Positions 1 to 41,401 of a stretch of DNA of 41,401 bases are shown here, piece by piece. Below the pieces are notes generated by a model. The model was not told the DNA's origin and ran no database searches. It was given only the letters and a program-made list of their open reading frames with translations. Numbering within the stretch: position 1 is the stretch's first letter; each line of letters begins with the position of its first letter. A program made the translations under genes and the position numbers. The stretch comes from Promethearchaeati archaeon (GTDB lineage: Archaea > Asgardarchaeota > Heimdallarchaeia > JABLTI01): positions 1 through 41,401 of the forward strand of contig JABLTI010000014.1 of NCBI GenBank assembly GCA_013166835.1, given 5' to 3'.

Positions 1-177
1 AAGGTTTAAATCTTTCGTTTATACCGCTTATCACTATATTTTTCTTAGATATAGAACCAAATTTATAATGTATTTAAATGCTTTTTCAATAGTTTCTGTA
101 TTTTACTCAGAACTTTTAATTGTTGGATTGCGAGTATTTAATGCAAAAAAACATAAGATGCTTCGAGTGGAGAAAGA

Positions 178-504
178 ATGAGTTCCCGACGTGAGAAACA
201 AGCAACTAAAAAGATAGCTCAAGAACGTATTGAAATTCTTTTAACCTTAGCTGATGGAATTTATTCTGAAGACCCAGAGTTAGCACAAAGATACGGAGAT
301 TTAGCAAGAAAAATCGTTATGAAAGCTAGAATTCGTATGCCTGAAAAATGGCGAATTAGATTTTGTAGGAAGTGCAAGAAATATCTGTATCCAGGTATAA
401 CAACTCATGTTCGAATTAAATCAGGTGCTTCTTCTCGAGTAGTTTATTATTGTGATATTTGTAATATAGGGAAAAAATCAAAACAATTCAGTAAATCATC
501 TTAA
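178..504 (+). CDS. rnp4: RNase P protein component 4 (Rpp21/Rpr2)
   Basis: IAQERIEIL, LAQRYGDLARKIVMKARIRMP, Zn ligands FCRKC and YCDIC, YLYPG. Confidence 0.93.
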   Translation: MSSRREKQATKKIAQERIEILLTLADGIYSEDPELAQRYGDLARKIVMKARIRMPEKWRIRFCRKCKKYLYPGITTHVRIKSGASSRVVYYCDICNIGKKSKQFSKSS

Positions 505-628
505 TGTAAATTCGTTGCCTTATAATGCAGAAAACCAAAACTACTTATTGTTATATTCAGATATTCCCTTAATTAAAGATGTAATTTCCTTACTAATTAG
601 TTAGATAGAAATTAAATTGGTGTAAATC

Positions 629-1477
629 ATGCATAGTTCTATTGATTGCCGAAAAATTGTTGTTTTAGGCAGTCCGAATGTGGGAAAGACTAGTATCATT
701 CAAAGATACGTTCACAATCAATTCAAGGATAGCTATGCAGCAACCTTAGGATTCAATATTTACACTAGATACATAACTATCGCTGATAAACAAGTGGGGT
801 TATCCATCTGGGATGTTGGGGGGCAAGAAGCATTCAAGAAATTTGCTTTTAGATACTTGATTGAAGCTGATGCAGCGATTTTTGTTTCCGATGTCACCAA
901 ACCAGAAACAATTGATGACCTTGTAGTCTGGAACGAGAAATTGAATGAAATTTTGAATCGTAAAATCCCAAAGATTATCCTCTTTAACAAAATTGATATG
1001 GATTTCGATTTGAATGTAATCTCTGATAGATTAACCCAATCAAAAGCTAGGGCAGAATTTCATGGGATGGTTTTTGCTAGTGCGAAAACAGGTCAGAATG
1101 TTATAGATATATTTTCTATGATTGCTAAAATGTTAACTAGTTGGGATGAAACATTTGGTGTGCCAAAGAAACAAATGATTAACTTTAATGGAGCTTTTGA
1201 GGACAGAAGTTTACCTATTGTTTTCTTTTCCAATGACAGCTGTACTTGGTGTAAGCCAGTTTTAGAGTGTATTAATAGTCTTTCAGCAGAATTTCCTCTT
1301 GACATTAAACAAATTAATGTAGATATAAACAAGGATTTGGCTTCTGAGTATGGAATTCAATCATTGCCAACAACAATCATTGGAAATAAAACTGTTGTTG
1401 GGGATTCAGATGGGAGAATCTTTAGATCCATTATAACCGATGAATTTTTCCGATTATTTGCAGAGAAGATTCAGTAA
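629..1477 (+). CDS. Rab/Ras-like small GTPase fused to a C-terminal thioredoxin/glutaredoxin domain
   Basis: G1 GSPNVGKT, G2 ATLG, G3 WDVGGQE, G4 NKID, G5 SAK; C-terminal FFSNDSCTWCK...INVD...YGIQSLPT (CxxC plus cis-Pro loop). Confidence 0.9.
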   Translation: MHSSIDCRKIVVLGSPNVGKTSIIQRYVHNQFKDSYAATLGFNIYTRYITIADKQVGLSIWDVGGQEAFKKFAFRYLIEADAAIFVSDVTKPETIDDLVVWNEKLNEILNRKIPKIILFNKIDMDFDLNVISDRLTQSKARAEFHGMVFASAKTGQNVIDIFSMIAKMLTSWDETFGVPKKQMINFNGAFEDRSLPIVFFSNDSCTWCKPVLECINSLSAEFPLDIKQINVDINKDLASEYGIQSLPTTIIGNKTVVGDSDGRIFRSIITDEFFRLFAEKIQ

Positions 1478-1557
1478 GTCTTATTTTCTATTTTTATTGT
1501 TCGCTCATGAGGAAAGTTTTTTGTAATGGTACACTTTTGAATGATTAACAATACTAC

Positions 1558-2349
1558 TTGGTGAACTCAGAAATGAAAATCAATGAGGGAGACTTCGTTC
1601 TAATCTCAGCTTCCGCAGAGAAAAAATGGTTGGTTAAAATCGAAAAAGATAAAGAATTCCACACTCATAAAGGGTCAATTCTCCTGAAAGATCTTATAGG
1701 TTTAGAATTTGGTTCAAGTATTGTAAATAATAAAGGATCTACTTTTTTTCTTTGGAAACCCATACCAGCTGATTATGTTAATTCCATTTCACATTCAACT
1801 CAAATTATCTATCAAACTGATATAGCACAGATAATTTTTAGTGCAGGTATCTGTAGTGGTAAAAGAGTAATAGAAGCAGGTACGGGTAGTGGTGGTTTAA
1901 CATCTGCATTAGCACGATATGTTAAGCCAGATGGACGAATCTTTTCTTATGATATAAAAGAGGAACATCAAAAAGTTGCTCGAAAAAACATCGAGAAATT
2001 AGAACTCTTGGATTTTGTGGATTTTAAAATTAGAGATGCTGCGAAGGGATTTGATGAAATGGATGTTGATGCAATAATTCTAGATTTACCAACTCCTTGG
2101 GAAATCATCGATTCAGCTAACAAATCATTAATGGGAGGAGGAATCTTACTTGTTTTTGTTCCAACTTATACTCAAGTGGATCAAACAATAGAAAAGATGG
2201 TTAAGAGTAATTTTTATCAAATTGAAGCATTTGAAGTTATTAGAAGAGACTTAACCACAAAAATCGGAGCTATTAGACCTATAACCAGGATGGTTGGATT
2301 TACAGCATTCTTTGTTGTTGGGAGAAAGGGGATTCCCTTGAAGAAATGA
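1558..2349 (+). CDS. trmI: tRNA (adenine-N1, A57/58) methyltransferase TrmI
   Basis: FHTHKG, TQIIY, SAM motif EAGTGSGGLT, LDLPTPW. Confidence 0.93.
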   Translation: MVNSEMKINEGDFVLISASAEKKWLVKIEKDKEFHTHKGSILLKDLIGLEFGSSIVNNKGSTFFLWKPIPADYVNSISHSTQIIYQTDIAQIIFSAGICSGKRVIEAGTGSGGLTSALARYVKPDGRIFSYDIKEEHQKVARKNIEKLELLDFVDFKIRDAAKGFDEMDVDAIILDLPTPWEIIDSANKSLMGGGILLVFVPTYTQVDQTIEKMVKSNFYQIEAFEVIRRDLTTKIGAIRPITRMVGFTAFFVVGRKGIPLKK

Positions 2350-2455
2350 GTTTCAAATCTGTCCGTAAAATAAAGAATTTTCTCTGCATTCATCTTCAAA
2401 ATAAACGAAAAGATTAAAGTAATTCCCTTTTCAAATTGCAATTGGTTATAGACAG

Positions 2456-3886
2456 ATGAAGTTGCCTGACAAAGAAAAAGAATTTCTGCAATGGTATACC
2501 GCTGTAATAGAATACGCAAACATTGTTGATAAGCGATCTCCCGTGAAGGGATCGAATGTTATTATGCCTTATGGGTATTCGATCTGGGAATCCATTGTAG
2601 CAAAATTAGATGGAGAATTAAAAGCCACCGGACATAAGAATGCTTATTTTCCATTATTCATTCCTGAAGATTATCTCGAGAAAGAAGCAGAGCATTTTGA
2701 AGGATTTATTCCTGAAGTTGCTTGGGTAACTAGAGCCGGAGATAGAGAATTAGACAGAAAACTAGCTCTTCGTCCAACTTCTGAAACAATTATGTATGAA
2801 ATGTTTAGACTGTGGATTAGAAGCCATGGAGATTTACCTTTAAAAATAAATCAATGGTGTAATATCATTCGATTTGATACTAAAGAAACAAAACCGTTAC
2901 TTCGAGATCGTGAATTTCTGTGGTCAGAAGGTCATACCTGCCATTCAACTGCAAAAGAAGCAGAAGAACAAGTTAGGGAATCCATGGAACTCTATGAAGC
3001 AGTATATAGAGAAAGCTGTATGTCATATTTGATTGTAAGAAGACCAAAATATGATACATTTGCAGGAGCAATCTATTCAATTGCATATGACTGCCCATTA
3101 CCAGATGGTCGAACATTACAAATCGGTACCACTCATAATCTTGGGCAAGGATTTAGTAAAGCCTTTAACATCACATTCCAAGACAAAGATAAGAAAAACA
3201 AAAATGTCTATCAAACTTGTTATGGATTATCTACAAGATTAATTGCGGCAATCGTTGGAATGCATGGTGATGAGAAGGGATTAATTATTCCTCCTTACAT
3301 CGCTCCAATTCAAATTGTGATTGTTCCAATTTATCAGAAAGAACAAAGAGAAGAAGTCATCAAAGCCAGCGAGAAAATGCTTAAGAAATTACTGAAAGCT
3401 GGTTTAAAAGTTGAATTAGATAAAAGGGAAGGATACACTCCTGGTTGGAAATTCAATGAATGGGAAGTTCGAGGAGTACCTATCAGGTTAGAACTCGGAC
3501 CTCGAGATATTGAAAACGACCAAGTCGTTCTTGTCCGAAGAGATACTGGTGAAAAAATATCTGTTCCTATGAAAGATACCGCGAAAAAAGCTGAGAAAAT
3601 CTTAGAGGAAATTCATGACTTCCTACAAAAACGTGCTGATAAACTCCTAGAGGATAGTATAAGTCATCCAAAAGATTACAAAGAACTTGTAAATATTCAG
3701 AAAACAAAACGTGGCTTCAGCAGAGTTAATTGGTGTGGAGACGAAGCTTGTGCAGAGAAAGTAAAAGATGATACAGGTGCAGATGTAAGGGGAACTCGAG
3801 AAGATAAAAAAGAAAAACCAGATGGCGTCTGCATTATTTGTGGAACTAAAGCAAAAGAAGTAGTTTACATAGCTTCCGCTTATTAG
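2456..3886 (+). CDS. proS: Proline-tRNA ligase, archaeal/eukaryotic type
   Basis: LRPTSET, DLPLKINQWCN, REFLWSEGHT, QIGTTHNLG, C-terminal Zn site WCG..C..CIICG ending in AY. Confidence 0.97.
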   Translation: MKLPDKEKEFLQWYTAVIEYANIVDKRSPVKGSNVIMPYGYSIWESIVAKLDGELKATGHKNAYFPLFIPEDYLEKEAEHFEGFIPEVAWVTRAGDRELDRKLALRPTSETIMYEMFRLWIRSHGDLPLKINQWCNIIRFDTKETKPLLRDREFLWSEGHTCHSTAKEAEEQVRESMELYEAVYRESCMSYLIVRRPKYDTFAGAIYSIAYDCPLPDGRTLQIGTTHNLGQGFSKAFNITFQDKDKKNKNVYQTCYGLSTRLIAAIVGMHGDEKGLIIPPYIAPIQIVIVPIYQKEQREEVIKASEKMLKKLLKAGLKVELDKREGYTPGWKFNEWEVRGVPIRLELGPRDIENDQVVLVRRDTGEKISVPMKDTAKKAEKILEEIHDFLQKRADKLLEDSISHPKDYKELVNIQKTKRGFSRVNWCGDEACAEKVKDDTGADVRGTREDKKEKPDGVCIICGTKAKEVVYIASAY

Positions 3887-3986
3887 AACTACTTTTTTCT
3901 TCAACTTTTCTCAAATAGTAAGGTATAATAAGATTTAGCGCACAAATTAGCATAGTTAAGCATTTTTCTGAAGGATAGAATCGAAA

Positions 3987-4400
3987 ATGACTCATGATCC
4001 CGAATTACAAAAGAAGATATACCAAATTCTCCGAGAAATTGGAGAATATACAGATTTAGATGCTCTAGCAGTGATAAATCGTGAAGGGATGAAAATATCT
4101 TTCTTTGCAAAGAAAGGAATAGATCCTGATTTGCTCTCAGCAATTTCAGCAGCGATTCTTTCTACAGGAGAAAAAGCTGTTTCATATAATGATCATGGGG
4201 GATTATTAGAAGTATTAGTAAGAGGAGAAAAAGGCTACACTATTCTTTCAAATGCTGGTGAGTATATTCTTATTGGAACCTCGTTAGAACTTAATTCCAT
4301 GGGTTTGACAATAAGAGTACTAAGAAAGTATGCAAGCAAATTACACGATATTATCAGTGGAGACGTCCCTGACGAAATTGGTCCTATTAGTTTGGATTAG
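3987..4400 (+). CDS. Roadblock/LAMTOR2 (MglB-like) domain protein
   Basis: AVINREG..ISF, DPDLLSAISAAILSTGEKA, LLEVLVRGEKGYTIL, NSMGL; 137 aa. Confidence 0.88.
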   Translation: MTHDPELQKKIYQILREIGEYTDLDALAVINREGMKISFFAKKGIDPDLLSAISAAILSTGEKAVSYNDHGGLLEVLVRGEKGYTILSNAGEYILIGTSLELNSMGLTIRVLRKYASKLHDIISGDVPDEIGPISLD

Positions 4401-4423
4401 AAAATAAGGAAACGGGTTAACTC

Positions 4424-5698
4424 ATGACAATTCCCTTCGAACTTCAAATGATTCATAAACAATCTGGTGTTCAGTTGTTTTCACATAGGTTTCGAGAGGA
4501 TATCAAACTTGATCCAACACTGATTTCTGGTTTTATCTCTGCAGTCATTCATTTTACAGAGGAATTGAAACCCTCTGAAGGAAAAGAGATGCTTAAATTC
4601 ATTGATCGGGGGGATTTTGTTTTACAAGTGGAACCCGGTGGTCTTGTAATTGGACTTTTGATTTTGAGCAGTAAAGATAACTCTTTCAAAGAAAAACTAA
4701 AGATACTTGTTACTGAATTTGAAAGGAAATATCATAAAGAAATCCTGAATTGGTCTGGATTTTCGTCTTGTTTTACTGACTTCGAGGAAGATGTTGTTCA
4801 ATTAATCTCTAGCAAACCCTTAAGTCCATATCATATTCCTAAATTGGTGAATTCTGATCGAGCCCCTAGTAAAATTGATGATATCAAATGGGCTATTATT
4901 ACTAAAATAGATGGTCAGAATGATATCAATGCTATAAGTGAAGAATTGGATATTAGTGTAGAAGTTGTCCAAGGTATAATTGCTTATTTTGAAGAATCCG
5001 GATTAGTGAAAACACACTTCGAATTAACTAATGATAGTGTTATAGAAATAGCTAAAAAAGGATTGAATGCTTTAGAAGTTGGTTCTGAAGATTATAGGGA
5101 ATTAGTCAGTGAAATTGGTGAAGTGGGATTAAAAGTTCTCTCTGTAATTGGAACAGAACGACCACTTGTTGATATAAGATCTGATGTAGGAATTCACAAT
5201 GATGAAATTATCGTGTTAATTGAAAAACTCGTTTCATCACGTTATATAGAAATCTTACCCAAGTGGAAAGTTGTTTTAGATAAGAAAGCATTTCATTTTA
5301 CACGTTCTTTAGAGTTCATTGATGACTTATTCCAGCTAATTTATGATGAATCCGATAATTGGTTGGATAACAGAGAACTTGAAAGAATGAAAGGAAACAC
5401 ATTTGGATTATTAATCATTAAAGACGAAGGTTTAGCTAAGATGGTTAGTGATCATGATGAGTATTTTGTTGACAGAAATAATCTAAAGAAATTATTAACT
5501 CAAATGGGTAGTCTCGAAGCAGTGATTATTCGCTTGGAAGGATTATTTAAAACTATGCAATCAAATATCGAAAAAGAAATTGGATCCAATCTTACCAAAG
5601 ATATTCTCTGTAAAGTACACAAGCGTTTAGAAGACGATTATTCTGAACTTATCGAACAACAAGCAGAACTTGAAGATATGCTAAATTGGTTACGATGA
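4424..5698 (+). CDS. Longin-domain protein with winged-helix repeats (NPRL2/NPRL3-like architecture)
   Basis: N-terminal SGVQLFSHRF...DPTLISGFISAVIHF (longin-like), then PYHIP...IITKIDGQNDINAISEELDISVEVVQGIIAYFEESGLV (wHTH) and a second wHTH-like segment. Confidence 0.7.
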   Translation: MTIPFELQMIHKQSGVQLFSHRFREDIKLDPTLISGFISAVIHFTEELKPSEGKEMLKFIDRGDFVLQVEPGGLVIGLLILSSKDNSFKEKLKILVTEFERKYHKEILNWSGFSSCFTDFEEDVVQLISSKPLSPYHIPKLVNSDRAPSKIDDIKWAIITKIDGQNDINAISEELDISVEVVQGIIAYFEESGLVKTHFELTNDSVIEIAKKGLNALEVGSEDYRELVSEIGEVGLKVLSVIGTERPLVDIRSDVGIHNDEIIVLIEKLVSSRYIEILPKWKVVLDKKAFHFTRSLEFIDDLFQLIYDESDNWLDNRELERMKGNTFGLLIIKDEGLAKMVSDHDEYFVDRNNLKKLLTQMGSLEAVIIRLEGLFKTMQSNIEKEIGSNLTKDILCKVHKRLEDDYSELIEQQAELEDMLNWLR

Positions 5699-5736
5699 GA
5701 AAATAAAAGAGAAATGGTTGTTTTTTCAACATTTCT

Positions 5737-6954
5737 CTAAGCGGTTTTTATGAATCTCTCTAAGCGATTCATGGCTTCATCAATCATTTCTTCTTGTGAT
5801 AAGAATACAAGACGGAAATGATTTTTCCCAAATTCTTTACCAAATCCACTTCCAAATACGGAAACTACTCCTTCATCTTTGAGGAAACTTAAAATGAAAT
5901 CTTTATCAGTTTTATATTTACCAAGCTTATCTATATGTGGAAAGATATAGAACGCTGCTTCTGGTTTTTCCGTAGAAATACCATCAATTTCATTCAATCG
6001 TTTATAGATTAAATCTCTTCTCTTTCTTAGTTTTGCAACTGTATCCTTTATATGATCTTGTGGACCCTTTAAGGCTTCAACGCAACCATATTGAGCTGGT
6101 GTGTTTACACACAATCTTAACCTACCCAATTTTATGATTCCATCATAAACATCTCTAATTTTATCCTCTGGATCCTGGAGATACACATAACCAATCCGCC
6201 ATCCTGGCATTAAGTAAACCTTGGAAAAGCCATTCATCATGAATAAGGGAACATCTTTTGCCACTGAGGGCATACCTATGAATTTTTGATCCATTGTAAG
6301 TCGATCATAAATCTCATCAGCAATGATAGGTATATCGTGCTCTCCAGCAATATCAGCAATTGCTTTCAATTCTTTTTCCCGATACACTGCTCCGGTTGGG
6401 TTATTTGGATTAATTATCAAAATTGCTTTTGTTTTCTCATTCACTTTTTTCCTTATATCTTCAGTGTCAGGCTGCCAATTATCATCACTAATAGTTCTAT
6501 ATGTGACTGCTTGAGCATCATAGAACTTTGGATAGGCTGAGTAGGATGGATAGGCAGGTCCTGGTATAAGGATCTCATCACCAGGTGTCAATAATGATCC
6601 GAGTAAAAACATAATGCCTTCAGAAATTCCAGCGGTAACATGAATATCCTCAATAGGAAGATCTTTGGCCCCATTAATTTTCATTTCTTTTTCTGCAATA
6701 GCCTCTCTTAGCGGGACGATGCCTTGAGATTCCGAATAAAAACTCTTGTTCTCATTTGCTGCTTTAATAAACGCTTCAACAATATTTGGAGGAGTTTCAA
6801 AATCGTATTTATTGGGATCCCCAATATTTAACCAAATAAGATCTTTCCCTTGAGCAACTAATTTTCTTGCTTCGGCACTAACATCTCTTATAGCATATTC
6901 TAAAGATTGAACTCGAGCTGCTTGCTTCACTTTAATTAACTCCAATTTTTGCAT
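5737..6954 (-). CDS. Class I/II PLP-dependent aminotransferase (AlaA/AspC-like)
   Basis: LNIGDP, NPNNPTG, DEIY, NGFSK..MPGWRIG (PLP lysine). Confidence 0.93.
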   Translation of the reverse strand: MQKLELIKVKQAARVQSLEYAIRDVSAEARKLVAQGKDLIWLNIGDPNKYDFETPPNIVEAFIKAANENKSFYSESQGIVPLREAIAEKEMKINGAKDLPIEDIHVTAGISEGIMFLLGSLLTPGDEILIPGPAYPSYSAYPKFYDAQAVTYRTISDDNWQPDTEDIRKKVNEKTKAILIINPNNPTGAVYREKELKAIADIAGEHDIPIIADEIYDRLTMDQKFIGMPSVAKDVPLFMMNGFSKVYLMPGWRIGYVYLQDPEDKIRDVYDGIIKLGRLRLCVNTPAQYGCVEALKGPQDHIKDTVAKLRKRRDLIYKRLNEIDGISTEKPEAAFYIFPHIDKLGKYKTDKDFILSFLKDEGVVSVFGSGFGKEFGKNHFRLVFLSQEEMIDEAMNRLERFIKTA

Positions 6955-7178
6955 GCAATGATTATGTTTGACTTATTTAATAGAACGAGAAAGCTTAATT
7001 TTCATCAAATATAAATTATATGTTTAATTGTACCTTGTACTGATTTCTGAAATAACAACTATTAATTTGCATTATTCTTATGTAGAGTAAAAACTAATTT
7101 TATCGGCAATTTGAGGTGATTGTCAAAATATTTTTAATTAGGTGAGAGGTTTTTGATTCAGCTTGCTCAAAAAAGTAG

Positions 7179-7817
7179 GTGGGAATTAGATTGTCAGCTG
7201 AAGAAGAACGAATCAAGCAAATGATAGATGACATTTTAAAGAATGCAAAAATTGAAGCAGATAAGATCCTAAAGGATGCCAATGAACAAACTAAAGAGAT
7301 TCTACAAAGAGGTCAAGATGCTGCTGAAAAAGAGAAGAATAGTATTCTCGAAACTGAATTAAAAAAAGTTACTGAAATTGAAAAACAGCAAATTGCATCT
7401 ATAAATTTGCAAGCAAGAAGGGAGATTTTACAAAAGAAAGAAGAGGAAATTAAAATAGCATTCGATTTAGCTGAAACAGAATTGAAAAACTTCCCCAAAA
7501 AAGCAGCTTATGCAAAAGTGCTTGAAGCTCTCATAATTGAAGGAGGTATAGCACTTGATGGGGGTGTAATTTCCATCAAAACAAGGAAGGGCGATGCAAC
7601 CAAAATCAAGGATTTAACAAGCATTGCTAAAGCTATTACTAAAGCTTGTGGGAATAAATGCACTCTTAAAATTTCAAAAGAAACTATTGATGCAATGGGT
7701 GGAGTAATCCTTCAAACTGAAGATGAAACAATAACCATTGATAATACTTTTGAAGCACGATTAGAACAAAAATATCGACTAATTCGCACAGAAGTTGCTA
7801 ATACATTATTTGGATAA
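7179..7817 (+). CDS. atpE: A/V-type ATP synthase subunit E (true start probably TTG at 7191)
   Basis: Charged N-terminal helix, ARREIL, C-terminal MGGVIL...IDNTFEARL..EVANTLFG; AGGTGG SD-like element at 7177-7182. Confidence 0.9.
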   Translation: MGIRLSAEEERIKQMIDDILKNAKIEADKILKDANEQTKEILQRGQDAAEKEKNSILETELKKVTEIEKQQIASINLQARREILQKKEEEIKIAFDLAETELKNFPKKAAYAKVLEALIIEGGIALDGGVISIKTRKGDATKIKDLTSIAKAITKACGNKCTLKISKETIDAMGGVILQTEDETITIDNTFEARLEQKYRLIRTEVANTLFG

Positions 7818-7926
7818 TTAAAGCAAGATACCGATTAACAAAATTTCATTATGAAGAAATGTTTTAAAAGGCAATTAACTAAAAAAGAATTATTGCCTCT
7901 ATCAACAAATATTGGTGTAACCTCCA

Positions 7927-8523
7927 ATGAAAAGAAAGATACTACTACCGATTGCCATGCTCGCTGTTATGCTTACAACAGCTTTTGTAATTCAACCAGA
8001 AATTGCTAAAGTGTCAGCGAATTTAGGGGATATCCTAATCTATAACAGACTTCTCCCTGTAGGAGACGTTTACCGTTATGATACAATTATATTTGGAGTA
8101 ACATTACATAATAATTCAACTACAAACTACTACTTGTCGCAAATCAGAGCTAATTTCTATGCCTCAGATAGTAGATCCAATGTAACGCATTATTATGAGT
8201 ACCTCTTTCAACACGACGTTACTCGAGATGAACTTCCCCCGCAACTAGCTCGAACAATCTCTTTTCAAGCAACAATTGAGGAAGAGCTAAGGGTTCAAGA
8301 TAACTATACTGTAATGTTAATGGTTAGTTTTTATGAAGAAGGTCATGAAGAAGGCCCCTTTACAAGACAAGTTGGAGAAAACGCTACAATCAATATCAAA
8401 ATTCATCGTATTAATGCACCGGATTATATCTGGATTGTATTAGTGTTATTATCATTAGGAATTCTATCATTCGTTGTAGTAGGTTTGGTTGGCTGGATTA
8501 AGGAAAGAAGAAGTAAGCAGTAA
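7927..8523 (+). CDS. Type I membrane-anchored surface (glyco)protein
   Basis: Signal peptide MKRKILLPIAMLAVML, beta-rich ectodomain with five N-x-S/T sequons, C-terminal TM helix and basic tail KERRSKQ. Confidence 0.75.
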   Translation: MKRKILLPIAMLAVMLTTAFVIQPEIAKVSANLGDILIYNRLLPVGDVYRYDTIIFGVTLHNNSTTNYYLSQIRANFYASDSRSNVTHYYEYLFQHDVTRDELPPQLARTISFQATIEEELRVQDNYTVMLMVSFYEEGHEEGPFTRQVGENATINIKIHRINAPDYIWIVLVLLSLGILSFVVVGLVGWIKERRSKQ

Positions 8524-8545
8524 ATTATTATTTGAATTTCATATT

Positions 8546-9541
8546 TTAAAGAACTACAACACGCTTAGCTGAGATAATAACTTGATACTTCCTTTGATCT
8601 ATAGTTCTGTATGAGATATGTATGCTTGGGAGTATAATGTACTCCTCTTTCTTTGGCTTGATTTTAAAAGTTTCAAGGATAGCTGATTCATAATTTAATT
8701 GATCAACAATCCTTCGTGGATACATAGATAGTATTTCGAATTCATTAGTCGGTGGCAAAGCAAGATCTACTAGATAGGCAATTCCATCGCCGATATTAGA
8801 GATTTTTACCTGGACGTAATTTTCTTTCTTATATTGTAATGGTGTAGAAATAACATATTCTGCTACAACATTAGGTAAGGCATTTTTCTCAGATGCAAGT
8901 AAATCTCCTATATCAGCAATTGCAAGATGTGGGGGACTAATCCCTTCTAATGCATAAAGAGCTGCTAAATCTTCATAAGCAATTACATCTGAATATGATC
9001 TTTCAATACCTGCATCTAGTAATAATTCTTTGAGGGCTGCAGGATATGTTGTATCCAGATCTGTTGAAATATCTAATTCACGATATTCCCGACCTTTTGA
9101 ATAATCCATGAAAACTTGATATCCATGAACCCCAGGTTCTATTGTACTGATTTTCGTTGGATCGCAAACTAAAGCAATGGCATTTTCAAATAAGCTTTGC
9201 TGATTTCTCTGTGTTCGTATATCTACACTAGACATGAAGAATCCAAATGAGGGATGACTGTGGAACCAGCCTACAATAATAGCATCTATTTTATCTGCTT
9301 CTTCAGCTATTTTTGGTATTATAGTATAATCAGACATTTCTACAAAAATTGAACTACCACTAGTCATGGGGATTGCTCTCAAAACAGTAGCAGTTTCTCC
9401 CTCAATAGTACCAATCAGCCAACCAATTACTTCTCGCCATTGCCTATAAGGCCTGTTTGGATTCGCATATTCAATTACGTACTTGAACATTTCATCGTAG
9501 GCTTCTTTGGTAACAATGACTGATTGTATCATATTAACCAA
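8546..9541 (-). CDS. JAMM/MPN+ metalloisopeptidase (Rpn11/CSN5-like) with C-terminal Ig-like domain (probable ATG start 9532)
   Basis: EVIGWLIG, VGWFHSHPSFGFFMSSVDI.TQ, ALVCDP; C-terminal VKISNIGDGIAY...LPSIHISY. Confidence 0.88.
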   Translation of the reverse strand: MVNMIQSVIVTKEAYDEMFKYVIEYANPNRPYRQWREVIGWLIGTIEGETATVLRAIPMTSGSSIFVEMSDYTIIPKIAEEADKIDAIIVGWFHSHPSFGFFMSSVDIRTQRNQQSLFENAIALVCDPTKISTIEPGVHGYQVFMDYSKGREYRELDISTDLDTTYPAALKELLLDAGIERSYSDVIAYEDLAALYALEGISPPHLAIADIGDLLASEKNALPNVVAEYVISTPLQYKKENYVQVKISNIGDGIAYLVDLALPPTNEFEILSMYPRRIVDQLNYESAILETFKIKPKKEEYIILPSIHISYRTIDQRKYQVIISAKRVVVL

Positions 9542-9564
9542 CCTCGATATTTCTTCTACCTTTA

Positions 9565-10248
9565 CTATAAATTATCTGGGACCTCATGTCTTTTAAGAAT
9601 TTCAATTAACCAGTTAACAAAAGGTTGCCTAAAAGCATCAGTTGTTGGGTAAATGTCTTCAATACTATCTTCGGCTGATCCAGTAGCATTATACGCAACA
9701 ATACTCTTTAACGCAGATATTTCTATGTAGGGTATCTTAAACTCCTGCTTCTCAAACAGTTTTTCTGTAAAACTAACTGCTTCCTCTATATCTACTTGAT
9801 TTTGGTTATCTTGTCTTAAATCAGATTTATTACCACATATTAGAATGGGAATATTTCCCGCATGACCCCAAATAATATCCCGCCACTTAGATATAGCCTG
9901 AAAAGAATCTCTATCTGTGACATCAAAAACAATGATACCACCCTTTGCTCCATAATAGAAGAGAGAATGAAGATATGGAAAATATCTTTGTGATCGTAAA
10001 TCATAAATTCTTCCAATAATATTTACTCTTTGAGAATTTTCTTTTTTGAAGGGAATTTCAAGTGATGCAGAATAACCTCTACCTGCAATACCTGACCCTG
10101 TTAAAGCTTCAAGTAAGGTTGTTTTTCCTACCTTAGAATTACCTACTAATACTATTTTTACTGTATGTGATTTCTCTTCTTGAGAAGAGAATTTGGTTTC
10201 AATAGTAGGTTCCATGTTAATGTTCTCCAAACATTCGGAAACAACCAC
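9565..10248 (-). CDS. Rab-like small GTPase with degenerate G3 (probable ATG start 10215)
   Basis: G1 GNSKVGKT, G3 position YDLRSQR, FYYGAKGGIIVFDVT, G4 GNKSD, G5 SAL. Confidence 0.85.
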   Translation of the reverse strand: MVVSECLENINMEPTIETKFSSQEEKSHTVKIVLVGNSKVGKTTLLEALTGSGIAGRGYSASLEIPFKKENSQRVNIIGRIYDLRSQRYFPYLHSLFYYGAKGGIIVFDVTDRDSFQAISKWRDIIWGHAGNIPILICGNKSDLRQDNQNQVDIEEAVSFTEKLFEKQEFKIPYIEISALKSIVAYNATGSAEDSIEDIYPTTDAFRQPFVNWLIEILKRHEVPDNL

Positions 10249-10518
10249 TCATTATAGATGAATCTGTTTAGGAACAATGCCCATTAAATTTATTGGTTTG
10301 ATTCCTCTTTTAGGTATATTTCATTACAAGTGGTTTATAATCTTTTAAACTTTAAAATGTAATTTAAAATTCTTTGACGAGAAAGTTGACATCGATAAGA
10401 AATTTACTTTTCTAAAGTTGTTAGTAAAACTTCTTTTAATATATAAGGCAGAAGTTATTTAGAAGAATTCTATCTTAGAAATAACAGTAGATTAAATAAC
10501 TGTTTATTTGTTGAATGC

Positions 10519-11205
10519 ATGCGAGGATCCAAATTGAATAAAATAAAACAAATTCCGGTATTAGAACGAGTAGCAAAAGCTAATGAAATATTCGTAAATG
10601 AAATTCGAGAAAATTTCAGAAAAAATGATATTATTTGCTTTAATATTATGGGATCACCTGGTTGTGGAAAAACAACCTTCATTGAAAATACTATTTTAAA
10701 ATTAAAGGATAAGAAAAAAATCGCAGTTATCGAAGGGGATTTAGCGACAACAATTGATGCTGAAAGAATTCGTGATTTAGGAGTTGACGTCATCCAAATT
10801 AATACAGGGGCAATGTGTCACCTTGATGCAAGACTTATTCGTGAAGCATTAGCCAAAATGGATCTTAGCAATATCGATTATTTGTTTATTGAAAATGTAG
10901 GAAATCTAGTGTGCCCTTCATCACATGATTTAGGGGAAGATTACAGAATAATATTAGCTAGTGTTCCGGAAGGACCACATAAACCGAAAAAATATCCGGT
11001 TATCTATAAAGAAGCAGATGTTGTAGTAATAACAAAAGCAGATCTTTTAGAACATTTTCCAGATTTTACTGTTGAGACACTCTTTGGTCATGCAAAAGAA
11101 ATCAAGCCAGATATAATAACGTTCAAAGTAGCTCTCAAAGGAAAGCAAATCATAATGGATGAATGGATCCAATGGTTAATGAATACTAAGTCAAATAACC
11201 GTTGA
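10519..11205 (+). CDS. hypB: Hydrogenase nickel-incorporation GTPase HypB
   Basis: GSPGCGKT, VIEGD, INTGAMCHLDA, ENVGNLVCP, KPKKYP, TKAD. Confidence 0.95.
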   Translation: MRGSKLNKIKQIPVLERVAKANEIFVNEIRENFRKNDIICFNIMGSPGCGKTTFIENTILKLKDKKKIAVIEGDLATTIDAERIRDLGVDVIQINTGAMCHLDARLIREALAKMDLSNIDYLFIENVGNLVCPSSHDLGEDYRIILASVPEGPHKPKKYPVIYKEADVVVITKADLLEHFPDFTVETLFGHAKEIKPDIITFKVALKGKQIIMDEWIQWLMNTKSNNR

Positions 11206-11244
11206 ATGCTGATTTGTATTCCCTTTTTGTTCACTTACATTTGT

Positions 11245-11532
11245 TTATTGTTCATCATCAAATATAAAAATTTTAACTAATTCTTCTCTTAAATCATCCT
11301 TTACCATTTCAATTACTCGCGTAAAAGATTCATCAATGATGTTCTCTTCGATTTTGGCAATAAATTCAGTACTTTGAATGATTTTGTAAAATCTAGCCAT
11401 TGCTTTATCCATCGCAGGGATTACTGCTTCAGCAAATGCAGATAAGAATAGGTTAGATATTGCATTTTTATTTATCCAAGGTCGTTCAGCATAAATTTCC
11501 TTTAATTCTTTTGCAGATAATTGTTTAAACAT
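11245..11532 (-). CDS. Small helical hypothetical protein divergent from the actin-like operon (ORF track extends it to 11592)
   Basis: About 95-aa ORF from ATG at 11532 with GGTGG upstream; fills the gap between hypB and the actin-like gene. Confidence 0.6.
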   Translation of the reverse strand: MFKQLSAKELKEIYAERPWINKNAISNLFLSAFAEAVIPAMDKAMARFYKIIQSTEFIAKIEENIIDESFTRVIEMVKDDLREELVKIFIFDDEQ

Positions 11533-11672
11533 TTCTTCTTTCCCACCATTAGTTGATGAATAAGGTGTTGAATCGTTATTAATCTTTAACAAACCTATTG
11601 TTTTATAGATTAAAAATTTTCATATCTTTTTTCTAAAGATGTTAAAATGGGAATACTTTTTATCTTAATCTT

Positions 11673-11717
11673 TGATTTAAATCATAAGGTTTTAAGTTGA
11701 GTTATGTTAAATTAACA
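11673..11717. promoter_or_regulatory. Two palindromes in the divergent promoter region of the actin-like operon
   Basis: TGATTTAAATCA (11673-11684) and TGTTAA-A-TTAACA (11705-11717); AT-rich background weakens the signal. Confidence 0.3.
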
Positions 11718-11759
11718 CCTACCCAAAACAGATAATTCATTGGGAGATTTGATTAAGGA

Positions 11760-12833
11760 ATGTCTTTACGTCCAACATACAGAGCAATAGGCATTGATTT
11801 AGGTACGTCAACCATTAAGCTTTCATGTGCTTCGCATCTCAAGAAAATTCCTTCAATTGTAGGAGCCCCACTTGAAGGTTGGAGAGGATTCAGTGGAGAT
11901 TCTTCTTTGGAAAAAAACCTCGTTATTAGTGATGGAACAAGAAGTCTCTATGTTGGGGAATTAGCACGATTACAAAGTGAAATCAAACGTGAAATCGCAA
12001 GTGAAGGAAAAGTGAAAAGCATTGAAGACGCTGTGCTAGCGATAAAGGCTGTTTTAGCTTTAATTACTGATAAGAACTATGATGAAATCATAATGGCTAC
12101 AGGAGTTCCAGTAGCTTCATCAAAAAAAGAAATGGTAAAACTTGCTAAGGGATTGAAAGGCGCATTAGATATCAATGTTGAAAACGAAGCAACGGGAGAC
12201 AAAATAAAGCGTTTGCTTTCGATTAAGCATTGCATTGTTATGCCTGAACCCTTTGGGACTTATTATTATACTTTGAAAACCCTGGGAGAATCGAGAGCTG
12301 TAGATGCAATTGTAATTGATGTTGGCCATGGATCTACTGATATTTTAACACTTTATGAGGGTAGAGTTATGCGCCAAGCTTCTGGTAGTTTAGAAGAAGC
12401 AGCTGACACATTAACCCACAGAATTGCCCAGGAATTACAAAATCAAACTGGAAAAATAATTAGACCCTTTGATCTTATGTCATCACTTTCACAAGGAAAG
12501 GATGTTTTAACTATTGCCGGTGAACGATGGGATATTCTAAGTATGAAAGAATATCATATCGAAATCATTGCTGATGTAATTCTTGATGAGGTTAATAGAT
12601 TAATAGGAACCTTACCACCAGACGCAATTATTGAGAAGGTTATTCTCTGTGGTGGGGGAATGCATATATTCGGAGATAGATTGAAACTAGGTTTTGAACA
12701 AGCAGGATTAGCAGAACATCCTGAAATGCTGATATTACCTGAAAATCCAGTTATGTCAAATGCAATGGGTTTTGAATTATTTGCCCGAAGATTCATATCA
12801 GGCTTAGGAGATGATGGATACAATGAGCTCTAA
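11760..12833 (+). CDS. ParM/StbA/Ta0583-like actin-fold ATPase
   Basis: Phosphate-1 IGIDLGTSTIK, YVGELA, ATGVPV, connect-1 VMPEPFGT, phosphate-2 IDVGHGSTDI, adenosine LCGGG, connect-2 SNAMGF. Confidence 0.9.
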   Translation: MSLRPTYRAIGIDLGTSTIKLSCASHLKKIPSIVGAPLEGWRGFSGDSSLEKNLVISDGTRSLYVGELARLQSEIKREIASEGKVKSIEDAVLAIKAVLALITDKNYDEIIMATGVPVASSKKEMVKLAKGLKGALDINVENEATGDKIKRLLSIKHCIVMPEPFGTYYYTLKTLGESRAVDAIVIDVGHGSTDILTLYEGRVMRQASGSLEEAADTLTHRIAQELQNQTGKIIRPFDLMSSLSQGKDVLTIAGERWDILSMKEYHIEIIADVILDEVNRLIGTLPPDAIIEKVILCGGGMHIFGDRLKLGFEQAGLAEHPEMLILPENPVMSNAMGFELFARRFISGLGDDGYNEL

Positions 12834-13515
12834 GAAACCACCTGCAAAGAAAACAGAAAGTAAGAGCACTAAAGCTAAGACCAAAACTAAGCCTAAGTCT
12901 AGTGCTAGTAAGAGAAATGAAAAATTAAAAAAACCAGCTCCAAAAGAGGTTAAAGAGTCTCATGAGGATTCTGATAGGAGTAAACGAAGAAGCTTAATTT
13001 CAGCTTTAAAGAGAGGAATTTCTACTAAAGGTGATAGTCCTTCAGCTTCATCAAAGGATCCTATGAATATTGTAATTACACTTAGTCCTGCTAAGCATGC
13101 AGATATTATTGAATACATTGAAGAAACAGTCCCTGGCGGTGGTAGAGCCGAATGGGTTCGTGACTCGATTAGACTGAAAATGAGAATTGAACGTGGTGTT
13201 TATGGTTTAAACACCTCTGGACAAGATGAAACGCAAAAAGGAACAGATGAAACCCTTCAAACAGTTTTTGGACAATTCGCTGAAGTTATGACGAAAGTCA
13301 TGTCAGATCTTAAATCAGAGCAACCAGCTACAAGACAGGTTCAAGCATCTTCTGATACGGAACGACCAAGACCTCCCCCACGTGAAAGAGCAGATCGAGG
13401 GGGTCCTCCTCAGCTAAAGAAAGTTGAGGTTAAAGATGATAAGCAATTGGAAGAACTGAAACCTGATAGACCATCCTTAGATGATGCTATTGGTGCCATT
13501 GTTATAGTTGAATAA
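12811..13515 (+). CDS. ParR-like ribbon-helix-helix protein with Lys-rich N-tail and Pro-rich linker
   Basis: Overlaps the actin-like gene; MNIVITLSP..HADIIEYIEE..GGGRAEWVRDSIR fits strand-helix-helix; RPRPPPRE; terminal PSLDDAIGAIVIVE. Confidence 0.65.
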   Translation: MMDTMSSKKPPAKKTESKSTKAKTKTKPKSSASKRNEKLKKPAPKEVKESHEDSDRSKRRSLISALKRGISTKGDSPSASSKDPMNIVITLSPAKHADIIEYIEETVPGGGRAEWVRDSIRLKMRIERGVYGLNTSGQDETQKGTDETLQTVFGQFAEVMTKVMSDLKSEQPATRQVQASSDTERPRPPPRERADRGGPPQLKKVEVKDDKQLEELKPDRPSLDDAIGAIVIVE

Positions 13516-13533
13516 TTGGAATGAGGATTAACT

Positions 13534-14649
13534 ATGAATATTCTTTACAAAATACCTCTTGAAGCAAAAGATCTTACTCAATTTCTTGAAGAAGAAAAGA
13601 ACTTCCTAATAGGGTTCCTAAAATTATTGGAAGAAGTAGATACAAGTGGGCTAAGTAAGAAAAATACAGATATTATTTCTCAGTTGAAAGATATACTTCT
13701 GGCAGAGGTTGATAAAATATTTCCCTCAAAGAATCCTCAAAATCAAATTCAAGCTCTACTCTCTTTAGCAAGAAATCTGGCAAAATCCTTTAACAAGGCA
13801 AAAATAGAAGATCTTGGAATTGTCAATAGATGGGTTTTACTTACAGATGGTTATCTTGGCAGCTTTGTAGAAAAAGATTATGAGATTGCTATTTTGTTAT
13901 ATTTAATTTCAGCAATTTATCAAACTCGTGCTCTTGCACATGTTCAGACAAGTCCACAGTATCGTTATTATCATATCTCATCTTTGTCTGCATTGAAAGG
14001 AGCAATTTTGTTTATGGAGTGTGTAGCTCCACAAGAAGAACACTATTCGTATCCGTTTTACAATTTACTCCTCCTAAGAAAATTGGAGGTTGAAGCTGAA
14101 GTCACTAAATCTGAAGCTTTTATTGCTCGTAAACAAGGTGATTTCAATCGTGCATCTAAGCTTTTTGCTGGAGCAGCTTCATTTCGGTTTTCTATGATGA
14201 GTTATGAGTTACCAAGTGAATCTGACAATAGGGTGAAGATTTATGCATCCACTGAATTAGGAATGGCTTGTTTCTATATTGCAGTTGGACACTCTAATCT
14301 TAATGAATCCCAACAAGCTCACTCATATCTACTAAAAGCAAAAAGTTACTTTGAAAATGCTGCGAAACTTTCAGAGGACAATACCGAGCTCTTAGAAGCA
14401 GCAAATAAGCGATTAGAATTAGTTAATCCTTACATAAATAGAATTCAAGATACGATTGAAACTAAGGATGTAAAAATCGAGGATATTGCTGACCCGCAAC
14501 CATTAATGATTCATCCTGATCCTGAACCTCTCTTTACTCCGAATGATAAAACCGAAGGACCACTTAGAATTTGTTCTAACTGCGTTAAAAAAGTAGTCTG
14601 GGCTGATGTTTGCTCAGAATGTGGTGAAACTATAATCCCGTTTGAGTAA
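13534..14649 (+). CDS. Alpha-helical TPR-like protein with C-terminal Zn ribbon
   Basis: Ala-rich helices GDFNRASKLFAGAA, AHSYLLKAKSYFENAAKL; CSNC..CSECG. Confidence 0.65.
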   Translation: MNILYKIPLEAKDLTQFLEEEKNFLIGFLKLLEEVDTSGLSKKNTDIISQLKDILLAEVDKIFPSKNPQNQIQALLSLARNLAKSFNKAKIEDLGIVNRWVLLTDGYLGSFVEKDYEIAILLYLISAIYQTRALAHVQTSPQYRYYHISSLSALKGAILFMECVAPQEEHYSYPFYNLLLLRKLEVEAEVTKSEAFIARKQGDFNRASKLFAGAASFRFSMMSYELPSESDNRVKIYASTELGMACFYIAVGHSNLNESQQAHSYLLKAKSYFENAAKLSEDNTELLEAANKRLELVNPYINRIQDTIETKDVKIEDIADPQPLMIHPDPEPLFTPNDKTEGPLRICSNCVKKVVWADVCSECGETIIPFE

Positions 14650-14715
14650 ATGATAAAACATAAATTTGTTAAGCAAATTATCCATAGTAAATCATGTTAA
14701 AGGAATGGACTAACG

Positions 14716-15453
14716 GTGCTAATCCACAAATATCGAACCACAAGGTCTCTTAAAATTTGTTACTGGGGACCAAGTATGGCTGGGAAAACATTCACTGTAA
14801 CTGCTATTAAAGTAATGAAGTCCTTAGAGGATCCGAAAAGTGTTTTCGATTTTGTAACAGTTAAAGATCAGGAAACCGGGAAAACTGTTTTCTTTGACCA
14901 GGCTGTTTTTGGTTTTGGATCAAAACCTGAATCGGATGAATTTCTATTCAAAATTCATGTTTTTACTACAGCAGGGCAAAGAAGACTAAAAGAAACAAGG
15001 AAAGTCGTTCTACAAGGAATTCATGGTTTAGTGCTTGTTGTCGACGCTGATTTGAATAATTGGGATGAAAACATATGGTCTTTACAAGAACTCAAAGAGC
15101 TAAAAGGCGAGGACATCAAAGAACAAAAAATCCCGTATACTGTTTTTGTAAATAAACAAGATCTTCCATGGGGCACAAAAATCTCACATAGACATATCAA
15201 ACAACTATTTGATGCAGCAGATGTTTCAGATCTTTTCCCCGAATTAGAAGGAAATGTATTTAGTGGTTCTTGCCAGCAAGCTAGAGCTGATTTGAAAAGC
15301 CTTCTAAGTAATACCCCAAAAGACGTTATTCTTAGTTCTGAAGGCCATTTTAAAAGAGAATTTAGACCGGATTCATTTAGTCCCTTGATGAAATCAATGG
15401 AAGATATTGTAAAACAGATTCTTAAAAAAGAGTTTTTGGCAACTAAGACTTAG
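14716..15453 (+). CDS. MglA-family small GTPase
   Basis: KICYWGPSMAGKT, KTVFFD, TTAGQ, RKVVLQGIHGLVLVVDA, NKQDLP match MglA-type motifs. Confidence 0.87.
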   Translation: MLIHKYRTTRSLKICYWGPSMAGKTFTVTAIKVMKSLEDPKSVFDFVTVKDQETGKTVFFDQAVFGFGSKPESDEFLFKIHVFTTAGQRRLKETRKVVLQGIHGLVLVVDADLNNWDENIWSLQELKELKGEDIKEQKIPYTVFVNKQDLPWGTKISHRHIKQLFDAADVSDLFPELEGNVFSGSCQQARADLKSLLSNTPKDVILSSEGHFKREFRPDSFSPLMKSMEDIVKQILKKEFLATKT

Positions 15454-15637
15454 TAACTTGTATGGAAAATCAAGTTTTTTTGTAATTATAGGTAGTTATT
15501 TGTAGGTGTTTTGACATGATTTTTTCTTAGAAAATACTATATTTATATTTAAAGTGGTCTAAAAAGTATATAAATAGAAAACGTTCGACAAGAAGCTGGA
15601 CTCTTATTTGTTTAGTTAAAAGCAGGGGTGCGTAAGT

Positions 15638-18600
15638 GTGTTCAAGAGATTCTTCAGATGGTTAAGAAAGATTTTCGGTAGAAAGAAACAAGAAGTAGTT
15701 GTAGAAGAGGCACCTGTTGAAGTTGAAGTTGTAGAAGAAGATGTAGGAGATATTATAGAATACAGTCCTGATGTCTTCGAAGTAGATGAAGGGGAACTTT
15801 TCGAGGAACGAAAAGAACTTGAACAACAAGTAAGAAATCTTAAGAAAACAAAAGAAGATGCCTTGTCTATTGGAGAGATTATAGATCATTTATCTTCAGA
15901 AGAAGACATTTTCCACGCTTTGGGTGCAGATGATTTCTGGAATGCAACTGGTTATTGTGATACTGTTCGAGAGAAGTTCAATAAAGCTAGAGCTGACAAA
16001 GATAAAGAACAACAGCTTAGGCATTATTGGCACTCAAATAAAATGTATATGCGTTCAGTTGAAGCTTATAGAGATGCTATTGCGAGAAGTGATATGCTTC
16101 GGGCAAGAGTTATGCTGCTCAACATTCGTATGTTATACGATGTTTTAATTGAAATGCATCGCTTAAATCAAAAAGTCATTCCAAAACCCCAGACATTAGA
16201 TGTCGAAATGCGAAAAGAATATGTCAAAGACATTCTTGTTGAAATTTTAGAAAAAAATAGCTTTCCTTTGAGTGTAAAAGAAATCCTTTCCGAAGTAATG
16301 AAAGGTGAGCGAAAATCTATTCTAGAGCTTTTAACTGAAGAATCAATTCAATTCTATATTCAATCTCTCGTTGATGATGAATTCATCAAAAGGATTGAAC
16401 GTATTATTGAATATGCTCCTCCCCCACTTCCAAATGTTTCTCCTGAAATGAGAGAACTCATTCCTGAAAAGATTTACGAAGATTCATTTACTCCTGATGT
16501 AAAGATGTATCGTCGAGAGGATATTGGAAGAGAGGAACTTTCTGCTCTTTTTCCACCAGAAATTTACAAAGGATTACAGGAAAAAGGGTTCTATCGTATT
16601 GAAGATGTTCAAGGGCGACTTGAAGAATTACAAAGAATTCTTCTCGAAGAATTGCAATTTGAACCTGATATGACAACTATCTCAATCGGGATTCTCAGTG
16701 AAAGACTTGGTCGGCTTGATGGTACACAACAAATAGTGGCTGATGAGAGATCTTTACTCGATAGAAGAAGACAAGAACTTTTAGCAGAAGCTGCTGTTGG
16801 TGAAGCAGTTGAAGGTGTGAAAGAAGAACCTGATGGGAAGAGAGAAGAATTCCATCAGATTGTACATCAAGATATTATTAATTCACCTATTCCGCGTCCT
16901 TATCAATTGGAAGCTTACTACATGTTCAAGGGAGACCATTATAATGCAAGTATAATTGATTCACCAACTGGTTCTGGAAAAACTCTAATGGGTATGATGT
17001 GTATTCAAGATTTCATAAGAACCTTGAGAACGGACGAATCAATTTTGATTGTTGTCCCCACTCAAAATTACCAGTCTCAATGGGTTGATTCTATTTGTTT
17101 CAATGAAATTGGTTTGCAAATATCACCAACCTTTGTGTTTTCAGGTACAATAACTCAACTTGAAAATTTCATAACTAAAACCAGAGAAATACCTCCTATC
17201 ATAATTTTAACCTATACTTCATTAGCACAAGTTTTAGGAGCAAAAACCAAAAAAGAAAAGGAATTAAAGGTCCTTATTAATTGGTTAGGAATTCGTAGCG
17301 TTATTTTTGACGAAGCCCATAAAGTTGTGGAACAAGAAACGAGTGCAACTTATGAAGTTACTAAACGGATTGTAAAATTGTTTAAAGGTGCCCATATTGA
17401 AAACTTGATTGGGTTTTCCGGAACAGCAAAAGCCTATGAGAAAGCGTTCAAGCGCTTAGGTCTAAAATTGATTTACGTGGTTCCTGAGAAAGAACTAGTT
17501 TTGCATGGATTTGTTGCTCCTATTGCAGAACTTGGTGTAACCTTTGCGTATTCTGGAAGAGAGAAAGCGATTAGGGAAATTCATAATGAAATCAAAGTGA
17601 ATATGAAACAGATCTGGAGTTATTTTGGATATAACAATATGCGAAGAGAATTCCAGAAAATACCTATGAATGATCGCTTATTTATTTGTAAGGAACTTTT
17701 AGGTATGTATCAAAGTTATCGAAGTGAAATGGTTACTGAAAAACTAAGATCAAAATTTGCTGATTGGGCTCCAAGTAGGGAAAAAGGTCCATTAACGCTT
17801 AGTGATGCAAATTTAGTTCAAGCGGTTCAAATTTACAATGGGTGGTCGGATATTTCTATAGCGTATAATTCCACTCATACTAATGCTGCTCGTGAAATTG
17901 TCGAAGAAACTGAGCAACTTGTAATGAGATTAGAGCAATTAATCCGAATTCCAAGTTTAAGAAAAATGATTACAAGTGAGAAATATGGAAAGCGAATGCC
18001 TAGACGTCAGACATTTTACAATATAAGAAAGGAATCCAAAGACCGCAGAGAATCAATGAAGAAAGTTAGAGATATAATGTGTTCTACAATGGTTGGTGTT
18101 TATAAAGCACTTGATGCTTGGGCAAGAACAAAAATTGGTGAAGGTAGAGTTGGTACTTTACAATCAATAATTAACGCTGAAGAAGATATTCGAGATGTAA
18201 AGGGAGTAGTAATTTTTGATAGAGGTCGAACAATTAAGATGGAAGATGAATCTGGAATAGGATCGCCAGGATTCTCTGGTGTGGGAGGAAGTTTTGCTCA
18301 GAGCTTAGGAACTGATATTATAAAATATAATCCAATTGCTGTGCAATCCTCTGAGATGTATATAAGCTATAATCCAGAACTTGAAAGACCATTACAATCA
18401 ATGATGGCTGATTTTATTAGAAATGATGTTATTGTTGACAAGCTAACAGAACGGCTTTTCATGGAATTAATCTATGAACTTCCCTTCCAAGAACAATTGA
18501 GTAATTTCATTTATCTCACATTTAGGGAATTAATGACAAAATATGCTTCCACTTTGAAGAAAGTTTTCAGAGCAAGATATGGAGAATTCGCACGCAAAGT

Positions 18601-19807
18601 GTTCCAACCTATGAGTGAGTTCATAGATGAAATGGTTATTCTCGATGAAAATCTGGCTATAGCGGTTAATTTGTTAAAGGATCGAATTGATGATCCATCT
18701 GTGAGAATAAATAATATTGTTTTAATGTTATTTGATTATGCTATTATTGCTCGAAAAATCGAATATGCAAGTAAAAGAAAATTAGAAAGTGCAACCGGTG
18801 AATTGTTAGACTATTATTCTTTACCAATGCCTTCAGGAAGACAGAAACAATTAATTTATGATTTAGTATCTGATTTTCTTGATACTGAATTACTACCTAT
18901 ACAACTCGTCTTCGTTTCCTCTTGGGCAAGAACTGGATGGGATGTTAGAACTCCTGATATTCTAATTGATGCAACAGCAACACGTGATGTTACTGCTTGG
19001 CAACAACTCCGAGGAAGAGCTATGAGGGCTTTAGAAAGCTGGACAATTGATTGTTACAGAACTATTGCTGTTCTTCTAGGAAAAAGGGGCAGTGCAGATA
19101 AAATCATTCAAAGACTTCCCCCAGAGATGCAAGAGAATTTTACAAAAATACAGAAAGAATTTGCTCCAAAAGAAGAACTCACTCCTGTTATGATAGAGCT
19201 ATTAATCAAATCAATTGATGAAGCAAAAATTCCTTCGGAAGACAAGATTCAATTGAAAACTAAACTTAATTCAGGGAAAATCTCCAAATTTTCCACTACT
19301 GAACGAATGAAACTTATTATTTATTTAATGCTCTCTCAGAATAAAGTGGCGCATATTTTTGAGATGGTAAAAGCATCTGGTTCCACGAGACAAGTAGAAT
19401 ATGATAAACGAACAGGAATTTGGCGAAGGAAAGCAGCCATTGCTAAAAAACATCGTGAAGAACCAATTCTCCCTGTTCCTGGTTCAAAACGTAGTAGAGG
19501 AAAATATATTGCACCTTTGATTTATTCAAAGGATCCAACTGCAGATACTCCCACAGAAATTCGTGCAACTTTAAGCAATTTGCTTGATGGTTTAGATCAA
19601 GATCTCTTAGATGATTGGGTGTTATCATTAATTGAAGAAAGTGACACCCAGAAAAGTGTTACAGTGGAAACTTTAGATTCAAAAGATCGTGAAACGCTAG
19701 AAGCAATCGCTCGAGAAGAAGCCCTCCCAACACGATTTGAAATAGATGGTGTTACAGAAGAAGTCTTGAAAGATTTTCTAAGTGAAATTGATGAAGTTGA
19801 GTTTTAA
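15638..19807 (+). CDS. Large SF2 (DEAH, ResIII/XPB-like) helicase/translocase with long N-terminal extension
   Basis: PRPYQ, SPTGSGKT, IVVPT, FDEAH, FSGT, SWARTGWD, QQLRGRAMR; GGGGTG SD-like element before GTG start. Confidence 0.88.
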   Translation: MFKRFFRWLRKIFGRKKQEVVVEEAPVEVEVVEEDVGDIIEYSPDVFEVDEGELFEERKELEQQVRNLKKTKEDALSIGEIIDHLSSEEDIFHALGADDFWNATGYCDTVREKFNKARADKDKEQQLRHYWHSNKMYMRSVEAYRDAIARSDMLRARVMLLNIRMLYDVLIEMHRLNQKVIPKPQTLDVEMRKEYVKDILVEILEKNSFPLSVKEILSEVMKGERKSILELLTEESIQFYIQSLVDDEFIKRIERIIEYAPPPLPNVSPEMRELIPEKIYEDSFTPDVKMYRREDIGREELSALFPPEIYKGLQEKGFYRIEDVQGRLEELQRILLEELQFEPDMTTISIGILSERLGRLDGTQQIVADERSLLDRRRQELLAEAAVGEAVEGVKEEPDGKREEFHQIVHQDIINSPIPRPYQLEAYYMFKGDHYNASIIDSPTGSGKTLMGMMCIQDFIRTLRTDESILIVVPTQNYQSQWVDSICFNEIGLQISPTFVFSGTITQLENFITKTREIPPIIILTYTSLAQVLGAKTKKEKELKVLINWLGIRSVIFDEAHKVVEQETSATYEVTKRIVKLFKGAHIENLIGFSGTAKAYEKAFKRLGLKLIYVVPEKELVLHGFVAPIAELGVTFAYSGREKAIREIHNEIKVNMKQIWSYFGYNNMRREFQKIPMNDRLFICKELLGMYQSYRSEMVTEKLRSKFADWAPSREKGPLTLSDANLVQAVQIYNGWSDISIAYNSTHTNAAREIVEETEQLVMRLEQLIRIPSLRKMITSEKYGKRMPRRQTFYNIRKESKDRRESMKKVRDIMCSTMVGVYKALDAWARTKIGEGRVGTLQSIINAEEDIRDVKGVVIFDRGRTIKMEDESGIGSPGFSGVGGSFAQSLGTDIIKYNPIAVQSSEMYISYNPELERPLQSMMADFIRNDVIVDKLTERLFMELIYELPFQEQLSNFIYLTFRELMTKYASTLKKVFRARYGEFARKVFQPMSEFIDEMVILDENLAIAVNLLKDRIDDPSVRINNIVLMLFDYAIIARKIEYASKRKLESATGELLDYYSLPMPSGRQKQLIYDLVSDFLDTELLPIQLVFVSSWARTGWDVRTPDILIDATATRDVTAWQQLRGRAMRALESWTIDCYRTIAVLLGKRGSADKIIQRLPPEMQENFTKIQKEFAPKEELTPVMIELLIKSIDEAKIPSEDKIQLKTKLNSGKISKFSTTERMKLIIYLMLSQNKVAHIFEMVKASGSTRQVEYDKRTGIWRRKAAIAKKHREEPILPVPGSKRSRGKYIAPLIYSKDPTADTPTEIRATLSNLLDGLDQDLLDDWVLSLIEESDTQKSVTVETLDSKDRETLEAIAREEALPTRFEIDGVTEEVLKDFLSEIDEVEF

Positions 19808-19834
19808 GCAACTCAATTATTTTTCAATATTTAT

Positions 19835-20188
19835 TTAATCAGAACTTTTTACATAGAAGAGGATTTTAGGCCTGCCACGTTTCTTTGTTCTGATAGGTTT
19901 TTTATCTACTTGCCCTTTCATAATTAATTTAGCTAAAATATCATATAAAGTAGTTCTAGGAATATTTGTAAGTGAAGCCAATGTACTTCTTGTAATTGGT
20001 CCCTTATCAACAAGGATTTTAACTAAGAATTGTTCGATTGGCACTTTTTCCATGCTAGTACTTTCATTCCCATAAATAAAAGCTGTTCTTTGACTGTACA
20101 CTATCATATTGTTTGTTAGCTCAGTTTCTTCTAGATTTTTTCGTATAAGTTTATCAATATCTTCAGTTATTTGAATTTCTTTGCTCAT
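19835..20188 (-). CDS. TrmB-like winged-HTH DNA-binding protein
   Basis: GPITRSTLASLTNIPRTTLYDILAKL..KG...RGRPK. Confidence 0.85.
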   Translation of the reverse strand: MSKEIQITEDIDKLIRKNLEETELTNNMIVYSQRTAFIYGNESTSMEKVPIEQFLVKILVDKGPITRSTLASLTNIPRTTLYDILAKLIMKGQVDKKPIRTKKRGRPKILFYVKSSD

Positions 20189-20379
20189 TATATGAGTCCC
20201 TCTCGTTCTTTTTCCACTTTTAACATATTTCTAGTTAGTAATAAACCTTATGCGAACTTGTCAAAATATAAGTTTTTTTCAGATAATATGGATTTGATAT
20301 TACATATAAACAATTCTTAATTAATAGCGGGATTCAAAAGTCTTTTAACTCATTTTGAATAATTGAAATTAAAGTAGTT

Positions 20380-20799
20380 TTGAGAGTGGTAAATCTGAAG
20401 GGTAAGCATGTTGAATTCTCCACTAATCAACTAAAACGATACGAAAAACAAACTACCGACAAGAAAAGCAAAGTAGTGGAAACGATCACAGGTGGTTTTG
20501 TTGAATTTAACACGACAGTTAGTAAAAAAGACACTCTGAAACAAACGACATTAATATCTGGATCAAATATAGAAACTAACATTTCTAGTATAGGATCTTG
20601 GTCATGGGTAGCAAAAAAACCGACAGTATGTATGATATGTAAACTTCCTCTAAAATCAACGCAAAGCATTTCTCGATGTCCAATGTGTCATTCACTATTC
20701 CATGCAGACCATATATTTGAATGGTTGAAAGTAAAAGGAAAATGCCCTGTTTGTTTACAAAATTTACGACCAGGTGGAACTGAAGAAGTGAAACTTTAA
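20380..20799 (+). CDS. RING-finger protein (putative E3 ligase)
   Basis: CMIC-x12-CPMC-HSLF-H-AD-H-IFEWL...CPVC. Confidence 0.85.
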   Translation: MRVVNLKGKHVEFSTNQLKRYEKQTTDKKSKVVETITGGFVEFNTTVSKKDTLKQTTLISGSNIETNISSIGSWSWVAKKPTVCMICKLPLKSTQSISRCPMCHSLFHADHIFEWLKVKGKCPVCLQNLRPGGTEEVKL

Positions 20800-20838
20800 T
20801 AGGTATTATTTAATGATAAAAAGTAGAGATGTGGAATA

Positions 20839-21477
20839 ATGAGTAAACGTCCGAAATCAAAACAGAAATTTGATATTGATGTTATAAAAACACCTGAAGG
20901 ACATGTTCCTACCGTGGAGAGTTTTCATAAAGTAATAGATGGATTATTTGGAGAGGTTCTAGATACCAGAAAGGATATTGTAAAACTAATTCCTAATTTG
21001 GAAAAAGAATTATCAAGTTTACGAGAAATTTTGGCACAACAAATGATTATTTTTGAAGTTATTAATGATAATATCTCCAAGTTAGAAGATGAACTTAAGG
21101 ATCAATCAAGAAAAATTACGAAGATACAAAAAATTACAACTGATACAAAAGAGAAACAATTATCAGAAGCTGATCTAACAGCTGAATCAAAGAGAGCAAT
21201 AGCCAAACTAGTGAAAGATGAACTAAACAAAGGCACAAAACCAATACATGAGGCTTTGAAACTTTTAGAAAAAGTTGTTGCAAAATCAGAAACAGATACT
21301 TTGAAGAATGTTGGAAAGCAGCTAACAAATCTTAGAGATCAAATAGACGATTTATCCTCAAAAACTGAATTGCAAATGCTGGAAATTTTAGAAAGTGTTA
21401 ATCAAGATCCTGTGAGACGAACTACAAAATCTACAGGTTCAACAACTAAAACTACAAAGAAGAAATTAACTTCCTAG
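20839..21477 (+). CDS. Coiled-coil hypothetical protein
   Basis: 212-aa ORF with heptad-rich helices, basic Thr/Lys C-tail. Confidence 0.7.
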   Translation: MSKRPKSKQKFDIDVIKTPEGHVPTVESFHKVIDGLFGEVLDTRKDIVKLIPNLEKELSSLREILAQQMIIFEVINDNISKLEDELKDQSRKITKIQKITTDTKEKQLSEADLTAESKRAIAKLVKDELNKGTKPIHEALKLLEKVVAKSETDTLKNVGKQLTNLRDQIDDLSSKTELQMLEILESVNQDPVRRTTKSTGSTTKTTKKKLTS

Positions 21478-21616
21478 AATAAATTTCATCAATGTACCTT
21501 ATTGAATTAGGTTTATAATAAATAAATAATAAAAAGAATAGATAAATGTTAATTATAAAGTTTAGAATGAAATATAGAGATATGGTAAATTTAAGTGGAG
21601 GGGCATAATAACCCCT

Positions 21617-22039
21617 TTATGGAATTTCAAGGACTGAAATGTCGACCTTTGATACACCATCAATATCGGCCAATTCTTCTTTGATTGTCTCCATATTTAC
21701 ATTCTTAAATTCTTTTGAATCAATATAACCTTCATATACACAGCTCTCTTGAGTAAAGCATAGACCTGTGGAATAAAGAGTTTTTATACCCGCTTTCATA
21801 AATAATGAACCCATTTTCTTCAAAAAGTCCGGACTAAGTTTTCCGATTTCAATGCCCACTTTGTAAACTTTTTCACTTGTAGTGGGGATAATTCTTATTA
21901 TTTTAGTGCTGGGTGCGAGTATCATTACCGCATAATTTCCTTCTTCAGGTTTTAATGCGTCTAGAAAAGTTTGGGGTAATTGGATAGGTTGCCCTACTTC
22001 AAGCTTGCACATCTTTGCTACAGTTACTTCGGTTGTCAT
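21617..22039 (-). CDS. AbrB-like plus ACT-domain protein (putative ligand-responsive regulator)
   Basis: N-terminal GQPIQLPQTFLDALKPEEG; C-terminal ACT-like pattern ending LADIDGVSKVDI; AGGAGAGG upstream. Confidence 0.6.
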   Translation of the reverse strand: MTTEVTVAKMCKLEVGQPIQLPQTFLDALKPEEGNYAVMILAPSTKIIRIIPTTSEKVYKVGIEIGKLSPDFLKKMGSLFMKAGIKTLYSTGLCFTQESCVYEGYIDSKEFKNVNMETIKEELADIDGVSKVDISVLEIP

Positions 22040-22359
22040 TAATGCCTCTCCTTGACTAAGGAATTTAATAATATCTTCATTAAATTAAATCCTTTGGTGT
22101 TTATATAATTTACTTTTTGAGACTTTTTATGCTTAATTTACCTTATATAGGCATTTTATTTAAGTAATCTTTTGGTCTTTTTCCCTTGTTTTTTGATGCT
22201 AGGATATGTTTCTCTCACTTTTTTCCTTGTGAAAGACAACCTAAAAGTTAAAGTATTATAGGATGATTTTGTTATCAGTAGAGCGAGAAGAACGAAACAT
22301 TATTACAAAAGAAAAAATATGTAAGTCTAATAGTTCTTAAAAAGAACAGTAATAGGAGT

Positions 22360-23067
22360 ATGAATCCCCTGTCCACAAATAAAAAATATCGTGAGAAGCG
22401 ATTATCCCTTTTAATGCATCCTATGCGCAGAAGTATTTACCAGCTTGTTTGTGAGACTCCAGGATCATACTTTTACGAGATTGTTAGTACACTTGCAGAA
22501 CCACAAGGAACTCTCTCGTGGCATTTACGCATGTTGGAAAAAGATGGTTTGATTAAATCACAGAAATTTGGCGGGAAGCGATTATTTTACCCCAAGATGC
22601 TGCGCTCAGAATCAGCAGAAAGAGCATTTGCTATTTTAAAAAATGGTACTGCAGCCAAGGTGTTTGATCATATAATAAACAATCCTGGGTGTTACCAAAC
22701 TGAAATTGCAGAGAAATTATCTATTCATCATGATACTGTTCGGCATCATATTCTGCGGTTATCTGAAGCTGAATTAATTGACGTTATTCGAGATGGCAGA
22801 ACAGTAAAATACTTCCCAGGGGAATTAGGGAAAGAATTGATTAATGGAAGCCTTAATGTTCTCTCAGAGCGGTATATTCGTTTTCTCATAGACAAATTAG
22901 AAGAAGGGTGTATGTCTCCGGAAATTGTTGAGCGAGATTTGCACAGCATTTCCTTAAGAATAGAATGTCCCAATTCAGAAGATATCTCGTTAAAAATCCA
23001 ATTAGGTCCTTGGGAAACTACTTTAGCTGTTGAAGAAGAGGAAGAAGAAGAAAAGAAAGAAAGCTAA
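22360..23067 (+). CDS. Tandem winged-HTH (ArsR-like) transcriptional regulator
   Basis: Two repeats: RRSIY..PG..GTLSWHLRMLEKDGLI and NPG..QTEIA..TVRHHILRLSEAELI; GGAG SD-like element. Confidence 0.85.
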   Translation: MNPLSTNKKYREKRLSLLMHPMRRSIYQLVCETPGSYFYEIVSTLAEPQGTLSWHLRMLEKDGLIKSQKFGGKRLFYPKMLRSESAERAFAILKNGTAAKVFDHIINNPGCYQTEIAEKLSIHHDTVRHHILRLSEAELIDVIRDGRTVKYFPGELGKELINGSLNVLSERYIRFLIDKLEEGCMSPEIVERDLHSISLRIECPNSEDISLKIQLGPWETTLAVEEEEEEEKKES

Positions 23068-23105
23068 AATAGATAAAAAAAAGAAAAAGATAAAGTGGGA
23101 AAAAA

Positions 23106-23879
23106 TCACTTCAATTTTTTGAGGGTTTTCTTTAGTTCCTCGTATGCTGCTTCCCAATCTTTAATTTCTTCAGATAAATCGTCTCTTTGTTCGTTGTATT
23201 CATCTTCTGATAATTCGCCAGTAGATTTTCTAACAAACAACGTTTCCAAAGTTTCTCTTTTCTGTGCTAATTCTTTCTTCAATTGATCCTTCCAGCTTTC
23301 CATTTTGATTAATTCTTGTGTTATTTGTCTTTCAGAATCAGCTATTGATGTTTTGTATTCGCGTTCCATTTTTTCGTATGTTTTTTGACTAATGCTTTTC
23401 TCTTTCTTTAGACCTTCAAGTTTTGACATTCGTTCCCTTGAGAGGTCTTTTTTCTCCATGAGATCAAAAACTGGAATAGGTGCTCCTCGTTTGGAAAGCT
23501 TTTTCTTTTCGATTTTAATCTCTACAAATCGTTTGTTTAATTCATCAACACGACCTATAGCATCTTCTTTTGGAACCAAACCTACTTTTACTCTCTCCTC
23601 TAAATTCTCAATTTCCTCCAAAATTTCTTCCATTTCTTTATCAATTATAATCATTCTTCCTTTTACTGCAAGAGCTTTAACAATTTCGGAATCTATTGCT
23701 TCTGTTTCTTGAGATGCCGATGAGCTAAAATCATCTTTTATTGCTGAAGAATGAATATCACGAGATGTTTCTCTCTTTTTCTTAAACATATCCTTGGGCA
23801 ATCTAGCCCCACACGACTTACAGAACTTGAAATTCGGTAAAGCCGGTTTACCACAAATAGGACAACGATATTCTACCAT
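23106..23879 (-). CDS. Zn-ribbon plus CdvA-like coiled-coil protein
   Basis: CPICG..FCKSCG; ISQKTYEKMEREY; LETLFVRKSTGELSEDEY. Confidence 0.65.
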   Translation of the reverse strand: MVEYRCPICGKPALPNFKFCKSCGARLPKDMFKKKRETSRDIHSSAIKDDFSSSASQETEAIDSEIVKALAVKGRMIIIDKEMEEILEEIENLEERVKVGLVPKEDAIGRVDELNKRFVEIKIEKKKLSKRGAPIPVFDLMEKKDLSRERMSKLEGLKKEKSISQKTYEKMEREYKTSIADSERQITQELIKMESWKDQLKKELAQKRETLETLFVRKSTGELSEDEYNEQRDDLSEEIKDWEAAYEELKKTLKKLK

Positions 23880-24153
23880 TTTGTAATTACTTCCTAGTAT
23901 TTTATTTGTTTACAATTATATCTTATAGATTCTTTTGCCGTTTAAATAAAAAAAGAATTCTGTTCGGAATTTCTTTGATTATTTCGAATTCTCAAGCAAA
24001 AAATAACAGGAAATTTCTATTTTTTTTCATCAAAAAAGCAAGTTATAAGCCAATATTTGCCATAAATAGTAGAGGTTTTGAAAATTAATTTTTCACAAAA
24101 TGACAAGATTTAAATGATATACATGTCCGTCGAATAGTAGCGAGTTGATTTAA

Positions 24154-24699
24154 ATGGCTAGACGCCCCGCCAGATGTTACACAAAAATTGCTGGACCACC
24201 CTATACACGAAAGAAATTTATTCGAAGCATTCCAGGATCAAAGATAACTAGCTTTGAAGCTGGTAATAAAAACACAAAATTTCCAGTGACAGTTTCGTTA
24301 TTCTCTAAAGAAGCATGCCAAATAAGACATGTTGCATTAGATGCTACTAGAATGATGACTAACAGACACATGCAACGAAATGCTGGTGCTGAAAACTATC
24401 ATTTCATTATCAGAGTCTATCCTCACCACATTTTGAGAGAAAACAAAATGATGGCATTTGCAGGTGCTGATAGATTACAAGATGGTATGCGTCGTGCTTT
24501 TGGGAAACCAATGGATATTGCAGCTCGAATAAGAGCTAATCAACCATTAGTTACAATCCATACTCAACCCCAATTTATTGATATGGCAAAACGAGCTTTG
24601 AAAATTGGTGGTGACAAGCTTCCTACACCTTATTACATCCATTTTGAGGCTGGGGAAAAAATCTATCAAAAATTCAAGGCAAAAGCAGCAAAAGCATAA
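24154..24699 (+). CDS. rpl10e: 50S ribosomal protein L10e (uL16)
   Basis: MARRPARCY, RVYPHHILRENKM...AGADRLQDGMRRAFGKP. Confidence 0.97.
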   Translation: MARRPARCYTKIAGPPYTRKKFIRSIPGSKITSFEAGNKNTKFPVTVSLFSKEACQIRHVALDATRMMTNRHMQRNAGAENYHFIIRVYPHHILRENKMMAFAGADRLQDGMRRAFGKPMDIAARIRANQPLVTIHTQPQFIDMAKRALKIGGDKLPTPYYIHFEAGEKIYQKFKAKAAKA

Positions 24700-24882
24700 T
24701 AAAAAAACTTTTTCTGTTATGCCCTATTCTTTTCTTCTTTTATTTTCATCTTTTCTTTAAGATAATATCTGCGTATACCTTTGAATAATCTCAAGTTAAA
24801 TTTATTGAAAACCGGTTATTCATTGTGAGTATGAGGTAAAGATTCTCAAAGATTAAAGATGCCATTCATCAGGAGAAATTAA

Positions 24883-25293
24883 ATGGAATTTATATGCGCA
24901 AAATGCAATGCAAATCTGGAGAAAGATCATACACTTCTTACAAATGGTTGTTACAAATGTGGTTCTAAGGTTTTCAAAACGTTATCTTCACCTGGTACAA
25001 TAACTGCTAGCACAATAAAAGCTGCTTTAAAGATACAACGTGATAGAATTGAACAATTTGATACTACTGGTTTTGGTTTTGTTCCTAGACTTATAAAAGA
25101 GGATGTTGAGGGTGAACGAATCAAGGATTTAGATGATGACAATATTCCTACTATCAAATTAAAGCAGAAAGGAGTATATGAAGTAAATATTGGTGGTCTT
25201 TTTAGAGATAAGAAATCAGATCCAATAATTCTCAGTGGAAAATCTGGTATTTATAAAGTGGAACTTGCAACTGGAAACAATAAAGAAGAATGA
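24883..25293 (+). CDS. Zn-ribbon protein, DUF2072/OapC-like
   Basis: CAKC..NGCYKCGSKVF; C-terminal GVYEVNI..LF..PIIL..GIY. Confidence 0.7.
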   Translation: MEFICAKCNANLEKDHTLLTNGCYKCGSKVFKTLSSPGTITASTIKAALKIQRDRIEQFDTTGFGFVPRLIKEDVEGERIKDLDDDNIPTIKLKQKGVYEVNIGGLFRDKKSDPIILSGKSGIYKVELATGNNKEE

Positions 25294-25328
25294 GTGGGTT
25301 GATTTCCCTTACACTCACAATCGATTAT

Positions 25329-25769
25329 CTAATTTTTTGGATTTAGTAAATATAATCCATTATCTTCATCTTTAATCCTAAAAACACCTGGTTTTGTTTC
25401 TACAAGATAGATTTCTGCTGTAACAGATACGATGCCTTCGACTAAATGCCCTCCAAGGCTTTTACCATCTTTTTCTCCAATTAGAATATGTATGTGAGCG
25501 ACGGGTTCTTGAGTGTCTTTATTTTTTGCAATGTTACCTGTACATGCTAGAAGCTCTACTTCCTTGAATGGAACATGTAAATACTTCTTACTTTTAATGT
25601 CAAAATAACCAATTTTTCCTTTACCAAGTGCACCTATTCCTGTTAAATATCCAGCCAAGATGTTTTTCTCTTTAACATATTCTAGGATGCTTGTAAGTAG
25701 TTCTTCGCCTTTTTCCAATCTTATTAAGTGAACTTTTTGCTGTTCCATTTCCATGGTTTTCATTTTCAA
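25329..25769 (-). CDS. PPC/DUF296 domain protein
   Basis: RLEKGEEL, GIGAL, GNI, AHIH, GGHL, VTAEI. Confidence 0.92.
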   Translation of the reverse strand: MKMKTMEMEQQKVHLIRLEKGEELLTSILEYVKEKNILAGYLTGIGALGKGKIGYFDIKSKKYLHVPFKEVELLACTGNIAKNKDTQEPVAHIHILIGEKDGKSLGGHLVEGIVSVTAEIYLVETKPGVFRIKDEDNGLYLLNPKN

Positions 25770-25815
25770 CTACCACTTTGGATTTTACTAAACATTGAAC
25801 TATTATCAACAACAA

Positions 25816-27042
25816 TTAAGAAGTTAACTGCTTTCTTAATTCCTCAATCTGTTCTCGAACAACAGTTAATTCAGAATTTATTTTTTGTATGCTATCATCA
25901 AATTCTTGCTTACTCTTCAACCCTTCTTGGAAATCAGTTTCATTCGTCTCTATTTCTTTCTCCAAACGATATTTTTCTGCTTCGAGAGTCAGGAGTTGCA
26001 TATATGGATCTACTGTAGAGGTGTATGGATCATGTGTTTCCTTTTGCTTCAAAATTTCTGACGGTTTTACCCAACTATCACCAGAGCTTTCTTTTGTTTG
26101 TTCTTCAATAGTTGTGGGTTGCTCTTCAACAATCGGAGGTGTAAGAATAGGCACATCAGGTGTTATTTCTGGTTCCTCAGCTTCTATAACTGGAGGTGTT
26201 GCGGTAGTTTCTTTTAATTTTTCTTTGAAGTCAGTTAATTGCTTCTCAGTTTCTTCTTCAGCTTCTTGAATTATGGATTTCATTTGACTTAAAACCCTGG
26301 ATGGTTGTGCTTCAGGACTTACTGTTTCCGACAATTTTTGTATGGTGGAATCTGAAGCAATAATATCCGAATCTTCTGCTTCTTCTTCAATAGGTTGTTC
26401 TGGTATCTGTTCGATTTGAGTTTCTTGTATAGATGGTATGCTTTCCTCTACTTCTGGTTCTTCAACCACAATTGGAAGAATTAAAGGTGGATCCGATTCC
26501 GCTGGTTCTGGTTCCACTTGAGATTCAGTTATACTTACTAATGATTCATCTACAAGTGGTAGAGAATTAGTTTCTTCTACTATTTGCTGAACTTCTTCAG
26601 GAACTTCTATAGATTTCTCTTTAACTAAACTACTCATCAGAGATCTCAAATCAGTTAATTCCGATTTTAATGAAGCCAATTCTTTCTTTAATCTTGAAGC
26701 TTCTCCAGATGATTCTTGACTTTGAGTAAAAACAACATTCTTTCCCTTTACGATTATATCATAAAATTGATCTACCAGCTCTTTATGCTGTCTAAACCAA
26801 TGTCCATACGGATCCCAATTCAAAACAATTTCTCTAACTGTTTCAAGAAGATCTATGAATTCTTTATTGTGTTCTTTTTCTCCGATAATTGATGCTTCTA
26901 AATTTGATATAGTATCAATTAAATCAATTCGTAATTCAGCTTCTTGTTGTGGATTTGTTTCTCCTTTTATTAAAGTAGAGTAAATCGTTTCAAGTCTATC
27001 TATATTTTTAACAAATACTTCTTCTGGCAAATGATTCGACAC
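25816..27042 (-). CDS. Hypothetical protein: helical N-domain, long acidic Glu/Pro-rich linker, C-terminal coiled coil
   Basis: 408-aa ORF; low-complexity E/P/S/T middle; terminal LEAEKYRLEKEI...FQEGLKSKQEF. Confidence 0.75.
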   Translation of the reverse strand: MSNHLPEEVFVKNIDRLETIYSTLIKGETNPQQEAELRIDLIDTISNLEASIIGEKEHNKEFIDLLETVREIVLNWDPYGHWFRQHKELVDQFYDIIVKGKNVVFTQSQESSGEASRLKKELASLKSELTDLRSLMSSLVKEKSIEVPEEVQQIVEETNSLPLVDESLVSITESQVEPEPAESDPPLILPIVVEEPEVEESIPSIQETQIEQIPEQPIEEEAEDSDIIASDSTIQKLSETVSPEAQPSRVLSQMKSIIQEAEEETEKQLTDFKEKLKETTATPPVIEAEEPEITPDVPILTPPIVEEQPTTIEEQTKESSGDSWVKPSEILKQKETHDPYTSTVDPYMQLLTLEAEKYRLEKEIETNETDFQEGLKSKQEFDDSIQKINSELTVVREQIEELRKQLTS

Positions 27043-27174
27043 CTAGTTTTCTACCAGTTAATTCTACTATTTAAATAGGATTATTAGTTATTTCTAGCTT
27101 TTCATTACGGTATTTTAATCTTTTATTTTAGATAAGAATAAAAAAGGGAGTAAAAACCACTGATTTTAAGTTTT

Positions 27175-28167
27175 TTATGATAATCCCAAATGTATTTCTC
27201 TGCGTTTTTGATAATCGACTGGAAAATGATTTTGAATGAATACCTTATTGATTGGTAGTTCTTCTTTTAAAGAATCAATAATTGCTATGAGTGATTCATC
27301 TTCTACACCCCAAATGAATAGGTTCAATTGAGATTGTGCATTCTTCGCAAAAGATAAACTGTTTAACAATGATTGATATTCTGGAGTGTCTACGGCGTTT
27401 GGGAAAGCAGTCCAAGCAGATAAGTGAATTGTTGGATTGCCATATTTACTTATTACAGAAATATCTTGACCAAAATGTTCTAAGGCACCTTTTGCGGCAT
27501 TCATTGTAGGATCAATGTCTATTGTTATGTCTAAGTCTATTTCTTTTTGTGATTGTATGGATTCAGACAATTCCCTTAGAATAGTTTCAATTGCATCTTT
27601 TCGCCAAGTAATCCATTGATTCAACAGATTAGGATCCTTTTGCAAGTCACTCAGAGAAAAGATTCGATCAATACCATATCGATCAGAGAATCTTCTACAA
27701 CAATTTTCACAGAAACTATAATCCTCTCTTGGGAAACGAATGTTGTCAAGTACCATTCCTTTTACAGGGAAACCTATTATTTCACTTATTATTGATTTCA
27801 GGTAATTAGTATATGAAGTTTTAAATGGATCAACAAAATCACTGTTTGGATTTCCACCGTCTTTTATTGCAGAATAACCAGGATTATTTGCTAGAAATGA
27901 ATCAGCTAAACCATTTACAAAACCATAGACCTTAATGCCAATGGAATCAGCTATTGTTGAAAATGTTGAAAAGAATTCATTCGTCTCACGATCAGTTGGA
28001 GCTGTAGTGCTTCTATAATGCACAAAACCGGAACTGGATTTACCAACTACAGCAACCTCACTTAAAAAGCCACCATTTTCTGCAAGGAATTCATCTGGGC
28101 TTTGTTTAAGAAAAACTGGATCGATTACAGGAATAAGATTATGACTTGATATTGTTCGGATATCCAT
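27175..28167 (-). CDS. Glycoside-hydrolase-like TIM-barrel protein (GHL10/DUF187-like)
   Basis: GIKVYG, FVDP, GMVLDNIRFP, FCENCCRRF, QWITWR, GQD. Confidence 0.65.
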   Translation of the reverse strand: MDIRTISSHNLIPVIDPVFLKQSPDEFLAENGGFLSEVAVVGKSSSGFVHYRSTTAPTDRETNEFFSTFSTIADSIGIKVYGFVNGLADSFLANNPGYSAIKDGGNPNSDFVDPFKTSYTNYLKSIISEIIGFPVKGMVLDNIRFPREDYSFCENCCRRFSDRYGIDRIFSLSDLQKDPNLLNQWITWRKDAIETILRELSESIQSQKEIDLDITIDIDPTMNAAKGALEHFGQDISVISKYGNPTIHLSAWTAFPNAVDTPEYQSLLNSLSFAKNAQSQLNLFIWGVEDESLIAIIDSLKEELPINKVFIQNHFPVDYQKRREIHLGLS

Positions 28168-28321
28168 TGTCTAGTTTCCCACACACAACTACCATAATGC
28201 TAGTCAAAAAATGGTACTTATTGAATTTAATATTTGCTGTTGTGCAATAAATGAGATTTTTACAGCAAAACTTACTTCAATTATTAAAAATAAGAAAAAA
28301 ATAGAAGAAAATAATCTTGGA

Positions 28322-28615
28322 TTATTTCTTTTTCTCTTTTGTTTCTTCTACGCTTTCAAAATCCTCAAGATCAATTGGTGCTGGTGGTGGTGTTCGTGCC
28401 ATTGTCCAACCAATCCAAGCTGCGATGAGCAAAACAATAACCATTCCTAATATAACAGGAGCAGCAATCAAAATAGTTGTAATTTGATTACTAACAAAGG
28501 GAGCAGAAGCATTCCATTCAGCAAGACCCCATATTGTAAAGGTAGCCCATGCACCTAAAAATAGGAGTGAAAGTGAAAATATCGAGTATCCAGCAAGTTT
28601 GTCCTTCATAACCAT
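28322..28615 (-). CDS. Small two-TM archaeal membrane protein
   Basis: Two hydrophobic helices followed by AWIGWTMARTPPPAPID and a charged tail. Confidence 0.8.
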   Translation of the reverse strand: MVMKDKLAGYSIFSLSLLFLGAWATFTIWGLAEWNASAPFVSNQITTILIAAPVILGMVIVLLIAAWIGWTMARTPPPAPIDLEDFESVEETKEKKK

Positions 28616-28779
28616 TTATCCTTCCATTTATATAATTGTTCAATGTGTGCATAAGAACTTTTCTTTTTATATTTTTTTCGTTTCATTGTCGAAATTAAGT
28701 TGTGTTTCTTTAAGCAAAAAAAGAAAAAGAAAAATTTTTCTCGAATTTCATTATCAGAGATTCGAGAATTCTTTGTTTT

Positions 28780-29796
28780 CTACCCAAACAATGAACCTAT
28801 TCCAGAGTCTTCGTCTTCCTCTTCTTCCTCAGCAGGAGTAGGAACTTCTTCCTTCTTCTCTTTTGGCTGAGTTTTTACAGCAGTTGATTGAGCTGCCGAT
28901 AGGATTTCTGGAGGAATAACACTTGGATCTTTAGAAGCAATTAGTTTAGCTAATATCATTGCTTCTAGTTGTGTTTTAGCTAGAACATTACTGGCAGTTT
29001 CAGGAGTAATAAAGCTAGATTCTACTGCTAAACTGAGAGCTGCTCTTCTTGCACGGCCAATTAATTCAGTGAGATTATCTTTGGTTGGAATTGCAGCCTC
29101 TATTGAAAGAGAGATTGCATTTTGATGTGCTTTTACTAAATCATTCATGATTCCATCAAAATCAACAATTAATTCATCATGAACTAAAAGAGAACCTCCA
29201 CTATAGATTGCATTTACTGATAATCCAGCGTCAAATGGTTCAATACCGAGTCTACCTAATACGTTGGCAAGTGTTCTTGATACTTTATCTCCTGATTGGC
29301 AAACAACAGAATCTTCAATGATTTTTATGGTACCACCATCAATTCTGGTTTTCAAACCAATAGATTGTAATTCACCAATTACAGGACCTGGTGCAAAACC
29401 AGTATCACGTGCGGTTATGGTTATTTCTTTAGGAGCAATTTGTCCTTCCTTTGCAGGTGTTGGGATTTTCTTTTTCTCGAGAAAATTAGCAACTTTGAAG
29501 GGATTTCCATTTGTTAGAATGAAAGCGCAGGAACCATCTACGTATTTTATTAGTTTAGATATGCCTTTGTCTTTCTTAGCTATTTCTTTTAATGCTAAAA
29601 GCATCAAGGTATTCTTCGCAAGTTTGAGTATCGCGTCTTGTCTCATATCAGTTCTTAATCGTTGTATAGTTTTAGAAGTAATGTTTTCAACTTTAGTTAT
29701 ACCTACGGTTTTGTATTGGTTGAGTAAATCTATCAGTTCAGTAAGTTGTTTCTTCTTTGCAACATGTGGTTCGTGTTTATATGCAGATTTACTCAT
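28780..29796 (-). CDS. rplP0: 50S ribosomal protein L10/P0 (uL10)
   Basis: KNTL, NPFK, PAKEG, DTGFAPGP, acidic hinge and GIGSLFG terminus. Confidence 0.96.
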   Translation of the reverse strand: MSKSAYKHEPHVAKKKQLTELIDLLNQYKTVGITKVENITSKTIQRLRTDMRQDAILKLAKNTLMLLALKEIAKKDKGISKLIKYVDGSCAFILTNGNPFKVANFLEKKKIPTPAKEGQIAPKEITITARDTGFAPGPVIGELQSIGLKTRIDGGTIKIIEDSVVCQSGDKVSRTLANVLGRLGIEPFDAGLSVNAIYSGGSLLVHDELIVDFDGIMNDLVKAHQNAISLSIEAAIPTKDNLTELIGRARRAALSLAVESSFITPETASNVLAKTQLEAMILAKLIASKDPSVIPPEILSAAQSTAVKTQPKEKKEEVPTPAEEEEEDEDSGIGSLFG

Positions 29797-29797
29797 T

Positions 29798-30445
29798 TTA
29801 GTTCACCTCTATCTTCACAGATCCACCCATGGTTGTTTTTATCATAGCCGATCTAATGTTTTGAATTCCATTTTCAAGCCTACTTTCTAAAGCATGTATT
29901 ACAGCTTCTATGTTTTCTGCTACAGCTTTAGCATCCATTTTCACTGTACCAACTTTTGTTAAGACTACAGGATTTTCTTTAATCCTTAGCTTTGAAGTTC
30001 TTGTGAATCGTTCAAGCATGATTGGTATATCAGCATTAGGTACAAGTGGTTGTGGCATTTTTCCTCGAGGAGCTAGATATTTACCGAGAAACCTAGCTAT
30101 AAGAGGCATTAATGATGGTTCAGCTAGAAAGAAATCATGTTCTACTGCCATTTTTCTAATATCTTTAGGTGATTTACCTAAAGCTTCTAATTCAGTTCTC
30201 CCAAGGACAGTTTTTACCCCAGCATTTCTTGCTCTTACGGCGAGCTCACCGCCAGCAAAGATTGCTACGGTGGGTTTCTTCCTAAATGGATGAGGTAAAG
30301 TTGTTTGGAAGTTGAACCGGTTACTAGGTATTTTAAGATCTAAATCCTTGAAATTTATTGAGAGATCAATGCTCTCTACAAACTTCCGTTTTTTAGAAGC
30401 TTTTTTACACTTAGCAATCTGTTCTGTTAATTTATTTACATCCAT
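29798..30445 (-). CDS. rpl1: 50S ribosomal protein L1 (uL1)
   Basis: KRKFVESIDL, LAPRGKMP, NIRSAMIKTTMG. Confidence 0.96.
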   Translation of the reverse strand: MDVNKLTEQIAKCKKASKKRKFVESIDLSINFKDLDLKIPSNRFNFQTTLPHPFRKKPTVAIFAGGELAVRARNAGVKTVLGRTELEALGKSPKDIRKMAVEHDFFLAEPSLMPLIARFLGKYLAPRGKMPQPLVPNADIPIMLERFTRTSKLRIKENPVVLTKVGTVKMDAKAVAENIEAVIHALESRLENGIQNIRSAMIKTTMGGSVKIEVN

Positions 30446-30488
30446 ATTATTCCGCTTCTGTCAATTTTAGTATTCCATCTTTTTGCAA

Positions 30489-30530
30489 GCCATGCACCAA
30501 AGAAATTATCTTTGTTAATATGGGCATGGT
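30489..30530 (-). promoter_or_regulatory. Stem-loop in the 5' leader of rpl1-rplP0
   Basis: mRNA sense CCAUGC-CCAUAUUAA-CAAAGA-UAAUU-UCUUUG-GU-GCAUGG: two 6-bp helices separated by an asymmetric internal loop. Confidence 0.5.
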
Positions 30531-30612
30531 GACAGTAATACGCGTTTTATGAGTAAGAAAGAAGAAAAATAATCTATTATTAAATATTACTATCAATAAT
30601 AGGATTAAATTG

Positions 30613-31470
30613 TTATTTGTTATCAATTAATAAATTAAAAAATGCAGAAAAATCTAAAAGATTATTGTGGTCAGCTGTGAAATACTTTGATCCTTGACCA
30701 ACCATTATTTTTCCTAAGTTAGACATTAATTCAGAAGTATTTAGGAACCAAAAATTTTTCTTCTCTTCTTCAGACATGTGATTGCTAAACACTTTCAATA
30801 AGGAAGATAGTTTCTTTTGAGCCAATTTTATTTCTTCTAATTCCTTGTTTTCTAGAATTATGGTAACAGATGCAGTAGTATGGTAATCAGATCGTTTTTT
30901 CTTTGTTTCTTTCTGGATATCTATGTTCATTCTCCCTAATGATAAATGTGAATAGAAATCATTCAGGAAGTAAATCAAATCTCCCTTATTCGAATCGTTG
31001 GTGAAAAACAATTTTGCTACGGAAAGAAAGGTTTTGCTCTTTTCCAAAGATATTTGGTACAGTCCAGAAGCAATTTCATAAATAGAATTTGGTATGGAAT
31101 CAAGTATTTGCTGCAGTGTTTGTTTGGAATCCAGAATTTTCACTTTCAATTTTAGATCTGCTAGAAACCTGATCAACGTATTTATTGTAGTTTTAACCTT
31201 AGTTAATAATTCTGTCTGATTTTTTCCTGTGAAGTAAATATACAGTAACAATTTAGGTTTATTCAATTCATTTCTTTCAAAAACGAAGGTATATCTAGTA
31301 ACATTTTGTAAAAGCAAACCATATATTGGTTGGTTTATTTTTTGTGGGATTCTTATCTGTTTATTAAAATCAGTGGCTAAATGTATTTGAAGTGGCACTA
31401 TGAGTGTTAACTTATCTGAGTCTTGTAACAAAATTCCACTTTTGTAGGTTCGTGCATTTTTCAGAGACAT
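30613..31470 (-). CDS. Hypothetical protein, co-oriented with nob1 and NAD kinase
   Basis: 285-aa ORF starting 3 bp after the nob1 stop; no motif recognised. Confidence 0.65.
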   Translation of the reverse strand: MSLKNARTYKSGILLQDSDKLTLIVPLQIHLATDFNKQIRIPQKINQPIYGLLLQNVTRYTFVFERNELNKPKLLLYIYFTGKNQTELLTKVKTTINTLIRFLADLKLKVKILDSKQTLQQILDSIPNSIYEIASGLYQISLEKSKTFLSVAKLFFTNDSNKGDLIYFLNDFYSHLSLGRMNIDIQKETKKKRSDYHTTASVTIILENKELEEIKLAQKKLSSLLKVFSNHMSEEEKKNFWFLNTSELMSNLGKIMVGQGSKYFTADHNNLLDFSAFFNLLIDNK

Positions 31471-31473
31471 CGT

Positions 31474-32046
31474 TCAAGCCTTTTTCTTTCTAATTTTCTT
31501 TTTGTGTGTTTTTCGCTTCATTTTTGTTCCGCATTCAATACAACTATCTGTTTGTGTTTTACTTTTGTTACCACAGCCAGGACAAATCCAAAAGTATTCA
31601 TGAATTGAAGTTATGCCTTTCCAATGAATTCCCTTACAAACCAACCCAATATGTGTAGCTAAGTTTTGTATGTCATAATCATCACTCAAGATTATAACAT
31701 CATGTTCTTTCTGGCGTAATGATTTTGCTGTCGCTAGAACTGCAAGATCGCAATCAGATAGCTCATGGATGTCACCTGTCACTCTTGCTTGTTTTCTAAT
31801 TTCTAAGAGAATCACTTCATCGGGTACTATAGTCTGTAATTCTTCATATAATAAAGCCTCTTCAATGAGTGCTTCACCTCGCATCATTCCCCTTACTTCT
31901 TCCAAAACACATTGAGGGATATATTTTACACCAGAAATATTATGGGTTAAAACACCGTTGTAAATTGCAGATGCATCAAGTACATAGCTATTGTTGCTAT
32001 CTAATTGGGAACTTTTTGATTTATTCTTTTTAGTCACACAACCCAT
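31474..32046 (-). CDS. nob1: Nob1 family endoribonuclease (PIN plus Zn ribbon)
   Basis: YVLDASA, VLEEV, TGD..LSDCD, SDDYDIQN, CPGCG..CIECG. Confidence 0.92.
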   Translation of the reverse strand: MGCVTKKNKSKSSQLDSNNSYVLDASAIYNGVLTHNISGVKYIPQCVLEEVRGMMRGEALIEEALLYEELQTIVPDEVILLEIRKQARVTGDIHELSDCDLAVLATAKSLRQKEHDVIILSDDYDIQNLATHIGLVCKGIHWKGITSIHEYFWICPGCGNKSKTQTDSCIECGTKMKRKTHKKKIRKKKA

Positions 32047-32054
32047 CCTCTTGA

Positions 32055-32894
32055 TTAGAAGTCAAGTTTATCTTGTAAGCGATTGAAAAATCCATAATCC
32101 GGAAAGCGCACGAAAACGGTTTCATTAGGTGCTTGAGTTATCTCTAAAACTGAGTTATTCTTGAATTTCCCTTCAAACAGTCCATCGTTAATAACAACTA
32201 CCTCATCCTCAAATGGTTCAGGAACAGTTATAGTAATTTTTGATTCACCTGGAACAACAAAGGGTCGTATTCGTCTTGAAACACTATTAACAGGAACAAT
32301 CTGCATTGCTTTAATTCTGGGCTCGAGTATGGATCCTCCTGCAGATAAAGCATAAGCTGTGGATCCTACCGGAGTTGAGACCATTAAACCATCTAGTAAA
32401 TGGTGACCTAAATTGAAGCTGTTTACAGAAATGTTTAGATGACAAATATGAGCACTTAATTTATTGGTTGCATAGGCTTCATTTAGAGCTGTTGGGAGTT
32501 CCTTTCCATCTAAAGTAACCTTAAGACGCATGCAATGCTCCAGAATGTAATCTTTTTTCATTAAACGGTTAAGACCTAATTCTTTGTCTTCTAGAGTTGC
32601 TGTTGTAAGAAAACCAAGATGACCAGCATTAATTCCAAACAAAGGAACCTCATTTGAATACCGAGCCGCCCAGAGAATAGTACCATCTCCACCTAAAGCT
32701 ATGATTAAATCAAATTCCCTTATTTTTTCAATCTTTACTGATTTATCATAATCAATTTGATTAGCAAAAGACTCATTGAGATAAACATCTAGTTTATATT
32801 TCTCGGTTAAAATGTCAATAACTTCTTGACATTTCTTTGTGATTCGATCCTTTGGTAATCGTGATACTACTGCGATTTTATCGAACTGAGACAT
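32055..32894 (-). CDS. nadK: NAD kinase
   Basis: GGDGT, GINAGHLGFLT, ALNE, DGLMVSTPVGSTAYALSAGG. Confidence 0.96.
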   Translation of the reverse strand: MSQFDKIAVVSRLPKDRITKKCQEVIDILTEKYKLDVYLNESFANQIDYDKSVKIEKIREFDLIIALGGDGTILWAARYSNEVPLFGINAGHLGFLTTATLEDKELGLNRLMKKDYILEHCMRLKVTLDGKELPTALNEAYATNKLSAHICHLNISVNSFNLGHHLLDGLMVSTPVGSTAYALSAGGSILEPRIKAMQIVPVNSVSRRIRPFVVPGESKITITVPEPFEDEVVVINDGLFEGKFKNNSVLEITQAPNETVFVRFPDYGFFNRLQDKLDF

Positions 32895-33035
32895 AAGTAC
32901 ACATCAACTCTTAAGAGACATATACAGAAAAGAATAAAAAAATAACTAATAATCTTTCGTAGATAGAGGATAAAAAAAGGGTAAAATAGTGGAAATCCTT
33001 TTTATTTCCAATAAAAACAAAAAATGAGTTAACAT

Positions 33036-33141
33036 GGGCAGGTAGTCTAGCACGGTATGATACTTGGTTCGGGTTTAAATGAGACGAACTCTTTAACGGA
33101 AAATCAAGTGGTCGCGAGTTCGAATCTCGTCCTGCCCACCA
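33036..33141 (+). tRNA. tRNA-Pro(CGG) with 29-nt intron at 37/38 (33074-33102) and encoded CCA
   Basis: Acceptor GGGCAGG/CCTGCCC-A-CCA; anticodon stem CTTGG/TCAAG; anticodon CGG at 33070-33072; T arm GCGAG-TTCGAAT-CTCGT; BHB with helix TTCG/CGGA and bulges GGT and AAA. Confidence 0.95.
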
Positions 33142-33160
33142 CTTAAGACTAGAAATATTA

Positions 33161-33985
33161 TTAGGTTATTTTTAGATGCTGTTCAATTTTTTGAATTGTA
33201 GGTTCAACGGATTCTAAAAGTGGGTTGTTACTGGATTTAAAAATAAAAGCAGCATTTTTCAGATACTTCAGTGCTTCTTTAAGATCCCCCTCATCATATC
33301 GTTTTAATCCAAGATTTAAGAGTAAATCACCAAATTCCTCTTCTCTTTCTTCTGAGAGTGGGATTGAATATTTTTTACTGAATCTTCGAGCGATAATATA
33401 TGCCTTCATTGCTTCCTCAAATTTCCCGAGTTTATTGAGGATCTTTGATTGATCGAGTGCAATATTAATTACTAATTGTGGTTCTTTACTTTTCTGAGCT
33501 AATTCAATCGCGTCATTCAAGATATTAATTGCTTTTTCCCCATCGTCGTCTTTTTTGTAAATAATTATTGCTAGATTCTTCAACCCTCTTGCTCTTCCTT
33601 TCTTATCTGGAGTTCCTTTTCTTAGCTTAAGAGCATTAATTTGGTATTCTTCCGCATACTTTAATTCATCTTGCAGCATAAAGCTTATGGCAATATTATC
33701 GTAACAATCAGCCATGCCTATTTTATGACCATAGTTTTTGAAGGCGAGATAGGCTCTTTTGTAATGGTTTCTTGATTCGATCATATTTCCTTTTTCAAAA
33801 AAAATCTCAGCTAAAATTCTATGAATGTCTGCTAAAATTACGTGTTCAGTTGAATTTCTAAAAAATTGAAGGGCTAATTCTAAAGCATTAAATGCTTTTT
33901 CTGCATTCCTTGCTTCATATGCTTTTTTTCCTTGCAAGTATTGCATTGATGCTTCTTCTTTTTGCTTTTTCTTAGACATCTTCAT
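33161..33985 (-). CDS. Tetratricopeptide-repeat protein
   Basis: Repeated helical pairs, e.g. GMADCYDNIA, ARGLKNLAIIIY, LGKFEEAMKAY, GDLKEALKYL. Confidence 0.88.
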   Translation of the reverse strand: MKMSKKKQKEEASMQYLQGKKAYEARNAEKAFNALELALQFFRNSTEHVILADIHRILAEIFFEKGNMIESRNHYKRAYLAFKNYGHKIGMADCYDNIAISFMLQDELKYAEEYQINALKLRKGTPDKKGRARGLKNLAIIIYKKDDDGEKAINILNDAIELAQKSKEPQLVINIALDQSKILNKLGKFEEAMKAYIIARRFSKKYSIPLSEEREEEFGDLLLNLGLKRYDEGDLKEALKYLKNAAFIFKSSNNPLLESVEPTIQKIEQHLKIT

Positions 33986-34130
33986 CCTCTAGCTCTGATA
34001 AGTCTTGTTAAAATACGTTTTCAAGTTTAAATATTGACAATTACTATTATAAATAATTCATATACATTTCTTTTAACTAGTAAAATATCTTATATTTACA
34101 TATTTGAAAAATCTAATGGGGACTTGAAAC

Positions 34131-35231
34131 TTGGCAAAGCGAATTGATCTTAAACGACCTTCTTTGCATCTAGATTATTTTAGGGATAACAAGGAAAGAA
34201 TTTGTCAAGTTTTGACCTGGCATCATCCTTCAGATAGAAGGTTATGTATTGTAAAATATGATCTTGGAGATAGTTATTGGATCTCTCGAGAGACGGGAAA
34301 AAGGTATAAACGTATTTTGAAAAGCTATAGTCTTGAAGGACAAGATGATAATTTACAATTTGTGAAGGAAATAGAACCTAGTTATTTGTATCATAGTGTA
34401 ATGTATGGTGTTGATTTTCTAGCTGTCCCATTCGAGAGGATTAAACATTATTATTATCCAGAAATAAGATTACAAGAAATCATTCAAGAAAATACTAAAC
34501 TAGACAAGTTAGAGCGAAAAGTCAAAGTGCTTGCAGAGTTACTACATGAGCATCTCAAGATTCCTTTTGAAAATATGGGAATCACAGGATCCATTCTATG
34601 GAAAGGCCAGACAGAAAAATCAGATATTGACTTCATGATTTATGGGAATAGCTTTGCTCAAGATTTTAATGAACAATTTCCAATAATTTATGATAAGTAT
34701 CCTGAGATTAAACCAATGTCTTCAGATAAAAGTAAAAGATATGCAGAAAGCATAGGTCGAAAAGCAGGATTACCAATCTCAATATCTACAAAATATGTGG
34801 CAAAAAAGAAATGGTTGTCAGTTTATGGTAATACAGATTTATCACTAATTTTTAGTCCGACTCCTGAAGAAATACCGTTTAACTATGGAGAACAAGAATT
34901 TACCCCTATAAAATCAATTGATGTTGAATGCGTTATATCAAATTCAGATTTAGGGTATGCATATCCAAGTATCTATGAAATTAAAGACTGTAATATTTTG
35001 TCTGAAAATTCATCTACATTTAATTTACCAATAGTTAGAATACTGTCTTTTGAAGGCGCTCTTACTGGATTCTTTAAAAACGGAGATTCAGTAATCGTTA
35101 GGGGATTATTAGAAAAAGTGAATGATAGAAAAAATAATGTGAAGTATTATCAGATTATTCTTGGTACAAAAGAATGTGGAGGGAATGAATTCATTCTTTT
35201 TAAAGAAGATTATCAAAAGCTTCTTAGCTAA
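34131..35231 (+). CDS. Archaeal Pol-beta-family nucleotidyltransferase with C-terminal OB-like region (COG1665-like)
   Basis: GITGSIL...SDIDF; C-terminal GDSVIVRGLLEKV. Confidence 0.85.
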   Translation: MAKRIDLKRPSLHLDYFRDNKERICQVLTWHHPSDRRLCIVKYDLGDSYWISRETGKRYKRILKSYSLEGQDDNLQFVKEIEPSYLYHSVMYGVDFLAVPFERIKHYYYPEIRLQEIIQENTKLDKLERKVKVLAELLHEHLKIPFENMGITGSILWKGQTEKSDIDFMIYGNSFAQDFNEQFPIIYDKYPEIKPMSSDKSKRYAESIGRKAGLPISISTKYVAKKKWLSVYGNTDLSLIFSPTPEEIPFNYGEQEFTPIKSIDVECVISNSDLGYAYPSIYEIKDCNILSENSSTFNLPIVRILSFEGALTGFFKNGDSVIVRGLLEKVNDRKNNVKYYQIILGTKECGGNEFILFKEDYQKLLS

Positions 35232-35259
35232 TTTTTTCGTGATTCCATTAAATCTCATT

Positions 35260-35739
35260 CTAGAAATTTATATAACCCATATCCCAAACAGTTCTAGCAA
35301 GTACAGATAATATTGAGAATGTAGTATTAATTAGAATACATATTATTGGAAGTATTACTTGTTTATCTTTTATCAAAGCAACAACACAGATTATTGTTGA
35401 AATTAATGCAAATCCATAACCAAACAAATTAACATAAAAACAAGGTATTACAAAAGTGATTGTTGCTATAATTGTAAAAATAAAACCAATAATGCCTAGT
35501 ATTATTCTTTTTTTAGATCTGATAGTTTCTTGTTGTAATCTAGTGGTTGTTCTTTGAACTACCACATCATTTGAAGAAGCAAGTTTCAGTAGCTCAGGTT
35601 CCTTTTTTGGTTGATCCTCTATCTCGATTTCTTTAACAGCAATACCGCAATTATTACAAAATTGATCTTCAATTTTTACTTCATGACCACAAGAAGAACA
35701 AAATCCCGTTTTTGTTTCATCCATAAAATAACTCTCCAT
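35260..35739 (-). CDS. Zn-ribbon membrane protein
   Basis: FCSSCG..FCNNCG followed by three hydrophobic helices. Confidence 0.8.
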   Translation of the reverse strand: MESYFMDETKTGFCSSCGHEVKIEDQFCNNCGIAVKEIEIEDQPKKEPELLKLASSNDVVVQRTTTRLQQETIRSKKRIILGIIGFIFTIIATITFVIPCFYVNLFGYGFALISTIICVVALIKDKQVILPIICILINTTFSILSVLARTVWDMGYINF

Positions 35740-35913
35740 TACTATTAAATTATCATTAATTAGATTCTAATAACTACTTTTGTTATCCCTTTGATTAAAA
35801 CTTTCTATCGGATTAGATGCAAAGGTGTAAAATGTTCGGAAAAATGATACAAAAGAAAGATTATTATTATCTTAAGTAGAAATTTTATTTCGTAACCGGA
35901 TGGAGCTACGAAT

Positions 35914-36276
35914 ATGTCCGAGAAATTGGTAAACACAGCTACTGAATTTCGTGATGAGATTCCTGAACTAGAAGGTCTTCTAATTGGAAAATTAGATGGT
36001 ACCAAATTATGGGGTGACACACTCAAAGATTTGAATCATGAATTCATTCTCTCGAGTGCTTCAGTTGCTGTTCGTGCAACAAAGAAAATCAGCGAAGCAA
36101 TTGATAAAAAGAGTATTAATCAACTGGATGTCGAAATATCCGGTGGTTATGTTACTATTATTGTATTAAAGAAAGGCTTAGTGCTTGGATTTTATGGTGA
36201 AGATGCCAGAGCGCAATTAGGTATCATTAAAAAGAATCTAAGTACTTTTGCTCAAAAAATTGAAAAATTAATTTAG
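35914..36276 (+). CDS. Roadblock/LC7 domain protein
   Basis: IPELEGLLIGKLDG, central helix, GGYVTII, AQLGII; 120 aa. Confidence 0.8.
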   Translation: MSEKLVNTATEFRDEIPELEGLLIGKLDGTKLWGDTLKDLNHEFILSSASVAVRATKKISEAIDKKSINQLDVEISGGYVTIIVLKKGLVLGFYGEDARAQLGIIKKNLSTFAQKIEKLI

Positions 36277-36528
36277 GAAGAATTCTTTTTTTCCTAATCA
36301 TTTCTCTTTCACACTTATCTGTATGTAAACTAGTCGTAAGGATACAATCTAGATAATACTACACCTTTTTGATAAGGTTAGATATCATCTATCAAACAAA
36401 GGTCTCGAAAGACATTAAAATAAGTTATAACTTGCGAAACAATTATAGCTTTAATAGAATAAATATTATTAATAATAATACCCGAAAGAATTATTGTCGG
36501 ATGTTAATATTACCACTAAGAGGAACTG

Positions 36529-39500
36529 GTGGCAGGTGAAGAAACATTGGTACACATAAATCGTCTAGTTCTTGAGAATTTCAAGAGCTATGGCAGACGA
36601 AAAATTACACTTAATCTTACTAAAGGATTAACTGTCATTAGTGGACCCAATGGTTGCGGTAAATCAAACATTTCTGATGCCATACAATTTGTGATTGGAC
36701 AATTACGATCTAAAACTATTAGAAGTGAGAAACTTGCGGGGGTTATTTTTTCAGGCACAAAAGAAGGGCACAAAACCGCTCCTCATGCAAAAGTTACCTT
36801 GGTTTTAGATAATTCAAAAGAACCAAAAGAAATTCCAATTGCGACTGATGAAGTGCACATTAGTCGTAAAGTCTACCAAGACGGAAGAAGCGAATATTTA
36901 CTAAATGGATCCCGAATTACTCGAGGAGAAATTATTGATACTTTAGCAATTTGTAGCATTTCAATTGATGGGTATAATGTTATAAGACAGGGTGAAATCG
37001 CTAATTTTGCTAGTATGTCCCCACTCCAAATTCGGAGCTTGTTTGAGGAAATTGCAGGTATTGCTGCCTACGATGAGAAGCGAGATAAAGCCCAAAAGAA
37101 TTTGGATGATGCTCGAACGAAATTGCGAATTGCTACTGTTCGTTTAGAAGAATCTATGAAAAATCTTGTTCGATTAGAAAAGGAAAAAGAAGATGCTCTT
37201 AGGTATCAAGAATTAAAGGTTCGAATTAAAAATACCGAAGCAAAACTTATTCATGCTCGTATTAGAGAGATGAAAGAGCGAATAACTGAAAATGAGACTA
37301 ATATCAACAATTTGAAAGCAGCACAAACACAAGCTGAAATAACTATTGAAAACATGGAAACCGGAATTAAAACATATGATGCTTCACTCGCCGAAGCAAA
37401 ATCTAAGGTAAAGGATGCCACTACTCAATCATTTAATACTCTAAGCAAAGAGATTGAGAAATTAACTAAAGATCTTTCAGAAGAAACTGCACAGAAGAAA
37501 CAAATATCAATTGAATTAGATGCTCTAAAACTTAGAAAAGATACGATGGAAAACCAATTAGAGAAAATTTTTGAGGAAAATTCAGAACTAGAGACATACA
37601 CTTCCAATACCAGAGATCAATTAGATGGAGCAGATGATACTCTTCTCAAAATCCAAGAAGAATTAGATTTGAAGAGAAAAGCTCTCGAGAGTTCTAAAAG
37701 CAGTGAAATAATGGATCAACTTGAAGAAATTCGTTCGAACACAACTGAAATGAATAAACGAAAATCTGAATATGAATCTCAATTAGCAATTTACAATAAT
37801 AATTTGAACATTACAAACTCGAAAATTGATGAAAAAGAGAAAAGAGTTGTTGAAGTAGCGGGAATTTTAGCAACCTTTCTTAGTAGAAAAGCCAAGTATT
37901 TGGAAGAAATTTCTGATGATGAAAAACTAGCAAGAGACTTAGAAGTAAAAGTTAGTGAATTAAGAGAAGAACTCGAAACTGTGGAAAAGGAAATTGATGA
38001 TAATGAGCTTGATCTTCGAGAAGCAGCTTTAAACATTAAAAGAATTCAAACTGAGATAAGTACTACAAAGAAAATAATGGAGGAAGTAGCAAGTAGAGAT
38101 AGAGGAATAAAATTAGTTCTTAAAGCACGTGATGATAAGAAAATAAATGGAATATTTGGAACAGTTGGAGAGTTATGCAAAACCCATCCGAAATACTCTG
38201 TAGCTTTAAATGTAACTGCTGGAAATAGAACTGATTATATTGTTGTCGAGGACGATGATGTCGCAGCAAAATGCCTTCTATTAGTGAAGAATGCGAAAGC
38301 AGGAAGGATCAATCTTTTACCACTCAATAAGATTAAACCTCTTATAATAGACGCAGATTTGAAAGAAAAAGGTATAATTGGGAAAGCTATTGATTTAGTT
38401 GAATTTGATAAAAAATATCAGAAAGCTATAGAATTCGTTTTTGGACAAACACTTATTGTTAAAAACTTAGATGCAGCAAGAAAAATCGGTTTTAATTATC
38501 GATCAGTAACATTAGAGGGAGATGTAGTAAATCCATCTGGTTTAATGACAGGAGGATTCTATAAAGGGAAAGAGAGAACAAGAATATCTCTCATTGTAGA
38601 AGATGAAAATCAACTACCTGTTTTGGAAGAAACTTTCGTAAATCTACAAGACGAAAGAAAGCGATTGTTGGAGTATCGAACAGAAATTACCAAGGATTTG
38701 AATGAAGAATTACTACAACAATTGAATGATGTGATAAAAAACCGCGATTTAAAACAAAGAGAAATTAAAATTACTGAAGAAGAAATAGAGATTCGTAGTG
38801 AAGAAAATCTAAGAATTCAAACAGAATTAGAAGAATTAACAAAAGAATATGAAGATGTTGAAATTAAAATTGAGGAGTTACTTAAAGCACGAAAGGATGT
38901 AGGAGTAACTTTAGATACTCTTCTTGAAGGGGAATTAAAATTAAAGGAAGAGCTTGCTATCAGTGGGGTTCAAGGAATACTTGGTGAAATTAAAACAAAA
39001 GAATCTCAGCAACAGGAGATCGGGGAAATCATTTCCAATTTGAAAATGGAGCATTTTAAAATAACTACTAATTTAGAAAAGAACTTGGTTTTAGTAAAAG
39101 ATCTCAAAGATCAAATCGAGGGAATAGAAAAACAAGAACCGGATAAAGAAAAAGAAGTCAATGGTATCCAAGTTGTCATAGATGGGTTAACAAAGAATTT
39201 GGAAGACAAAAAAATCAAAAGAGATAGATTATTCCAACTTATTGAACATAGTCAAAATGAACAAGAAAGACTAGAACGAGAACAAAGAGAATTACGGGAG
39301 CAATTAGATGAAGAGCGGAAACAGCAAACCCAAAATATGCTTTTAATTGATAGGTTAGTTAATGAAAAAACAAATACTGATAAACAAATTACTGAATTGG
39401 AAGAATTAGCGGTTGAGAGAGATTTACCCTATATCTTTGCGGAAGATGAAGTCATTGATATTGATGTTCTTAAGGAAGTAATGACAGGTCTTAAGGCAGA

Positions 39501-40164
39501 ATTAGAAAGTCTACCTGAAATAAATATGAAAGCAGTTTCTCAATTCGAAGAAGAACAGGATTTAAATAATGAACTTCTAGAAAAACGTAAATTAGTTGAG
39601 AAAGATTTTGAAGCTATTAACAAAGCAATAAACGAAATTGAAAGTGAAAAACGAGAAAAATTCATGGTTGTATTTAATAACATCTCTAAAGACTTTAACA
39701 GAATTTTTGGTATTTTATCACCTGACGGCAAGGCAAAATTAGAACTTGAAGATCTTGATGATCCTTTCAGTGGGGGGATAAACATTATGGCTAATCCGGG
39801 TGGAAAGAAAATTCTTAGCATGCTTTCGCTATCAGGTGGAGAAAAATCATTAACAGCTTTAGCAATGATTTTTGCTATTCAAAGATACAAACCAGCACCA
39901 TTCTATGTTTTTGATGAAATTGATGCTTTCTTGGATATTAATAATGTATACAAAGTAGCTACTCTAGTTAAGGAAATGAGTAGAGACACTCAAATTGTTA
40001 TTATTAGTCTCAGAGCTCCAATGATTGCTGCTGCTGAGAAAATCTTTGGAGTGACAGCAGGTGAAGATCGATTATCACAAATTGTATCAGTTTCACTCGA
40101 TGAAATTATGAAAATTGTTGAGAAAACAGATCTACCATCAGAAGCAGAAGTTTATGATTACTAA
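36529..40164 (+). CDS. smc: Chromosome segregation ATPase SMC
   Basis: NFKSY, GPNGCGKS, hinge GIFGTV...VTLEG..GLMTGG, LSGGEKS, FDEIDAFLD. Confidence 0.97.
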   Translation: MAGEETLVHINRLVLENFKSYGRRKITLNLTKGLTVISGPNGCGKSNISDAIQFVIGQLRSKTIRSEKLAGVIFSGTKEGHKTAPHAKVTLVLDNSKEPKEIPIATDEVHISRKVYQDGRSEYLLNGSRITRGEIIDTLAICSISIDGYNVIRQGEIANFASMSPLQIRSLFEEIAGIAAYDEKRDKAQKNLDDARTKLRIATVRLEESMKNLVRLEKEKEDALRYQELKVRIKNTEAKLIHARIREMKERITENETNINNLKAAQTQAEITIENMETGIKTYDASLAEAKSKVKDATTQSFNTLSKEIEKLTKDLSEETAQKKQISIELDALKLRKDTMENQLEKIFEENSELETYTSNTRDQLDGADDTLLKIQEELDLKRKALESSKSSEIMDQLEEIRSNTTEMNKRKSEYESQLAIYNNNLNITNSKIDEKEKRVVEVAGILATFLSRKAKYLEEISDDEKLARDLEVKVSELREELETVEKEIDDNELDLREAALNIKRIQTEISTTKKIMEEVASRDRGIKLVLKARDDKKINGIFGTVGELCKTHPKYSVALNVTAGNRTDYIVVEDDDVAAKCLLLVKNAKAGRINLLPLNKIKPLIIDADLKEKGIIGKAIDLVEFDKKYQKAIEFVFGQTLIVKNLDAARKIGFNYRSVTLEGDVVNPSGLMTGGFYKGKERTRISLIVEDENQLPVLEETFVNLQDERKRLLEYRTEITKDLNEELLQQLNDVIKNRDLKQREIKITEEEIEIRSEENLRIQTELEELTKEYEDVEIKIEELLKARKDVGVTLDTLLEGELKLKEELAISGVQGILGEIKTKESQQQEIGEIISNLKMEHFKITTNLEKNLVLVKDLKDQIEGIEKQEPDKEKEVNGIQVVIDGLTKNLEDKKIKRDRLFQLIEHSQNEQERLEREQRELREQLDEERKQQTQNMLLIDRLVNEKTNTDKQITELEELAVERDLPYIFAEDEVIDIDVLKEVMTGLKAELESLPEINMKAVSQFEEEQDLNNELLEKRKLVEKDFEAINKAINEIESEKREKFMVVFNNISKDFNRIFGILSPDGKAKLELEDLDDPFSGGINIMANPGGKKILSMLSLSGGEKSLTALAMIFAIQRYKPAPFYVFDEIDAFLDINNVYKVATLVKEMSRDTQIVIISLRAPMIAAAEKIFGVTAGEDRLSQIVSVSLDEIMKIVEKTDLPSEAEVYDY

Positions 40165-40232
40165 AACAAATTATTGATACGTTAATAAAAGAATAAGTCT
40201 GTAATAAAAATAACAAAAATGGAGCGTAAAAA

Positions 40233-41135
40233 ATGGTTCAAAAGGATACGGAAATGGATCCAATTATGAGTCAATCATTAATTGATGAAGATTATCCTTT
40301 TTGGTTACGAGCACCATTTAGACTTCTTACTGATGTCACTCAATTCAGAAAAATCGATCCTTGGTCTCTTGAGATTGATCAATTAATAACCAGATTCGTT
40401 GAAGAAATGAAACTTATGGAAGACATTAATTTTCCAGTTTTAGGAAGAGCTGTGCTTTCCTCATCTATACTTTATCGAGCGAAGGTAAGCGATTTAATAA
40501 AAATTATCGAGCAAACAGATGAGAAAGCCGAAGACTTAGATGTAATGGGATTCGATATTCCTGAGATTTCTCCTTCCTATCATCTTTCTCAAAGACCGGT
40601 ATCTTTTAGTGAGTTAGTTTTTGCGTTTGAGGGACTGTTAAAACAAGAGAGTAGGTATAAACACAGGTTAGCAATAAGTAAAGGTCAAGCGTTAATTAAA
40701 CCATTACAATTACCTCCTACACCTGTACAGATCGTTGATGAAGAATCCACTAAAATAGCTATACTCAAAAAGGATATTTATGAGCGATTAGTAAAATTAC
40801 ATTTGCAAAATAAACGACCTATCTTTTTTGAGGAAATATTATTACCGAATTCTACAAGAATTACTGTGATTAGAGCATTCTTATGCCTTCTTTTCCTTGG
40901 GTTTGAACTTAAAGCCAAATTGTTTCAAGATGTTGATCAAGGAAGAATAACTCTTCTGCCCATCAGAGATAATGAAGAGGAATTCCTTGGGGGTCTTGAA
41001 AAAGTAATTGAGAGAAAACTGCAAGAAGGTGTACCAACAGAAGGAAGTGTTTCAATTACTGAGATTGAAGATGATGATATTCTCGAAGAAACAGACCTTT
41101 TATTTGATGATGAATTCGAAAGTGATATCGATTAA
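40233..41135 (+). CDS. scpA: Kleisin ScpA
   Basis: IDPWSLEI, GRAVLSSSILYRAK, RPVSFSELV, FLCLLFL; directly after smc. Confidence 0.9.
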   Translation: MVQKDTEMDPIMSQSLIDEDYPFWLRAPFRLLTDVTQFRKIDPWSLEIDQLITRFVEEMKLMEDINFPVLGRAVLSSSILYRAKVSDLIKIIEQTDEKAEDLDVMGFDIPEISPSYHLSQRPVSFSELVFAFEGLLKQESRYKHRLAISKGQALIKPLQLPPTPVQIVDEESTKIAILKKDIYERLVKLHLQNKRPIFFEEILLPNSTRITVIRAFLCLLFLGFELKAKLFQDVDQGRITLLPIRDNEEEFLGGLEKVIERKLQEGVPTEGSVSITEIEDDDILEETDLLFDDEFESDID

Positions 41136-41200
41136 TATTTTTGATTAATTTAATTTCAAAATCATCTTATTTTCAAGAAAGATAATTTTTCAAGCTTGCT

Positions 41201-41392
41201 TTAACCAGGGGCAAAGAGCTTGAATAGCCAAGGTCCTGCCAAGACTAGAATTATCAAAGCAGCTGCAAAAATCATTACTGCATATGGACCAACTTTGATG
41301 CCAGGAGTATCTTCTTCAAAGAACCTAATTAATCCTGCACCTGTGGCCGGCATTGCTCCGCCACTATCACTAGATTTTTGTCTTCGACTCAT
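41201..41392 (-). CDS. secG: Preprotein translocase subunit Sec61beta (archaeal SecG)
   Basis: GAGLIRFFEED..GIKVGP followed by one TM helix. Confidence 0.93.
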   Translation of the reverse strand: MSRRQKSSDSGGAMPATGAGLIRFFEEDTPGIKVGPYAVMIFAAALIILVLAGPWLFKLFAPG

Positions 41393-41401
41393 TTTATTTT
41401 T

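Follow-up and report, generated by a model that had tools for sequence, protein, structure and literature searches.

The locus studied here raises the question of whether two adjacent genes of an Asgard archaeon, one for a roadblock protein and one for a 424-aa protein resembling NPRL2, are a pre-eukaryotic counterpart of GATOR1 and Ragulator. NPRL2 (Npr2 in yeast) is a subunit of GATOR1 (SEACIT) and the GAP for RagA (Gtr1), and NPRL3 is its non-catalytic paralog in GATOR1. Ragulator consists of roadblock dimers and a LAMTOR1/Ego1-type membrane anchor and docks Rag GTPases.

A roadblock gene lies directly upstream of an NPRL2-like gene

The window, that is, the whole stretch of DNA analyzed, comprises 41,401 nucleotides of a Promethearchaeati archaeon of the Heimdall group of Asgard archaea (assembly GCA_013166835.1, contig JABLTI010000014.1) whose genome is 84.75% complete. 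The roadblock gene was assigned with Pfam, the 424-aa gene as an open reading frame, and the intergenic DNA, spacer, and inverted repeat were read from the sequence. The features at the locus are as follows.

2456-3886, flank on the roadblock side: prolyl-tRNA synthetase (ProRS) gene
3887..3986, plus strand: intergenic DNA 5′ of the roadblock gene
3987..4400, plus strand: Roadblock/LC7 gene, 137 aa (Pfam Robl_LC7)
4401..4423, plus strand: 23-nt spacer from the roadblock stop codon to the 424-aa gene
4424..5698, plus strand: 424-aa gene (NPRL2-like)
5709..5737, no strand: inverted repeat GAGAAATGGTTG-TTTTTT-CAACATTTCTC
5737-6954, minus strand, flank on the 424-aa side: class I/II aminotransferase gene

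The first-pass annotation of this DNA had described a roadblock gene 23 bp 5′ of the 424-aa gene, with proS and an aminotransferase gene on either side, and this arrangement was confirmed. The roadblock ORF (3987-4400) matched Pfam Robl_LC7 with an E value of 6.7e-9 (35.8 bits; cut-off, 23), the 424-aa ORF spans 4424-5698, and the flanking genes encode ProRS (2456-3886) and, on the minus strand, a class I/II aminotransferase (5737-6954). The pair ends a same-strand run of genes for a GTPase-thioredoxin protein, a tRNA m1A methyltransferase, ProRS, the roadblock protein, and the NPRL2-like protein. The nearest GTPase genes in the window are at 629-1477 (the GTPase-thioredoxin protein), three genes upstream, and at 9565-10248 (a Ras-like protein), four genes downstream.

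T-rich tracts directly follow the ProRS stop codon in the 3887..3986 interval, and a TATA-like sequence, TATAATAA, is present at 3924-3931, about 56 nt 5′ of the roadblock ATG; this interval is the probable promoter of a two-gene unit. The spacer at 4401..4423 is free of T-tracts and carries a purine-rich AAGGAAAC slightly 5′ of the ATG of the 424-aa gene, and the two genes are probably co-transcribed. The inverted repeat at 5709..5737 separates the convergent 424-aa and aminotransferase genes, where its hairpin would be a probable two-way terminator. Scans for bacterial-type signals are uninformative for an archaeon: the terminator scan, which requires at least three G-C pairs, returned none, and the promoter scan returned 9 promoter-like sites against 7.5 expected. 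Within the 424-aa gene, 4869-5019 and 5182-5332 are each matched exactly by a 151-nt contig from an RNA library, a weak hint of expression given that such a library may contain DNA. No contig from that library fell on the roadblock gene or the two-gene junction, which is uninformative either way.

The roadblock gene, the only one at the locus, belongs to a widespread group, with ortholog-level matches in 137 of 151 phylum genomes (E ≤ 1e-12). A profile of nine orthologs matched the PDB chains 7f8m_A (2.5e-12) and 9jue_D (1.2e-11), both Robl_LC7 proteins; 9jue is, by its record title, a homodimeric roadblock protein of the Asgard archaeon MK-D1. The protein is acidic (pI 4.5-5.0 over the nine orthologs). 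Seven Robl_LC7 matches above the cut-off were found in the genome, on five contigs in all, and six of the seven are outside the window's contig.

The 424-aa protein is a distant relative of NPRL2

The structure of the 424-aa protein was modeled with AlphaFold2 (mean pLDDT, 78; pTM, 0.45; residues 25-63 below 50). The model contains a longin domain (residues 3-130), a first winged helix at about 150-216, a second at about 233-279, and a helical tail (280-423), and the gene was divided accordingly.

4424..4813, plus strand: longin domain, residues 1-130 (AlphaFold2 model and VIA-align)
4814..5260, plus strand: linker and two winged-helix units, residues 131-279 (profile and structure matches)
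5261..5698, plus strand: helical tail, residues 280-424, and stop codon (model)

An N-terminal longin-like domain, already recognized in the first-pass annotation, was borne out by the order of its elements in the model (strand-strand-helix-strands-helix-helix) and by its match to the longin domain of Sec22b (VIA-align Z, 14.2; rmsd, 2.7; 123 of 127 residues aligned). Fuzzy (Z, 12.5) and synbindin (Z, 12.4) matched as well. Taken in isolation, the domain is resembled at least as well by SNARE, TRAPP, and adaptor longins as by NPRL2/3.

Beyond the longin domain, the similarity is to NPRL2. In a Foldseek search of the PDB with the model, all 13 matches at E ≤ 0.001 were GATOR1/SEAC chains, with generic longins appearing from 2e-3. 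The matches named NPRL2 were 8fw5_B and the matched chains of 9o5a, 9o5d, 7t3a, 7t3b, and 9v0j, and those named Npr2 were 8adl_S and 9h4q; the longer matched chains (8fw5_C and others) are assigned to NPRL3 solely by length. When residues 130-279 were compared in an all-against-all structure search (48,161 chains), NPRL2 (Z, 11.4) and Npr2 (Z, 11.0) were the best matches. VIA-align superposed 145 to 149 residues on NPRL2 at Z values of 11.4-11.7, with 17% identity and an rmsd of 8.4-8.6. Whole-chain TM-scores against NPRL2/3 are low (0.18-0.27) and rmsd values high (8-14 Å) because the domains are placed differently.

Sequence profiles pointed the same way. Profile A2, built from 36 members of the wider Asgard family, matched human NPRL2 in the PDB with an E value of 1.2e-8 over both winged helices (profile positions 134-284 aligned to NPRL2 171-333), with yeast Npr2 at 7.8e-5 and the best MarR regulator at 3.9e-4. 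A designed "CAP repeat" (8vd6) at the top of this list was discarded as an artefact in which five weak repeats are summed. Profile A1, built from the window's family alone, gave no NPRL2 match at E ≤ 10 and a MarR match at E 0.033; the sequence link to NPRL2 therefore runs via the wider family. A single-sequence search of the PDB likewise gave no NPRL2 match, its only match being complement C4 (E, 1.9), and profile A2 gave no sequence match to NPRL3. Neither Pfam NPR2 (PF06218) nor NPR3 (PF03666) matched the protein or any of its three parts at E ≤ 10, and the whole genome had no match to NPR2 (E ≤ 10) or NPR3 (E ≤ 1). A word-index search with the wide profile retrieved Asgard proteins only (69 at E ≤ 1 among 8,000 scored candidates), and homologs of the 424-aa protein itself numbered 56 at E ≤ 0.001 among 6,773 candidates, with identities of 58-100%.

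The segment KPLSPYHIP...EESGLV (residues 131-195; nt 4814-5008) had been likened in the first-pass annotation to a segment of NPRL2. That comparison was correct, since the NPRL2 segment in question appears in the HMMER alignment of the same region to human NPRL2 171-333. The preference for NPRL2/3 in both the Foldseek matches (13 of 13) and the profile (NPRL2 at 1.2e-8 versus MarR at 3.9e-4) therefore sets the protein apart from a generic winged helix. Together, these results indicate that the 424-aa protein is a distant NPRL2 relative and that the homology of its winged helices is real and preferential. The statistically significant profile match and the two structure searches, each independent of the other, confirm that the C-terminal winged-helix pair of NPRL2 predates eukaryotes and is present in a Heimdall-group lineage.

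The helical tail differs in this respect: NPRL2 alignments do not extend over it, and no relative of it was identified. It is lineage-specific and well conserved inside the family, and in the full model the mean pLDDT of its 10-residue blocks is 59 for residues 281-290 and 85-95 for 291-424. Folded alone, it reached a pLDDT of 52.6 (10 sequences), too poor for a fold search. The sole Pfam match was a weak one to ATP12, below the cut-off (E, 6.9e-4; 20.2 bits versus 27). Kinship with a membrane protein encoded 3′ of roadblock orthologs (family f6) was considered and rejected (hhalign probabilities of 0.4% and 0.07%).

Catalytic features and partners of GATOR1 in the genome

The arginine finger is R78 in human NPRL2 and R84, with N85, in yeast Npr2. 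Longin GAPs carry a "GP" motif whose glycine directly precedes strand 2, as described in the available part of PMC12290439. In the 424-aa protein, the invariant G15 occupies this position, directly before strand 2 (24/24 orthologs; 32/36 wider family members), and the proline is absent, being replaced by V, I, or M in all 24 orthologs. No conserved arginine was found in the loops beside G15 in either the ortholog or the family alignment, in agreement with the first-pass annotation, which had been unable to locate an equivalent of the NPRL2 arginine finger. Arginine reaches half or more of the 36 sequences in just one longin column, position 89, where helix 2 begins. All 24 orthologs have R62, but arginine occupies this position in only 16 of the 36 wider family members, and by our reading of the strand topology the R62 hairpin would lie at the end of the sheet opposite G15.

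Partners were sought in the genome. No NPRL3-like paralog was found: of the 17 longin-type matches, just one, the 424-aa gene itself, continues into the winged-helix part. Pfam IML1 (PF12257; DEPDC5/Iml1) had no match at E ≤ 1 in this 84.75% complete genome, a search that a distant relative could escape. Pfam Gtr1_RagA matched 17 times (best E, 1.3e-33); these Rag-like GTPase genes all lie away from the window's contig, some of them next to other longin-type genes, and none adjoins the roadblock/424-aa pair.

These observations bear on the proposal that the pair is a minimal ancestral module of the GATOR1/Ragulator type, in which an NPRL2-like GAP or GEF acts on a Rag/Gtr-like GTPase on a roadblock scaffold in nutrient (amino-acid) signaling. 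The NPRL2 homology is genuine, Rag/Gtr-type GTPase genes are present in the genome, the glycine of the GP motif and R62 are invariant among the orthologs, and amino-acid-related genes (ProRS, CysRS, and Trm1) recur near relatives. Against this, the GP proline is missing, R62 appears to sit at the wrong end of the sheet and is poorly kept in the wider family, no NPRL3-like partner and no match to Pfam NPR2, NPR3, or IML1 was found in the 84.75% complete genome, the Rag-like genes are unlinked, and adjacency to a roadblock gene is confined to one family. The recurrence of tRNA/aaRS genes was noticed afterwards and is weak (3 of 12 independent contexts versus about 0.7 expected; rough p near 0.04). 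The proposal, which came from the first-pass annotation, was not supported, and we regard it as unlikely, if slightly less so than the other alternatives below. Catalytic residue, paralogous partner, DEPDC5-like subunit, and linked Rag GTPase are all missing or were not found, and the present result is no demonstration of GATOR1 or Ragulator in archaea.

Phyletic range and gene neighborhoods of relatives

Orthologs of the 424-aa protein occur in 11 of the 12 genomes of one Heimdall-group family and nowhere else among the 400 phylum genomes searched; the orthologs are labeled Candidatus Heimdallarchaeota or Asgard group by their sources. The nearest clusters in feature space are hypothetical proteins of Thorarchaeota and other Asgard archaea. 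The roadblock linkage, on whose conservation the first-pass annotation had made its reading depend, is conserved in part. Within the window's own family, the roadblock gene adjoins the 424-aa gene at all eight loci with upstream DNA, and the entire 10-gene block is syntenic. Outside the family the linkage failed, as none of 10 roadblock-ortholog loci has a 424-aa relative adjacent and the neighbors differ.

Among the 12 other contexts of 424-aa relatives, one has any roadblock gene nearby, a different paralog. This gene, near a tandem pair in family f31, was rejected as an ortholog of the window's roadblock gene, having a closer match on another contig (2.2e-19, 37% identity) than in the window gene (4.2e-6, 23%). 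Tandem pairs of NPRL2-like paralogs occur at three loci of another family (L047, L048, and L062).

Small GTPases recur in these neighborhoods. In one relative, P0150, an Arf/Ras-like GTPase is naturally fused to the same module of a longin domain and two winged helices, and in 2 of the 12 other contexts relatives are closely packed with small-GTPase genes on one strand (at L056/L032 the gaps are 25 and 12 nt; at L054 the genes overlap). In the distant family represented by L056 and L032, CysRS is directly 5′ of the relative, and the order is CysRS, NPRL2-like, pseudo-GTPase, and Rab-like GTPase, with a class-I aaRS gene convergent. A Trm1 (tRNA methyltransferase) gene is beside relatives in two further families, and the adjacency of ProRS and roadblock genes is seen in another family (L067). 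Genes for small three-helix membrane proteins (P0217 and P0218) are directly 3′ of relatives in two families. Relative L060 lies among two-component genes.

A probable non-catalytic platform for a small GTPase

The most probable role of the 424-aa protein (about 0.6) is that of an NPRL2-like, non-catalytic adaptor or platform serving a small GTPase of the Ras superfamily, its gene being co-transcribed with that of a roadblock protein. We favor this reading because of the P0150 GTPase fusion, the GTPase clusters in 2 of 12 contexts, and the conserved longin helix 1; GTPase neighbors at that frequency are not clearly above chance in genomes rich in small GTPases. To the observed fold, NPRL2 homology, conservation, gene order, and phyletic range, it adds GTPase binding, absence of GAP catalysis, roadblock binding, and co-transcription, which we infer. 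Longin helix 1 (DPTLISGFISAV..F.EEL) is the best-conserved stretch of the family, with F37, A40, and F44 nearly invariant in the 36 family sequences, and the S-P-Y-H-x-P motif of the linker is invariant. The longin domain would dock the GTPase via this helix and neighboring loops and could do so either self-paired as a homodimer or together with a different longin or roadblock protein. In C9orf72-SMCR8, parallel longin helices carry switch II of ARF1, as reported in the available part of PMC8213707. The widely conserved roadblock protein may, in this one family, be the partner of the 424-aa protein.

The winged helices invite a different interpretation, in which the 424-aa protein regulates transcription in response to a ligand, its N-terminal alpha/beta domain sensing a small molecule or protein and its winged helices binding DNA. 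Several orthologs are labeled "predicted transcriptional regulator" by JGI, weak Pfam wHTH/MarR matches fall below the cut-off, MarR is matched in the PDB at E 0.033, and HTH_47 or TrmB is matched by some relatives. The acidity of the two winged helices argues against DNA binding (median pI, 4.4 and 4.9; median net charge, −6.5 and −3 in 24 orthologs); for the whole protein, the median net charge is −19. Moreover, NPRL2, whose winged helices make protein contacts, is the best relative of the tandem unit, and with the family profile MarR scores four orders of magnitude worse than NPRL2. A regulator of transcription is thus improbable, and in the platform reading the acidic winged helices would be protein-protein modules, as in GATOR1, rather than DNA binders.

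SNARE and adaptor longins serve as dimerization or cargo-binding modules, and the 424-aa protein could likewise be an adaptor with no GTPase role, for example a scaffold linked to translation (aaRS or tRNA enzymes) or to a membrane protein. Its longin domain is best matched by SNARE, TRAPP, and adaptor longins (Z, 12-14), aaRS or tRNA-methyltransferase genes are neighbors in 4 of 13 contexts, the window included, and P0217 and P0218 are encoded directly 3′ of relatives. The P0150 fusion and the two GTPase operons favor GTPases, and the NPRL2/3-type complexes solved in the published structures available to us are all GTPase regulators, so we give this alternative little credence.

The platform reading leaves room for a more specific role. 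Because of the ProRS, CysRS, and Trm1 neighbors and the ProRS-roadblock adjacency in L067, it is conceivable, at long odds, that Asgard NPRL2-like proteins are parts of small-GTPase switches tied to amino-acid or tRNA-charging status, in which the roadblock and NPRL2-like proteins would form a platform that reads the GTPase. If true, Rag/GATOR signaling would have had, for its amino-acid branch, a forerunner that predates eukaryotes. The compact, conserved unit of a roadblock gene and an NPRL2-like gene lends itself to expression and to assays of complex formation and of GTPase partners.

Comparison with known systems

NPRL2 consists of a longin domain followed by tandem winged helices, according to the available part of PMC3747258. 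The 424-aa protein has the same domain order, and the profile alignment shows motifs shared with NPRL2/Npr2 (P-Y-x-I-P / Y-D-V-P-V and I-D-G). Unlike NPRL2/Npr2, it has no Pfam NPR2 match, its GP motif is reduced to G, and it carries an extra tail; also unlike NPRL2, it has no identifiable arginine finger, and no NPRL3 or DEPDC5/Iml1 partner was found in the genome. The chains that are NPRL3-like by length, 8fw5_C and 7t3b_C, gave the longest alignments, covering longin domain and winged helices in one (model residues 3-278 to 6-406; 221-242 residues aligned; Z, 10.2-10.5). NPRL3, like the 424-aa protein, is without the GP motif in the part of PMC12290439 available. In contrast with the structural match, there is no sequence-profile match to NPRL3/Npr3 and no Pfam NPR3 match in the genome.

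FLCN/SMCR8-type Asgard longins have likewise been proposed to be relatives of eukaryotic longin GAPs. As far as described in the same part of PMC12290439, they retain GP and the arginine, whereas the 424-aa family retains the glycine only, and they combine the longin with DENN or roadblock modules, whereas the 424-aa family pairs it with NPRL2-type winged helices. Like the roadblock platforms covered in the accessible part of PMC10933270 (MglB, LAMTOR2-5 of Ragulator, and Asgard RB proteins), the upstream gene encodes a full-length Roadblock/LC7 protein; unlike them, the window's roadblock gene has no adjoining GTPase gene.

NPRL2-like proteins of Asgard archaea are already published. They were reported by Liu et al. 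(bioRxiv 10.1101/2020.10.19.343400), and an asCOG category "NPRL2-like longin domain" is named in PMC9834061, in the parts of both sources available. The ortholog group of the 424-aa protein may already be present in the supplementary asCOG tables of Liu et al. In the available text of that study, the proteins share with the 424-aa protein a longin domain and an NPRL2-type C-terminal region, with varied fusions, and two-component neighbors are described, as is the case for relative L060. Compared with those proteins as described there, the 424-aa group adds a 145-residue helical tail, an upstream roadblock gene, and a range of one family, and the 424-aa protein is a further, Heimdall-group member of this published set.

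Gene neighborhood of the roadblock/NPRL2-like pair

G+C content is low in the window (about 0.30 to 0.37). The genes are typically Asgard and include SMC and ribosomal proteins as well as a JAB protein, a RING finger, an actin-like protein, and several GTPases of the Ras-, Arf-, and Rag-like types. Sources of near-identical copies of the 424-aa protein call them Candidatus Heimdallarchaeota or "Asgard group." The features in and around the pair are as follows.

629-1477, +, fusion of a Ras/Rab-like GTPase with a thioredoxin-like domain, the latter C-terminal and carrying a CxxC motif
1558-2349, +, TrmI/GCD14-type tRNA methyltransferase
2456-3886, +, ProRS, upstream of the roadblock gene
3924-3931, TATA-like TATAATAA in the 100-nt gap 5′ of the roadblock gene
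3987-4400, +, Roadblock/LC7 ORF, 137 aa
4424-5698, +, NPRL2-like ORF, 424 aa
5709-5737, inverted repeat with a T6 loop, between the convergent 424-aa and aminotransferase genes
5737-6954, -, aminotransferase, downstream of and convergent with the 424-aa gene

The roadblock gene that the first-pass annotation had placed 23 bp upstream of the 424-aa gene was recovered by Pfam above cut-off (E 6.7e-9), with a 23-nt spacer. T-tracts are also present in the 100-nt gap; on reading the sequence, the spacer contained neither a T-tract nor a TATA-like element. Because both signals lie in the gap and neither in the spacer, and an inverted repeat follows downstream, the two genes are predicted to form a two-gene transcription unit. 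The GTPase-thioredoxin gene, on the same strand and three genes upstream, is syntenic in every close relative whose DNA extends that far.

In an RNA library (X10), two contigs of 151 nt match parts of the 424-aa gene exactly, a weak hint that it is expressed; ProRS is likewise matched exactly by short X10 contigs. A second study has sediment metagenome contigs (X5) that are near-identical to positions 2400-5800, with 5 differing letters over 3.4 kb.

Elsewhere, the window encodes a JAB/MPN deubiquitinase-type domain fused to a TRAP-beta (translocon-associated protein beta) match (8546-9541, -; E 9.6e-8), with a Ras-like GTPase gene directly upstream (9565-10248, -). A same-strand cluster (11760-15453, +) holds an actin-like (ALP/MreB-like) protein, 234-aa and 371-aa proteins without a Pfam match, and a 245-aa protein that weakly matches the Arf family. 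The window also encodes two eukaryote-like signature proteins, one with a RING finger (20380-20799, +; zf-RING_2, E 1.1e-6), the other a TPR protein matching the SNAP family (33161-33985, -; E 6.9e-10).

The 424-aa protein specifically resembles NPRL2

A Pfam scan of the 424-aa protein gave nothing above cut-off and only weak winged-helix matches. An AlphaFold2 model was built with 24 orthologues (mean pLDDT, 78; pTM, 0.45; residues 25-63 below 50). The N-terminal longin-like domain noticed earlier is present in this model, which gives the following layout.

Residues 3-130, longin-type domain
After the longin domain, linker with an invariant S-P-Y-H-x-P motif
Residues about 150-216 and 233-279, two winged helices
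Residues 280-423, helical tail

Structure and profile comparisons confirmed that the resemblance to NPRL2 is specific and reflects homology. In a Foldseek search of the PDB, all 13 matches at E ≤ 0.001 were GATOR1 or yeast SEAC chains (7.6e-8 to 2.6e-5), and generic longins ranked next, starting at 2e-3. The matched NPRL2 and Npr2 chains were named by a PDB search with A2, a profile built from 36 proteins of the wider Asgard family; the longer chains were taken, by length alone, to be NPRL3. VIA-align was run on Foldseek's list and, independently, over 48,161 representative chains. NPRL2 166-327 aligned with residues 130-279 at Z 11.4 to 11.7 (145 to 149 residues aligned, 17% identity; rmsd 8.4 to 8.6, high because two mobile units are involved), and yeast Npr2 did so at Z 11.0. 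FAM91A1 (Z 9.3) and single winged helices (Z 9.7, with 70 residues covered) scored lower, by a margin of ~2 Z units.

At the sequence level, A2 reached human NPRL2 with an E value of 1.2e-8 (profile 134-284 to NPRL2 171-333), and this alignment contains the NPRL2 segment that the first-pass annotation had cited. Yeast Npr2 followed at 7.8e-5 and the best MarR regulator at 3.9e-4. The preference for NPRL2 over a generic winged helix, on which the earlier idea depended, thus held with Foldseek, VIA-align, and the family profile. Other results count against the resemblance. NPRL2 was not reached with the single sequence or the narrow 24-orthologue profile (A1), and Pfam NPR2 and NPR3 had no matches in the window's genome. 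Whole-chain TM-scores to GATOR1/SEAC chains were 0.18 to 0.27 (Foldseek), and the nearest structures to the longin domain alone were longins of SNARE, Fuzzy, and TRAPP (Z 12 to 14), not NPRL2/3.

Family and phyletic range

A HMMER search against 1.84 billion representatives yielded 752 proteins with E ≤ 0.001, of which 71 reached ≤ 1e-10 and 7 reached ≤ 1e-30. Those that combine the longin domain with winged helices measure 280 to 460 aa. The longin-type domain alone occurs in many larger proteins, where it is mostly C-terminal. Of 28 proteins scanned, the majority lacked any Pfam family. One 626-aa relative (P0150) is a natural fusion of an Arf/Ras-like GTPase domain (112-244) to the longin and two winged helices (358-626); another (P0076) ends in a V4R domain.

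Of 400 phylum genomes searched, 368 gave some match. Full-length orthologues (E < 1e-160) were found only in the window's own family, in 11 of its 12 genomes (9 complete, 2 cut by contig ends); the twelfth, G083 (85% complete), gave only a 2.5e-16 match. The window's genome has 17 longin-type matches, and the winged helices are reached by the 424-aa gene alone. It also encodes several ~690- to 740-aa proteins ending in the same longin-type domain (C77:15931-16278, C73:16862-17155, C165:19939-20211, C80, C208, and C123), a class found phylum-wide (E about 1e-19), of which the examples scanned had no Pfam match.

Liu et al. (bioRxiv 2020) report NPRL2-like proteins of the same domain organization in Thor and some Loki genomes, as well as many NPRL2-like longin fusions, and the asCOG categories include one called "NPRL2-like longin domain" (PMC9834061). 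In the literature searched, no paper describes the Heimdall 424-aa orthologue group or its roadblock pairing.

Roadblock linkage is restricted to the window's family

The proposed roadblock linkage stood within the family and failed beyond it. A roadblock gene lies directly upstream of the 424-aa gene in all eight family loci with upstream DNA; contig ends truncate another two loci. The adjacency there says little, however, since these close relatives share synteny over the whole ten-gene block. The roadblock protein ranges widely, with matches at E ≤ 1e-12 in 137 of 151 phylum genomes, and none of 10 loci of its orthologues outside the family had a relative of the 424-aa protein within 1.5 kb on each side. 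In family f6 (L066, L069, L071, L072, and L073), the next gene encodes a conserved ~220-aa protein (alignment A5) that lacks a Pfam match and is predicted to have four membrane helices and, in the cytosol, a helical tail; kinship with the 424-aa protein was rejected, the two being unrelated by hhalign. In f33, ribosomal protein S26e and a PadR regulator lie downstream. In f32 (L067:1483-3284), ProRS is directly upstream, as in the window, which makes the ProRS-roadblock pair older than the roadblock/NPRL2-like one.

Relatives of the 424-aa protein were surveyed at 30 loci representing 12 gene contexts outside the family. A Robl_LC7 gene occurred in a single context (f31; 3/3 loci, at a distance of two genes) and is an orthologue of another roadblock paralogue of the window's genome. 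Small-GTPase genes lay within two genes of a relative in two contexts. In f15 (L056:106-3999, the same as L022; and L032), the order is CysRS, a 348-aa relative, a 176-aa Ras-like protein, and a Rab-like GTPase, with a convergent class-I aaRS; the 176-aa protein has a degenerate P-loop without the GK[ST] signature and is possibly a pseudo-GTPase. In f10, an Arf-like GTPase shares an operon of overlapping genes with the relative. Trm1 (tRNA methyltransferase) or an aaRS adjoins the relative in 3/12 contexts, and one relative is set among two-component genes. Directly downstream of relatives in two contexts, from two families, are small membrane proteins, P0217 (L057:3375-3680) and P0218 (L058:4948-5247), of ~100 aa with three hydrophobic helices, which may be membrane anchors. 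In f31, paralogous relatives of about 290 and 277 aa lie side by side, flanked by radical-SAM genes:

L047:3959-4834 and 4837-5664
L048:2852-3679 and 3803-4657
L062:2934-3773 and 3773-4675

Proposed role and comparison with GATOR1

The earlier reading of the pair as a "proto-Ragulator/GATOR1 module" is not supported. A Pfam IML1 search of the window's genome gave no match, and the 17 Rag/Gtr-type GTPase matches in that genome lie on contigs other than the window's, in some cases next to other longin-type genes. The arginine finger is R78, "on the loop of the longin domain," in human NPRL2 (PMC8534245) and R84, with N85, in yeast (PMC12999518). Longin GAPs carry a GP motif just before strand 2, beside the finger (PMC12290439). 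At this place G15 of the 424-aa protein is invariant, and the loops that would lie beside it by strand topology contain no conserved arginine. R62 (IDRGDF) is invariant in 24/24 orthologues but arginine in only 16/36 wider-family members; by our reading of the model, it would lie at the far end of the sheet from G15.

The best-supported reading is that the 424-aa protein is NPRL2-like and probably a noncatalytic platform or adaptor for a small GTPase; the roadblock protein may be a partner. Longin helix 1, the most conserved element of the family, would be the counterpart of the longin helices on which ARF1 sits in C9orf72-SMCR8 (PMC8213707). The winged helices may make protein contacts, as in GATOR1; they are acidic (median pI, 4.4 and 4.9), which argues against DNA binding and for such contacts. 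While longin GAPs keep the GP motif, the 424-aa orthologues keep the glycine without the proline, V, I, or M being the next residue. The tandem pairs of f31 are reminiscent of the NPRL2/NPRL3 pair.
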